Assembly (NCBI RefSeq): GCF_001194135.2
Contig: NC_069008.1
Coordinates: forward strand, 1,546,890-1,610,889
Direction of reading: 5' to 3'
From: Octopus bimaculoides
Taxonomy: Eukaryota
DNA: 64,000 bases
Shown: piece after piece, positions 1 through 64,000 of the stretch
How positions within the stretch are numbered: position 1 is the stretch's first letter
How the letters are laid out: each line of letters opens with the position of its first letter
The notes under the pieces: model-generated
The model's input: only the letters and a program-made list of their open reading frames with translations
The model's database searches: none
Told to the model about the DNA's origin: nothing
Made by a program: the position numbers and the translations under genes

Positions 1-9
1 CAAATGTCT

Positions 10-815
10 CTGTCACTAATCATTGCCTCTGTGAGGCTCAAAGTTCACCACTTTGTCCCATATCTTTCTGGGTCTACCTCTACCACAGGTTCCCTCCACA
101 GTTAGAGATTGGCACTTCCTTACATAGCTGTCCTCGTCCATATGCATCACACGACCATAGCAGTGCAGTCGTCTCCCTTGCACACCACATCTGATGCCTC
201 TTATGCCCAGCTTTTCTCTCAAGATGCTTACACTCTGTCAAACATGCACACTGACATTGCACATCCAGCGAAGCATACTGGCTTCATTTCTTTCAAGCCT
301 ATGCATGTTCTCAGCTGTCTCAGCTCATGTTTAATTGCCATGTAGCATAGCTGTTCACACACAGACATCATAGAATCTGTATTTCACTCTGAGAGAGAGA
401 GAGAGAGAGGCCCTTTGTTGCCAGCAGGGGTAGGAACTCTCTGAACTTTGCCCAGCCTAATCTTATTCTCACAGTTTTGCTCTCAGAGCAACCACCTCCA
501 CTACTAACTTGGTCGCCTAGATACCAGAAACTATCAACTACCTCTAGCTTGCCCCTCTGGCAGTTGATGGAGTCTACTTTCTACATGTTTTCAGTGTTTA
601 TTGCACCTTTGCATCTTCCACATACAAAAGTTAGTTTCCTTGTTAAACTACCTGTATTTTTGCTGTACCTTTTATGTGTCCAAAGCTTACACTGGTTGCA
701 TTTTGTGAAGTTTCTACCGACACCTTTTCTATAGATTGAGCAGAGCCATCTACATGAAGGGATTTGTGATTTGGAGCCATCTTCTTGAAAGGATCTTTTA
801 CTTGTTTCAACCAAT
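10..815 (-). mobile_element. RTE-clade LINE fragments (3' end of RT ORF and Cys-rich segment)
   Basis: Minus-strand translations REKLGIRGIRCGVQGRRLHCYGRVMHMDEDS...EGTCGRGRPRKIWDKVV and GVGRNFTKCNQCKLWTHKRYS...FVCGRC match motifs typical of RTE-type ORFs; the frames are broken. Confidence 0.8.
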
Positions 816-1814
816 CCCAGGACTTATTTTCTTAAGTACTTATTCTTTCGGTCTCATTTTGCTGAGCTACCAAGTTATGGGGATGTAAACACACTAACAT
901 CGGTTATCAAGTGGTGGTCAGGCAAACAGACACAAAGACACACACATATAGATACACACACATGCACATATAGATACATATACACACACTTATACAGATA
1001 CATAAAGATCAAGAGAAATACCTTAGTCACTTTGTAGATATATAGTACATAGATGGATATATATATATCTTTTAAATTTGTTTACAGGAAGCATTTTGAA
1101 TATGCAAATAAAGCTCCTATTCCACCGTGCTGGCCACAGTCCAATGATGCTGACTGGTGAACTAGTTTCAGGGGTTGCATCGAGCTGCACCGATACAATG
1201 TCGGATAAATATAATAATAATAACAATAATCTTTAGATGGAATTTATGAATATTTAAATGCATCGCTTCATGTGTTTCCGCAAATTACATGTCTCTTCAG
1301 ATCACAGACTGTATTCTTGGAATAATTACAGTGTAGTCCATAGTATCCGCGGGCAATGGATAAATCATCTTCATGGATTTATTTGTTCAGGCAATAAGAC
1401 ATTAATGGATGTTTGCTAAAAGGATGTTTGTCTCTTTTGACCAGTGGAGATAAACCTCCCTCTGGTCTACTTGAAATATAAAATCCATATATTTTCCTAG
1501 AGGATCACCGTAAAAGCAATTTAAGGAAGCATGTTCCTTTCCACCCTGCAGCCATGTACTAACCTCTTCATAATCATGATTCTCTTCGCATAACCCATTA
1601 ATTACAAGGACAAAAAAAAAAAAAAAGCAAGATATAAATGAGTTATTTAGTTAAACCGAACTTACCAGGACCGGTTTAACCCTGCAGTCATGTGAAATTT
1701 TTACGTGGCACAGAGATCATATTGTGTATACAAAGCGAAGGCGTGTAAAATGAAGTCAGGTTATTTTGAACTACGTGTGAAACAATAATTCTGCCCAGCA
1801 TCGCCTTTCTGGTA

Positions 1815-2124
1815 CTTGTGCCCACGGCATGTGTAAGGACTTTCGAGCGAGATCGTTGCCAGTGCCCTTAGACTGGCTCTTGTGCGGGTGGCACATAAAA
1901 TACACCATTTTGAGCGTGGCCGTTGCCAGTACCGCCTGACTGACCTTCGTGCCAGTGGCATGTAAAAGCACCCACTACACTCTCTGAGTGGTCGGCGTTA
2001 GGAAGGGCATCCAGCTGTAGAAACTCTGCCAATTGGAAATATGCTGTGCATAAGAAGACCAGGCAAGCCGAGTGAGACCTAAATCTAAGGCCTCAGCCAG
2101 TCCACTTATGCGTACCTTCCTTCC
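1815..2124 (+). mobile_element. SINE family 1 (cgagatcgttgccagtg...ttaggaagggcatccagctgtagaaactctgcc)
   Basis: Near-identical to copies at 2290-2612, 21199-21487 and 54064-54267. Confidence 0.8.
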
Positions 2125-2289
2125 NNNNNNNNNNTGAAGCAAGTGAAATCGAAATCGAGTTAAATTTGACATCTGGCACCCATGCCAATGTCGTCTCCTT
2201 CATTGGACACGAAACTCAGCTTGCGAAGACTTATTGGGGCAAGCAAAAACGAAATTGTGAGGGCACCTGTGCCCAGCGTCACCTTTCTG

Positions 2290-2612
2290 GCACTTGTGCC
2301 CGTGTCATGTGTAAGGACTTTCGAGCGAGATCATTGCCAGTGCCCCTGGACTGGCTCTTGTGCAGGTGGCACATAAAATACACCATTTTGAGCGTGGTCG
2401 TTGCTAGTACCGCCTGACTGGCCTTCGTACCAGTGGCATGTAAAAAGCACCCACCACACTCTCGGAGTGGTTGGCGTTAGGAAGGGCATCCATCTGTAGA
2501 AACTCTGCCAAATCAGATTGGAGCCTGGTGTAGCCATCTGGTTTCACCAGTCCTCAGTCAAATCGTCTAACCCATGCTAGCATGGAAAGCGGACGTTAAA
2601 CGATGATGATTT
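2290..2612 (+). mobile_element. SINE family 1 with (GAT)n tail
   Basis: Ends ...aacccatgctagcatggaaagcggacgttaaacgatgatgat; multi-copy in the window. Confidence 0.85.
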
Positions 2613-2704
2613 ATTCTTAGTGCAAGTTTTGAAGAGTGCAGTTCGATTTTAACAGTTATTTTTCCAAAGCCATAATGGAAGTGACAAAGGAGCATATTCA
2701 GCAT

Positions 2705-3500
2705 ATTTAACTCCTCCAAGGAAGGAGGTTATGTTTTCATTGGCGTTGGTTTGTCCGTCCGTCTGTCTGTGTGTGTGCAAAATAACTCAAAAAGTTGTGA
2801 ACGGCATTTGATGAAACTTGCAGGAAAAGTTGGTAACGACAAAAGGAACAGATGATGAAATTTTGGTAGTGATCCAAGAATTTTTATGGATTCTTGAAGG
2901 ATTTTTCATTTGTTATATTGAATTTACATGAAGTATTACAATGTTACGTTCTTTGATTATCTCCCTTGAAAACACATCGTTTTCACGTAACCTATGGTGG
3001 CGTTGCTATTTAGAGACAGTGTTGACGATGATGATGGTCGAGATAAGTATGGGAGGAGGATGAAATAGTATCGGTGGTTATAATGGCGACAGGAGCGGTG
3101 TGATGGGTGATGCTGAGGTGATGGTGGTAATAATGATGTTGATGATAGTGTTAGTAGTGTGATGGTGGTATTGCAGTGGTTATACTGGTTGTAGTGGTGA
3201 AAGCGACTGTCAAGGTAACCGTCACGATAACGTTGATGGTGGTGTCTGTGGTTGAAGTGGAAGCAATAACAATGCTGCTGATGATGATGTTGGTGGTTGT
3301 GAACTGCTTCAGAGGATTCCTGTTTTAAAAGGGTTTTTTTTTTTTTAAATCATATGGCTGTGTTATTTTTTTTTTTTACCCTCGCCAAGGAGGTTGTTTT
3401 TGCCGGCGTTGGTTTGGGAAATTGGGTGATTTTTCAGCATGCGTGTATAAGGGTAGAAATGAGCGGCTTGGCAGAAGTCTGCGCTCTCCGAGTGCTTTTC
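2705..3500 (+). mobile_element. Helentron/HINE-like non-autonomous element fragments
   Basis: Two starts with c(c/g)ccaagga...ggttatgtttt/ggttgtttt, an internal gtccgtc/gtct microsatellite, and a terminal ggcagaagtctgcgctctccgagtgcttttct motif. Family assignment is from recalled resemblance only. Confidence 0.45.
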
Positions 3501-3559
3501 TGGTTTGCTTTATGAGTTCAATAAAAGCAACAATAGAACAGGAAATGTGAGGAATATTA

Positions 3560-3935
3560 ATGCAGTATGTGGGGATCGGACAATAAGTATAAGCCAGTGT
3601 TAACGGTAGATCCAGAAATTCCAAGCTAGAAACTACAGCCCAGAAGACAAGCTTCATCCTAGAAGATCTGTAGAGCTTGATGAGGACATCTTGAAAACTC
3701 TGGTGGAACAAAATCCCATTGTAACTGCTGAGGAACTAGCAGAGAAGCTTGGATTTGGTCATTCAACCATTCATCAACACCTGCATGCCATCAGAATATT
3801 AATGTCTTTGGTTTCAAGACGAAAGGTATTCTTCCATCAGGATAATGCTTGCCACATAGTCCAAGGATGACATTCCAAAGGCTGGAGCAGTTTGAATGGG
3901 AAACAATGCCCCACCCACCATATTTGCCAGACATT
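3560..3935 (+). mobile_element. Degenerate mariner transposase fragment
   Basis: Translates to EDILKTLVEQNPIVTAEELAEKLGFGHSTIHQHLHAI (HTH) and VFFHQDNA...LEQFEWETMPHPPYLPDI (mariner HDNA / HPPYSPD motifs), with stops. Confidence 0.85.
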
Positions 3936-3971
3936 TGAAGACAGATATTTGTCCTGATCTTGTTTGTTGTT

Positions 3972-4017
3972 AACACAAGGTTTCACTTGATACACCCTCC
4001 AGCCTTCATCAGGTGTC
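3972..4017 (-). ncRNA. Degenerate copy of HHR-1
   Basis: Minus strand reads GACAC CTGATGA A GGCTG...CAAGT GAAA CCTT GTGTT: core intact, stems II and III disrupted. Confidence 0.5.
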
Positions 4018-4266
4018 TTGGGGAAATTTTGAACCTGGGTTCTCATTCCTTAGGTATCATTATTATTATTATTATTCAGGTTACTGCCTGGAATCTTGGG
4101 GTTAGTAGCCTGCACTCTTAACCACTACGGGCATATGGCATAGTGGTTAAGAGCACGGGCTACTAACCCCAAGACTCTGAGTTCAATTCCAAGCAGTGAC
4201 CTGAATAATAACAACAACATTGAAAATTACCTTAGAAATGAGAACCCAGGTTCGAAATTTCCCCAA

Positions 4267-4312
4267 GACACCTGAAGAAGGCTGGAGGGTATATCAGCCG
4301 AAACGTTGTGTT
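4267..4312 (+). ncRNA. Minimal type-I hammerhead ribozyme motif (HHR-1)
   Basis: Stem I GACAC/GTGTT; core CTGAAGA (4272-4278) plus an extra A; stem II GGCTG/CAGCC; GAAA (4300-4303); palindromic ACGT in place of stem III; GUU triplet with predicted cut after 4307. Confidence 0.75.
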
Positions 4313-4470
4313 AACAACAAACAAGATGAGGATAAATATCCGTCAAATGTAAATAATGTACATAATTCCTCATCTCTTAAATATAGAACTGTAAAATCAT
4401 AACCAGCTGATCTTGTATTTCCTTTTACCTAAAACCAGGAACGTTTCAGCACCCCCTTGTGTGTGTACAT

Positions 4471-4692
4471 ACATGAGAGGGTGCTGAAAAGTTCCTGTCT
4501 GTAAGGGTATTGTGAAAGGCCTGGTTAAAAACCAAATTTTCCAAGTTCTTTTACAGGGCTTAGAAAAACTGAAGGACTGCTGCAAAAAGCAAGGGAATCT
4601 GAGAGGGGAACATGTTCAATAAGATCATAACCAGCTGATCCTCCAGTAGTTTCTTTTACCCAAAGCCAGGAACGTTTCAGCACCCCCTCGTA
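4471..4692. mobile_element. Mariner-type MITE
   Basis: TIRs gagagggtgctgaaaagttcct / aggaacgtttcagcaccccctcgta; related partial copies at ~4405-4460 and ~59090-59275. Confidence 0.7.
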
Positions 4693-5049
4693 CATGAACA
4701 TACAAATATACACATACATATGAATATATATACCAGCACACTGGCATGCAGTTTCACGATCCAATCTAAATTCCAGATCCAACATGGGGAAGTTTCCAAG
4801 TATTGTTGTTACATAAATAAAATAACACAAATGGGTTAAAGGCACACTACAGCTGTTTCAGGTGCGTTATTTTTTATTGATGAATAATTCAATTACATCA
4901 TAAAGAAAAAAGTTTTCTTCAGGTGAATTAATAAAAATTTAAAATTGGTTCAGAAAAAAATACCAAAATGTGGAATATAGATTACCCTACTCAGTTCAAT
5001 GTATTCCACATTCCTCTTCAGTGGAGAGGGGTTTCCCTTCAGTGTGGTA

Positions 5050-5563
5050 CAGTAGACTGCCACTAATCTGGCACTAATTTCAGCTAGAAAAATTTTTAAT
5101 TTCCTGGGTTGTCATACCAACCAGCTGCTACAATTTGTTGGTACCACTTGCTGTGTAAACACACATTTGTAAATAAAGGTAAGCCTTACCAGTTTGGCGG
5201 CTAATGCAGTTTTGCACCTCTCCTTGAAAAATGCAGTTTTTTGGAAAACAATTTTCAGATTCCTACGTTTTAGATGTCGGAGATTACCGAATATGTAAAG
5301 CATAAAACACCACACATTGTCCATAAAAGAAAAGGTTGAACTGTTCAAAAAACTTGACAGCGATGTGTCCATGAAAAGATTATGTGAATTACACAACGTT
5401 GGATCTTTGACAGTTTACAACATAAAGAAAAAAACAAAACAAAAAGACCAGTTACTCCATTTCTTTACTAACATTGAGTCAAAGAAACAATTGATAATTG
5501 GGCAAAATCACTAATCCAATAATCCCCAGGTCCCAACAATGCCAGATAATCAGTAGTTAACTG
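5050..5563 (+). mobile_element. Internally deleted Tigger/pogo-like element retaining the N-terminal HTH
   Basis: TA TSD (5048-49, 5564-65); imperfect TIRs cagtagactgccactaatctggca / tgccagataatcagtagttaactg; ORF 5317-5514 SIKEKVELFKKLDSDVSMKRLCELHNVGSLTVYNIKK resembles a CENP-B/Tigger HTH. Confidence 0.8.
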
Positions 5564-6093
5564 TATATTTTATTTCATCTTAATCAACTGTAAGAGTCAA
5601 AATATTATCCCATGTATTTTCACAACAGGCTGTTCCTCCAATGTGGATTTGGTGAATAACAAGATGAGAATTGGAAAAGAATAAATTCCCGTGTATTTCA
5701 CAATGATAGGGGGGTTTTTTCCCCTTCAGTGTGTCATTTTGTGATGTACAAGATGAAAAGGCAGAATTCAAGTTTTTTATTTTTGGTAATTTTCAGGAAA
5801 ATGTTAGCAAATTTGTGTCCTACACTTGGGAATCCATACAATTATAATCTTTAAACTCCCTCCCCAACAAATTCCAAAAGTTTCACTCTTTTTCAAGTAG
5901 AATTTTGGTTCAAGTACCTTTTTTTAGAATTTTCAGAAAAAAAAATTTTTTTGCATAATCGTATGAAATCCTACGTATAGAACAGATTCACAAATTTTTT
6001 TTTTTAAATGCCAACAAATATAAAAGTTTTGAGGGATTTATATAGGGTGCTGAAACCAGAATCCAGCCAATGACAATTATTAAAAAAACATTT

Positions 6094-6750
6094 TTAAGCG
6101 TCTTTCTCAGAGCTAGAGTTATCCCCAGCATGTGTTTTTTGGTGTGTAGTTAAGGCACTGTTGTTTATAAAATATTTTCCACATATTTCACAGAGGAATG
6201 GTTTTTCTCCTGTGTGTACTCTTTTGTGAACTCCAAGAACGGAATTCTGAGAGAATGATTTCCCGCAAATGTCACAAGAATATGGCTTTTCTCCGGTGTG
6301 AATACGTACGTGGGTAACAAGTCCTGAATTCTTGGTGAAGGATTTTCCACAAGTTTCACACCGGAATAGTTTTTCTCCAGTATGTATTCTTTTATGTCGA
6401 ATCAAATCGCTATTATTGGCATATGATTTCCCACATATTTTGCAATGGAATGGTTTTTCTCCAGCGTGCATCCTTTTGTGTCCTATTAACACATCGTTAG
6501 AAAAAAAAGAATCACTACAAATATCGCATTTGTAAGGTTTTTCTCCTGTGTGAAATCTCCTATGTTCCGTTAGATTAAGGTTAGAACTAAAAGATTTACC
6601 ACATATGTCACAGTGATAAAGTCTTTGTATAGTAAATGTCTCACTGCCCAAAGGTTTCACAACAGTGTATGTCTGCGTCACGGGATCCAAATTGGTAAAA
6701 ACAGTTGTGTTGTTGGAAGAATCCAAGACTTTAACGTCCTCCATATTCAT
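6094..6750 (-). CDS. C2H2 zinc-finger protein ZNF-A (6 fingers, subfamily 1)
   Basis: 218-aa ORF with six CxxC-12-HxxxH units and TGEKP linkers; leader MNMEDVKVLDSSNNTTVFTNLDPVTQTY. Confidence 0.9.
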   Translation of the reverse strand: MNMEDVKVLDSSNNTTVFTNLDPVTQTYTVVKPLGSETFTIQRLYHCDICGKSFSSNLNLTEHRRFHTGEKPYKCDICSDSFFSNDVLIGHKRMHAGEKPFHCKICGKSYANNSDLIRHKRIHTGEKLFRCETCGKSFTKNSGLVTHVRIHTGEKPYSCDICGKSFSQNSVLGVHKRVHTGEKPFLCEICGKYFINNSALTTHQKTHAGDNSSSEKDA

Positions 6751-7215
6751 TCTTAATTGTCAAAATCTAAGGAATATCTCTGGAATCTAAGGAATTGTCA
6801 AAATCTAAGGAATATCTCTGACTGTAATATATTGTGGTTCAATTCCTTGTCTTGGATAGTATGGCACTTTGTTTGCAAGTGGGGAGGAATAATCGGAGTA
6901 GATATATTTTCAACTTACCCTAGAATAGTTGTTGCCAACCGAGTCCTTTTTAAATTGCAAACATATTTTTGCAGACAAACCTATGTGCTACTATTTCAAT
7001 GTTATGAAATATGGATATGGTTTAATGGGTGATATGCAGCTTAAAAATGAGGTCAATAAATAAATAAATAAATACCAAAGCAACGTAATCAAATTAAGCA
7101 ATCAGCAAAGACAGGCTTAAATTAAGTGTATTAATTGTAAACTCTGCAGATGTGTAGAAAGGAATAAATCATATTAATCCAAAACCGATGTCGAAGAAAG
7201 AAAATAATTGTGAAT

Positions 7216-7271
<56 letters not shown>

Positions 7272-9189
7272 GAGTGCAAGTGTCTGGTGTATATAAATCA
7301 GAATTGTTTATCATCAAATGTAGAAACGTACAAGTGTGTGTGTGTGACGAATGTGAAGAAAGGTTAATAAAGATATTCATTCATCAATTGCTCATCAATA
7401 TCAATTTCCTTGTAAAGAATTCAGGATGTGGTGTAAGCTTGTAATAGAATGGAATATTTAATCATGTAGACGAGGTAATAAAGTCCTTGAAATATTTAAG
7501 TGGTTCTATGCTATCCCAAACATTAACGTTTCAAGTACAACAATACTAAGTAGGCGGTGTAGAGAATAATTTTTACCTTAATATAAATAAGACTGGTTTC
7601 ATAGAAACAGTTATATTAACTTGCCCTTTCAGATGTACCCAAATGACAGTAAGTTAAAAATCAAAAAAAGCATTGTCCAGTGAAATAACAATCTGCATGT
7701 AAAAAAAAACCCGAGGTTATTAAGGTTGACCAGTAATAATGGGAAATGTAAAAATCGAACTTGGTTTGCTGAAACGAATATGTAAATGCATTTAGATAAA
7801 TAACCACAGCTCTTCTTGATCGAAATTATTTTCGATCTTTTAGGGTTTTTTTTTTACAAAAGTGCCTTCGGATTTCTGTTTTGAACATCGAAGATTCCAA
7901 TTGTGTCACGACTTTCCTGTTCCTTACTTTTTAACACTGAAAATTCTAATGTAAAATTTCTAATAATGTAGAAAAACTGTAGGGTTTAGACAGGATGCTG
8001 TTCACCGCATTTTAAAAATCCATTTTCAAATAAGTTTTATCATATTTTATCATTAACTTTGCAAAGAATAATTTTATCAATAATTTGTTTCCATAATTCA
8101 AGGAATCCAAGTTAATTTTTTGACATACCCTATTGCTGCCGCTTTCCCTAAATTTGATTGTGTAATCACATTATATCAGGGGTGGGGAAAGTTTTTAGTG
8201 AAGCCTGGTACTTATTTTATTGGTCTCTTTGCCGAACCACTAACTTACAGGGATGTAAGCCACCAACACCAGTTGTCAAGTGGTGGTGGGAGATAAAGGT
8301 ACACACATACACAAACATATATATATATATGATGAGCTTCTTTCAGTTTCCGCTTTCCCTAAATTTGATTGTGTGATCACATTATATCAGGGGTGGAGGA
8401 AACTTTTTAGTGCGGCGAGCAAAAAAATTTCAACGAAAAAGGTTCGCAGGTGGATCACAAGTTCTAACTCTGAAATCTGTGTCAATCTTGTATATATCTA
8501 TGTATAATTCGATATACATTAATAAAGATAAGTTTAAGACATTAAATTAACGCTACCACTGAATTTAAGACGTTTATATTACTCATGAGATATTTATATT
8601 TCTCAGCTGGGGTGTAGTTGCGTCAAAAGAGAATGGTGCAAACCTAGCATGATTTTCTGTTCTAGTCTAACCATTTTAAGTCGTAGTGGAAACGCGACCT
8701 ATGTCGCAAAGAGGCATACGAATATTGTATAAATTTTATGATTGAAAAATTGACTATGTTTTGTACAAACGAGTCTACCAGCTTGCAGGCGCAATAAGAT
8801 GGTTACGCGTGCGGGGGATACCCACCCCTGCATTATATGGAAGATTTAGTAAATGTGGTGAAACATTTGGCTCGCTCGCTCGCTCGCTAAATAAATAAAG
8901 TAAGTAAATTACTTGGGACGTGTAAAACATTAGGGTTTACTTCTTGAAATACCAAAACGAAAACAAGATCAAAAGTCTAAAAAAGAGAAACTTGACAAAA
9001 AATTATTTTTCAGAACTTCAGCTGTTATTTCTAACAATTCGAGCGACCACATTAAGACTTCCTCATTTTCTCAGCTGGTTTGACCAGCATAAACACTGTT
9101 GAAATGGAGTGAAGTAGGTATTCCGAAAGCTTGGAGGAGTGCACGATTTTTAAAAAAATTGAAATTTTGGAAATACTGACCGACCTACC

Positions 9190-9224
9190 CACTCATCTGT
9201 CTATCTACCCAGCTATCTATCCAA

Positions 9225-9257
<33 letters not shown>

Positions 9258-9435
9258 CATCTATATATCTATCTATCTATCTATCTATCTATCCATCTAT
9301 CCATCTGTCTATCTATCCATCTATCTATCCGTCTATCTATCCATCTATCTATCCATCTGTCTATCCATCTATCTATCTATCCATCCATCCATCTGTCTAA
9401 CTAACTGTCTATCTATCTATCTATCTATCTACCCA
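9190..9435 (+). repeat. (TATC)n/(TCCA)n compound microsatellite
   Basis: Directly visible tetranucleotide repeats; the overlapping 89-aa ORF is spurious. Confidence 0.95.
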
Positions 9436-10546
9436 GCTCTCTCTCTCGCTCTCTCTCTCACACACACACACCGCTTATTGACGTCCCATGTTTGAATAGT
9501 TTAGGTAGAGTGGCCTCCCTCGTGAAACGAAACTGAAAGGACGCCATTGTTTTAAATATTCAGTAAAAGAATATTTGACAATCTCAAAGTGATTGGTTTA
9601 GAAGCTTTGAGGTACCGTTCACTCCCCCGCTTGAAGTAACGACAAAACTAGAAATTCAGACTGCGCTGCGCAGCAAAATCAAAACAGGACATTAAATAAA
9701 ATATCAAACTAACAGTTAGTCATTGGTAAGGGTGTTAACTCCATGTTGGCATCATTTTGTATTGGAAACCGAAATGCTTCAGATTTATCAACGACAGCAG
9801 AGAGGCTCTCACATACTTATTTTCTTGGATAATGTTTTGAGAATTAACGGTTGATTGGAGGCGACCGCAAGAGCAAACTGACATTATTACAAATACCTCC
9901 AAATGTATTGAAATGTTTGTTAGAGACTTTTAACTTAATAGTTTCCCTGTATGATTTTTTTCGAGGGTAAAATTATCCCTTACACCGTCTACTAATTACT
10001 TCAGCGAATGTAGTTATCTTGGTGTGAGGTAAACACTAATGTTTGCTGATTACTTCGAACCAATTTAAATGTTCCAGAATCGGATGTTCCATCACCTTAA
10101 GGACTAAATGTTTCTTTTTATTACCCACTTTCGCTACGTTATGAATTCTTAACGAGAATATGGACTTCAATGGCCAAATAATGGTTGAATAACTTTGATA
10201 TTATTTCTTCCTTTTCTAGTTGACTTGCAAATCTTAAGCCTCGATCATTTTTATTGCCACCACAGTGGTAAATAAATGTGAATTCATCGTACTACATACA
10301 GACACACACATGCGTATTTTCCAGACAGAATCACAATACTTTTAAGACTATGAAGCAAATATTAAGCCGTAACCATATTTCATAACGTAGATTAAAAAGA
10401 AAGGGGGGAATCTTTTATCTACAATAATATATGTGCTACATGGACATAGTCAACAACGGGTACACTGTGGGCATGTAGAAGATATACACACATTGCATAT
10501 TTTACCCAGTTGTGAAAAGAGATTCAAAATATCTCAGAGAAGCACA

Positions 10547-11803
10547 ATGACTACGGAGGACGTTAAACCGTTGGTTATCCCCAACTCAACCGTTTTTACC
10601 AATTTGGATTCAGTAACAGAGACTTATAATAGTAATGAGAAAACTTTAGGCGATGAAGTATTTACTGAAGAAAAATCATTGGACAAAACCGTTCGATGTG
10701 AAATTTGTGGGGAATCATTTGGCAAAGTCCGTTATTTAAAAGAACATAGGAAAATACACTCTGGAAAAGAAACTTGCCTTGATGAAATAGTTACGAAATC
10801 ATTCTCTCAAACATCTCTTCCTCTTCATGAACCTATTCACACAGGAAATAAATCTTACCACTGTGAAATATGCGGGAAATCATTTGTGAAAAACAGTAAT
10901 TTAACGCAACATAAGAGAGTACACACTGGAGAAAAACCATTTGCCTGTGAAATATGTGGGGAAGCTTTCTCTCACAATTATCGTCTTGCTCTCCATAAAC
11001 ATAGTCACACTGGAAACAAACCTTTCCACTGTGAAATATGTGGAAAATCATTTGCTCTTAATAGTTATTTAAAAAGTCACAAGAGAATACACACGGGAGA
11101 AAGGCCATTCCAGTGTGAAATATGTGAGAAATATTTCGGTCAGAAATCCAGTTTGGTTACTCACATACGTATTCACACTGGGGAAAAACCCTACCACTGT
11201 GAAATCTGTGGTAAATCTTTCTCTTTTAATTCCAGTCTTTTGCGTCATAAAGCAATGCACTCTGGAGAAAGACCATTCCATTGTGAAATATGCGGAAAGT
11301 CTTTTGTGGATAAAGGTGATTTAACGAGACATAAAAAAATCCACAATGAGGAGAAACCTGAGCAGTGTGAAATTTGTGGAAAATCTTTCTCATTTAAATC
11401 CAGGCTTGTTAATCATAAAAGAACACATACTGGAGAAAAACCCTATCACTGTGAAATTTGTGGGAAACTATTCGTTCAGATTTCACATCTTGTCAATCAC
11501 GTAAGACTACACACTGGAGAGAGACCATATCATTGTGAAATATGTGAGAAGTCTTTTGTGACCAAAGGTGCTTTTATAAGGCACAGAAGGATACACACTG
11601 GAGAGAAGCCTTACAACTGTGATATTTGTGGGAAGTTATTCACTAATAATTCTAATCTTGTTGATCACTTAAGAATACATACTGGGGAAAAGCCATATCA
11701 TTGTGATATATGTATGAAGTCTTTCAGAAGTAGCGGTCATTTTGCCAAACACAAAAAAATACACACTGAAGAAAAATTGCTTCTCAGTAAATCGTCATCA
11801 TGA
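10547..11803 (+). CDS. C2H2 zinc-finger protein ZNF-B (12 intact fingers plus 1 degenerate)
   Basis: The first in-frame ATG, 10547 (MTTEDVKPL), matches the paralog starts; the track start at 10433 is a GTG. The second finger has lost its CxxC ([22 protein letters not shown]). Confidence 0.92.
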
Positions 11804-11905
11804 TGATGATCTTCATTTAGTGTCTGTGTTTTCTGCCTGGCATGGGTTGGATGGTTTGGCAGGATCCAACCTGTTTGGACTGCATTGTGCAGTGTATGAT
11901 ATGGG
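11795..11905 (-). mobile_element. Antisense SINE 3' end abutting the ZNF-B stop codon
   Basis: tcttcatttagtgtctgtgttttctgcctggcatgggttggatgg is the reverse complement of the family-1-type SINE tail. Confidence 0.75.
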
Positions 11906-12254
11906 TTATTTTTGACTTGCGGACCCCTTTATATTTCAGGCTTTACCTTATAAACGCTTATGAAATTTATACATAAATATTTGCTTAAAATAACATATTT
12001 TTACATTTATTTATTTAACAGTATTTAACAAATAGGTTTATTGTCAATTAAAAGATTTCGATTAAAAAACATATATAAAATCAAATTGCCCATAAAAAGT
12101 ATTTGCTGCCCACGGACCCCCTGTCTTGTCCTTGCGGACCACATTTTGAAAACCCCCCTGGGTTATACAGTTGGAAGCCCTTCCTAATACCAACCACTTG
12201 ACATTTGTAATCTGTAGCTGAATACAAGCTGGAGAGAAAAGAAGAGAATATTAA

Positions 12255-12585
12255 ACACTGTTGCTGGTGCCACATAAAATGCACTGGTGATGGTGCCACG
12301 TAAAAACTACAGGTAATGGTGCTATGTGAAAATCACCAGTGCAGTGGTGTGGGTGCCATGTAAAAAGCACCAGTGCTGGTGCCACATAAAAGGCACTGGT
12401 GATAGTGCCACTTAAAAAGCGCCTAGTACACTCTGCAAAGTGGTTAGCATTAAGAAGGGCTTCCAGCTGTAGAAACCAAGCGGAAACAGATTATGGAACC
12501 TGTTGTGATCCCCTGGCCTTGCCAGCCCCTGTCAAGCTGTCCAACCCATGCCAGCATGGAAGAATGGACGCCAAACAATGATGAT
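12255..12585 (+). mobile_element. Sense SINE with internal ~30-bp subrepeats in the ZNF-B 3' region
   Basis: Repeated ggtgccac(a/g)taaaa units, then ...gtccaacccatgccagcatggaag...atgatgat. Confidence 0.75.
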
Positions 12586-13439
12586 CTTGTTGGAGATGTA
12601 TTCTGTCTTGTCATCTTGTAATCTATAAATATCTCTTGAAAATAGGTATGTTTGTAATTAAAGTTAATTACAGAGACTTAGTCTCATTATGACTGTAAAA
12701 GTTTGTGGAAATTATTATATATGACAGATGATTTGTTGAAAATATTCATAAAAAATAAAATTTTAAAAATGTAAAACTTTTGTAAAATCTTATCACTTGA
12801 ATTTATGGTGAAATAACTCTTAGTTATGTAAATTAAATTTTCATAATTTGTGACCAAATAGCTTGTGGTTAATGTAAATTAACATTTATAAATCTCTTAT
12901 AAAATATGTTTGCAATATTTGTTATGTGGTATTTTCTGGACTGTTGAAATTGTTTTTTTAACCCTTTAGCATTCAGATTATTTTGTCAAATGTAATAATT
13001 ATTTATTCACATTGTTTTAAACTAATCATACATTATCTTGTTGCTTCAAAATTCTGATGATTGCTTTTTTTTTAGAATGGCATTGTAGGGGAAGTGTGAG
13101 AGGCCAGATTTAGACAGTTTGAACATAAAATATATAGAATATTTGGGTCAGATATTGCTGGTTTAAATACTAAAAAGTTTAAAATTAATTCAACACTGAA
13201 AACATAAGTGTAAAATTTATAATGAAATGTTTAAGAAAATTCTTTTAGCTGTATGATCAATAAGTTTTGTGTTTCCAGTCCAGTCCTCTTGCACAAATGT
13301 TGTCTTCTGAAGCCCTGGTTAACACAGGAATTTTGTAGATGAATTCTCATCCATATGAGATGGTATCAAAAAGTTCCCAGAATAGTTATGTTCAAGAATA
13401 TAAGTGTACCACAAGTGAAAAAAGGTTGCCGAGCACTGA

Positions 13440-13845
13440 AATAGATAAAAGCTTATCTTCTATTTGTTCCAGTCATTAAGCTGCGGCCATGCTGGGGCAC
13501 CATCTTGAAGAATTTTAGTCGAACACAACAACCACTACTTTTCTTCTGTTTTTTTTTTTGAAGCCTGGTACTTATTTTATTGGTCTCTTTTGCCGAGCCA
13601 CTAAGTTACAGGGATATAAGCACACCAACACCAGTTGTCAAGTGGTGGTGGGAGATAAAGGCACACACATACACAAACACATAGGATGAGCTTCTTTCAG
13701 TTTCCATCTACCCAATCCATTCACGAGGCTTTGGTCAGCCCAAGTCTATAGACACTTGCCCAAGGTGGAATACTGTGGGACTGAACCTAGAACTAAGTGG
13801 TTGGTAAGCAAACTTCTTTACTATATGCCACACCTGCACCTAGGC
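13440..13845 (-). mobile_element. tRNA-derived SINE family 2
   Basis: Homologous to the plus-strand copies at 47060-47450 and 56630-57000 (cacttgcccaaggtg...gggactgaacc). Confidence 0.75.
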
Positions 13846-14932
13846 AGTTGTTCAGCGTTATGGACAGCCAACTACAAATGATGGGAAATAATTCTCAATT
13901 TCTTGTATATACACAATATATATTTGTGCACACAAATTGGTTTCAACTTTTGGCACAAGGCCAGCAAGTTTTTTTGGGGGGTGGGGTAATTCAATTACAT
14001 TGACCCCAGTGCTCAACTGAAACTTATTTTATCGACTCCAAAAGGATGAAGGCAAAATCAACTTCAACAGAATTTGAACTCAGAATCTGTAGATGGACAA
14101 AATGCCACTCAGCATTTTGCGTGGCCTGCTAATGGTTCTGCCAGCTCACTGTCTTCACCACATATTTATTTTGAAATACTCTGTGTTTCTTTCAATTACT
14201 TTAAATATAACAAAGAATTTAGTAAAATAACTTCGTTATCATTAAGCTAATGTTAGGACCATAAATTGTGACTAAGGTTTGGTGGAAGATTTTAATTCAA
14301 AACTTATGAAAACAAGACATTTGTACTACAGAGCCAGAAGCAGTTTCAGGTAGGATGGTACCAAAAGGGATAACGCTTTTTTTAACTATATTTCTGTTGA
14401 GATGCTCTGTGTTTCTTTCAATTACTTTAAATATAACAAAGAATTTAGTAAAGTAACTTAGTTGTCATTAAGCTAGTGTTAGGAACATAAATTGTGACTA
14501 AGGTTTGGTGGAAGATTTTAATTCAGAACTTATGAAAACAAGACATTTCTANNNNNNNNNNNNNNNNNNNNNNNNNNNNNNNNNNNNNNNNNNNNNNNNN
14601 NNNNNNNNNNNNNNNNNNNNNNNNNNNNNNNNNNNNNNNNNNNNNNNNNNNNNNNNNNNNNNNNNNNNNNNNNNNNNNNNNNNNNNNNNNNNNNNNNNNN
14701 NNNNNNNNNNNNNNNNNNNNNNNNNNNNNNNNNNNNNNNNNNNNNNNNNNNNNNNNNNNNNNNNNNNNNNNNNNNNNNNNNNNNNNNNNNNNNNNNNNNN
14801 NNNNNNNNNNNNNNNNNNNNNNNNNNNNNNNNNNNNNNNNNNNNNNNNNNNNNNNNNNNNNNNNNNNNNNNNNNNNNNNNNNNNNNNNNNNNNNNNNAAT
14901 ACAATAAAAATAATAACAGGACATAACAAAAG

Positions 14933-14986
<54 letters not shown>

Positions 14987-15456
14987 TATTACACGTGATG
15001 TTGGTAATTTCTTTTTCTTCTTAATTCTGTAGAATTGTCAGAGAATAGTTACTCAGAGTTTCAGGTTCCCATTTGTCGGACAGTTGTGACAGCATGAACA
15101 AACACCCACCTGATGTCTACGGATACAACAAATTGTATTGTAAGCATCCTAGGGATGCAGATTATGGTCGTAAAAACTTTTGATTTGTGGAAACCCACGT
15201 TGTAATACAATTAAAATATTCATAAATTCCACCCATGGAGAAGTTTTAATTCAGTTTTCCATCACGACTGTCTGACGAACGGCAACGTGAAACTCTGAGT
15301 AACAGTTCTGTGATACTTTTGCAGCTTTAATAAAAAGTAAGCATCGTGACGCGTAATCACGGGGATGTGAGTTCGAGTCCACAGTTGGCCACCTACACTT
15401 TTTTCTGCAAAATAGGGGTAGTTTATCCTGTTCAGGCTATATTATTAGCATTATTC

Positions 15457-15657
15457 GGTACTACTAAAGCAGCGCGGACCCGAACGCGCGTCTGCGCTAG
15501 CTAGTCTTGAGTGGTCGATCCTATCCCTAACCCTAACCCTAACCCTAACCCGCGTGTGCAAATGAATACGTGTTTAGGGTTAGGAATAGGGTTAGGGTTA
15601 GGATCGACCACTCACGACTAGCTAGCGCGGACGGGTCCGCGCTGCTTTACTAGTACC
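15457..15657. mobile_element. 201-bp MITE with telomere-like (CCCTAA)n in its arms and a 9-bp TSD
   Basis: TIRs ggtactactaaagcagcgcggaccc / gggtccgcgctgctttactagtacc; TSD GCATTATTC at 15448-15456 and 15658-15666. Confidence 0.85.
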
Positions 15658-16324
15658 GCATTATTCTGCGATTGAGAATTTAAAATCACTTCTTTAACTT
15701 TCTAAGACATCTCAACGTTTCTAAAAGCAAACTTCGTTTGTTTATTTACGTTTGTCGTAATTTGAATTTATATATAATATATATATATAAGTTAATTATA
15801 TACACACACACATTTTATCAAGTGCGAAAGGATTTAAGGTAAAAGTCGATCTCGTGGGAATTTGAACGCAGGACGTAAAGGCGAAATGACACAAAGCATT
15901 TTATCCGGCGTATTAATGGTTCTTACCAGCTGGCCGCCTAAACAAATAAAGTGCGACGGGTTACGATCGTGGCCCAAATAGATGCATTTAATTTATGGGC
16001 ATTTGTTGCAATCTAATGTCACTCAAACGCTTAGAAAGGCCCAAGCGTCCATTTCATTTTCTCATTTTTATATAACTTTCATTTCATTTCCATTCGTTTT
16101 ATGTTTTTTGTCCCCACTGTGGTCTTGTCTGTCCTTGTGGTGTCCCCATCTGTGTTTGGGGCTTTATGCCTAATAAAGAAATCACTCAATCGCTTAGATA
16201 CCCCAACCACCCCCGAATGCAAGTGGAGTAATAGTTCAAATAATGACTTTCAGATGATGTAAAACTTGCCACCATTATATACGAAGAAGATATTTTAACT
16301 ATTTTTTGTTTCTTATGTGTGCAG

Positions 16325-16367
16325 GGTAGTCTCATTTTCGTAAAATGTGCTCAGCAGTCCATGCTAT
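16325..16367 (+). other. Candidate small non-coding 5' exon of ZNF-C
   Basis: Pyrimidine tract plus tgcAG (16323-24) and a GTAAGT donor at 16368; no transcript evidence. Confidence 0.3.
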
Positions 16368-17115
16368 GTAAGTGCAAGTCCCAGCGCTTTATGGGTTAAA
16401 GTCAAAACTGATGTTCAAAACGTAAACATGTGAATGCTGTGTTTGTTTAGAAACAGCGGCGAGTGAAATTTTGTGAATAGAATTATAAACCATCGTCATA
16501 GAGCTTTATATGCCCTAATATTTGATTATTTTCTATAGTTAATGTACGGGGAAAGCATATCTATAAAATATAAAAAATTGTTTCTGTACGTATAAATTTA
16601 CGTTAGGGACTTTTAACTTACGTCACCGGTATGATTTATACAAAGGTAAAATTGTCCACTAACACCGCGTACTTAGTCTATTAAAAATTACCTGAGCGAA
16701 TGTAATTATCTCGTTGTAAGGTAAACATTAATGTTTGCCGATAATATAGAACTAGCTCAGATGTTTCAAACTAGGGGGCTTCGTCAAGTGATGCTTAGAT
16801 ATTTAATTTTGTTACCAACTTTCGCTGCATCTTGAATTGTTTACGAGAATATGGACTTCAATGGCCAAGTAATGAGTGAATATCTTTGATAATTCTTCCC
16901 TTTGTAGTCGACTAGCAAATCTAAAACCCTAGTCATTTTTAATGCCAGTGTAATGGTGAACAATTTTGATTTCTTAGTACCACAAACACGCACACACACA
17001 TGCGTATTTTCCACGCGGGCTCAATATATTTTTTAGACTATAAAGCATTGACGAAATCATAACCAGATTTCATAACATAGATTTAAAAATTTTTTAAAGG
17101 TATTTTGTATACAGT

Positions 17116-17154
<39 letters not shown>

Positions 17155-17274
17155 TACATGGACACAAGTCGACAGAGTGTATACTGGGAGTAAGTAAAAA
17201 CAATATACAAATTGCGTATTTTACCCACTTGTTAAAAGAGACCAATAATATCTGAGAAAAGCAATGGAACTATA

Positions 17275-18561
17275 ATGAATCTGAACAGTACCTCTGGAAT
17301 GAATATGGAGGACGTTAAACCCTTGGCCGTTCCCAACTCCGCTGTTTTTATTAATTTGCATACAGTAACAGAGACTTATTATAATAATAATGAGAGAATT
17401 TTCGGCTGCAACATGCTTGCTGAAGAAAAATCATTGGACAAAAAAGTTTGCTGTGAAATTTGTGGGAAGTCGTTTGGCAAAGTCCGTTACTTAAAAGAAC
17501 ACGAGAAAGTACACACTGGGGAAAAACCGTATCTTTGTGAAGTATGCGGAATATCCTTCTCTCGGACGTCTCATCTTGCTCTCCATAAACGTATTCACTC
17601 GGGGAAGAAACCTTACCACTGTGAAATATGCGGGAAATCATTTATAAAAAACAGCAATTTAACACAACACAAGAGAGTACACACCGGAGAAAAACCGTTT
17701 CCCTGTGAAATTTGTGGTAAATTTTTCTCTTACAATTACCATCTTGTTATTCATAAACGTATTCACTCTGGAAGTAAACCTTTCCACTGTGAAATATGTG
17801 GAAGATCGTTTGCTCTTAGTAGTTATTTAAAAAGTCACAAGAGAATACACACAGGAGAGAAGCCATTTCAATGTGAAGTATGTGAAAAAAGTTTCAGTCA
17901 AAAATCGAGTCTGGTTGGTCACATACGTACTCACACTGGTGAAACGCCATACCACTGTGAAATCTGTGGTAAATCGTTCTCTCTCAAATCCAGGCTTGTA
18001 CATCATGAAGCAATACACCATAACAAAGGTGATTTAACAAAGGAAAAGACACATCATTGTGAAATCTGTGGGAAATGGTTCTCTTTGAATTCTAGTCTTT
18101 TACGTCATAAAGCAAGACACATTGGAGAAAGAGCTTTCCACTGTGAAATATGTGGAAAATCTTTTGTGGATAAAGGTGATTTAACAAGACACAAAAAGAT
18201 CCACAACGAGGAGAAACCTGTGCATTGTGAGCTATGTGGAAAATCATTCTTATTTAAATCCAGACTTGTAAATCATAAAAGGACACACACTGGAGAAAAG
18301 CCCTATCACTGTGAAATTTGTGGGAAATCGTTCAGTAATAATACTAATCTTGCCAGTCATGTAAGGATCCACACCGGAGAGAGACCGTATCATTGTGAAG
18401 TGTGTGGGAAGTCTTTTGTAACCAAAGGCGATTTAACGAGACACGAAAGAATACATACTGGCGAGAAACCTTACAGCTGTGACATTTGTGGGAAATCATT
18501 CCGAAGTAGTGGTCATTTTGCCAGACACAGAAAAATACACACTGGAGGAAAATCGTTATGA
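17275..18561 (+). CDS. C2H2 zinc-finger protein ZNF-C (13 fingers, subfamily 1)
   Basis: 428-aa ORF; close paralog of ZNF-B (shared [16 protein letters not shown] and RSSGHFA fingers, plus upstream and 3' non-coding blocks). Confidence 0.93.
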   Translation: MNLNSTSGMNMEDVKPLAVPNSAVFINLHTVTETYYNNNERIFGCNMLAEEKSLDKKVCCEICGKSFGKVRYLKEHEKVHTGEKPYLCEVCGISFSRTSHLALHKRIHSGKKPYHCEICGKSFIKNSNLTQHKRVHTGEKPFPCEICGKFFSYNYHLVIHKRIHSGSKPFHCEICGRSFALSSYLKSHKRIHTGEKPFQCEVCEKSFSQKSSLVGHIRTHTGETPYHCEICGKSFSLKSRLVHHEAIHHNKGDLTKEKTHHCEICGKWFSLNSSLLRHKARHIGERAFHCEICGKSFVDKGDLTRHKKIHNEEKPVHCELCGKSFLFKSRLVNHKRTHTGEKPYHCEICGKSFSNNTNLASHVRIHTGERPYHCEVCGKSFVTKGDLTRHERIHTGEKPYSCDICGKSFRSSGHFARHRKIHTGGKSL

Positions 18562-18998
18562 TGATGATGATCTTCATTTAGTACCTGTGTTTTCTGCCTG
18601 GCATGGGTTGGATGGTTTGGCAGGATCCAACATGTTTGAGGACTGCGTTGTGCTCCTGTGTCTGATATGGGTTATACAGTTGGATGCCCTTTCTAACATC
18701 AACCACATCACTTTTATAATCTGCAGCTGGATTCGAACTTGAGAGAAAAGATTTAAATGATTAAACACCGGTGCCATGTAAAAAGCTCTGGTGCCACATA
18801 AAATGTGCTGGTGTTGGTTCCACTGAAAAAGTTTGCAGTACACTCTGCAAAGTGGTTGGCATTAGGAAGGGCATCTTGCTGTAGAAACCAATCCAAAATT
18901 AGACGATGGAACCTGGTGTGGCCCACGACCTTACTAGCTCCTGTCAAGCCATTTGACCCATGCCAGCATGGAAAAATGGACATCAAACAATGATGATC
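18558..18998. mobile_element. Antisense SINE end (18558-18700) and sense SINE (18765-18998) in the ZNF-C 3' region
   Basis: Same arrangement as downstream of ZNF-B. Confidence 0.75.
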
Positions 18999-19700
18999 AA
19001 GATATATTCTGTGTCTTGTCAGCTTGTAATCTATAAGTATCTCTTGAAAATAGATTTGTTTGTAATTAAAGTTAATTACAGAGGCACAGTCTCGTTAATT
19101 ATGACTATAAAAATTTGTGGAAATTAGTATATCATTAAGATGATTTGTTGAAAATATTCTTAAAAAATTTCTTTTAATATGAAATTCATGGAAACTCTTA
19201 TCACCTGAATTTATGGCAAAATAACTCCTAATTATGTAAATTAAATTTGCATAATTTATGACCAAATAACTTGTGGTTAATGTAAATTAAAATTTAATTT
19301 TATAAATCTCTTATAAAATGGAAATTAAAGTTGAATGCCTGCAATATTTGTTATGTGGTATTTTCTGGACTGTTGAAATCGTTTTTATAAAATTAATTCA
19401 ATACTGGAAACATTTTATCAGTGTAAAATTTATATTGAAATGTTTAACCTATTTTGTTACAACACAAAATCAAACATGACCATGCTGTACTTATTTTTAT
19501 TGTTTGCTTAATTAATTAGTCACTACATGTAATGAATTAACTACCCTTATCCTATTTATATATCTAACTTATTTACCTGCATTTGTATTAACATTGTACT
19601 ACTACTGATATACGACACCCACCACCAATAGCGGTAACAATAATTAACCAGTTAGCATATATATATTTAATGTTAATTGTACTGACACTTAACCAGTCAA

Positions 19701-19730
<30 letters not shown>

Positions 19731-19734
<4 letters not shown>

Positions 19735-20808
19735 GTTGTCCGGAAAGTTCTGAGCGTTTTTTAATATGTAAAAAGGGATATAAATAATTGACCTTTCAAT
19801 AAATTTTATTCAATGGAATAATTCCATTATTATTAATGACCTTTGCTCATCTATCAGGCAATTTAAATATTCCATCAGCATAAAATTTGACTGGTTTTGA
19901 AGAAAAAGGAGTTATCTGGATGCATTTTGACTCCATCAAAATCTTTAAATGTTTTTCCTTGCAATGAGTTCTGTAGAGACAAAAACAAGTGGTAGTCAGA
20001 TGGTGCAATATCAGGAGAATATGGTGAATGGGGTAAGAGATTACAGACAAGTTCATGTAATTTTGTTCAGGTAGCCAAAGACACATGTGGTTGGGCATTG
20101 TCGTGTTGGAACACTACTCCTTTCCTATAGGCAATTTCTGGTCTCAATTCTTTCATTTTTTGGTTCAAATTAGCCAGCTGATGACAGCACACATCAGAAT
20201 TAATGGTCTAGTTTTCTGGGAGAAGCTCATGATAAATAATGCCTTTATGATCCCACTAAACACAAAGCATAGCTTTTTCAACATGGATGTTTGTCTTTGG
20301 TTGCTGTTTTGGGGGATCCTTATGCAAACTTTGTGTTTTCATACACAATCCATTTTTCATCTCCAGTCAGAAGTTGTTTCAAAAAAGGCATTTCCATTTC
20401 AAAATCATAACACAAGCATAATACCAGTCCAAGTAATTCTTTTCTGAGAGTTTGTGAGGGACTCATACATCACAGCGAGAAATGTATCCTCGCTTCACTA
20501 GGTTGATCATGAGCCATACTTTTAGAAACTTAAGTCCTTTGCAAGTTCTCTAATCATGATATTTGAGTTTTCTGTGATTTTTGCCTTCAAAACCTCTTCA
20601 TCCAATTTTGAAGGTCTTCCACTGCGACTCCTCTTCCAAGCTAAACTCTCCAGTTTCAAATTTTGCCAACCTCCTTCGAACTGTTGATTCACCTACAGCA
20701 TCATCACCATAAACTTCACAAATGTTTTTGCAAGTCTTTGCTGCATTTTCTCCTTTTTTTTTAAAAGAAAAGCATTACAACAGGAATACGAAATTTTTGG
20801 TTATCCAT
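19731..20808 (-). mobile_element. Degenerate mariner element
   Basis: TIR ttaggttgtccggaaagttc next to (TA)n; minus-strand remnants HSPYSPDIAPSDYHLF and FYADGIFKLPDR*AKVINNNGNY match the mariner C-terminus. Confidence 0.85.
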
Positions 20809-20829
20809 TTCAAATGTCAATAAAGGGTA

Positions 20830-21020
20830 ACAGCCCCCTCTTGTTCATCATAGTCCTCCAGGCAATTACAGAAGATTTAAAGTAGGTTGCCCTTAGGAGC
20901 TCCTGTGTGCTGATGACCTTGTTCTTATAGCTGAATCACTACCAGAACTAGAGAAGAAACTTCAGATGTGGAAGCAAAGTCTAGAATCAAAGGACTTAAG
21001 AGTTAATTTAGTAAAGACCC
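20830..21020 (+). mobile_element. RTE LINE reverse-transcriptase fragment
   Basis: SPLLFIIVLQAITED...ELLCADDLVLIAESLPELEKKLQMWKQSLESKDLRVNLVKT (YADD-like motif). Confidence 0.85.
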
Positions 21021-21198
21021 ACCAGGGAAGATAACAATAATAACAAGTAACACCTTTGGCTACAATGGTAACATTGACAGTGCCCTCTCGACATCTGGCA
21101 ATAACATTACCAGTGCTACCAACACTAGCACCAACGGCCCCAGCAGCAGCAAATTCGTTGACCCTAGCAACGTCATCGTCGACAGCACAGGCAACAAC

Positions 21199-21487
21199 AG
21201 TGAGATCGTTGCCAGTGCCCCTGGACTGGCCCTTGTGCGGGTGGCACATAAAATACACCATTTTGAGCGTGGCCATTGCCAGTGCTGCCTGACTGGCCCT
21301 CGTGCGGGTGACACGTAAAAGCACCCACTACACTCTCTGAGTGGTTGGCGTTAGGAAGGGCATCCAGCTGTAGAAACTCTGCCAAATCAGATTGGAGCCT
21401 GGTGTAGCCATCTGGTTCACCAGTCCTCAGTCAAATCGTCCAACCCATGCTAGCATGGAAAGTGGACGTTAAACGATGATGATGATG
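21199..21487 (+). mobile_element. SINE family 1
   Basis: Near-identical to 2290-2612, with a (GAT)n tail. Confidence 0.85.
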
Positions 21488-21629
21488 TGCACCACTGGCA
21501 ACACACGCAGAAGCAGTAACACAACCACCACTACCAACTGCCCCAGCTGGAGCACCACCAGAATCAACACCATCGACAGCAGCAACAACATCGACAACTG
21601 CAACAGCAGCAGTAGGCACAACACCGACT

Positions 21630-22240
21630 CCATGCATCCAAGGAAATACATTGGATGTGTGAGAACTTCCTTTAAGAAACGTTTTTCCAGCCATAAATCC
21701 TCCTTTAGAGTTTGAGAAAGGAGATATGTAACATCACTGGCAACTGAAGGAATTCCATACTCGATATCATGGAAAATCTCACACTGTCCGGGTCCATACA
21801 TAAACGGAACAAAACGCTGCAAGCTATGCGTAACCGAATGCATGGAAATCCTGAAAAACTTGCACGTACAAGGGACCATACTGAACTCCAGAATGGAGAT
21901 TTTCGGGCTGTGCTTGTATTTCAGGAGATTCCTGTTAGCGTTTTGGGAACCACATAATAGCAGTATTAGCGATAATTATACCACAGCTAGAAAATGATTG
22001 CTGATGAGAGTAGGGGAAAACTAAATTTTACCCTCATAGCTGATGGGTGGTGTGACTGAAAGAGGACAACACAGCCAGAAGCCGATGACCAGCCCCAAAG
22101 GGAGAAAACCCCCACTGTTTATAGCTCTATCGTTTCCCCCTCCATATTTTAAAGTGGCCATAGGCCAACAGGTCTTAGGGTCTGAAGATACGCCATAAAA
22201 GTACCATTTATGGCTAGAAACCTAAGGTAACCCTATAAAC
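21630..22240 (+). mobile_element. 3' part of a Penelope-like element (GIY-YIG endonuclease remnant and terminal region)
   Basis: KYIGCVRTSFKKRFSSHKSSFR*...YSISWKI...PYINGTKRCKLCVTECMEI...LNSRMEIFGLC, stop at 21995-97. This matches the PLE endonuclease pattern YIG..FK.R...H...SF / RC.LC..E / LN.R.EI. Confidence 0.85.
22176..22235 (+). ncRNA. Type-I hammerhead ribozyme motif (HHR-2)
   Basis: Stem I TAGGGT/ACCCTA; CTGAAGA (22182-88); stem II TA(C)GCCATAAA/TTTATGGCTA; GAAA (22217-20); stem III A-CC-taa-GG-T; GUA triplet with predicted cut after 22229. Confidence 0.85.
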
Positions 22241-23726
22241 CGGCCTTCACCAGTAATTAATATAGACTGCGGATCTTTCTGATTTGGCGGACACCATTTT
22301 TTTTTTTATCTATGTTTTATTTAGTGTGTTTTCTACCGAAACACTTTAAAACTTCGTATACTTGTATATTTTGTCTTATAGAACAGAGAAAAAATTTTGT
22401 ATTCGAAGTTCTTTCATGCTAAAAGTTGTCGTATTTCGGTAATTTTAACCACTCACTGACGTCTATTGAGGTGAAAACAATTACTGCTGTGGATTGTCAA
22501 CATAACGTTGTGCGGTGTAATGGGATCTTTTCCCTTGAATAAAATTAGTGCCGTTGTTTGTCAACAACAACTATCGGCGGTACTGTTATTTATGACATCG
22601 TTCGTGCGTCTGTACTGGTTTTAGGATTTGGGCTCGGGTTTTAGAGTTAGGGTTAGGGTTAAGTATTTTTGCCAAATTTGGTGAAAATCTGTTCAATACA
22701 CCGCCACAAATTTTTTTACCAAATTTGGCAAAAATACTCATAACCCACTTCTGCTCTATTTCTTAGAGTGTGTTTTTTCTCCGGATTTATGTTTTTCGAA
22801 AGAAAAAAAAAAAAAATGTGTGTGTGCGTGCACACACACACACACTCACACTCACACGTACTCTATCCGTCCGTCTTGCCAAACATGCTACCACGAGTGT
22901 TTGAATAGTTTGTGCAGAGTGACTTCCCTTCATGTGACGTATCTGAAAGAACTTTGTTTTTTTACTTGTAATATTTATTTGAAGAATTGGCAAACACAAT
23001 GCAATATAACTTCCAGCTTCAATGATACCGTTGACTCCGACACTTGAAGTCGTGATAAAAAACTAAAATTGATATTATTAAAAATGTTTCTGTACGTATT
23101 ATGTACATTAAACTGATGTCTCCGGTATGATTTATGCAAGGGTAAAATTGTCCCCTACACCGTGTACTTAGTATATTTATAATTACTTGAGCGAATGTAA
23201 TTATTTCGTTGTAAGGTAAACATTGATTTTTTGCCAATAACATAGAACCAGCTAAGATGTTTCAAACTCGGTGCTTCGTCACCGTGACGATGAAATATTT
23301 AATTTTGTTACCAACTATCGCTACGTCCTGAATTGTTTACAAGAATATGGACTTCAGGGGCCAAATTATGAGTTAACTTTGATATTTCTTCCGTTTGTAA
23401 TTGACTTGCAAATTTAAAACCTCGATCATTTCTAGTGCTACTCTGCAATGGTGATCAATTGTGATTTCATAGCACCACACACACTGACCTACGTATTGTC
23501 TAGACAGACTCAATATATATATATATTTTAGACTGTACAGTACCTATTCAATCATAACCATATTTCATAATATAGATATAAAAAAAAAAGTAGTTTTGTT
23601 TCAAATTGTATATGTGCTACAAATTGTATATGTGCTATATCGTGGGGGTTAGTAAAAATTATATACATATTGCTTAGTTTATCCGAGAGCATCACAATAT
23701 CCAAGAAAATTACATCTGGTGTGAAT

Positions 23727-24638
23727 ATGGAAGACATTAAACCCTTGGATATTCCCAACTCGACTGTTTTGACCAATTTGGATATAGTAACACAGACTTA
23801 TAGTAATGATAAAATGTTAAGCAACGAAGTATTTACTAAAGAACATTCATTGGACACAAAATTTCGCTGTGAAGTTTGTGGGAAATCGTTTGGCAAATCC
23901 AGTAACTTAACGCAACACAAAAGAGTACACACCGGAGAAAAACCGTTTCGTTGTGAACAGTGTGGAAAATCATTCAGTCAGAATTGTCATCTTGTTATAC
24001 ATAAGCGAATTCACAGTGGAAATAAACCTTACCACTGTGAAATATGTGGAAAATCATTTTCCGATAATAATTATTTAACAAGTCACAAGAGAATACATAC
24101 TGGAGAAAAGCCATTTCAGTGTGAAATCTGCGGGAAATATTTTAGTCAGAAATCGAGTCTGGTTACTCACATACGGACTCACACTGGAGAAAAACCCTAC
24201 CACTGCGACGTGTGTGGTAAATATTTTACAACCAGCGGTATCTTAGCAAGGCACAAACAAATCCACACTCAGGAGAAACCTTACCGCTGTGAAATTTGTG
24301 GGAAATCCTTCTCCGTTAATTCTAGTCTTATAAATCACAAAAGAACACATACTGAAGAAAAGCCATATCACTGTGAAATTTGTGGGAAATCTTTCGTTCA
24401 GATTTCACATCTTGTACGTCACAACAGAGTACACACTGGGGAGAAACCGTATCATTGTGAAATCTGTGGTAAGTTATTCTCTGCTCGTTCGCGTCTTGCA
24501 TATCACAAAACAACGCACACCGGAGAGAGACCTTTCCACTGTGAAATGTGTGGGGTTTCTTTTGCCTGTAAAGCTAAGTTAAAAAGGCACAGCAAAAAAC
24601 ATACAGGGGGAAAAAGACATTCTGTTGTGAAATCTTGA
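23727..24638 (+). CDS. C2H2 zinc-finger protein ZNF-D (9 fingers, subfamily 1)
   Basis: ATG 23727 ([19 protein letters not shown]); the track start at 23670 is a TTG. Ends in a frameshifted linker ([11 protein letters not shown]). Confidence 0.85.
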
Positions 24639-24969
24639 TATGATTAAAAATGTTTCNNNNNNNNNNNNNNNNNNNNNNNNNNNNNNNNNNNNNNNNNNNN
24701 NNNNNNNNNNNNNNNNNNNNNNNNNNNNNNNNNNNNNNNNNNNNNNNNNNNNNNNNNNNNNNNNNNNNNNNNNNNNNNNNNNNNNNNNNNNNNNNNNNNN
24801 NNNNNNNNNNNNNNNNNNNNNNNNNNNNNNNNNNNNNNNNNNNNNNNNNNNNNNNNNNNNNNNNNNNNNNNNNNNNNNNNNNNNNNNNNNNNNNNNNNNN
24901 NNNNNNNNNNNNNNNNNNNNNNNNNNNNNNNNNNNNNNNNNNNNNNNNNNNNNNNNNNNNNNNNNNNNN

Positions 24970-25207
24970 CATAAAAGAGTTCACACAGGAGAGAAGCCCT
25001 GCCACTGTGAAATATGTGGGAAATCGTTCAGTACTAATTCTATTCTGGTCATTCATAAAAGAGTACATACTGGGGAAAAACCATTCCACTGTGAAATGTG
25101 TGGGGTTTCTTTTGCCTGTAAAGCTAAGTTAAAAAGGCACAGCAAAAAACATACAGGGGGAAAAAGACATTCTGTTGTGAAATCTTGATATGATTAAAAA
25201 TGTTTCT
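24970..25207 (+). other. Second ZNF-D-like 3' end after a gap (paralog, allele or assembly duplicate)
   Basis: Its last ~125 bp match 24533-24656; its first ~110 bp match 27651-27760. Confidence 0.7.
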
Positions 25208-25779
25208 GGATGTATCAAATTATGTTAGGACATTTAATTCATGTCTCCGGTATGATGTATGCAAGGGTAAAATTGTCCACCACACTGCGTACTTCATATA
25301 TTTATAATTACTTGAGTTCACACGACGTTCTGAGTTCAAATTCTGCCGAGGTCGACTTTGCCTTTCAACATTTCGGGGTTATGCACTGGGGTCGATGTAA
25401 TCGACTAGCCTCCGCCCCCCCCCAAATTTCAGGCCTTGTGTCTATAGCAGAAAGGATAATTACTTGAGTGAATGTAATTATCTCATTGTAAGGTAAATAT
25501 TAATGGTGGAGGTTACGAATATGTACACCACCCGTTTTTGGCGTAACAAAATCTCTAACCCTAAATCCTAATCTCTAACTCTAAATCCTAATCCTAATCC
25601 TAACCTTAAACCGTAATCCAAAACACCGGGCGTACATATTCTTTACTTTCGTCAACATTAATATTTGCTGATAACATAAAGCTAGCTTAAATGCTTCAAA
25701 CTCAATGTCATCACCATGATGATTAAATATTTAATATGTTGAAGTAATGGAGAACCCCTTTGGTATTAGACTAAATAAT

Positions 25780-25920
25780 CTCAGGTTGTCTTACTTCAAC
25801 AAAAGCAGACAGTGTAAACTTTGCATGGTCGAAAGGACAATGATCTTAATAATCTGCATGATTTGGATACCTGCTTGAATACAAAAAGTGGAGTTTTTAG
25901 TTGGTACCATATTAACAGAG
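25780..25920 (+). mobile_element. Penelope-like endonuclease C-terminal remnant
   Basis: YFNKSRQCKLCMVERTMIL and DTCLNTKSGVFSWYH follow the same RC.LC..E..I / LN.K.E.F pattern as 21800-21920. Confidence 0.55.
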
Positions 25921-26866
25921 TTCGTTTTGGAAACGTAGTCTTCCCCGTTTGTGGACTAGTGAACAGGAAAAAAGACAAAAAGTTTTTAAAAAGACACCAT
26001 GTATCTCTCATCGGACATCGTTAGAATCTTTCCAAGGAAGGTAACTCTGAGAATGGTTTTTCTTTTCATCACCAAACTAACGAAGCATAGTCGGGTGACA
26101 GGTACCTTTTTTTCCCCCCCAAGGGATTTTTCCTCCGATTCTTATTGAGGCTGCTAATAAAAGATTTGGATAATTTTTGGTGTTTAACAATCAATATTCT
26201 TGGATCTTTTTTAAAACGGGGGCCACATTTTTCATTAACGAAACACTTTGAAACTTGGAACACTGGTAGAATGTGTCATATAAAACATCTTTTTCTCTTA
26301 GTCTTCTTAAAAAAAAAAGAAATCCATAAATTATTCCATGTTAAAGTTGTCGTATTTCTGTAATTTCAACCAATCACTGACGTCCATTCAGCCGATATAC
26401 ATTAAGTGCCGACTACNNNNNNNNNNNNNNNNNNNNNNNNNNNNNNNNNNNNNNNNNNNNNNNNNNNNNNNNNNNNNNNNNNNNNNNNNNNNNNNNNNNN
26501 NNNNNNNNNNNNNNNNNNNNNNNNNNNNNNNNNNNNNNNNNNNNNNNNNNNNNNNNNNNNNNNNNNNNNNNNNNNNNNNNNNNNNNNNNNNNNNNNNNNN
26601 NNNNNNNNNNNNNNNNNNNNNNNNNNNNNNNNNNNNNNNNNNNNNNNNNNNNNNNNNNNNNNNNNNNNNNNNNNNNNNNNNNNNNNNNNNNNNNNNNNNN
26701 NNNNNNNNNNNNNNNNNNNNNNNNNNNNNNNNNNNNNNNNNNNNNNNNNNNNNNNNNNNNNNNNNNNNNNNNNNNNNNNNNNNNNNNNNNNNNNNNNNNN
26801 NNNNNNNNNNNNNNNNNNNNNNNNNNNNNNNNNNNNNNNNNNNNNNNNNNNNNNNNNNNNNNNNNC

Positions 26867-27118
26867 TATTAACTGGAATTTTTTTTATGAAACTTTAATT
26901 TCTAGCATAAAACAGCCTTAGAAACACGCTGAAATGATCAAAATAATATTTCAAAATAACATTTCAAATAGAAATAAGCGAGATATTGGGTGAACAATTA
27001 GCAAACCTCATTTGAATATCAGAGAAATATACCTAGTAGATATAGCAAAAAGGTTAGATATGTGTAAATATTGACAGATAATTACGAAATTTGTAATTTT
27101 TAAGTGATCTCATATGAG
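26867..27118 (+). mobile_element. Truncated copy of the piggyBac-like MITE fused to ZNF-E
   Basis: Homologous to 47645-47882; joins the ZNF sequence at the microhomology AGAT. Confidence 0.75.
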
Positions 27119-29171
27119 ATTTCACATCTTGTATGTCACAACAGAGTACACACTAGGGAGAAACCGTATCATTGTGAAATCTGTGGTAAGTTATTCTCTG
27201 CTCGTTCGCGTCTTGCATATCACAAAACAACGCACACCGGAGAGAGACCTTTCCACTGTGAAACGTGTGGGAAACATTTCGCAGTTAACAATGATTTAAC
27301 AAGACACAAAAGAGTACATACAGGAGAAAAACCATTTCACTGTGAAATATGTGGGAAATCTTATATCAATAACAATGATTTAACAAGACACAAAAGAGTA
27401 CACACTGGAGAAAAGCCTTATCAATGTGAAACCTGCGGAAAATCCTTCTCTGTTAATTCTCGGCTTGTTGATCACAGAACGATTCATACGGGAGAAAGGC
27501 CATTTCACTGTGAGATATGTGGAAAAACTTTTACAAATAACAGTGCGTTATTGACGCACAAAAAAATACACAGTGGAGAAAAAGCTTATCACTGTGATAT
27601 ATGTGAGAAAGCGTTTGTGAATAAAAATAATTTAACCAGACATAAAAGAGTTCACACAGGAGAGAAGCCCTGCCACTGTGAAATATGTGGGAAATCGTTC
27701 AGTACTAATTCTATTCTGGTCATTCATAAAAGAGTACATACTGGGGAAAAACCATTCCACTGTGAAATGTGTGGGGTTTCTTTTGCTNNNNNNNNNNNNN
27801 NNNNNNNNNNNNNNNNNNNNNNNNNNNNNNNNNNNNNNNNNNNNNNNNNNNNNNNNNNNNNNNNNNNNNNNNNNNNNNNNNNNNNNNNNNNNNNNNNNNN
27901 NNNNNNNNNNNNNNNNNNNNNNNNNNNNNNNNNNNNNNNNNNNNNNNNNNNNNNNNNNNNNNNNNNNNNNNNNNNNNNNNNNNNNNNNNNNNNNNNNNNN
28001 NNNNNNNNNNNNNNNNNNNNNNNNNNNNNNNNNNNNNNNNNNNNNNNNNNNNNNNNNNNNNNNNNNNNNNNNNNNNNNNNNNNNNNNNNNNNNNNNNNNN
28101 NNNNNNNNNNNNNNNNNNNNNNNNNNNNNNNNNNNNNNNNNNNNNNNNNNNNNNNNNNNNNNNNNNNNNNNNNNNNNNNNNNNNNNNNNNNNNNNNNNNN
28201 NNNNNNNNNNNNNNNNNNNNNNNNNNNNNNNNNNNNNNNNNNNNNNNNNNNNNNNNNNNNNNNNNNNNNNNNNNNNNNNNNNNNNNNNNNNNNNNNNNNN
28301 NNNNNNNNNNNNNNNNNNNNNNNNNNNNNNNNNNNNNNNNNNNNNNNNNNNNNNNNNNNNNNNNNNNNNNNNNNNNNNNNNNNNNNNNNNNNNNNNNNNN
28401 NNNNNNNNNNNNNNNNNNNNNNNNNNNNNNNNNNNNNNNNNNNNNNNNNNNNNNNNNNNNNNNNNNNNNNNNNNNNNNNNNNNNNNNNNNNNNNNNNNNN
28501 NNNNNNNNNNNNNNNNNNNNNNNNNNNNNNNNNNNNNNNNNNNNNNNNNNNNNNTACATACTGGGGAAAAACCATTCCACTGTGAAATGTGTGGGGTTTC
28601 TTTTGCTTGTAACGGTAAGGTAAAAAGGCACAGCAGAAAACATACAGGCGAAAAACCATTCTGTTGTGAAATTTGTGGGAAATCTTATATCAGTAATAGT
28701 GAGTTAACAAGACATAAGAAAATACACAGTGGAGAGAAACCTTACCATTGTGACTTATGTGGGAAGTCGTTTGTTAACAGCTGTAGCCTTGTTGGTCACA
28801 AAAGAATTCATACTGGTGAAAAACCATTCCATTGTGAAATTTGTGGACAATCCTTCGTTCAGAATTCTCATCTTGTCAGTCACAAAAGAACGCACACTGG
28901 AGAGAAACCGTTTCCATGTGAAATCTGTGGAAAAAATTTCTTCTCTAAGAGTGTGTTAAAAAGACACAAAACCATACACTCTGGGGGAAAACCATTCCAC
29001 TGTGAAGTTTGTGGAAATTCTTTTGTCTCTAACAGTGCGTTAACAAGACACCAAAGAACACACACTGGAGAAAAATCGTTCCACTGTCAAATATGTGGAA
29101 AATCATTCTTTTATAATTCTGATTTCATAGTTCATATGTGTTCTCATACTGGAGAAACCATTCAACTGTGA
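27116..29171 (+). pseudogene. Headless C2H2 array ZNF-E (about 14 fingers across a gap)
   Basis: Starts mid-finger with no leader and no in-frame ATG ahead of the array. The 53 bp on either side of the 27788-28555 gap are identical (27735-27787 = 28556-28608), so the two parts probably join into one 14-finger frame. Confidence 0.7.
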
Positions 29172-29564
29172 AATATTTAGGAAATCATTTATTACTGCTT
29201 GTAATTTAACCAAACATAAAGATACACATACAAGAGAAAAGACTTTTCATAGTACTGGGTGCATTTTCTGTGGCACCAGCTCTAGTGAGGTTGCCGTACA
29301 GCTTGCAAAATCCAAGCTTCCATTCAAATGAGGGGGGGGGGCTACAGTAAAGACAGGTTCCTTTATATTAGATGAGAGGTTAATGCACAAGGCTAGCAGT
29401 TTTGGGGTATGGGGTCAGCCAATTATACTGATGTTAACACCTTGCTGGAATTTGAACTTAAAACACAAAGATAGACAAAATGCTACTAAGCCTCTTGCCT
29501 GGTCTGCTAACGATTTTGTGAGTTCACCACCTTCTTTCATATTGTTGGTGGTTGGCACTCTGTC

Positions 29565-29890
29565 GAGGGTTCCAGTTGATCCGATCAACGGAACAGCCTG
29601 CTCGTGAAATTAAAGTGCAAGTGGCTGAGCACTCCACAGACACGTGTACCCTTAACGTAGTTCTCGGGGAGATTCAGCGTGACAAGGTTGACCCTTTGAA
29701 TTACAGGCACAACAGAAACAGGAAAAAAAGAGTGAGAGAAAGTTGTGGTGAAAGAGTACAGCAGGGTTCGCCACCATCCCCTGCCGGAGCCTCGTGGAGC
29801 TTTAGGTGTTTTCGCTCAATAAACACTCACAACGCCCAGTCTGAGAATCGAAACCGTGAGTCTGCTGCCCTAACCACTGGGCCATTGCGC
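29565..29890 (-). mobile_element. SINE family 3 (aacggaacagcctgctcgtgaaatt...gtggctgagcactcc core)
   Basis: Second partial copy at ~57725-57835; the tRNA-like end (gagaatcgaaacc...cctaaccactgggcca) suggests minus orientation. Confidence 0.6.
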
Positions 29891-30209
29891 CTCCACTCTT
29901 CTTTCATATATAATATTGATTTCAAACTTTGGCACAAGGCCAGCGATTTGGGGGTAGAGGGTAAGTGGATTACACTGAACCCAGTGATCATTTGTTACCT
30001 GTTATCAACCCCATAAGGATGAAAGCGAAGTTGACCTCAGTGGAATTTGAACTCAGAATGTAAAAACAGGTGAAATGTTGCTAAGCATGCTAATGATTCT
30101 ACCAGCTCATTTGTGAGTAAACTGAATTTTGTAACAATAATAATAACAATAACAAACTGTTAATATTTATGAAACATATTTATTTGTCATAATGAAAGAA
30201 AGCAAAAGA

Positions 30210-33200
30210 CTAACATCCTGGAATAATTCCGAAAACGAAGAAGGAACTGTCTGAAATACCGAATCCAAGAACTGTGAAGACTTCGTTGTCTTCACCATCA
30301 AGGAATAAATATTGTTTTATACTTTCAGATGTTTGGTGTGGCATATCTCCAGGTATCTGGTAAATATTGTTATATATGTCTGTTATATAAACATATTCAC
30401 CATGTATATTTAGACAAGGTCTGTAAATATAATTCTGATCAAAACCTGGCAGTAGTTTTATACTCCTGACCAACAACTGTTCCCTGTACCAACAGATAAT
30501 ATAGTGACCACCACTCCACCTCTGCCAATCCTTCCATTTCACAATAACAATATCTCCACCAGATGTCACTGCTATATCACTCACCAGAACCTCTCTCTCT
30601 TTCTTCAACACATCCACTCCAGAACACACCCGACAATTATATTTACATGTCCCACCATCAATATCAACTATATCGACATAGTAGTTGTAATAGCATCTTC
30701 CATCTTTAGTTCTGTCTCCAATATCATGACCACCACACACGAGTTGATTGTCGCCGTGTTTATAAATCCTGTTGTAGTATTTCTCAGTGTTGATGGTTTT
30801 TAAACAACAGAGATCTCTTTCAAAGAACATTAGCTGTTCACCAAAGGCAACTATGAAACATTCATCTGTCCACCGACATATGTCTAGTGGTGGTTGAGGT
30901 TGTGGTAGTTGTTTATGTTGAAGTATGTCACCTGTTGTGGTGATCACTGTGACTGTCTCTAAACATAAACACACTGACATTGTTGTCTAACTCAATTAGT
31001 TTACTGTTGTGATCCTTGGTGTCCTCAATATCATAATTAACAGGTTCCTTGAATGCAGGAATGGAAAAAGGGACCATTGCTGTTCTATATGGCAGTCTCC
31101 TCACTGATATTTCATCAATTCCCGACATACACTCTGCTATGTAATTACCACACCTAACCATGAATCTACCTTTACCAACTATTTCACCCGATTTACTTCT
31201 TTCTTCTCCATTGTATTTCAATTTAATTAATTCACTACTGTCTATTTCATTGTTCATCTGAGATGTGATGGAAGGGAAACAAAGACCAGAATCAAGTTTT
31301 GATAATGACATAGATTCCAGAACCTCCAGTTGGTCCCCATCAATCTTTAGACTATGAAATTCACTCAAGCTAATATGTTGACACCAGTAAATACCCCCCA
31401 CTTTTCTCCATATTACACCATAAGGGACGAGACTTGTCCAAACTTTATAATTCACCAAATCTTCTCCATTCAGTTGAAATATTTCTTGTCTGTCAGGAAC
31501 TGTAATCATATTATGTGTTTTCCTTGTGTAAAACACACACCACCAACTAAACTTGCCACATTTCTGTGACATAGCAGCTCCCCGTCTTTATCAAATATTT
31601 TAACATTTCCATTATTGGCTTTTTCACATACAACTGTCTTTCCTTCATCAGAGATATCAATATCTTTTACTTGAACAGGGCAATTGTCTGTCTGTAAACG
31701 ACAGACGACGAATCTTTCCCGATTAGCCTTAAACAAACCTTCAACATACAATTTGTTACAATCACTATATCTGTAGCTTCCAATAAACCTTGGCCCTTTA
31801 CACTTTATACAGGAGAAATTTACCTTATCTTTATAAATTCTTTTATTTAAAAATATTCTGTTGTATTCACCAGTCTGTGTCAAACAGACAATGTTTTTAT
31901 ATTCACTGTAGTCGCTAAAATATCTTTCCCACCAACCATGAACGAACAAAAAACTGTCATCAATTGTCATGTTATAAAACCCAAAATAATCTCGGTAGGT
32001 TCTGACAGAATGTAAATACTGACCATCACCGTTGAAGAAAATGATGAATCGTTTATTATGAACAATAATGACATCATTAGCATTAATTACAACATTATAG
32101 ATCTCATTAATATAATTACTACCCCCATGGCTGTATTTTGTTAATATCTCAGGTATGTCTATTTGTTTATTTTCATTGACAGTCAAATGTATTTAGTCAA
32201 TATCAACAACATACAACTTACATTCGTCTCCCCATTTACTAAAAACCAGTTGACTGTTTGACAATGAAGCCACACATTCATATTTATTTCTTGTCTGGTA
32301 ATTTACCAATGACAATGGAAATTCCACTTTTAATGTCAACAGTTGGGGTTCAACAGCATTATCGTCGTCATCATGATCATCGTCGTCACCACTATCATCA
32401 TCGTTGTCATCATAGTCACCACTATCATCATCGTCATCATCAGAACAACCAGTCATAATAGCCAATGTGTTTGACTGCCATTGACACATATTGATAAAGT
32501 AACTGACATTCAATTTGACAGAATTCAGAAGTTGTCCATCAAATGTGAATATCATAATGTTTTTATTATTAACGTCATATCCTGCAATCAGGTTATTTTC
32601 AGTAATGATTGAACTGTCGATTCTCATTGGTTCTCTGTTTTGTAAACCTGTAGGGACAACATCAATATGTCTAGCTTTGTCAGATCCTGTAGATATAATT
32701 TCGAAGACAACATTTCACTGACACAGATGTTTCTGGAAAACACATCTACCAGGTCAGTGCACATGTCAAGCTGCTTATTAGTAATGTGATCTCTCACCAC
32801 CAGGTTATGATCAGTCATAGCAAACATACGGCTGTTGTCAATCAGATAAACAAACAATTTATCAATACATCCACCAAAGAAATCGAGGGAGGGTTTCATA
32901 TGTGACAATAAAGCACCAGGGACCATCTTACTATTACTGCAACTATCACCACTACTATTGAACTGAAACACTTTTTTCCTAGTAACAATTAATAGCTTTC
33001 GTGTTTCCTTGTCTATTGATAATGATTTCACTACAAAAGGGATATTAATTCTATGAATGATTTCAACTCGATTATAATTTTTAATAGTTAAAATATCTAA
33101 ATGAGATGGTTTATCACAATAACAAACAATTTCACCTCCACCCATCTTACACACCCGTACATAAGGCTGCCCTAATGATACACTTCTCACTGTCTTTGAT

Positions 33201-35554
33201 AGGTTTCCAATGATCCTTAATTGTTTCTGTAGGGGTAATGTGACACCTATTTGATGAGAATCCCATCGACATATATCCGTAGCTGGAGACGGCAGAGATA
33301 ATCTCGTCACAATGTCTCCTTCATTAGAAATGTATAACAAGCAATCATGGTTGATGTCGGACACCACCAACTGTCCATTCTCCAGATTACATATTTTGCC
33401 AATGACAAGTTTTTTGTCATTCTTCTTTTCTTTGAGTCGTAGATTTAGATTTCTGATATAAGGATTTTTGATGTGTAAACGACAGCTGGACCAGTCATGA
33501 CATTTGAAAAGCAGAACCCTGTTGAGTACAATGTCCACTACATAAACTGTTCCTTGGAAAACAGCAATGTGAGAGGGAGCGGTTAGAGGTAGATTCCATT
33601 GCCATTTAATGTCACCATATATATTGTAACATATTACAATAGACTCTCTCCTGAACACAACATAGTAATAAACATTATCAGAGTAGATGTGATGAGGGTA
33701 GCCACAGCATGGAAGGAATTTTTCAAAAAGTTCTTCACCACATGTGGAATAAAATACCATTTTATTTTTCCTTCCATCTAAGACTACAAAATTAATTGGA
33801 GTTGCAGCAATGGTGACATTTTCATGACCCAGAGAAATTCTTTCTATGATGTCAACTTTGTCCTCCTTAATCAATAGGATATGTACTTCCTGTTTGTTTT
33901 CATTTGTGGCCAGAGCTAAACACTTATTGGATACAAGATGACATATCTTAATGTATTCAGCGTGGACCTTTATTAAAGGGCCTTTCGTTAGTTCAGGACA
34001 TGTGATATACTGAAGTGCTTTAATTTCCCAATAAAAAATAAAAAATGTTTTTGAGTTCAATCTACAAAAGACAGAAGGAAGGAAGGGAAAAGTTGAATAA
34101 TTCTGGCGAATTTTTCCCCCAATGTCAGTGAACAATATGGCTTCCTTATTCCTGGAGATTATTAACATAGAAGATGTTGACATAGGTAGAATGTTTGTAA
34201 TATCATAATAATCTTCAATATAAATATGGTTGTACAAAGTGGGAGTATGCAGCTGGTTGGAGTAAGATAACCTGGGCCAAAAGTCTTTAGTTGTCCTAAC
34301 AGCATGAGGAAGACCAAAATAATCAATCAAGAAGATTGTACTCGAGTCAACAGAAATATACCGACCTTTCATGCCAATTTCTTTCTTTGACACACCACCG
34401 GTGCCTGAAATCCTATAAATAATATGCCCCTGGAGGGCATAAAAATGGTTTTGGTACGTAGTTATGCTGATTGGAAGTTCCAGAGAATGGGTACATACTT
34501 CAAATAACTTCTGACCATCTAGGTTATAACAAGCAACTCTGTTGATATTTGAAAATGACAGCAACAGCTTATTCTGTGGACCTACAACAATAGCTGTTGG
34601 TTCCTCTTTGACACTGAATTGCTTTGTAATTTTATTATCTTCTCAATCAATAAAATTTACAGTCTTACTGAACATTTCTACACCTATAACTGTAGAATGT
34701 TCTAAGTATGAAACCTTGTAAAAGCCTAATTGAAGCGTTTTAATTTTAAAACTCTAGGGACTGATAATTAGAATAATTTTCATAAATGGAAGGGTGGCTA
34801 GTACAGTGTCTTCACCGATTCTGGTAAAATCGGTGACAGAAGATGGGCAATGAACATCATTTCTGTTACCGTTTATTTTCACACAACACACCGTCATATA
34901 ATGGTGGGAATACGTTACCACTCCACCCTGTATAATGATAATATTGGATATTGGGTTGCTGAAATCTTCACCAGATTCAGCGAACTTTGCTTCTCTGATC
35001 ACAACTGGAGAAAGAGGTCGAAATTTGTTGGTTATTTTTGGTGGATCAATGCTTCTGTGTTTGTGTTGCAAAACATTTTTCTTTATATATTGTTCCAGAA
35101 ACCATTCAAGTTGTCCAAAGATAATAAAATTGTGGTTGTAATCATATTTCTTAATGTTTTTCTGCAAAATTTCAATTTTCTGTGTAAAATCTTTTAGAAA
35201 ATTACTTTTATCCAATCCAACACTTTTTAAAATGGTACATATTTTTTCCCGCGAATTTACCAACATATTAATTTTGTCTTCATATGCATTGAATCTTGTA
35301 TAATACAGGCATTTGTCCAAAACAACTCGTCTTCCAATTGTTTTACACTTTTTATGGTCTTCTTTATGTCTTTTTTGTTTTGTTGTTGACTGAGATGAAG
35401 AACGGTTCTGTGACGTTTCTGTCACTAAAATATCTCTCCAACATCCATACTTTTTATTGTAGACTCCTTCTTCATCACTTTTTGCTGTTGGATCACAAAA
35501 ATTTGTTTTCCGAGGATTAAGTATTCTTGAAGTGTTTCCTGTATTTCCTTCCAT
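30210..35554 (-). pseudogene. Single-exon ~1,780-aa coiled-coil plus six NHL-like beta-propeller gene, disrupted
   Basis: Six track ORFs read as one protein once in-frame stops (TAG 34754-56, TGA 34643-45, TAA 32193-95) and frameshifts (~32678, ~31510, ~30970) are bridged. Acceptor ttttctttatAG at 35563-62; AATAAA at 30184-30179; recurring DICRW-like blade motif. Confidence 0.8.
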
Positions 35555-37003
35555 AGTGAATCTATAAAGAAAACATATAGCTTTGTGAAACTATTAAATT
35601 TTAAAGATGTTTACTTCATTGTTTTAAACACACAACCAAAACACATATGCATTTCTGTCAGTGTATCAGGCTGTCAAATTAACGTTTAAACAATTTTTCA
35701 TTAACCCTTTGGAAACAGAGCCTCATCTGGAGTTTCAGTGCCAAGAAGATGGAGCCCTTTTCACAAGCCTTACAGAGGACATGCACTTATTTTTCAAAAA
35801 TAATTATAAAAAATAAAGTAATTACTTTACACAAATAAAACTATATATTCTTGTAGGAAATTGAATGAACTAATTCAATCTTTGTCACTCAACTTTTTGG
35901 CCGATAGATTGGTCCTGTCCTCGCCTAAATGTTAAAATAATGATTGGAAATAAATATCTGATGATAATCTTTTGTATAAATATGTGACATATTAGTAAGT
36001 TTTATAAATTACATGGAATATAAAATATTGATTTCAAATTTTGACACAAGGCTAGTAATTTCAGGGGAGGGGGTCAGCCAATTACATTGACCTCAGTGTT
36101 CAACTGGTACCTATTTTATTGACTCAAAAAGGATGAAAGACAAAGCTGACCACAGCAGAATTTGAACTCAGAATATAAAGATGGACAAAGTACCACCCAG
36201 CATGTTAACAATTCTGCCAGCTCACAGACTTAAATGGAATATATATANNNNNNNNNNNNNNNNNNNNNNNNNNNNNNNNNNNNNNNNNNNNNNNNNNNNN
36301 NNNNNNNNNNNNNNNNNNNNNNNNNNNNNNNNNNNNNNNNNNNNNNNNNNNNNNNNNNNNNNNNNNNNNNNNNNNNNNNNNNNNNNNNNNNNNNNNNNNN
36401 NNNNNNNNNNNNNNNNNNNNNNNNNNNNNATATATATATATATACTGGAAATGATATTTTTCAACATCACAAGGTAATAGTCATGTCTAATTTAGATTTG
36501 TTTAATGATAATTAGTTTAACAGATTCACCTATTCCAAAAGTACTCCATAATGTACTCAGCTATAGAGAAGGTTAACTTTAATTGACATAAATTGTATAT
36601 GTCACAATACACATAACAATAATGTTTAAACTTCATTAACACGGAGTAATTAGCAAAATATAGACATTAGGCTTCATATAAGTTGTCAGGTAGAAGATAG
36701 TTTGAACATTTTGATCACGTTCGACTTGAGCACTTCTTCGCTGTCTATGTGTTTCAAAAGAAAATTATAACTATATACATTTCCTCTATTGAGCACTTCT
36801 CATAGACTGCAATAATGGCAAAACAATTTTTAGGTATTTCTACCAAGAACATTCTTATACCATCCAGGGACACATATATGGAATTTATGCAGTAGCAGCA
36901 TGATAAAGTCTCAGAGATTTAGAAATATATTATTTCTATTTTCAAAAATTAGTGAATGTATTTCACTTGAAATATGTTTTCAAAGGCGGATAGGAGTCAA
37001 CAA

Positions 37004-37078
37004 CCAGCAGGCCATGCTATTCCGGACTGATGAAGAGCAATGACTCTGAAACTAGTTTCTGGATGCTGGCTTTGCTGG
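37004..37078 (+). ncRNA. Type-I hammerhead ribozyme motif with extended stem I (HHR-3)
   Basis: Stem I TCCGGA/TCTGGA extended by GGCCA/TGGCT and CCAGCA/TGCTGG; CTGATGA (37027-33); stem II AGAG/CTCT; GAAA (37048-51); palindromic ACTAGT stem III; GUU triplet with predicted cut after 37057. Confidence 0.8.
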
Positions 37079-38736
37079 GTGGAGGCACTTATCTCCACTT
37101 TGAAAACATTAGGACAAAGGAAATGTGTCAAGTCCTACAGGAAACGGTGTTTCCTAGGGCTAAATAACAGTAGCATTCTTCCCTTTTATGGGACTGTCAC
37201 ATTAAGTTGACAACATACTATTAGCAGTACATTTTGTATTCTAAATATAGCTCAAAGAGGAGGGAAAGAGGAAGCAAAAAGACTTTCGGTGATGACCACA
37301 ACGCACCTGTTTTTTTGAAGAGGTCACCATCCTTAAACCCATTCTAATACAATGATAATAACTGGTGAATAGGAAGGGGGGATCCTCCTCTCTCTCTCTC
37401 TCTCTCTCCCTCTCTTTACCTATCTATCTCCCTATATTTCTATCTATCCATCTTCATTGTCAATAGAACCTCACCCCCGCCAAAAAACAACAACAATATN
37501 NNNNNNNNNNNNNNNNNNNNNNNNNNNNNNNNNNNNNNNNNNNNNNNNNNNNNNNNNNNNNNNNNNNNNNNNNNNNNNNNNNNNNNNNNNNNNNNNNNNN
37601 NNNNNNNNNNNNNNNNNNNNNNNNNNNNNNNNNNNNNNNNNNNNNNNNNNNNNNNNNNNNNNNNNNNNNNNNNNNNNNNNNNNNNNNNNNNNNNNNNNNN
37701 NNNNNNNNNNNNNNNNNNNNNNNNNNNNNNNNNNNNNNNNNNNNNNNNNNNNNNNNNNNNNNNNNNNNNNNNNNNNNNNNNNNNNNNNNNNNNNNNNNNN
37801 NNNNNNNNNNNNNNNNNNNNNNNNNNNNNNNNNNNNNNNNNNNNNNNNNNNNNNNNNNNNNNNNNNNNNNNNNNNNNNNNNNNNNNNNNNNNNNNNNNNN
37901 NNNNNNNNNNNNNNNNNNNNNNNNNNNNNNNNNNNNNNNNNNNNNNNNNNNNNNNNNNNNNNNNNNNNNNNNNNNNNNNNNNNNNNNNNNNNNNNNNNNN
38001 NNNNNNNNNNNNNNNNNNNNNNNNNNNNNNNNNNNNNNNNNNNNNNNNNNNNNNNNNNNNNNNNNNNNNNNNNNNNNNNNNNNNNNNNNNNNNNNNNNNN
38101 NNNNNNNNNNNNNNNNNNNNNNNNNNNNNNNNNNNNNNNNNNNNNNNNNNNNNNNNNNNNNNNNNNNNNNNNNNNNNNNNNNNNCTAGCTAGTCGTGAGT
38201 AGAAAACACAAATTTAATATAAAAACATATTTCCTGAAATTGCAAATTATTTAAAATATAAAAATATAATTTTCCACAGAGAGAATTTATCAAAATAGAA
38301 AACAAATGAAGTTTGAAGTTTAAAAATAATAGGATCGACCACTCACGACTAGATAGCGCGGACGCGCGAACTTTCGAGTAATAGATAGATAGATAGATAG
38401 ATAGATAGAGAGACAGACAGACAGACATATAGCTCGCTCCGGCCAGTCATGGTATTAGCTGTCAGTCGCCAAAGAATCGACAGGCATGCAGGCAGACAGA
38501 CAGATACTTCACTAGCAGGCAGCACTTTCACTTCTGACAGCTAATAGCATGATAGTGCCAAAGAAGTATATAAAACATGTTGGTTAACAAATTTCGTTGA
38601 ACGAGTACCATCCGCTTTATGGCATCTACCCAAGCCGTGTACGATCTTTTCGGATCGCGCTGTTCTGTTATACATACACACACACATACCCGCATATACG
38701 TACACACATACATACATACAGGCGTATAAAACAAAT

Positions 38737-38865
38737 GTCACTTCTACGCATGCGCCATAAGAGAACGGACTCCAATTCCGTTCTTTTTTTGTCTCATGTC
38801 TGATATTTCTCATATCTCTGATGCGGTTGTATCCATATTCTCCTTTATAAGACATTTCTGTAAGT
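38737..38865 (+). promoter_or_regulatory. Candidate promoter module of ZNF-F with an NRF1-like site
   Basis: tgtcacttctACGCATGCGC (38746-55), homologous to 44955-44974 and 51848-51868; GTAAGT at 38860. Confidence 0.45.
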
Positions 38866-39125
38866 ATTCAATAGCAAAACTATTATATCCGTTAATATTG
38901 TCTGTTTCCGTCGGCATTAACTGACTCCTCCCCCACCACCATCGCCTCGACGAAACACACTCTTTGATGTTGTCTTTCAGTCATCGATATCGATTCTGTT
39001 TTCTATCATTTTCTCAAATCTCTTTTACTTGTTTCAGTCATTTGACTGCGGCCATGCTGGAGCACCGCCTTTAGTCGAGAAAATCGACCCCAGGACTTAT
39101 TCTTTGGAAGCCTAGTACTTATTCT

Positions 39126-39612
39126 GGTGGAGATGGAGTATATGTAATCTGGGTATACCCCACCCCTTTTAAATTTTGTTTTTTTTACGGAATCCCACGT
39201 TTTAGGCTATGGAGATTCCGATTCTGAAAAAAGATTTTCAAAAATCNNNNNNNNNNNNNNNNNNNNNNNNNNNNNNNNNNNNNNNNNNNNNNNNNNNNNN
39301 NNNNNNNNNNNNNNNNNNNNNNNNNNNNNNNNNNNNNNNNNNNNNNNNNNNNNNNNNNNNNNNNNNNNNNNNNNNNNNNNNNNNNNNNNNNNNNNNNNNN
39401 NNNNNNNNNNNNNNNNNNNNNNNNNNNNNNNNNNNNNNNNNNNNNNNNNNNNNNNNNNNNNNNNNNNNNNNNNNNNNNNNNNNNNNNNNNNNNNNNNNNN
39501 NNNNNNNNNNNNNNNNNNNNNNNNNNNNNNNNNNNNNNNNNNNNNNNNNNNNNNNNNNNAATTATAAATAAGGGGGGGGGAAGGTTCAGATTACATATAG
39601 TCCATCTCTACC
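39126..39612. mobile_element. GG...CC MITE (Merlin-like) inserted in a SINE
   Basis: Long TIRs ggtggagatggagtatatgtaatctg / cagattacatatagtccatctctacc; 8-bp TSD CTTATTCT (39118-25, 39613-20). Confidence 0.85.
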
Positions 39613-39909
39613 CTTATTCTATCTGTCTGTTTTGCCGAACCGCTAGTTTACGGGGACGTAAACACACCAGCATTGGTTGTCAAGCGATGGTGGGGGGACA
39701 AACACAGACACACAGACACACACATATATATATACATATATACGACAGGCTTCTTTCAGTTTCTGTCTACCAAATCCACTCACAAGGCTTTGGTCAGCCC
39801 GAGGCTATAGTAGAAGACACTTGCCCAAGGTGCCACGCAGTGGGACTGAACCCGGAACCATGTGGATCGGTTAGCAAGCTACTTACCACATTTTTTTTTT
39901 CTATTTCTT

Positions 39910-40320
39910 GTTGATCTTTATCTTTTACTTGTTTCAGTCATTTTGCACTGCGGCCATGCTGGAGCACCGCCTTGAAGGATTTAGTCGAACAAATTGACTC
40001 TAGGACTTATTTTATAAAACCTGATACTTATTCTGTCGGAAAATGTTGCCGAACCGCTATGTTACGGGGACGTAAACACGCTAACGCTGGTTGCCGAGCA
40101 GTGGTGGGGGACGAACACTGACACAAAGGCATACACCCACACAGTAATATAAATATATATACGACGGGCTTCTTTCAGTTTCCGTCTACCAAATCAACTC
40201 GGAAGACTTTGGTCGGCCCCAGGCTATAAAAGAAGATACTTGCCCAAGGTGCCATGCAGTGGGACTGAACGCGCGACGATGTGGTTGGGAAGCAGGCTTC
40301 TTACCGCAAAGCCACCCTGA
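39910..40320 (-). mobile_element. tRNA-derived SINE family 2 (next to a second copy at 39020-39890)
   Basis: Reverse complement of the 47060-47450 copy. Confidence 0.8.
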
Positions 40321-40878
40321 AACTAATTTACACAAGAATAAGGTTGTTGATTTCTATTGCCTAAAATCTAGACCATTCTCTAAAATCCCTATTTGATAGG
40401 GATAAGTTCATTAACTCCATTAAAAAATTATATCGCTAAGATGTAATATTGTTGTATCTTCTACTATTTAAATATTTTCTGTATCTTATACCGTTGTTTC
40501 ATTCTTTTTTCAGCTTATCAAATGACATTTGTGATTCAAGGATTGCTTACATGAGATATATCATCAGTATTTAACATCTTTTGAAGATTAAAAGAAAATG
40601 TTTTACAGAAATGATATGATCCAGATTATATAAACCTGTGATGAATTACAGTAAAATATTTCATTTGAACAGAGGTGAATAGCAACATTTTTCTTGCAAC
40701 ATTTAGATGATACATTAAGCTTGGACACATTAGCGAAGAAGTTTTTAGCTGCTTCGAATATCAACAAAGATCAGAGATGATGGGAGTATAGTTGTAGAAA
40801 TATTTGTTAAAAATAAATGTATAACTGAAAAGAAAAAAAAAAATTAAAGATCTCTGTTATAATGAAAGTAGAAAAATT

Positions 40879-41994
40879 ATGGAACATACGTTATGTGAGA
40901 AGAAAGATGAATTTAAAACACAATGTAAAACTATTAATTTTCCTGATGATATAAAGAAAGAGAAAAAGAAAACACCTTATCAATGTGACATCTGTGGTAA
41001 ATCGTTCTCTGACAAATGGCTTCTCACTAATCACAAACGTATTCACACAGGAGAGAAACCATATCACTGTGATATTTGTGGTAAATCATTCTCTCAAAGT
41101 AGTTACTTAATTGTTCATGTACGCATCCACACTGGAGAGAAACCATATCACTGTGATATCTGTAGTAAATCATTCTCTGATAAAGGAGCTCTCACTAATC
41201 ACAAACGTATTCATACAGGAGAGAGACCACATCATTGCGATATCTGTGGTAAATCATTCTCCCAAAGGAGCAACTTAATTGTCCACATACGTATTCATAC
41301 AGGAGAGAAGCCATTTCACTGTGATATCTGTGGTAAATCTTTCTCTGTAGGAAGTAGCTTGACTAAACACAAACGCATTCATACAGGAGAGAAACCATAT
41401 CACTGTGATGTCTGTGATAAGTCTTTTTCTGGAAGTAGTGATTTGACTCTTCATAAACGCTTTCACACAGGTGACAAGCCATATCAGTGTGATATCTGTG
41501 GTAAATCATTCTCACAAAATACACACTTAACTGAACATAGACGTATTCACACTGGAGAAAAACCGTATCAATGTGATATCTGTGGTAAATCATTCTCTGA
41601 AAGTAGTCCCTTAACTCTTCATAAACGCATTCACACAGGGGAGAAACCATATCACTGTGATATCTGTGGTAAATCATTCTCCCGAAGTAGTGAATTATCT
41701 AGTCACAAACGTATTCATACAGGAGAGAAACTATATCTCTGTGATATTTGTGGTAAATCTTTCTCTCACTCAAATACCTTAACTACTCACAAATATATTC
41801 ATACTGGAGAGAGACCCTATCACTGTGATATCTGTGGTAAATCATCCTCAACATCTGGTCAATTTGCTATTCATAAACGTCTCCATACAGGTGAGAAACC
41901 ATATAACTGTAATATCTGTGGTAAATCATTCTCCAAGTCTGCTCAATTCGCTATGCACAAGTGTATTCATACAGAAGAAAAACCATATCACTGA
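40879..41994 (+). CDS. C2H2 zinc-finger protein ZNF-F (12 fingers, subfamily 2)
   Basis: 371-aa ORF; leader [29 protein letters not shown]; candidate acceptor ttcAG at 40512-13. Confidence 0.93.
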
Positions 41995-42084
41995 CAACTG
42001 TGGTAAATACTTCTCTAAAGAAGGCCACTTAATTACACATACATGTATTAATACAGAGTAGTGACTGTATCATTGTCAATGTCC

Positions 42085-42450
42085 ATCATCTTCATCTAAC
42101 ATCTGTTTTCCATGCTGGCATGGGATGGACGGCTTGAAAAGAACTGGCAAGATCAGGGGCTGCACCAAGCTGCATAGTCTATTTTAGTTTGGTTTCTATG
42201 GCTGCTGCAAAGTGGTTAACATTAGCATGAGCATTGGTGCCACATAAAAAGCATCCATGCCAGTGCTGCATAAAAGCATCCAGTACATTCTGTGAAGTGG
42301 TTGGTGTTAGGAAGGGCATCAAGCTGTAGAAACCATGCCAAGACAGACATGGCATGTGAACAGCCCTTCAGCTGGTCAACTGTAAAACCGTCCAACTCAT
42401 GCCAGCATGGAAAATAGATGTTAAATAATGATGATGATCATCATCATCAT
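42085..42450. mobile_element. Adjacent antisense (42085-42205) and sense (42205-42450) SINEs downstream of ZNF-F
   Basis: ttttccatgctggcatgggatggacgg pairs with ccgtccaactcatgccagcatggaaaa. Confidence 0.75.
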
Positions 42451-43567
42451 TATCATCCTCCTATCAGAAAATCTCTGCAAAAGCTGACAGTGCAGCCTGG
42501 CGTAGTGCTGTGGCTCACCTGATCCTGTCAAACAGTCCAGCCCTTACCAGCATGGAAAACGGGCATCAGATTGATGACGATATAGTACTTATAAAATACC
42601 AAGGTTAAAAATATTAATCTTAATCAGCAATTCATTAAAATCCATCTCATAAGATAAACATGGTATATAACCATAAGCATGGCTCAGTGGTTAGGGCATT
42701 GAGCTTACAATTGTGAGGTTGTGAGTTCAATTCCTGAACAGACTGTGTATTGTGTTATTGAAGAAGATATTTTATTTCACGTTGCTCCAGTTTTACTTAG
42801 CTGTAGCAATGAGTTGTTGCATCACCGGTGCCTAGTTGTATCAGCCTTTGCTTTTCTTTTTGACAACATCAGTGGCGTGGAAAGGGGAGATGGGTGATGG
42901 TTTTCCACAAATAACTTTGCCTGGACTTGTGCCTTGGAGGGGAACTTTCTATGTGCAATCCCATGGTCATTTTTGACTAAAGGGGGGATCTTTACTAACC
43001 ATAAAACCCTTTCTTTTAATGTTTAATTTATCTCCCAGCATAAAACTACCTTTGCTTCTAGGGGATCTTATTCATGCCAGATGCACAGTAACTTTGCTAG
43101 TGCTGATGTCATGAACGGAGCACCCAGCTGAAGACATTGGCACTTAAAGCAGTCATTGGACTTGTCAGATCCTGTCAAATTGTCCAACGCGTACCACTAT
43201 GGAAGATCAATGTTAAGAGACAGAGATTCTGAAGAATTGATTCTGGAAAGAAGATATAACAGTGTATGATATTAATCTCCCAATATATTTTCTATAACTG
43301 TATCTGTATTGGTGAGATAACTTCTGTAATATTTCTAATAAAATAATTTCTTTAACATATTTATATATATATATTTCATGTTAGATATTTTCTGAAGAGA
43401 GAAGAGATGCCATTGGTTTCATTGACATTGTGAATACAATAAAGGATAACATCACTGTACAGTTATTGTGTTGGAAATAAACAGTTAGAGACTCTGTTGT
43501 ATTCTGATTATATGTATGAGAATATCTTCTTTGTGTATGTCTATCTATCTATCTATCTATCTATATA

Positions 43568-43735
43568 CTTTATTTAAAAGCAGCAGAAATATAACAAAAG
43601 ACTGTTACTCTGAGTTTCACGTTCCCGTTCATCGCACAGTTTTGTTAGAAATTTCTAACAAAACTGTCCGATGAACGGGAACGTGAAACTCAGAGTAACA
43701 GTCTTTTGTTATATTTCTGCTGCTTTTAAATAAAG
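43568..43735. repeat. 168-bp loopless palindrome
   Basis: 84-bp arms centred at 43651/43652 with one mismatch (43635 vs 43668); the arms resemble the inverted ends of 15045-15340. Confidence 0.95.
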
Positions 43736-43858
43736 CATATTACTCTACCTCTGGTATTTGAGTACTCTTTTTTCTACCTTGTTGCACATTTTATGTGCTT
43801 ACTCCAGTATATATATATATATATTACTAATTGACGATTCCCTGCCCTTATTCTTGTG

Positions 43859-43905
<47 letters not shown>

Positions 43906-44012
43906 ATGTATGTATGTATATATAGTTGAAATTTACAGAAAAACAAAAGACAAAGACAAGTGTATGAACAACAAGCAGGTGTATTAGTTTGACATTCGGG
44001 AAAGTGGGAAAG

Positions 44013-44050
44013 CCTTTTACGTTTCGAGCCTACGCTCTTCAACAGAAAGG
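44013..44050 (-). ncRNA. Minimal hammerhead variant with a CUGUUGA core (HHR-4)
   Basis: Minus strand: CCTTT CTGTTGA A GAGC gtag GCTC GAAA CG TA AAAGG. Stems I and II are perfect, the ACGU palindrome and GUA triplet are present, and A6 is replaced by U. Confidence 0.6.
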
Positions 44051-44954
44051 AATAAGAGAAAATAAACAGAGAGAATAAAAAACTTGTGGAACAAGCATGG
44101 TGACTGGTTATAAACTTATAAAAAATCATGTGGCTATGTGTGTGTATATACATATATACATACATGCACATGCATATATATGAGTGTATGTGTATAGGTA
44201 TTTTGTTTTCATTTCATTTCTCATCTCTACTTTATTACACTGTGTAACAAAATTTAATTTTTTTTTTTTTTGTCTTTGGTCAGTAAGGGTTATTTCCTAT
44301 TTGCTTCTGCCTAGAAATCAAAGGAAATGTCTACTATTCCCTTCAAACTTTGCCTTTGTCACCTGGACATCAATATTTTGAAACTGATCTATTTTCCCAT
44401 TACATTTCAGACAGGTTCAGCACGGAGTTGCATTATAGCAATCACTTTTTTTCTTTTTAATTATCTCTACAGATTTTCTAGAGAAATTAAAGCTACATTT
44501 GAAAGTTACAACGATGCGTTTACGAATACGTCGATGGAAACAATACGATCGAAAATAGAAAAATAAGCATTTCAGTTTCCGTCTATCAAATCTATTGACA
44601 AGGCTCTGGTCAGCACTGGGCCATAGAAGACCCTTGTCCAATGTGCTACGCAGAGGGACTGAGCCTAAGACCACATAGTTTGGAAGCAAGCTTCTTAACT
44701 ATGCAGCCACAGCCACGTCTATATTGATAACATGAATTCATTAAGAATTTATTTTGTATGCTGTTTAATATAGCTTTATTCGTCTTTCGTGTTCAAATAC
44801 ATACGAATGACTTCTATGAGTTATTTCCCTTTGGGCACCGTTATTTCACTTATGTGTATGTATGTGCGTATGCATGTTAATACACATACAGACAGGCATC
44901 TGTATGTGTATGTTATATATTATACGTGTGTGTATGTATGTATGTATGTATGTA

Positions 44955-45239
44955 TGTCACGTCCGCGCATGCGCAATAATCCTCGATTTCACTTCCAAAC
45001 CAGTTTTTCTTCCTTGTTTGTGTTATGTCTCTCTTCCAGCAATATTCACCTTTATAAAACATTTCCGTATTTAATAACGAAACCACTTATATCTGTCCGT
45101 ATTGTATGTTTTTGTCAACATTAACTGACTTATCACCCAACCCTCCATCGCACGATATAACCGGAAAAATTGAATGATTCCAACCAAACATCAATATTAA
45201 ATAATTGCCGGATAATCGAGAAAGCTCTCTCAAGTAAGT
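44955..45239 (+). promoter_or_regulatory. Candidate promoter and first non-coding exon of ZNF-G
   Basis: Perfect palindrome GCGCATGCGC (44965-74, NRF1 consensus), CpG-containing block, GTAAGT donor at 45234; conserved at 51848-52136. Confidence 0.55.
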
Positions 45240-45290
45240 CGCAATTTTTCCGGAAATTTTTTTTCTTTTGTTATTTCTCAAAATAGTTTC

Positions 45291-45811
45291 GGTAGAGATG
45301 GACTATATGTAATCTGAACCTTTCCCCCCCTTATTTATTAATTTTTTTTTTTACGGAATCCCACGTTTTAGGCTATGGAGATTCCGATTCTGAAAAAAAA
45401 ATTTTTGAAAAATTTTTTCCAGAATCGGATTCTCCATGGTCTGAAACATAGGATTCCGTAAAAAAAACAAAATTTAAAAGTTANNNNNNNNNNNNNNNNN
45501 NNNNNNNNNNNNNNNNNNNNNNNNNNNNNNNNNNNNNNNNNNNNNNNNNNNNNNNNNNNNNNNNNNNNNNNNNNNNNNNNNNNNNNNNNNNNNNNNNNNN
45601 NNNNNNNNNNNNNNNNNNNNNNNNNNNNNNNNNNNNNNNNNNNNNNNNNNNNNNNNNNNNNNNNNNNNNNNNNNNNNNAATTTTGAAATTGAGATTTTTG
45701 AAAAATTTTTTCCAGAATCGGATTCTCCATGGTCTGAAACATAGGATTCCGTAAAAAAAACAAAATTTAAAAGTTATGGTATACCCAGATTACATATACT
45801 CCATCTCCACC
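45291..45811. mobile_element. GG...CC MITE (Merlin-like), same family as 39126-39612 in opposite orientation
   Basis: 8-bp TSD ATAGTTTC (45283-90, 45812-19). Confidence 0.85.
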
Positions 45812-46228
45812 ATAGTTTCTTTTTGTGTGTGTGTGTGGCAGTCCACTGCTTTTGGTCTCTGAAAACTGAAGGTATTTGTTCGCCAACTTTCATATAGAAT
45901 TTTTTGTTTCTTTAATGTTTATTTTTTGCAGCTGATCAGTGAAAAACACGGTCGCGCACACACGTTCATTGTTTTTAATTTGCACGAGCGACTTGAACAG
46001 CGACGCACAGAGGCCAACACACTCTTGTACAGACACTCACTCACACACACATGTGCAGATACACATACAGACGTAAAAGTACGTTTTATTTTTTCACGAA
46101 TTCATTATTTTTATGTCATCTCTGTCATATCCTCTACGAAGGATATGTGGCGCATTGTTGTATTCGAGAGGATCTGCCCCTCAACAGAATTGAGATCCTA
46201 AAAGCCAAGGGTGCACATTGGGATTAAA

Positions 46229-46395
46229 CACTGAGGGGAAACCGCTGTAACTTTTTTTTATTTTTTCATTTTGGCGATTTTCCCTTTCGAATTCTACATA
46301 TCACGGTCATGCGATTCCCCCTATAAAATTTTTTTTTACCATCCCCCCCGCCAAAATGAAAAAATAAAAAAAGTTACAGCGGTTTTCCCTCAGTG
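46229..46395. mobile_element. MITE with CACTG termini (CACTA/EnSpm-like)
   Basis: TIRs cactgaggggaaaccgctgtaac / gttacagcggttttccctcagtg; no clean TSD seen. Confidence 0.55.
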
Positions 46396-46899
46396 TCTAA
46401 TCCTAATGTGCACCAAGCCGAGATTCCATGTAGAAAGCATTAGCGTGGGAGCTAATGCCATGTAAAAAGCACGGGTGATGGTGCCACATAAAAACGCACC
46501 TAGAACACTCCGTGGGGTGTTTGGCGTTAAAAAGAGCATCCAGTCGTAGAAAACAAACCAAAATAAACTATTGAACCACGTGCAGCCTCTGACCATACCA
46601 GTTGCTGTCGAGCCGTCCAACCGATGCCAGCATGGAAAACCGGCATTAAATGATAGTGGTGATTAATAAGAACTGTGAATCACTTAACTGAAATATGTAG
46701 AGAGTGCTTTGGTATTCAGAACACGGCAGGGGTTAAGAACACTTACATCACCCGTTCTCAGTATAACAAAAACCCTAACCCTAAACACAGGGTGTATGTA
46801 TTCTTTACTTTCACCCAGAACGAAATACAGAAACTTAAGTGAACCAAGTGCACTGGAATTATTACTAATGCTCTTGGTCCATATTTGAAAGAATTGTTA

Positions 46900-47605
46900 A
46901 AAATTGTCTTAGGAAAAGACAAGTAGAGTTTAATTATAATTAAATTGTAATCTCGGTAGATTTATCAATAAATATTGATAGATTTATCAAGATTTCTGTC
47001 ACCAAATTGCTGGAAATTATATATTCAGATCTTTGAAAAAAATTTTTTAAATTTGTGGTGTGTCTAGGTGCAGGCTTGGCTGTGTGGTAAGAAACTTGTT
47101 TCCCAACCACATGGTTCTGGGTTCAGTCCCACTGCGTAGCACCTTGGGCAAGTTTCTTCTACTATAGCCTGGGACTGACCAAGACTTTGTGAGTGGATAT
47201 GGTAGACAGAAACTGAACAGAAGCCCATCATTTATACATATATGTTTGTGTGTCTGTGTTTGTCCACCACCGCTATTACTTGACAACCAATGTTGGTGTG
47301 TTTACACCCCGTAGCTTAGCGGTTTGGCAATAGAGAACGATAAAATAAGTGCCAGGCTTACAAAAAATAAGTCCTGGGGTTCATTTCAACTAAAAGGCAG
47401 TGCTCTAGCATGGCTGCAGTCAAATGACAAACGAGTAAAAGTAAAAGAATAAAAGAATATTTTGACTTAGTTGAATTGCAAGAATGCAATGCTAATAAAA
47501 TAAGGTGTGCATTTAAAGAATGCTTAAAAGAGCAGGACTTTGATTTGCAAAATCTGGTTGCATTAGATGCAGACAATGCATCAGTCATGACTGGTGTAAA
47601 GCAAT
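46900..47605 (+). mobile_element. hAT transposase remnant interrupted by a family-2 SINE (47060-47450)
   Basis: ...ISVTKLLEII / FDLVELQECNANKIRCAFKECLKEQDFDLQNLVALDADNASVMTGV; the paralogous remnant at 53460-53630 reads SLIIDESTEISVPKLL (hAT DESTD and TDNAS motifs). Confidence 0.75.
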
Positions 47606-47624
47606 GGTATATATGCCATATTAA

Positions 47625-47899
47625 CCCATTACCTCCCATAATTCTATTAACTGGAATTTTTTTATGGAACTTTGATTTCTAGCATAAAACAGCCTTAGAA
47701 ACATGCTGGAATGATCAAAATAACATTTTAAATAGAAATAAGTGAGATATTGGGTGAAAAATTAGCAAACCTCATTTGAATATCAGAGAAATATACCTAG
47801 TAGATATAACAAAAAGGTTAGATATGTGTAAATATTGACAGATAATTACGAAATTTGTAATTTTTAAGTGATCTCATGAGATCACTGGTAGGTAATGGG
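47625..47899. mobile_element. piggyBac-like MITE
   Basis: TTAA TSD (47621-24, 47900-03); CCC...GGG ends; 13-bp TIR cccattacctccc / ggtaggtaatggg. Confidence 0.85.
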
Positions 47900-48782
47900 T
47901 TAAGGAGAAATTTCTCATCTGATACTTGAAAGACGTGTTTGTCATTCCTTCCACCTTACTGTATCACATGCTGCACCTGAATATTTTCCAAGAAATTGAG
48001 ATTTTGTGATAAAAGAAACCTACAGCTGGTTCTCATATTAATCAGTATGTCAAGCAAAATGTAAACACCATTTTTACCACAATAAAGGAGGGAAAACAGT
48101 TGTTAAAGCTTGTTCAATCTAGTGTGACAAGATGTGGTGTAGTTAAATAATTATATCTACAGTTTACTTGTATGGCGATGTGGTAATGTTGTTGTATCTC
48201 TTCTTTCTCTTATACTGCTTTTTTTCCTATCCTTATTTCAGATTATCAAATGACATTTGTGGTTATAGGATTGCTTACAGCAGAATCATCATACATCATC
48301 AATATTGATCATCTTTTGAAGATTACTTAAGTGATATAATCTGCTTATATAAATCTCTGGTGAATTAGTGAAATATTTCTTCTGAATGGTGATTAATAGC
48401 AAAATTTTTTCTTGGAATGTTTAGATGATAAAACTAAACTTGGACAAATTTACAAAGGAGTTTTCAGCCTCTTCAAATCTCAACATAGATCAGAATTGAT
48501 GAAAATATAACAGCAGAAATATTTGTTACAAATAATATGTGAGTGAGGAGAAAAATAGAATAAACATATTTATTTAAGTGTGACTGTGTGGTAAGAAGTT
48601 TGCTTCCCAACGACATGGTTCCAGGTTTAGTCCCACTGTGTGGCACTTTGAGCAAGTAATTTCTACTGTAGCCCGAGGCCAACCAAAGCCTTCATTTGAC
48701 TAAAACCCCACAAGGCAGTGCCTCAGCATGACTTCTGTCCAATGTCTGAAACAAATGATATTTTAGCAAGAGAAGAAAAATT

Positions 48783-49808
48783 ATGGAAAATAAATTATGT
48801 GAGGACACAGTTGAATTTAAAACAGAATTCAAACCTATTGATTTTCCTGATAATATAAAGAAAGAGAAAAACGAGACACCTTCTCTATGCAACATTTGTG
48901 GTAGGTCGTTCTCTGAAAAAGATCACCTCACTAATCATAAATGTATTCACACAGGAGAGAGGCCATATCATTGTGATGTCTGTGGTAAGTCATTCTGTCA
49001 AAAAGTTCATTTAACTGTTCATGTACGCGTCCATACAGGAGAGAAACCTTATCACTGTGATGTCTGTGGTAAATCATTCTCTGTAGGAAGTACCTTAACA
49101 AAACACAAACGCATTCATACAGGAGAGAAACCATATCACTGTGATGTCTGTGGTAAATCATTCTCTGGAAGTAGCGACTTAACTCAACATAAACACTTTC
49201 ATACGGGTGAGAGACCATATCGTTGTAATGTGTGCGGAAAATCATTTTCAAAAAGTCCACACTTAACTGTACATAAACGTATTCACACAGGAGAGAAACC
49301 GTATCAGTGTGATATCTGTGGTAAATCATTCTCTGGAAGTAGTCCCTTAGTAATTCATAAACGTGTTCATACAGGAGAGAAGCCATATCACTGTGATATC
49401 TGTGATAAATCGTTCTCCCAAAGTACACATTTGACTGTCCATAGAAATAGTCACACAGGAGAAAAACCATATCAGTGTGATATCTGTGGTAAATCATTCT
49501 CAAAAAATCCATACTTAACTATACATAAACGTATTCACACAGGAGAAAAACCATATCAGTGTGATATCTGTGGTAAGTCATTCCCTGGCAGTAGTGCCTT
49601 AGCTACTCATAAGCGTGTTCACACAGGAGAGAAACCATATCAGTGCGATGTTTGTGGTAAACCATTCTCACAAAGTGCACACCTAACTGTACATAGACTT
49701 ATTCACACAGGAGAAAAACCATATCATTGTGATATCTGTGGTAAATCATTCTCAAAAAATAAATATTTAAGTACTCATAGATGTATTCACACAGAAGAAA
49801 ACCCATAG
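48783..49808 (+). CDS. C2H2 zinc-finger protein ZNF-G (11 fingers, subfamily 2)
   Basis: 341-aa ORF; leader [29 protein letters not shown]; candidate acceptor at 48240-41; AATAAA at ~49866. Confidence 0.93.
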
Positions 49809-50019
49809 TGTGATATCTGGCAAATCATTCTCTGAAAAATAGTCCCTCAACTATTTATATAAATCAATAAATAAAGTGTTATAGCTATTAAAATGAAAAA
49901 ATTTTGGGTAATTTTAGCCAATTGTAAGCCACAAACATTCATGTATGTTTCCATAGTAACAACGCAAACATGAGAACTCTTTTGTCTACAAGAAAGCCCA
50001 TGTTGACAAGTATATTCCA

Positions 50020-50705
50020 GCCATTGAGGTGGTTGTCATATATGCTGAAAATAGCAGTGAAATAGGCCTTAAATTGTGCACCAGAGCAGGATGCAGTTTC
50101 GTACTTGCAAGAAAATGGTGTTATGCTCCAAAGAAAATTATGCAACATGAAGAAGCATTTTATGAATACAAGACAACATGGTGGGAATATGTACTAGTGA
50201 TACATGTGCCAAGGATACATGGAATCTGTGTCAGTGAGGAAAGACTCGTGGTTTGAAAGTGACCCCCTCTGTCTTAGGACTGTAGTGCTTTCCCTTTACT
50301 CGTTGGTTAAGGAATTGATTTCAGTCAGGTTTTGTGTTGAAGAACTGGGGATGAGCCATTGCACAGCTGTCGATTATAACAGCTATGGTAGGGAAGTATG
50401 TGTGGAGGACCTGCTCCATTATCCAATTAAGGTTGGTGATCCTGGGAAGATTGTTGAGATGTTTTTTTTTAAATATATAATCTGTAATTTGCTATTTTGT
50501 TTTGTGATAAATCTCCTTGTGCTATAAGTTTCTTATTTTGAGAAATGTTTAATTTGCAATGTGCCGTTTACCACATTAAATGCATATTGAATGCTTAAAA
50601 TTACAAATTATGTGTTATTTAATTGTTTTTTTTTTTTGTCTTTGAGGTGGTTGTGAGGTGTGCTAAAAATAGCAGCTAAATAGGCCTTAAATCACACACC
50701 CCAAC
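50020..50705 (+). mobile_element. Merlin/IS1595-like transposase N-terminal remnant
   Basis: SVRKDSWFESDPLCLRTVVLSLY...ELGMSHCTAVDYNSYGREVCVEDLLHYPIKVGDPGKIVE resembles the SWF...W...REVC...IGG.G.IVEIDE segment of Merlin transposases. Confidence 0.7.
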
Positions 50706-51847
50706 AACTTTCCTTTTTCCATAATCGTATGAATTCCCACGTGTAGAATAAAAATTTGCAAAAAATTTTCTGAAAATTCCAAAATATAAAAAGTCATTTG
50801 TGTACGGTTTCCTATAAAAACACACGTGCTATTTTCAGGATGTTGCAAAATGCACAGTCACACACAAAATGACAGCTTTCAAATATTGTTACCTGACAAG
50901 GTGAAAATGATCAAACTTTAAAAATCTATAACTCTTTTTTTTTTTTTTTTGAATTTGGAGAAAGTGAGAGATCTCCAGCAATTCAACTTNNNNNNNNNNN
51001 NNNNNNNNNNNNNNNNNNNNNNNNNNNNNNNNNNNNNNNNNNNNNNNNNNNNNNNNNNNNNNNNNNNNNNNNNNNNNNNNNNNNNNNNNNNNNNNNNNNN
51101 NNNNNNNNNNNNNNNNNNTTTTTTTTTTTTTTTTGAATTTGGAGAAAGTGAGAGATCTCCAGCAATTCAACTTGGAAAACTACATTAATATACCAAATTT
51201 TAAAATTTTCAATACACCTTGATTTTTGAAATCTTGGCAGCCAAACAGAAAAGGTCCGCCACATGCACTGTATAACAGTGGTGTAACACAATCGATATAC
51301 CAATTTTACATATTAAACAGATTCTTGGCATATTAATTGCTTGCAGAGACGCTGTATTTTGTTATACAACCATAATATTCTACCAACTATATTAAAGGTT
51401 TTATAAATCAATGCTATGTCCTACTGTATTAGCATTGCAATTCAATCACTTTTTAAAATTATCTCTTATAGATTTTCTAGAGAAATCAAAGGTACATCTG
51501 AAAGTTATGACGATGCGTATACGAATACGTCGATGGAAATAATACGATCGAAAATAGTAAAAATAAGCATTTCAGTTTCCGTCTATCAAATCTATTCACA
51601 AGGCTTTGGTCAGCCCAGGGCCATAGAAGACACCTGTCCAATTTGCTACGCCATAGGACTGAACCGAAGACCACACGGTTTGGAAATGAATTCATTAAGA
51701 ATTTATCTTGTATGATTTATCTACCCTTACTCAAATACATAATGATCTCTATGAGTTATTTCCCTTGGGATACCGTTATTTCATTTAGGTAAGTATGTGT
51801 ATGTGTGCGTATAAATGCTTATATATATGTATGTAAGTGTGTATTTG

Positions 51848-52136
51848 TGTCACTTCTGCGCAAGCGCATTAAGGGTTAATACGATTGCCAAACCTTTCCT
51901 GTTTCTTTTGAGTCTTGTCTTATGTCTCTCTTCCACCAATATTCTCCTTTATAAAGCATTTCCGTATTTAATAACGAAACCACTATATCTGTCCATATTA
52001 TATGTTTTCGTCAACATCAACTGACTTATTACCCAACCCTCCATCGCACGATATAACCGGAAAAAGTTGAATCATTCCAACCAAACATGAATATTAAATA
52101 ATTGCCGGATAATCGAGAATGCTCTCTCACGTAAGT
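51848..52136 (+). promoter_or_regulatory. Candidate promoter and first non-coding exon of ZNF-H
   Basis: TGCGCAAGCGCA (51857-68), block homologous to 44955-45239, GTAAGT at 52131. Confidence 0.5.
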
Positions 52137-52974
52137 TGCAATTTTTCCGGAATTTTTTTTTGCGCTTGTTTTTTGGCAAGACATTTCCTTTTTTTTTTAT
52201 TTAAAGTTTCCTCCTAGTGAAAACAAATTTCGCGAGAAGCTCTTTCTGAAAAATAATTTTCTTTAAAATCCATGTTTTTCATCTTCCCTTCGGAACAGTA
52301 ACATCCACTAATACGCCCCTCCCCTTTATTGTTTGTTCTTTAGAACAAACAAACATACATACACAAAAATACATCAACATAAGAGATTCTGGTTAATGTT
52401 TACTTGAATACGTGGCCACCAAAACAAAACAAGAAAAAAAAAGGGTAATTTTTCAGATTAACACCCGCACGATCTTCACTAGGGTGTTAGGGTTTTAGGG
52501 TTAGGGAGTCCTTGGCCTTACCAGTACATGTTAAGCCGTCCAACCCATGCCAGCATGGAAAACGGATGCTAAATGATGATGATGATTGGTAAGAACTGTG
52601 AATCACTTAACTGAAATGTGTAGAGAGTGCTTTGGTAATCAGAACAAAATACAGAAGCGTAAGTGGACCAAGTGCACTGGATTTATTACTAATTATTACT
52701 TGGTCCATATTTTAAAGAGTTAAAAAGTGTGTAACTGTTGTGTAGTGTGTGTGCCGTTGTCTCACAGTGGCTGACAGTAACTTCATCTTTTCCTCTGGCC
52801 AAGGTTGTAGTTGGTCACCGGCGGCTGGTGACTAGCCTGTTGAGGCGTCACCGATCGGTGACTAAAGAGAGAGTTTGCTTGTGGTCTCCTGTTTTTATAG
52901 CTAGTGAGAACAAAGGATTCTATTCTAGATCTGATGGAGTAGAAGAGGTCACCAAAGGGTCAAGTGGTGGAGAC

Positions 52975-53341
52975 GGTCCAGATGGACTATATGTAATCTG
53001 AACCTTTCCCCCCTTATTTATTACGGAATCCCACGTTTTAGGCTATGGAGATTTCGATTCACCCTCCCCCCGTTTTTATATAGATCCACAGGGTAAACCT
53101 AACTCAAACCCTAACCCTAACCATAACCCTGACCCTAACCCTAAACCTAACACTAGTTTTGTGAGATTTGGCTGTTATTTCTAGCATGTAAATAGCCTGC
53201 TTAGTGGTGGGGGGGATTGAAATTTTTCAAACAATTTTTTTTCAGAATCGGAATCTCCATAGCCTAAAACGTGGGATTCCGTAAAAAAATTAATAAATAA
53301 GGGTGGGGAAAGGTTCAGATTACATATAGTCCGTCTCTACC
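52975..53341. mobile_element. GG...CC MITE (Merlin-like) with internal (TAACCC)n
   Basis: 8-bp TSD GTGGAGAC (52967-74, 53342-49); ~100-bp TIRs. Confidence 0.85.
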
Positions 53342-54063
53342 GTGGAGACACCACCTCGAAAACCGTTGTTCCACCGCGAGAAAAGTTCTGACGCAGTATT
53401 AATTCAAATTTGTGGCATAGTGGATCGAATCCACTTCACGCCTGTCAGATTCCTATAAGTGTCTTAGGAAGACCCAAGCACAGTTTAATTATTGATGAAT
53501 CTACTGAGATTTCTGTTCCTAAATTGCTGGAAATTATGATTTTACTCAGATCTTAGAAAAGCTGATTATTGTAACATGTGATTTAGTAGAATTGGGAAAA
53601 TGCAATGCTAATAAAATAAGTTTTGCATTTAACCCTTTAGTGTTCACATTATTCTGCCATAATTAATGCTTTTTTTATCCACATTATCTTGAACTAATCA
53701 TGCATTAACTTGTAGCTATGAGATTTTGATGAGGTAGCTGTTAATTTTTAAAACGATATTGTAGGGTTGGTGTGTATGCTGTATGAAAGAGAAATTCCTC
53801 ATCTGATAATTTCTTGATAAAAGAAACCTACAGCTGGTTCTCATATCCATCAGTATGTCAAGAAAAATATAGACAACTTTTTACCACAATAAAGGAAGGA
53901 AAACAGTTGTTAAAGCTTGTTCATCCTTGAGTAATGTGATTCAGTTAAATAATTATATGTACAGTTTATCTGTAAGGAGATGTGGTAATATTGTTGTATC
54001 TCTACTGTTTAAATATCTTCTATATCTGATGCTGTTTTTTTTTCTTTTCTTTTCCTATTTCAG

Positions 54064-54267
54064 GGCCCTCGTGCTGGTGGCACATAAAAGCACCCACTAC
54101 ACTCTCGGAGTGGTTGGCATTAGGAAGGGCATCCAGCTGTAGAAACTCTGCCAGATCAGACTGGGGCCCTGGTGGAGCCTTCTGGTTTCACCAGTCCTCA
54201 GTCAAATCGTCCAACCCATGCCAGCATGGAAAGCGGACGTTAAAAGATGATGATGATGATGATGATG
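54064..54267 (+). mobile_element. 5'-truncated family-1 SINE inserted directly after the candidate splice acceptor of ZNF-H
   Basis: Follows cctatttcAG (54062-63); absent from the homologous sites at 40513 and 48241. Confidence 0.85.
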
Positions 54268-54873
54268 AAGTAACATTCATGGTTAAAGGATTGCTTACAG
54301 CAGAGTCATCATACATCATCAATATTTATCATCCTTTGAAGACTAAAAGAAATACTTTACTGAAATGTGCTTATATAAATCTCTGGTGAATTAGTGAAAT
54401 ATTTCTTCTGAACGGTGATTTATAGCAACATTTTTTCTTGGAATTTTTAAATGATAATCTAAATTTGGACAAATTTACAAAACGGTTTTCAGCCTCTTCA
54501 AATCTCAACATAGATCTGAATTGATGGAAATATAACAGCAGAAATATCTGTCACGAATAAAATATGTAATAATTCAGCAAGTATTTTCTACTGTAGCCCC
54601 AGGCCAACCAAAGCCTTGTGAGTGGATTTAATAGACAAAACTGAAAAAAGACCATTATATATATATGTGTATTTCTGTGTTTGTCACCTACCCCACTTCA
54701 CATCTGGTGTAAATTTATGCTCTGTATCTTGACAGTTCAGCAAAAGAGACCACTACAATGAGTATCAGACTTAAGGAAACTTTGACTAAAACTCTACAAG
54801 GCTGTGGCTTCAGCATGGTTGCTATCCAATGACTGAAACAAGCAGATACTATTTTAGTGGGAAAAGGAAAATT

Positions 54874-55876
54874 ATGGAAAATAAATTATGTGAAAACACA
54901 GTTGAATTTAAACCTATTGATTTTCCTGATAATATAAAGAAAGAGAAAAGAGAAACGCCTTCTCTGTGCAGTATTTGTGGTAGGTCGTTCTCTGACAAAG
55001 ATCACCTCACTAATCATAAATGTATTCACACAGGAGAGAGGCCATATCATTGTGATGTCTGTGGTAAGTCATTCTGTCAAAAAGTTAATTTAACTGTTCA
55101 TGTACGCGTCCATACAGGAGAGAAACCTTATCACTGTGATGTCTGTGGTAAATCATTCTCTGTAGGAAGTACCTTAACAAAACACAAACGCATTCATACA
55201 GGAGAGAAACCATATCACTGTGATGTCTGTGGTAAATCATTCTCTGGAAGTAGCAACTTAACTCAACATAAGCTCTTTCATACAGGTGAGAAACCATATC
55301 ACTGTGATGTGTGCGGCAAATCATTTTCAAAAAGTCCACACTTAACTGTACATAAACGTGTTCACACAGGAGAGAAACCGTATCAGTGTGATATCTGTGG
55401 TAAATCATTCCCTGGAAGTGGTCCCTTAATAATTCATAAACGTGTTCATACAGGAGAGAAGCCATATCACTGCGATATTTGTGGTAAATCGTTCTCCCAA
55501 AGTACACATTTGACTGTCCATAGAAATAGTCACACAGGAGAAAAACCATATCAGTGTGATATCTGTGGTAAATCATTCTCAAAAAGTCCATACTTAACTA
55601 TACATAAACGTATTCACACAGGAGAAAAACCATATCAGTGTGATATCTGTGGTAAGTTATTCCCTGGAAGTAGTGCCTTAACCACTCATAAGCGTATTCA
55701 TACAGGAGAGAAACAATATCACTGCATTGTTTGTGGTAAATCGTTCACGCAAAGTGCGCAATTGACTGTACATAGACGCGTTCATACAGGAGAAAGACCA
55801 TATCAGTGTGATATCTGTGGTAAATCATTCTCAAAAAATAAATATTTAAGTACTCATAGATGTATTCACACAGAAG
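54874..55876 (+). CDS. C2H2 zinc-finger protein ZNF-H (11 fingers visible, runs into a gap)
   Basis: Finger-for-finger paralog of ZNF-G. ATG 54874 matches the paralog start; the upstream ATG at 54829 lies in a SINE end. Confidence 0.9.
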
Positions 55877-56629
55877 NNNNNNNNNNNNNNNNNNNNNNNN
55901 NNNNNNNNNNNNNNNNNNNNNNNNNNNNNNNNNNNNNNNNNNNNNNNNNNNNNNNNNNNNNNNNNNNNNNNNNNNNNNNNNNNNNNNNNNNNNNNNNNNN
56001 NNNNNNNNNNNNNNNNNNNNNNNNNNNNNNNNNNNNNNNNNNNNNNNNNNNNNNNNNNNNNNNNNNNNNNNNNNNNNNNNNNNNNNNNNNNNNNNNNNNN
56101 NNNNNNNNNNNNNNNNNNNNNNNNNNNNNNNNNNNNNNNNNNNNNNNNNNNNNNNNNNNNNNNNNNNNNNNNNNNNNNNNNNNNNNNNNNNNNNNNNNNN
56201 NNNNNNNNNNNNNNNNNNNNNNNNNNNNNNNNNNNNNNNNNNNNNNNNNNNNNNNNNNNNNNNNNNNNNNNNNNNNNNNNNNNNNNNNNNNNNNNNNNNN
56301 NNNNNNNNNNNNNNNNNNNNNNNNNNNNNNNNNNNNNNNNNNNNNNNNNNNNNNNNNNNNNNNNNNNNNNNNNNNNNNNNNNNNNNNNNNNNNNNNNNNN
56401 NNNNNNNNNNNNNNNNNNNNNNNNNNNNNNNNNNNNNNNNNNNNNNNNNNNNNNNNNNNNNNNNNNNNNNNNNNNNNNNNNNNNNNNNNNNNNNNNNNNN
56501 NNNNNNNNNNNNNNNNNNNNNNNNNNNNNNNNNNNNNNNNNNNNNNNNNNNNNNNNNNNNNNNNNNNNNNNNNNNNNNNNNNNNNNNNNNNNNNNNNNNN
56601 NNNNNNNNNNNNNNNNNNNNNNNATACAC

Positions 56630-57000
56630 ATAGGTGTAGGAGTGGTTGTGTGGTAAATAGCTTGCTTATCAACCACATGGTTCTGGGTTCAGTCCCACTG
56701 CGTGGCACCTTGGGCAAGTGTCTTCTACTATAGCCTCGGGCCGACCAAAGCCTTGGTAGATTGAAACTGAAAGAAGCCCATCGTATATATATATATATGT
56801 GTGTGTGTGTATGTATATATATATATATATATATACCGATGGTGGTGTGTTTACGTCCCCGTAACTTAGCGGTTCGGCAAAAGAGACCGATAGAATAAGT
56901 ACTAGGCTTCCAAAGAAAAAGTCCTGGGGTCGATTTGCTCAACTAAAGGCGGTGCTCCAGCATGTCCACAGTCAACTGACTGAAACAAGTAAAAGAGTAT
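56630..57000 (+). mobile_element. tRNA-derived SINE family 2
   Basis: gtgtggtaaatagcttgcttatcaaccacatggttctgggttcagtcccactgcgtggcaccttgggc...actgaaacaagtaaaaga. Confidence 0.85.
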
Positions 57001-57056
57001 TGTAATTGAAATACAACTGCACATAGATATAGTCACACATGTGTAAAAATCTCTGT

Positions 57057-57270
57057 CAGTGTGATATCTACAGTTAATCATTTTCTTGGTTATGTCAATT
57101 ACATAGTCATAAATATATTCTTACTGAAGAGAAATCATGTTTCTCTCTGTTGTAAATCTTTTTGTTAGTTTATATACCTTAACTACTCTGAAAAATATTC
57201 ATCTTGCAAGAGACCCTATCACTGTGACTTCTGTGTTAAATCCTTCTCTGGAGAAGGACACTTAACCACC
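57057..57270 (+). pseudogene. Three fossil C2H2 fingers
   Basis: QCDIYS*SFSWLCQLHSHKYILTEEK...RPYHCDFCVKSFSGEGHLTT with stops and indels; collinear with the C-terminal fingers of ZNF-F. Confidence 0.7.
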
Positions 57271-58469
57271 ATCATCATCATTGTCTTCATGAACATCTGT
57301 TTTCCATGCTGGCATGGGTTGGATGGTTTGACCAGGGCTGGCCAGCAGGAGAGCTGCACCTGGTTCCAGTCTGATTTTGCTTGGTTTCTACAGCTGGGTG
57401 CCCTTCCTAATGCCAACCACTTTACAGTCTATGCTAGGTCCTTTTAACATGGTGCCACCATGGGTGAATGTATTTATACAGAATAGAGACTTTATCATTG
57501 TCAACATTCAGATTGTCATAAATGTTGTGACAGATGTCCTATTTAATTTTTAATGAAGAAACTTTCATTTTTCTCATTGGTATCTCTAATAATTTTATGT
57601 ATATTGTTACTTTATAGTATTTTCAAAATTACTAGAAGCTAGAAAATTAATCTCCATCTGCAAAATTTCCTTAGTATGTATTGCTGGACTGTGGCCTGAC
57701 TCACCTTGGATTACAGCAACAATTGTTTCAGTTGATTCATTCAATGGAACAGCCTGCTTGTGAAATTAACATACAAGTGGCTGAGCACTCCATAGACACA
57801 CACACACACTCCTAACATAATTCTTCAGGAGATCTATGTGCTAGTCAATCACTTTTTAAAATTATCCCTACAGATTTTCTAGAGAAATTAAAGCTACGTG
57901 TAAAAGTTACGACGCGTATACGAATCCGTCTATGGAAACAATGCGATTGAAGATAAGCATTTCATTTTTTGTCTATCAAATTTGTTCACAAAGCATTGGT
58001 CAGTCCATAACTATAGAAGACTCTTGTCCAATGTTCTATGTAGTGGGACTGAACCTAAGACCACATGGTTGGGAAAGCAAGCTTCTCAACCCTACAGCCA
58101 CGTCTGCGTCTATATAAACAATATGAATTCATTAATAATGTATCTTCTATACTGTTTAATATACCCTTACTTGTCCCTCGAGTTGAAAAGCATCTGATTG
58201 ACTTTTTTGAGTTATTTCCCTTAGGATATTGTCGTTTCATTTAAGTATGTATGTGTATAACTACGCATGCTTATAAATAAACACATACAAAGATATGTAT
58301 GACAATGTATATATATATATATCTGTATTCCTTCAGTGTAAGCTCAATAAAAGTTCATTCAGCTTCCAAACCACTTTTCTTTGTCTTGTTTTATGTCTCT
58401 CTTCCAGCAATATTCTCCTTTATAAAACAATTCCATATTTAATAATGAAACAACTATATCTGTTCATAA

Positions 58470-58740
58470 CTGGATGGATGCTGTCAGCATCCATCCACAC
58501 CACATGACCAAACCAGCACAGTCTTCTCTCTTGTACACTGTGTCTATTTCCTCTTATGCCCAGCATTTCTCTCAATACACTAACACTCTGTAGCACATGT
58601 ACACTTCCATTACACATCCGGCAAAGCATACCAGCCTCATCCCTCTTTAGCCTTTGCATGCCCTCTGCATTCAGGACTCGCGTCTCACTTCCAAGCAGAA
58701 TTGTTTGTATATATGCATCGTACAATCTTCCTTTTACTAG
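58470..58740 (-). mobile_element. RTE LINE 3' fragment
   Basis: ILLGSETRVLNAEGMQRLKRDEAGMLCRMCN...LREMLGIRG...VQERRLCWFGHV. Confidence 0.85.
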
Positions 58741-60134
58741 GAGAGACTTGTTATATATATATATATATAAATATATGTGTGTGTGTGCGTCCTTGTCTTA
58801 ACATGTTGTGGTAGTTAAAAAACGGTTGTCATGTCATACAAGCATCCGTTCATTTCCTATAATCTGTGAAAACATGTCTGGCCATGGGGAATCATTGACT
58901 TGCTTTGGAAACAGGTGAGAGTTGGCAACAAAAAGAGCCTCTCATCATAGAAAATCTGCCTGAATTAACTTTCTGAACCGCATAAGCACAGGAAAGTGGA
59001 TGTAAAAATGATGGTGTTGATTCACTGTTCCATGAATGCAGACAAGTTGATGTAGATTGCAGTAACTGGCCCATTGGTCTGTGAACATTTTTGCACCTGG
59101 TTGGAGACCCAGCCTTCGAAGTTCTTTTACAGGGCTTAGAAAAACCGAAGGACTGCTGCAATAAGAGTATGACTCTTAGTGGGGGAATATGTGGAATAAA
59201 ATCATAATTAACTGATCCTCCAGTATTTTCTTTTTTATCCAAAGCCAGGAACTTTTCAGCACCCTCTTGTATGTGTGCGTCAATGAATGATAATAAAGCA
59301 GATAGAAAATTTGGGTTAGCTATGGCTGGTTTAAATGCTAAAAAATCTACAACTTTTGCCATAAACTGTTCAAGTCAATGAATTCTATAATTTATAGTTG
59401 CATCAGCACGTTTTACTTAGATGTTCAACATCAAAAATGACAGGAGAATAATTGAAAAATAAACAAGCTTTATTTAGATATCAAAATATCAAAAATATTG
59501 ACTCAAAGCGGCAAGANNNNNNNNNNNNNNNNNNNNNNNNNNNNNNTTAACACACTGGGCAAAAGGATTAGTAGCATTTCATTTGGCTTCTTTTTCTGAG
59601 TTCAAATTCCACTGAGGTCGACTTTGCCTTTCGTCCTTTTGGGGTTGATAAATTAAGTACCAGTTAAACACAAGGGTTGATGCAATTGACTTGCTTCATC
59701 CACCAAAATTACAACTTTGCATCAAAATTTGAAACCAATATCAAAAATATTAACAGTGATGAAGTAGGAACTCTGGATTATAGAATTTACAGCTGAGATG
59801 ATTAAAAACTGAGAAAATATGGTGATATCTTGGGCATAGCCATTCGATGTTTAAAACCTAGTTTTATAGAAACTTCTTTCAAAATTCCTATTTTGTTTTT
59901 CACACATTTACTTGTGTTGGTTGAACAATGTAAAATGTTGGAGAAAGAAACCTGGCTGTCTCTTGCAATAAAATACCAATAGACACATCTAAAGCAAAAG
60001 TTATTCAGGGACCCTTAAAATATTAGTGTGGATCACTAATTTATTATTTTGTTTGGTGGACCCTCAAAAGTCTTATATGGACCCTCAGAGGCCATATGGG
60101 CCCTGGTTGAGAACCACTGATTTAGATACTGAAA

Positions 60135-60374
60135 CAGTGCTGGCACCACATAAAAAGCACCTGTGCCGGCGTCACATAAAGAGCACCCATGCCAGCACCA
60201 TGTAATAAGCTCCCAGTACACTCTGTAAAGCAAGTGGTATTAGGAAGAGCTCTCAGGTGTAAAAACCAGGCCAAAATAAATGTCAGAAGCCTGGTGCAGC
60301 TCACTGGCTTACCAGCTCCAGTCAAACCGTCCAACCCATGCCAGCATAGAAAACAAACATTAAATGATGATGAT
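60135..60374 (+). mobile_element. SINE antisense to ZNF-I, with its tail 8 bp from the ZNF-I stop
   Basis: ...gtccaacccatgccagcatagaaaacaaacattaaatgatgatgat ends at 60374; the TAG stop is at 60385-83. Confidence 0.8.
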
Positions 60375-60382
60375 AATTGTAA

Positions 60383-61342
60383 CTATATATTTTTAAATCT
60401 TGAATGAATATGCACGTGTTTAGTTAAAGTTCTTTGACGATAGAATGATTTTCCACAAATATCACAGGTGTGTGGTTTTCTACCTGTATGAACGCACAGG
60501 TGTGCGATTAAAGTACCTGCCTGAGCAAATGATTTACCACAGACATTACAGTGATATGGCTTTTCCCCCGTATGACTACGCAGGTGTTTAGTTAAAGCAC
60601 TTGAATGAGAGAATGATTTACCACAGAGGTCACAGACATACGGTTTCTCACCTGTGTGGATGCGTTCATGGGTTGTTAAATCATTACTTCGAGAAAACGA
60701 TTTACCACAGATAAGGCAATGGTGTGGCTTCTCCTGTGTATGAGTCTGTTTATGTACTGTCAAGAGATCATTTTGAAAGAATGATTTTCTACAGATATCA
60801 CAACGAAATGGTTTCTCTCCTACATGAATTCGTCTATGTTCAAGTAATGCATTTCTCTGAGAAAATGATTCACCACAGATATCACAGTGACAGGGTTTCT
60901 CTCCAGTATGAATACGTCTGTGAATAATTAACTGGAGATTTCGAATAAATGATTGGCCACAGACATCACAGTGATATGGCTTCTCTCCTGTGTGAAGACG
61001 TTTATGTTTAGTTAATGTACTACCTACAGAGAAAGACTGGCCACAGCTATTACAGTGGAATGGTTTCTCACCTGTATGAATGTGTCTGTGAGTAGTTAAG
61101 GTACTTTTCACAGAGAACGATTTCCCACAAATATCACACCTGTATGGTTTTTCACCTGTATGAATGCGCTTGTGAGTAGTTAAGTTACGTTTTTCAGAGA
61201 AAGATTTATTACAGATATCACACTGATATGGTTTCTCACCTGTATGAGTTCGTATGTGAGTAGTTAATGTGCTATTTCCAGAGAAAGATTTTCCACAGAT
61301 GTCACAATGATATGGCTTCTCACCTGTATGAACACGTTTGTG
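60383..61342 (-). pseudogene. Headless C2H2 array ZNF-I (11 intact fingers, no ATG)
   Basis: The frame is open upstream of the track start (GTG at 61111) to a TAG at 61345-43, adding three more fingers. No Met in the whole frame; it begins mid-finger at a SINE junction. Confidence 0.75.
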
Positions 61343-62290
61343 CTAATGACTGCCTGCTTACTGCCTTTAATAATGATTTCAAATTTTGGCACAGGGCCAG
61401 CAATTTCATGGAAGGGCTTAGATCGACTCCAGTGTTTAACTGGCGTTTATTTTATTGGCCTCGGTGGAATTTGAACTCAGAACGTAAAGATAGACCAGTG
61501 GTTCCCAACCTGTAGTAGTCCGTGAATTATATTAGGCTGCAGTCTAATGACTGAAACAGGGATAAGCATATTAAAAGGGGTCCGTAGGAAAACTCATTTA
61601 AATGAAAGGATTGGGAACCACTGAGATAGATGAAATGTCACTATGCCTTTTAGCCCGGCGTGCTAACGATTCTGTCAGCTTTCTGGCTTTAAAATGATTT
61701 CAGATTTTGGCACAAGGCCAGCAAGTTCGGCGGAGGGGTAAGTCAATTGCATCGACTCCAATTTGCAACTGGCATTTATTTTATCGACCCCGAAAGGATG
61801 GAAGACAAAGTCGGCTTCGGCGGAATTTGAGCTCAGAACAAAGGGACAGACGATATGAGGCTAAGCATTTTGCCCAGCGTGCTAATCTACCAGCTCGCTG
61901 TCTTAATAATCCTTTCTACTATACGCACAAAGCCTAGAATTAGACGGGAGGGGAACAGTCGATTACATCGACTCCAGTGCTTCACTGCTACTTAATCTAT
62001 CGACCCCGAAAGGATGAAAGGCAAAGTCGACCTCGGCAGAATTTGAACGCAAAACGCAGCGGTGGCCGAAATACCGCTAAGCATTCCGTCCAGTGTGCTA
62101 ACCACTGTGCCAGCTCGTCGCCTTAATAATAATCCTTCCTTCCTACTATAGGCACAGAGCCTGAAATTTGTGGGGAGGGGATGAGCCGATCACATCCACC
62201 CTAACACTTGACTGGTGCTTAATTTATCGACTCCGAAGAAATTTGAAGTCAGACCGTAGCGCTAACGATTCTGCTTAGCTCTGACCTGTT
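61339..62290. mobile_element. Tandem array of tRNA-derived SINE family 4 (ttttggcacaaggcc...ggaatttgaactcagaac...gctaagcatt)
   Basis: At least four consecutive copies; dispersed relatives at ~13950, 25325, 29390, 29925, 36040 and 59580. Confidence 0.75.
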
Positions 62291-63748
62291 TGNNNNNNNN
62301 NNNNNNNNNNNNNNNNNNNNNNNNNNNNNNNNNNNNNNNNNNNNNNNNNNNNNNNATATCAGTTTTAAAAAACAATTATGAAAGAGCTACCAAAACGTAC
62401 GTGCTTAACGATACTTTAAGCTGACAGATTTATGAAACATGTCATGTATCACCAAGCAATTTTCGAGTTCTGTTCGTCCGTTAGATATATTTTAATACCA
62501 GGACGCTGGACACTGAGAAAGTGAAAGAAAAAAAAACGAGAGGAAAAAGAAGCAAAAAAAAAGGTTGATGCAAAAAGTGGAACGAGTATAAGGAAAAAAT
62601 TATGAAAACCACGATCGTCCACTTTGATTGTAGAATATAAACAATGTCTGTAATGTTTTTGGCGATCCTTAGTTACTGGTATACAGACTGAAGCATGAGG
62701 AGACAACGTCATTTACCCTGTTTTTCAGACTAGCCCCTTTGTGTCATGCGGTAAGATTGTGTGGGTGAATGATATCGTTTACCAATACCGAAAGATTGCC
62801 ATGTTGTTAAATGTATGGGAAACAAAAACTACGTTTTGTTTTATGACTTACATAAAACTATTAAACTAAAAGAAACATTAATTGGGCCGTTACGCTTGTT
62901 TTCACTTTTAAATATGTAGACTTTTGCTTTGGATTTGAGGCAAATTGGTTGGCTATCTTTCGCATGATGAAGGAGCACGAAAATACTATTTCGTTGATAA
63001 GTAATAATTATTTTTCTGGCAAAATACCTTTTGATTAACGACGGGTTGGATTAATTGAAAGAATGGCATTTCTGACTGGATTAAATTATGCTAGGGACTT
63101 TTAACCTATGTCACCGATATATATTCATCGCTTAGGCAATAATAATTATCTTATATTAAGAGCACATATTAATGTTGGTGGATAACATACGATTGCCTAC
63201 TTGTTTCAGGGTCAGTGTTCTATCACCTTCATCATTAATTAATTTCATCATAAATGAAGTTCGATCGTCGATTGTTTGCAACTCATATGGAAGATCATTG
63301 CACGTACGTTCCAATCGTTAATGTCAAATTGCATCGCCCTATCTTGCAATGATTTACTATTTATGCTANNNNNNNNNNNNNNNNNNNNNNNNNNNNNNNN
63401 NNNNNNNNNNNNNNNNNNNNNNNNNNNNNNNNNNNNNNNNNNNNNNNNNNNNNNNNNNNNNNNNNNNNNNNNNNNNNNNNNNNNNNNNNNNNNNNNNNNN
63501 NNNNNNNNNNNNNNNNNNNNNNNNNNNNNNNNNNNNNNNNNNNNNNNNNNNNNNNNNNNNNNNNNNNNNNNNNNNNNNNNNNNNNNNNNNNNNNNNNNNN
63601 NNNNNNNNNNNNNNNNNNNNNNNNNNNNNNNNNNNNNNNNNNNNNNNNNNNNNNNNNNNNNNNNNNNNNNNNNNNNNNNNNNNNNNNNNNNNNNNNNNNN
63701 NNNNATATTAATACAGAAATTTCTCCGGTTTTTAAGAATTCCTCAAGA

Positions 63749-64000
63749 ATGGAAATGCAGGACATTAATCAGTTGAACACTTCTAACCCGACTGTTCAGA
63801 CCGATACAGAAACAGTTACACAGATATGCAGCGACGAAAAGCCTTTAATTAGTGAAACTAAAGAAAGATTATTGGATAAAAGAAATATTCCTGAATATCG
63901 CTGTGGGATTTGTAGGAAAACATTCTCTTCAAAACATGAAGTTTTAACGCACAAAGAAATACACAAAACAGAGAAACTATATCGATGTGAAATGTGTGAC
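63749..64000 (+). CDS. 5' part of C2H2 zinc-finger gene ZNF-J (subfamily 1), running off the window
   Basis: Manual translation: MEMQDINQLNTSNPTVQTDTETVTQICSDEK...YRCGICRKTFSSKHEVLTHKEIHKTEKLYRCEMCD. The subfamily-1 upstream block recurs at ~63085-63250. Confidence 0.85.
   Translation, partial: MEMQDINQLNTSNPTVQTDTETVTQICSDEKPLISETKERLLDKRNIPEYRCGICRKTFSSKHEVLTHKEIHKTEKLYRCEMCD

Follow-up and report, generated by a model that had tools for sequence, protein, structure and literature searches.

The window, the 64,000-nt stretch of Octopus bimaculoides DNA analysed here, carries on its minus strand what looks like the remains of one large gene. We traced a colinear frame over 30183-35554 that, with its lesions bridged, encodes 1,794 aa in a single exon, close to the ~1,780 aa originally predicted. 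The repaired frame opens at an ATG (35554) and ends at a true stop TAA (30182-30180) after the C-terminal sequence ...FAFFHYDK. Its open minus-strand segments, 35590-34757, 34642-32627 (672 aa stop-free), 32714-32196, 32192-31509, 31587-30931, and 30986-30213, match single proteins of other octopuses end to end and in colinear order in tblastn. The features are given below with the evidence in brackets; percentages are hhalign probabilities, m1 to m6 are the modules, and NHL is the NHL domain of the cuttlefish protein P0092.

35555..35574, minus strand: splice-acceptor-like tract TTTTCTTTATAG, AG at 35563-35562, and a 7-nt leader before the ATG (sequence)
30183..35554, minus strand: whole pseudogene coding region (tblastn colinearity, repaired translation, intact single-ORF relatives)
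35006..35554, minus strand: N-terminal region, aa 1-183 (composition, N-region HMM, helices in the P0003 model)
34250..35005, minus strand: module 1, aa 184-435 (m1-m2 75%, m1-m3 50%, strands in the P0003 model)
33452..34249, minus strand: module 2, aa 436-701 (m2-m6 90%, m2-m4 87%, m2-m3 84%)
32669..33451, minus strand: module 3, aa 702-966 (m3-m6 96%, m3-NHL 64.5%)
31718..32668, minus strand: module 4, aa 967-1283 (m4-NHL 95.4%, E 1.7e-8)
31059..31717, minus strand: module 5, the shortest, aa 1284-1503 (m4-m5 88.5%, m5-NHL 24%)
30183..31058, minus strand: module 6, aa 1504-1794 (m6-NHL 89.7%, m3-m6 96%)
30179..30184, minus strand: AATAAA overlapping the true stop TAA (sequence)

The acceptor and polyadenylation signal of the original prediction are thus both present in the sequence, the acceptor-like tract ending at 35562 and the AATAAA lying at 30184-30179. 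With this acceptor, the exon would start at 35561. Upstream, homology to paralogous loci runs ~110-140 nt beyond the window ORF. Downstream, the homology between the window copy and the P0029 locus extends to 29929; hence, the 3' UTR may in fact reach further than the AATAAA implies. In the O. vulgaris gene model of P0029, 17.5 kb separate the start of the model from the coding exon downstream. Rfam gave no matches over window positions 29500-36200. The assembly contains many N gaps.

In the repaired protein, all six blade motifs quoted in the original prediction were located, at aa 239, 492, 757, 1022, 1339, and 1558, and the modules measure 220-317 aa, in agreement with the six homologous modules at a spacing of 220-320 aa that had been proposed. 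A BLASTP self-comparison detected no repeats within this protein, and they are visible at the profile level alone. There, hhalign comparisons of module with module reach 75-96% probability along a network joining all six, and reversed controls stay at or below 2.2%; the comparisons are clear with 50-59 sequences per module and weak with 4-19. Two modules bear further marks of their own: module 3 holds a patch that is nearly identical across the family, with 95-96% nucleotide identity to a paralog, and module 4 contains a copy-specific poly-Asp insert with a 30-nt tandem repeat (32346-32442).

Comparisons with P0092, a cuttlefish TRIM-NHL protein that contains a RING, a B-box, and a Pfam-confirmed NHL domain, suggest what these modules are. 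Modules 4, 6, and 3 align with its NHL domain at 95.4%, 89.7%, and 64.5% probability, in register over ~185-245 columns, and HMMER scores against NHL are 45.6, 27.8, 20.7, and 19.8 bits for modules 4, 3, 6, and 5. Taken alone, modules 5 (24%), 1 (6%), and 2 (5%) match NHL weakly, so these three tie to NHL only through the other modules (m1-m2 75%, m2-m6 90%, m4-m5 88.5%). A cuttlefish TRIM-NHL protein was also recovered in the exhaustive profile search (E 5.7e-5), and 8 of the 13 weak sequence matches in the PDB are NHL domains of TRIM71, TRIM2, or TRIM3, although these matches are non-significant (E at least 0.23) and usable as a pattern only. The Pfam NHL model (PF01436) found nothing at its gathering score in the window segments or in P0032, P0029, P0060, P0065, P0070, and P0077, and the same holds for every Pfam model at threshold in the window segments and the full-length relatives. 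In the divergent member P0079, Pfam NHL appears just below threshold (E 0.002, 18.5 bits vs a cut-off of 20). Judged by these profiles, the modules are diverged NHL-type β-propellers whose nearest recognisable kin is the NHL domain of a cephalopod TRIM-NHL protein, and hhalign, HMMER, the exhaustive search, and the PDB pattern agree with the kinship to TRIM-NHL propellers originally suggested.

The AlphaFold2 models (mean pLDDT 67-68, pTM 0.36-0.55) are all-β, with 23-24 strands in modules 1, 2, and 4, ~22 in modules 3 and 6, and ~16 confident strands in module 5, which is modelled with a disordered insert. The best Foldseek matches are DDB1, LRP2/megalin, and IFT-A (E 1e-18 to 1e-21), at TM-scores of only 0.1-0.2, and a whole-model search of this kind favours any multi-propeller chain. 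The all-β models and the multi-propeller best matches are in line with the propellers that had been expected. The predicted fold class is clearly that of a propeller, and the NHL subtype is drawn from sequence. Blade number and ring closure are read from strand counts; the earlier figure of ~36 blades would suit the 23-24 strands of modules 1, 2, and 4, as against the ~16 of module 5.

It is quite unlikely that the propellers belong to the WD40 or the YWTD type instead. DDB1 (WD40-like) and LRP2 (YWTD) do head the Foldseek matches, and two WD40/STAND proteins appeared in the exhaustive search at E 1e-5 to 1e-7; the latter we took to reflect a generic likeness among propellers, and the former are subject to the low TM-scores and the bias of the whole-model search. 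Pfam found no WD40-family match at E up to 1 and no LDL-receptor class B (YWTD), EGF, or LDL-A repeat, whereas the sequence profiles, from P0092 to TRIM71/2/3 in the PDB and the sub-threshold Pfam match, favour NHL.

In front of the modules, aa 1-183 form a basic region (20% K+R, 11% D+E) that is poor in Cys and His, with five residues of each, and its HMM matches distant members of the family and those of Argonauta. Helices are predicted in the last part of the region in the P0003 model, the sole part modelled. A charged and helical N-terminus of ~190 aa had been foreseen; its charge is evident over 183 aa, and its helicity would apply to that last part. Judged by a dN/dS of ~1.0-1.4 over the first 100-170 codons, the region evolves fast. 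It aligns with the coiled coil of P0092 at a probability of 0.1%. Neither a RING nor a B-box was matched by Pfam in the window segments or the full-length relatives, and these relatives begin at the same ATG without such domains, which disagrees with the upstream RING or B-box exons considered earlier. We detected no signal peptide, membrane-length hydrophobic segment, or hydrophobic N-terminus in the family, and the idea of a receptor is not sustained.

The assembly carries four in-frame stops: TAG 34756-34754 and TGA 34645-34643 in module 1, TAA 32195-32193 in module 4, and a premature TAG 30212-30210 in module 6, ten codons short of the family's usual end. It also carries three frameshifts: near 32680, at the end of module 3, 10 nt are deleted between TCTGAC repeats; another lies near 31511 in module 5; and near 30955, in module 6, 2 nt are deleted. 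Hence, the original count of three stops and three frameshifts holds for the frameshifts and falls one short for the stops. Read runs from four studies of different years bear on these lesions. The stops at 34756 and 34645 lie inside unchanged single-copy contigs in four runs (X1, X2, X3, and X8), the frameshift near 32680 lies within unchanged contigs spanning 32405-32735 in four runs, the stop at 30212 within unchanged contigs spanning 30180-30798 in three (X2, X3, and X8), and the frameshift near 30955 within an unchanged contig spanning 30909-31068 in X2 alone. In contrast, base 32195 is C in single-copy contigs from four independent runs, so the codon is GAA (Glu), as in the relatives, and not TAA, and the reference base looks wrong. 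Near 31511, no contig of at least 99% identity crosses the frameshift, and the join that the assembly makes over the conserved patch 31445-31509 is tentative. Compared with intact paralogs, three stops and two frameshifts are therefore disabling lesions seen in independent reads, in one to four runs each. They are common to every run that covers them, across the four studies, which argues for a fixed or common pseudogene and against the rare null allele entertained at first.

It is very improbable that the gene is intact and functional and that its lesions are assembly errors. The corrected base at 32195, the absence of a contig over the frameshift near 31511, and the many N gaps speak for such errors, but the other five lesions stand unchanged within single-copy contigs, and one run has a further 13-nt deletion at 34419. 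Transcription also bears on this point. In run X24, read as raw reads, RNA depth is zero over the copy-specific parts, and RNA reads are confined to conserved patches, where they carry fixed mismatches. In run X16, contigs of 2-4x depth match the copy-specific stretch 33949-34891 with one mismatch, and these may reflect trace transcription or DNA carry-over. In the few RNA runs examined, the window copy is apparently silent. With at least three stops and two frameshifts seen in reads, it is a non-processed pseudogene, a duplicated copy that has no function of its own.

The intact relatives expected in the original prediction were found. Intact single-exon ORFs of 1,782-1,830 aa occur in Octopus bimaculoides, O. 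vulgaris, and O. sinensis, and intact members in Argonauta hians measure 1,913-1,925 aa; overall, intact members have ~1,660-1,925 aa and one coding exon each. The order of all six modules is constant and holds for Argonauta and the distant members as well. Searched exhaustively by profile, 1.84 billion representatives gave only 30 proteins, those listed being mostly already-known Octopus proteins; the named matches are from Octopus and Argonauta hians, together with one cuttlefish TRIM-NHL protein and the two WD40/STAND proteins, and about a dozen short ones are unnamed. A homolog search with the cuttlefish TRIM-NHL protein as the query returned two proteins at a strict cut-off. In the searches run, the family was seen in octopods only (Octopus species and Argonauta).

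The k-mer depth at conserved patches is ~100 times that of a single copy, from which we estimate ~100 copies of the 5.4-kb exon per genome. In O. vulgaris, a tandem array includes an adjoining pseudogene, and its copies are mosaics of 75-100% identity; we read the mosaic, near-identical DNA blocks between neighbouring copies as probable gene conversion. The family grows by tandem arrays, and copies often decay to pseudogenes. Among intact paralogs, dN/dS is 0.55, and a near-identical DNA patch is found across the family at ~33020-33400 in module 3, with a synonymous difference of 0.07. For one divergent member, each of three Octopus species has just one close counterpart. None of the three paralogous loci examined has a zinc-finger gene within 10 kb; close zinc-finger adjacency is thus not general. 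A fusion of a zinc finger with the family in P0026 was discarded, as it looks like a merged gene model.

The ~100-fold depth, the single-exon coding, the many dead copies, and the interspersed repeats nearby would also be met in an ORF of a mobile element or an endogenous virus, an origin that we rejected and to which we give very little credence. No domain of a reverse transcriptase, integrase, transposase, or capsid is matched in Pfam, and homology between copies stops, with no shared termini, ~110-140 nt before the ORF and 40-250 nt after it; both hallmarks, element domains and shared termini, are absent. The copies instead lie in tandem arrays, the divergent member has its single counterpart per Octopus species (n = 3), and the modules descend from a host-type NHL domain. 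That several separate genes or fragments, with one propeller each, lie here in place of one giant gene is hardly tenable: many family proteins in the databases do have only 400-1,300 aa and cover differing parts, but such short models are expected, because gene predictors yield fragments of this kind from pseudogenes like the window copy (the L002 pseudogene, for one, stands in the annotation as a protein of 411 aa), while at least nine relatives fall at 1,782-1,830 aa, Argonauta keeps the same module order, and intact relatives are uninterrupted single ORFs of 5,025-5,352 nt, such as P0032 (5,352 nt) and P0070 (5,025 nt), or a single 5,352-nt coding block in P0029, as the original prediction of one gene implied.

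We therefore favour, with a probability of roughly 0.8, the reading that the window copy is a pseudogene of an octopod multi-copy family whose intact members carry six NHL-type propellers and would serve as intracellular binding platforms. Our best guess for the intact protein is an intracellular multivalent binding scaffold: a ~200-kDa non-enzymatic platform, each propeller of which would offer a putative binding face for RNA or peptides, by analogy with the NHL propellers of Brat, LIN-41, and TRIM2/3, which bind RNA or peptides. The N-terminal helices may act in partner binding or self-association. The pattern of duplication and loss fits the recognition of variable targets.

A bolder reading, which we consider unlikely, would make the intact family an octopod-specific intracellular recognition system of ~100 fast-turnover genes against viruses or mobile elements, linked to C2H2 zinc-finger clusters. 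Each gene would supply six NHL-type RNA- or peptide-binding propellers, gene conversion may keep the patch 33020-33400 for a shared interaction surface, and the link to the C2H2 clusters around the window copy would be positional and perhaps functional. Vertebrate KRAB zinc-finger genes have TRIM-family partners, which is a loose analogy.

For the favoured reading, a pseudogene of a family of six-propeller platforms, the scale of the family matters. Cephalopod genome papers emphasise zinc-finger, protocadherin, and GPCR expansions, and the octopod six-propeller family appears to match some of these in size. In the databases, it appears solely as "uncharacterized protein" without a domain call, and its members, some of them dead, supply as fragments many of the short "hypothetical proteins" listed for octopus genes. 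We could not find a description of six NHL-type propellers in a string without a TRIM module, and neither Pfam nor the papers searched describe the architecture, which went unrecognised in the original prediction. NHL propellers are established binders of RNA and of proteins; hence, the family is a candidate, open to testing, for a recognition or scaffolding system specific to octopods.

Compared with TRIM-NHL proteins, such as TRIM71/LIN-41, TRIM2, TRIM3, Brat, and P0092, the propeller is homologous (up to 95.4% over a ~250-aa domain), the blade motif of the family, IAGYD..N.NIKIFT.DGQLL, has a counterpart in TRIM71, and both groups are of the cytoplasmic type without a signal peptide. However, the octopod family carries six propellers instead of one, scores below threshold for Pfam NHL, has a single coding exon and ~100 copies, and lacks a RING, a B-box, and a recognisable TRIM coiled coil, and so has no E3-ligase module. 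In the case of DDB1, SF3B3, and CPSF160, which carry three WD40-like propellers, and of LRP2, LRP4, LRP5, and LRP6, which carry strings of YWTD propellers, the likeness lies in the several β-propellers per chain and, for the DDB1 type, in a role as a binding platform, which we also infer for the octopod family. No sequence relationship to either group was detected; the propellers of the DDB1 type are seven-bladed and interleaved, and the LRPs, secreted or membrane-bound, carry EGF and LDL-A domains between their propellers, domains that the octopod family does not have. In the lineage-specific expansions of TRIM/NHL-like genes in bivalves, a B-box and a coiled coil typically precede a single propeller. 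The papers searched describe neither these nor the octopod family. The latter differs in its six propellers, the lack of a zinc-binding module, and its occurrence in octopods only in our searches, but shares with the bivalve expansions the mollusc-lineage growth of fast-evolving genes for propellers of the probable NHL type.

In the window translation, we found six long open segments on the minus strand from 35590 to 30213; one of them is stop-free over 672 aa, in DNA with a G+C content of ~35%. The segments are colinear in alignment with single proteins from other octopuses and, when joined, give a 1,794-aa protein from an ATG at 35554 to a TAA at 30182-30180, the single family copy in the window. 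Just ahead of the exon lies TTTTCTTTATAG, whose AG is at 35563-35562; at the other end, an AATAAA overlaps the stop codon. All six motifs quoted in the original prediction were found, at aa 239, 492, 757, 1022, 1339, and 1558, and the observation is confirmed overall with a corrected lesion list. In addition, a copy-specific poly-Asp insert at 32346-32442 (DDDDDDSGDYDDNDDDSGDDDDHDDDD) derives from a 30-nt tandem repeat; the read contigs show many alternative joins there, so the insert is either unstable in length or confused with paralogs.

Stops and frameshifts are indeed present, but the predicted three of each become four stops and three frameshifts in the assembly, one of the stops being refuted by reads:

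34756-34754, minus strand, in-frame stop TAG, in the assembly
34645-34643, minus strand, in-frame stop TGA, in the assembly
32195-32193, minus strand, in-frame stop TAA, in the assembly; reads differ
30212-30210, minus strand, in-frame stop TAG, in the assembly; ten codons short of the family's normal end
near 32680, minus strand, frameshift, 10-nt deletion between TCTGAC direct repeats
near 31511, minus strand, frameshift, AT gain or 1-nt loss; putative
near 30955, minus strand, frameshift, 2-nt loss

For one species, contigs of public runs produced in several studies from 2015 to 2025 were placed on the region, and three stops and two frameshifts were seen in them. Four runs have single-copy contigs that include the stops at 34756 and 34645 and the frameshift at 32680 and report no change at any of them; the stop at 30212 is covered in this way in three runs and the frameshift at 30955 in one. 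At 32195, four runs carry C instead of A at single-copy depth, giving GAA (Glu, the residue found in relatives) instead of TAA; the A is probably a reference base error or a private allele. No contig of ≥99% identity covers the conserved stretch at 31445-31509; the frameshift near 31511 and the assembly join across this stretch are putative. A 13-nt deletion at 34419 in run X2, missing from runs X1, X3, and X8, is a polymorphic extra lesion of the kind expected where sequence is under no constraint. Because the same lesions recur wherever independent read sets cover them, the copy is a pseudogene and not the null allele that had been proposed.

In one RNA run, the reads are confined to family-conserved patches and carry fixed mismatches, which assigns them to paralogs, and the depth in the copy-specific parts is zero; the paralogs are therefore transcribed. 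In a second run, contigs of 2-4x match 33949-34891 with one mismatch. We also observed that 63 reads of one RNA run, which has a fixed C>T at 32030, skip 98 nt at 32051-32148 with non-canonical ends (GT..TC, plus strand); these reads come from an expressed paralog with a deletion or an odd splice. The locus in the window is dead, and what makes it interesting is the undescribed octopod family behind it, an account of locus and family to which we give a probability of about 0.8.

The homolog search returned 74 protein clusters, all from O. vulgaris, O. sinensis, or O. bimaculoides and all named "uncharacterized" or "hypothetical", with no Pfam domains except in a few fused or merged models; at least nine clusters have members of 1,782-1,830 aa. 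The intact relatives that had been predicted exist, such as the O. bimaculoides protein P0032, an uninterrupted 5,352-nt ORF, and a divergent member, P0070, has a 5,025-nt ORF. The coding sequence of P0029 from O. vulgaris likewise forms one block of 5,352 nt; the gene model begins 17.5 kb upstream, which fits a putative noncoding 5' exon joined by splicing to the acceptor directly before the ATG. The P0029 locus is a tandem array of a frameshifted pseudogene, the intact gene, and the next member, and one 29.2-Mb O. vulgaris chromosome carries many members. At this locus (L002, on OX597841.1), the pseudogene, a second dead family copy besides that of the window, has several frameshifts and occupies 3903-9340, head to head with the P0029 gene model; the annotation turns its N-terminal part (8105-9340) into a protein of 411 aa. 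Fragments of this kind probably account for many of the short "hypothetical proteins" among the homolog matches. Another O. vulgaris protein, P0026, fuses C2H2 zinc fingers with ~45 residues of the propeller family and is most likely a merged model of adjacent genes.

Among 1.84 billion representative proteins, only 30 matched a profile built from the C-terminal half, most of them already-known Octopus proteins; the named matches beyond Octopus were two Argonauta hians proteins (1,913 and 1,925 aa), P0092 from a cuttlefish (656 aa), and two WD40/STAND proteins. HMMs of the N-terminal region (aa 1-183) and of the six modules (aa 184-1794), built without the target sequences, detected the full set of six modules, with their order unchanged, in divergent Octopus members and Argonauta, and the N-terminal region in P0070 and Argonauta. 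The architecture is therefore older than the split of these lineages.

Neither the window segments nor the full-length relatives match Pfam at threshold, and BLASTP found no internal repeat in the repaired protein. Module-versus-module hhalign with 50-59 sequences per module gave alignments in register across 170-240 columns, with probabilities of 96% (modules 3-6), 94% (4-6), 92% (3-4), 90% (2-6), 88.5% (4-5), 87% (2-4), 84% (2-3), and 75% (1-2), against ≤2.2% for reversed-sequence controls. P0092 is a true TRIM-NHL protein (RING, B-box, and NHL in Pfam), and each module aligns with its NHL domain (aa 400-656): module 4 at 95.4% (E 1.7e-8), module 6 at 89.7%, module 3 at 64.5%, module 5 at 24%, module 1 at 6%, and module 2 at 5%. 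Module 4 scores 45.6 bits against NHL in HMMER, one divergent member falls slightly under the Pfam NHL cut-off, and 8 of 13 weak PDB matches fall on the characteristic blade motif of NHL domains (TRIM71, TRIM2, or TRIM3). Two relatives were modelled with AlphaFold2, jointly spanning modules 1-6 and the end of the N-terminal region; the models are all-beta (mean pLDDT 66.8 and 67.6), with blocks of 23-24 short strands in modules 1, 2, and 4, ~22 in modules 3 and 6, and ~16 plus a disordered insert in module 5. Foldseek matched them best to chains of several propellers, LRP2/megalin, DDB1, and IFT-A (E 1e-18 to 1e-21). The blade counts and ring closure of the modules are predictions from the strand numbers.

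Copies share ~75-80% DNA identity overall, and dN/dS between two intact paralogs is 0.55, with ~1.0-1.4 in the N-terminal region. Identity to a paralog climbs to 95-96% at 33020-33400, where the synonymous difference is 0.07 versus 0.3-0.5 elsewhere, and to 91-93% at 31500-31725. The k-mer depth of both patches in the DNA runs is ~100 times single copy, which we read as near-identical DNA shared at these patches by ~100 copies per genome; this near-identity could reflect gene conversion or nucleotide-level constraint. Adjacent O. vulgaris copies consist of mosaic blocks, 75-100% identical, the pattern that would be expected under gene conversion.

The N-terminal 183 aa are basic, Cys/His-poor, and partly helical, with no likeness to the TRIM coiled coil found. 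The architecture and ancestry originally proposed are largely borne out, but "receptor" is wrong, as neither a signal peptide nor a membrane segment was found in the family protein. The NHL propeller faces of Brat, LIN-41, and TRIM2/3 bind RNA or peptide ligands. Judged by its anatomy, the intact protein might be an intracellular, non-enzymatic, multivalent binding platform, a tentative proposal in which six NHL-type propellers would each offer one face to RNA or peptide ligands and the helical N-terminal region would bind partners or self-associate. Tandem arrays, pseudogene decay, and relaxed constraint would suit a family that recognizes variable targets; our best guess for its role is therefore immunity or selfish-element control.

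The pseudogene sits inside a cluster of C2H2 zinc-finger ORFs. Those to its right have a common N-terminal motif and 63-90% mutual identity versus 50-64% among those to its left, which loosely supports the suggested boundary between two subfamilies; no zinc fingers were found within 10 kb of three other family loci. ORFs 48759-49805 and 54790-56730 are 90% identical and share the N-terminal motif RKIME..LCE..EFKT with ORF 40825-41991, suggesting that duplication here was local and recent. Across an N gap (36248-36429) from the gene, the block 36444-36713 matches L002 9574-9856 at 77% identity and in the same orientation; the L002 block lies 234-516 nt upstream of the O. vulgaris pseudogene ATG, and the shared sequence may be a common promoter or 5' exon. 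A short interspersed repeat at 39613-39890 and 39020-39125 has at least a dozen copies (78-97% identity) in the 43-kb L002 and occurs in two further paralogous loci, L001 and L003.

In comparison with known systems, a literature search found no description of the family. Assignments as a TRIM protein, a WD40 protein, or a YWTD receptor were each rejected, and the family represents the NHL propeller in a new architecture.
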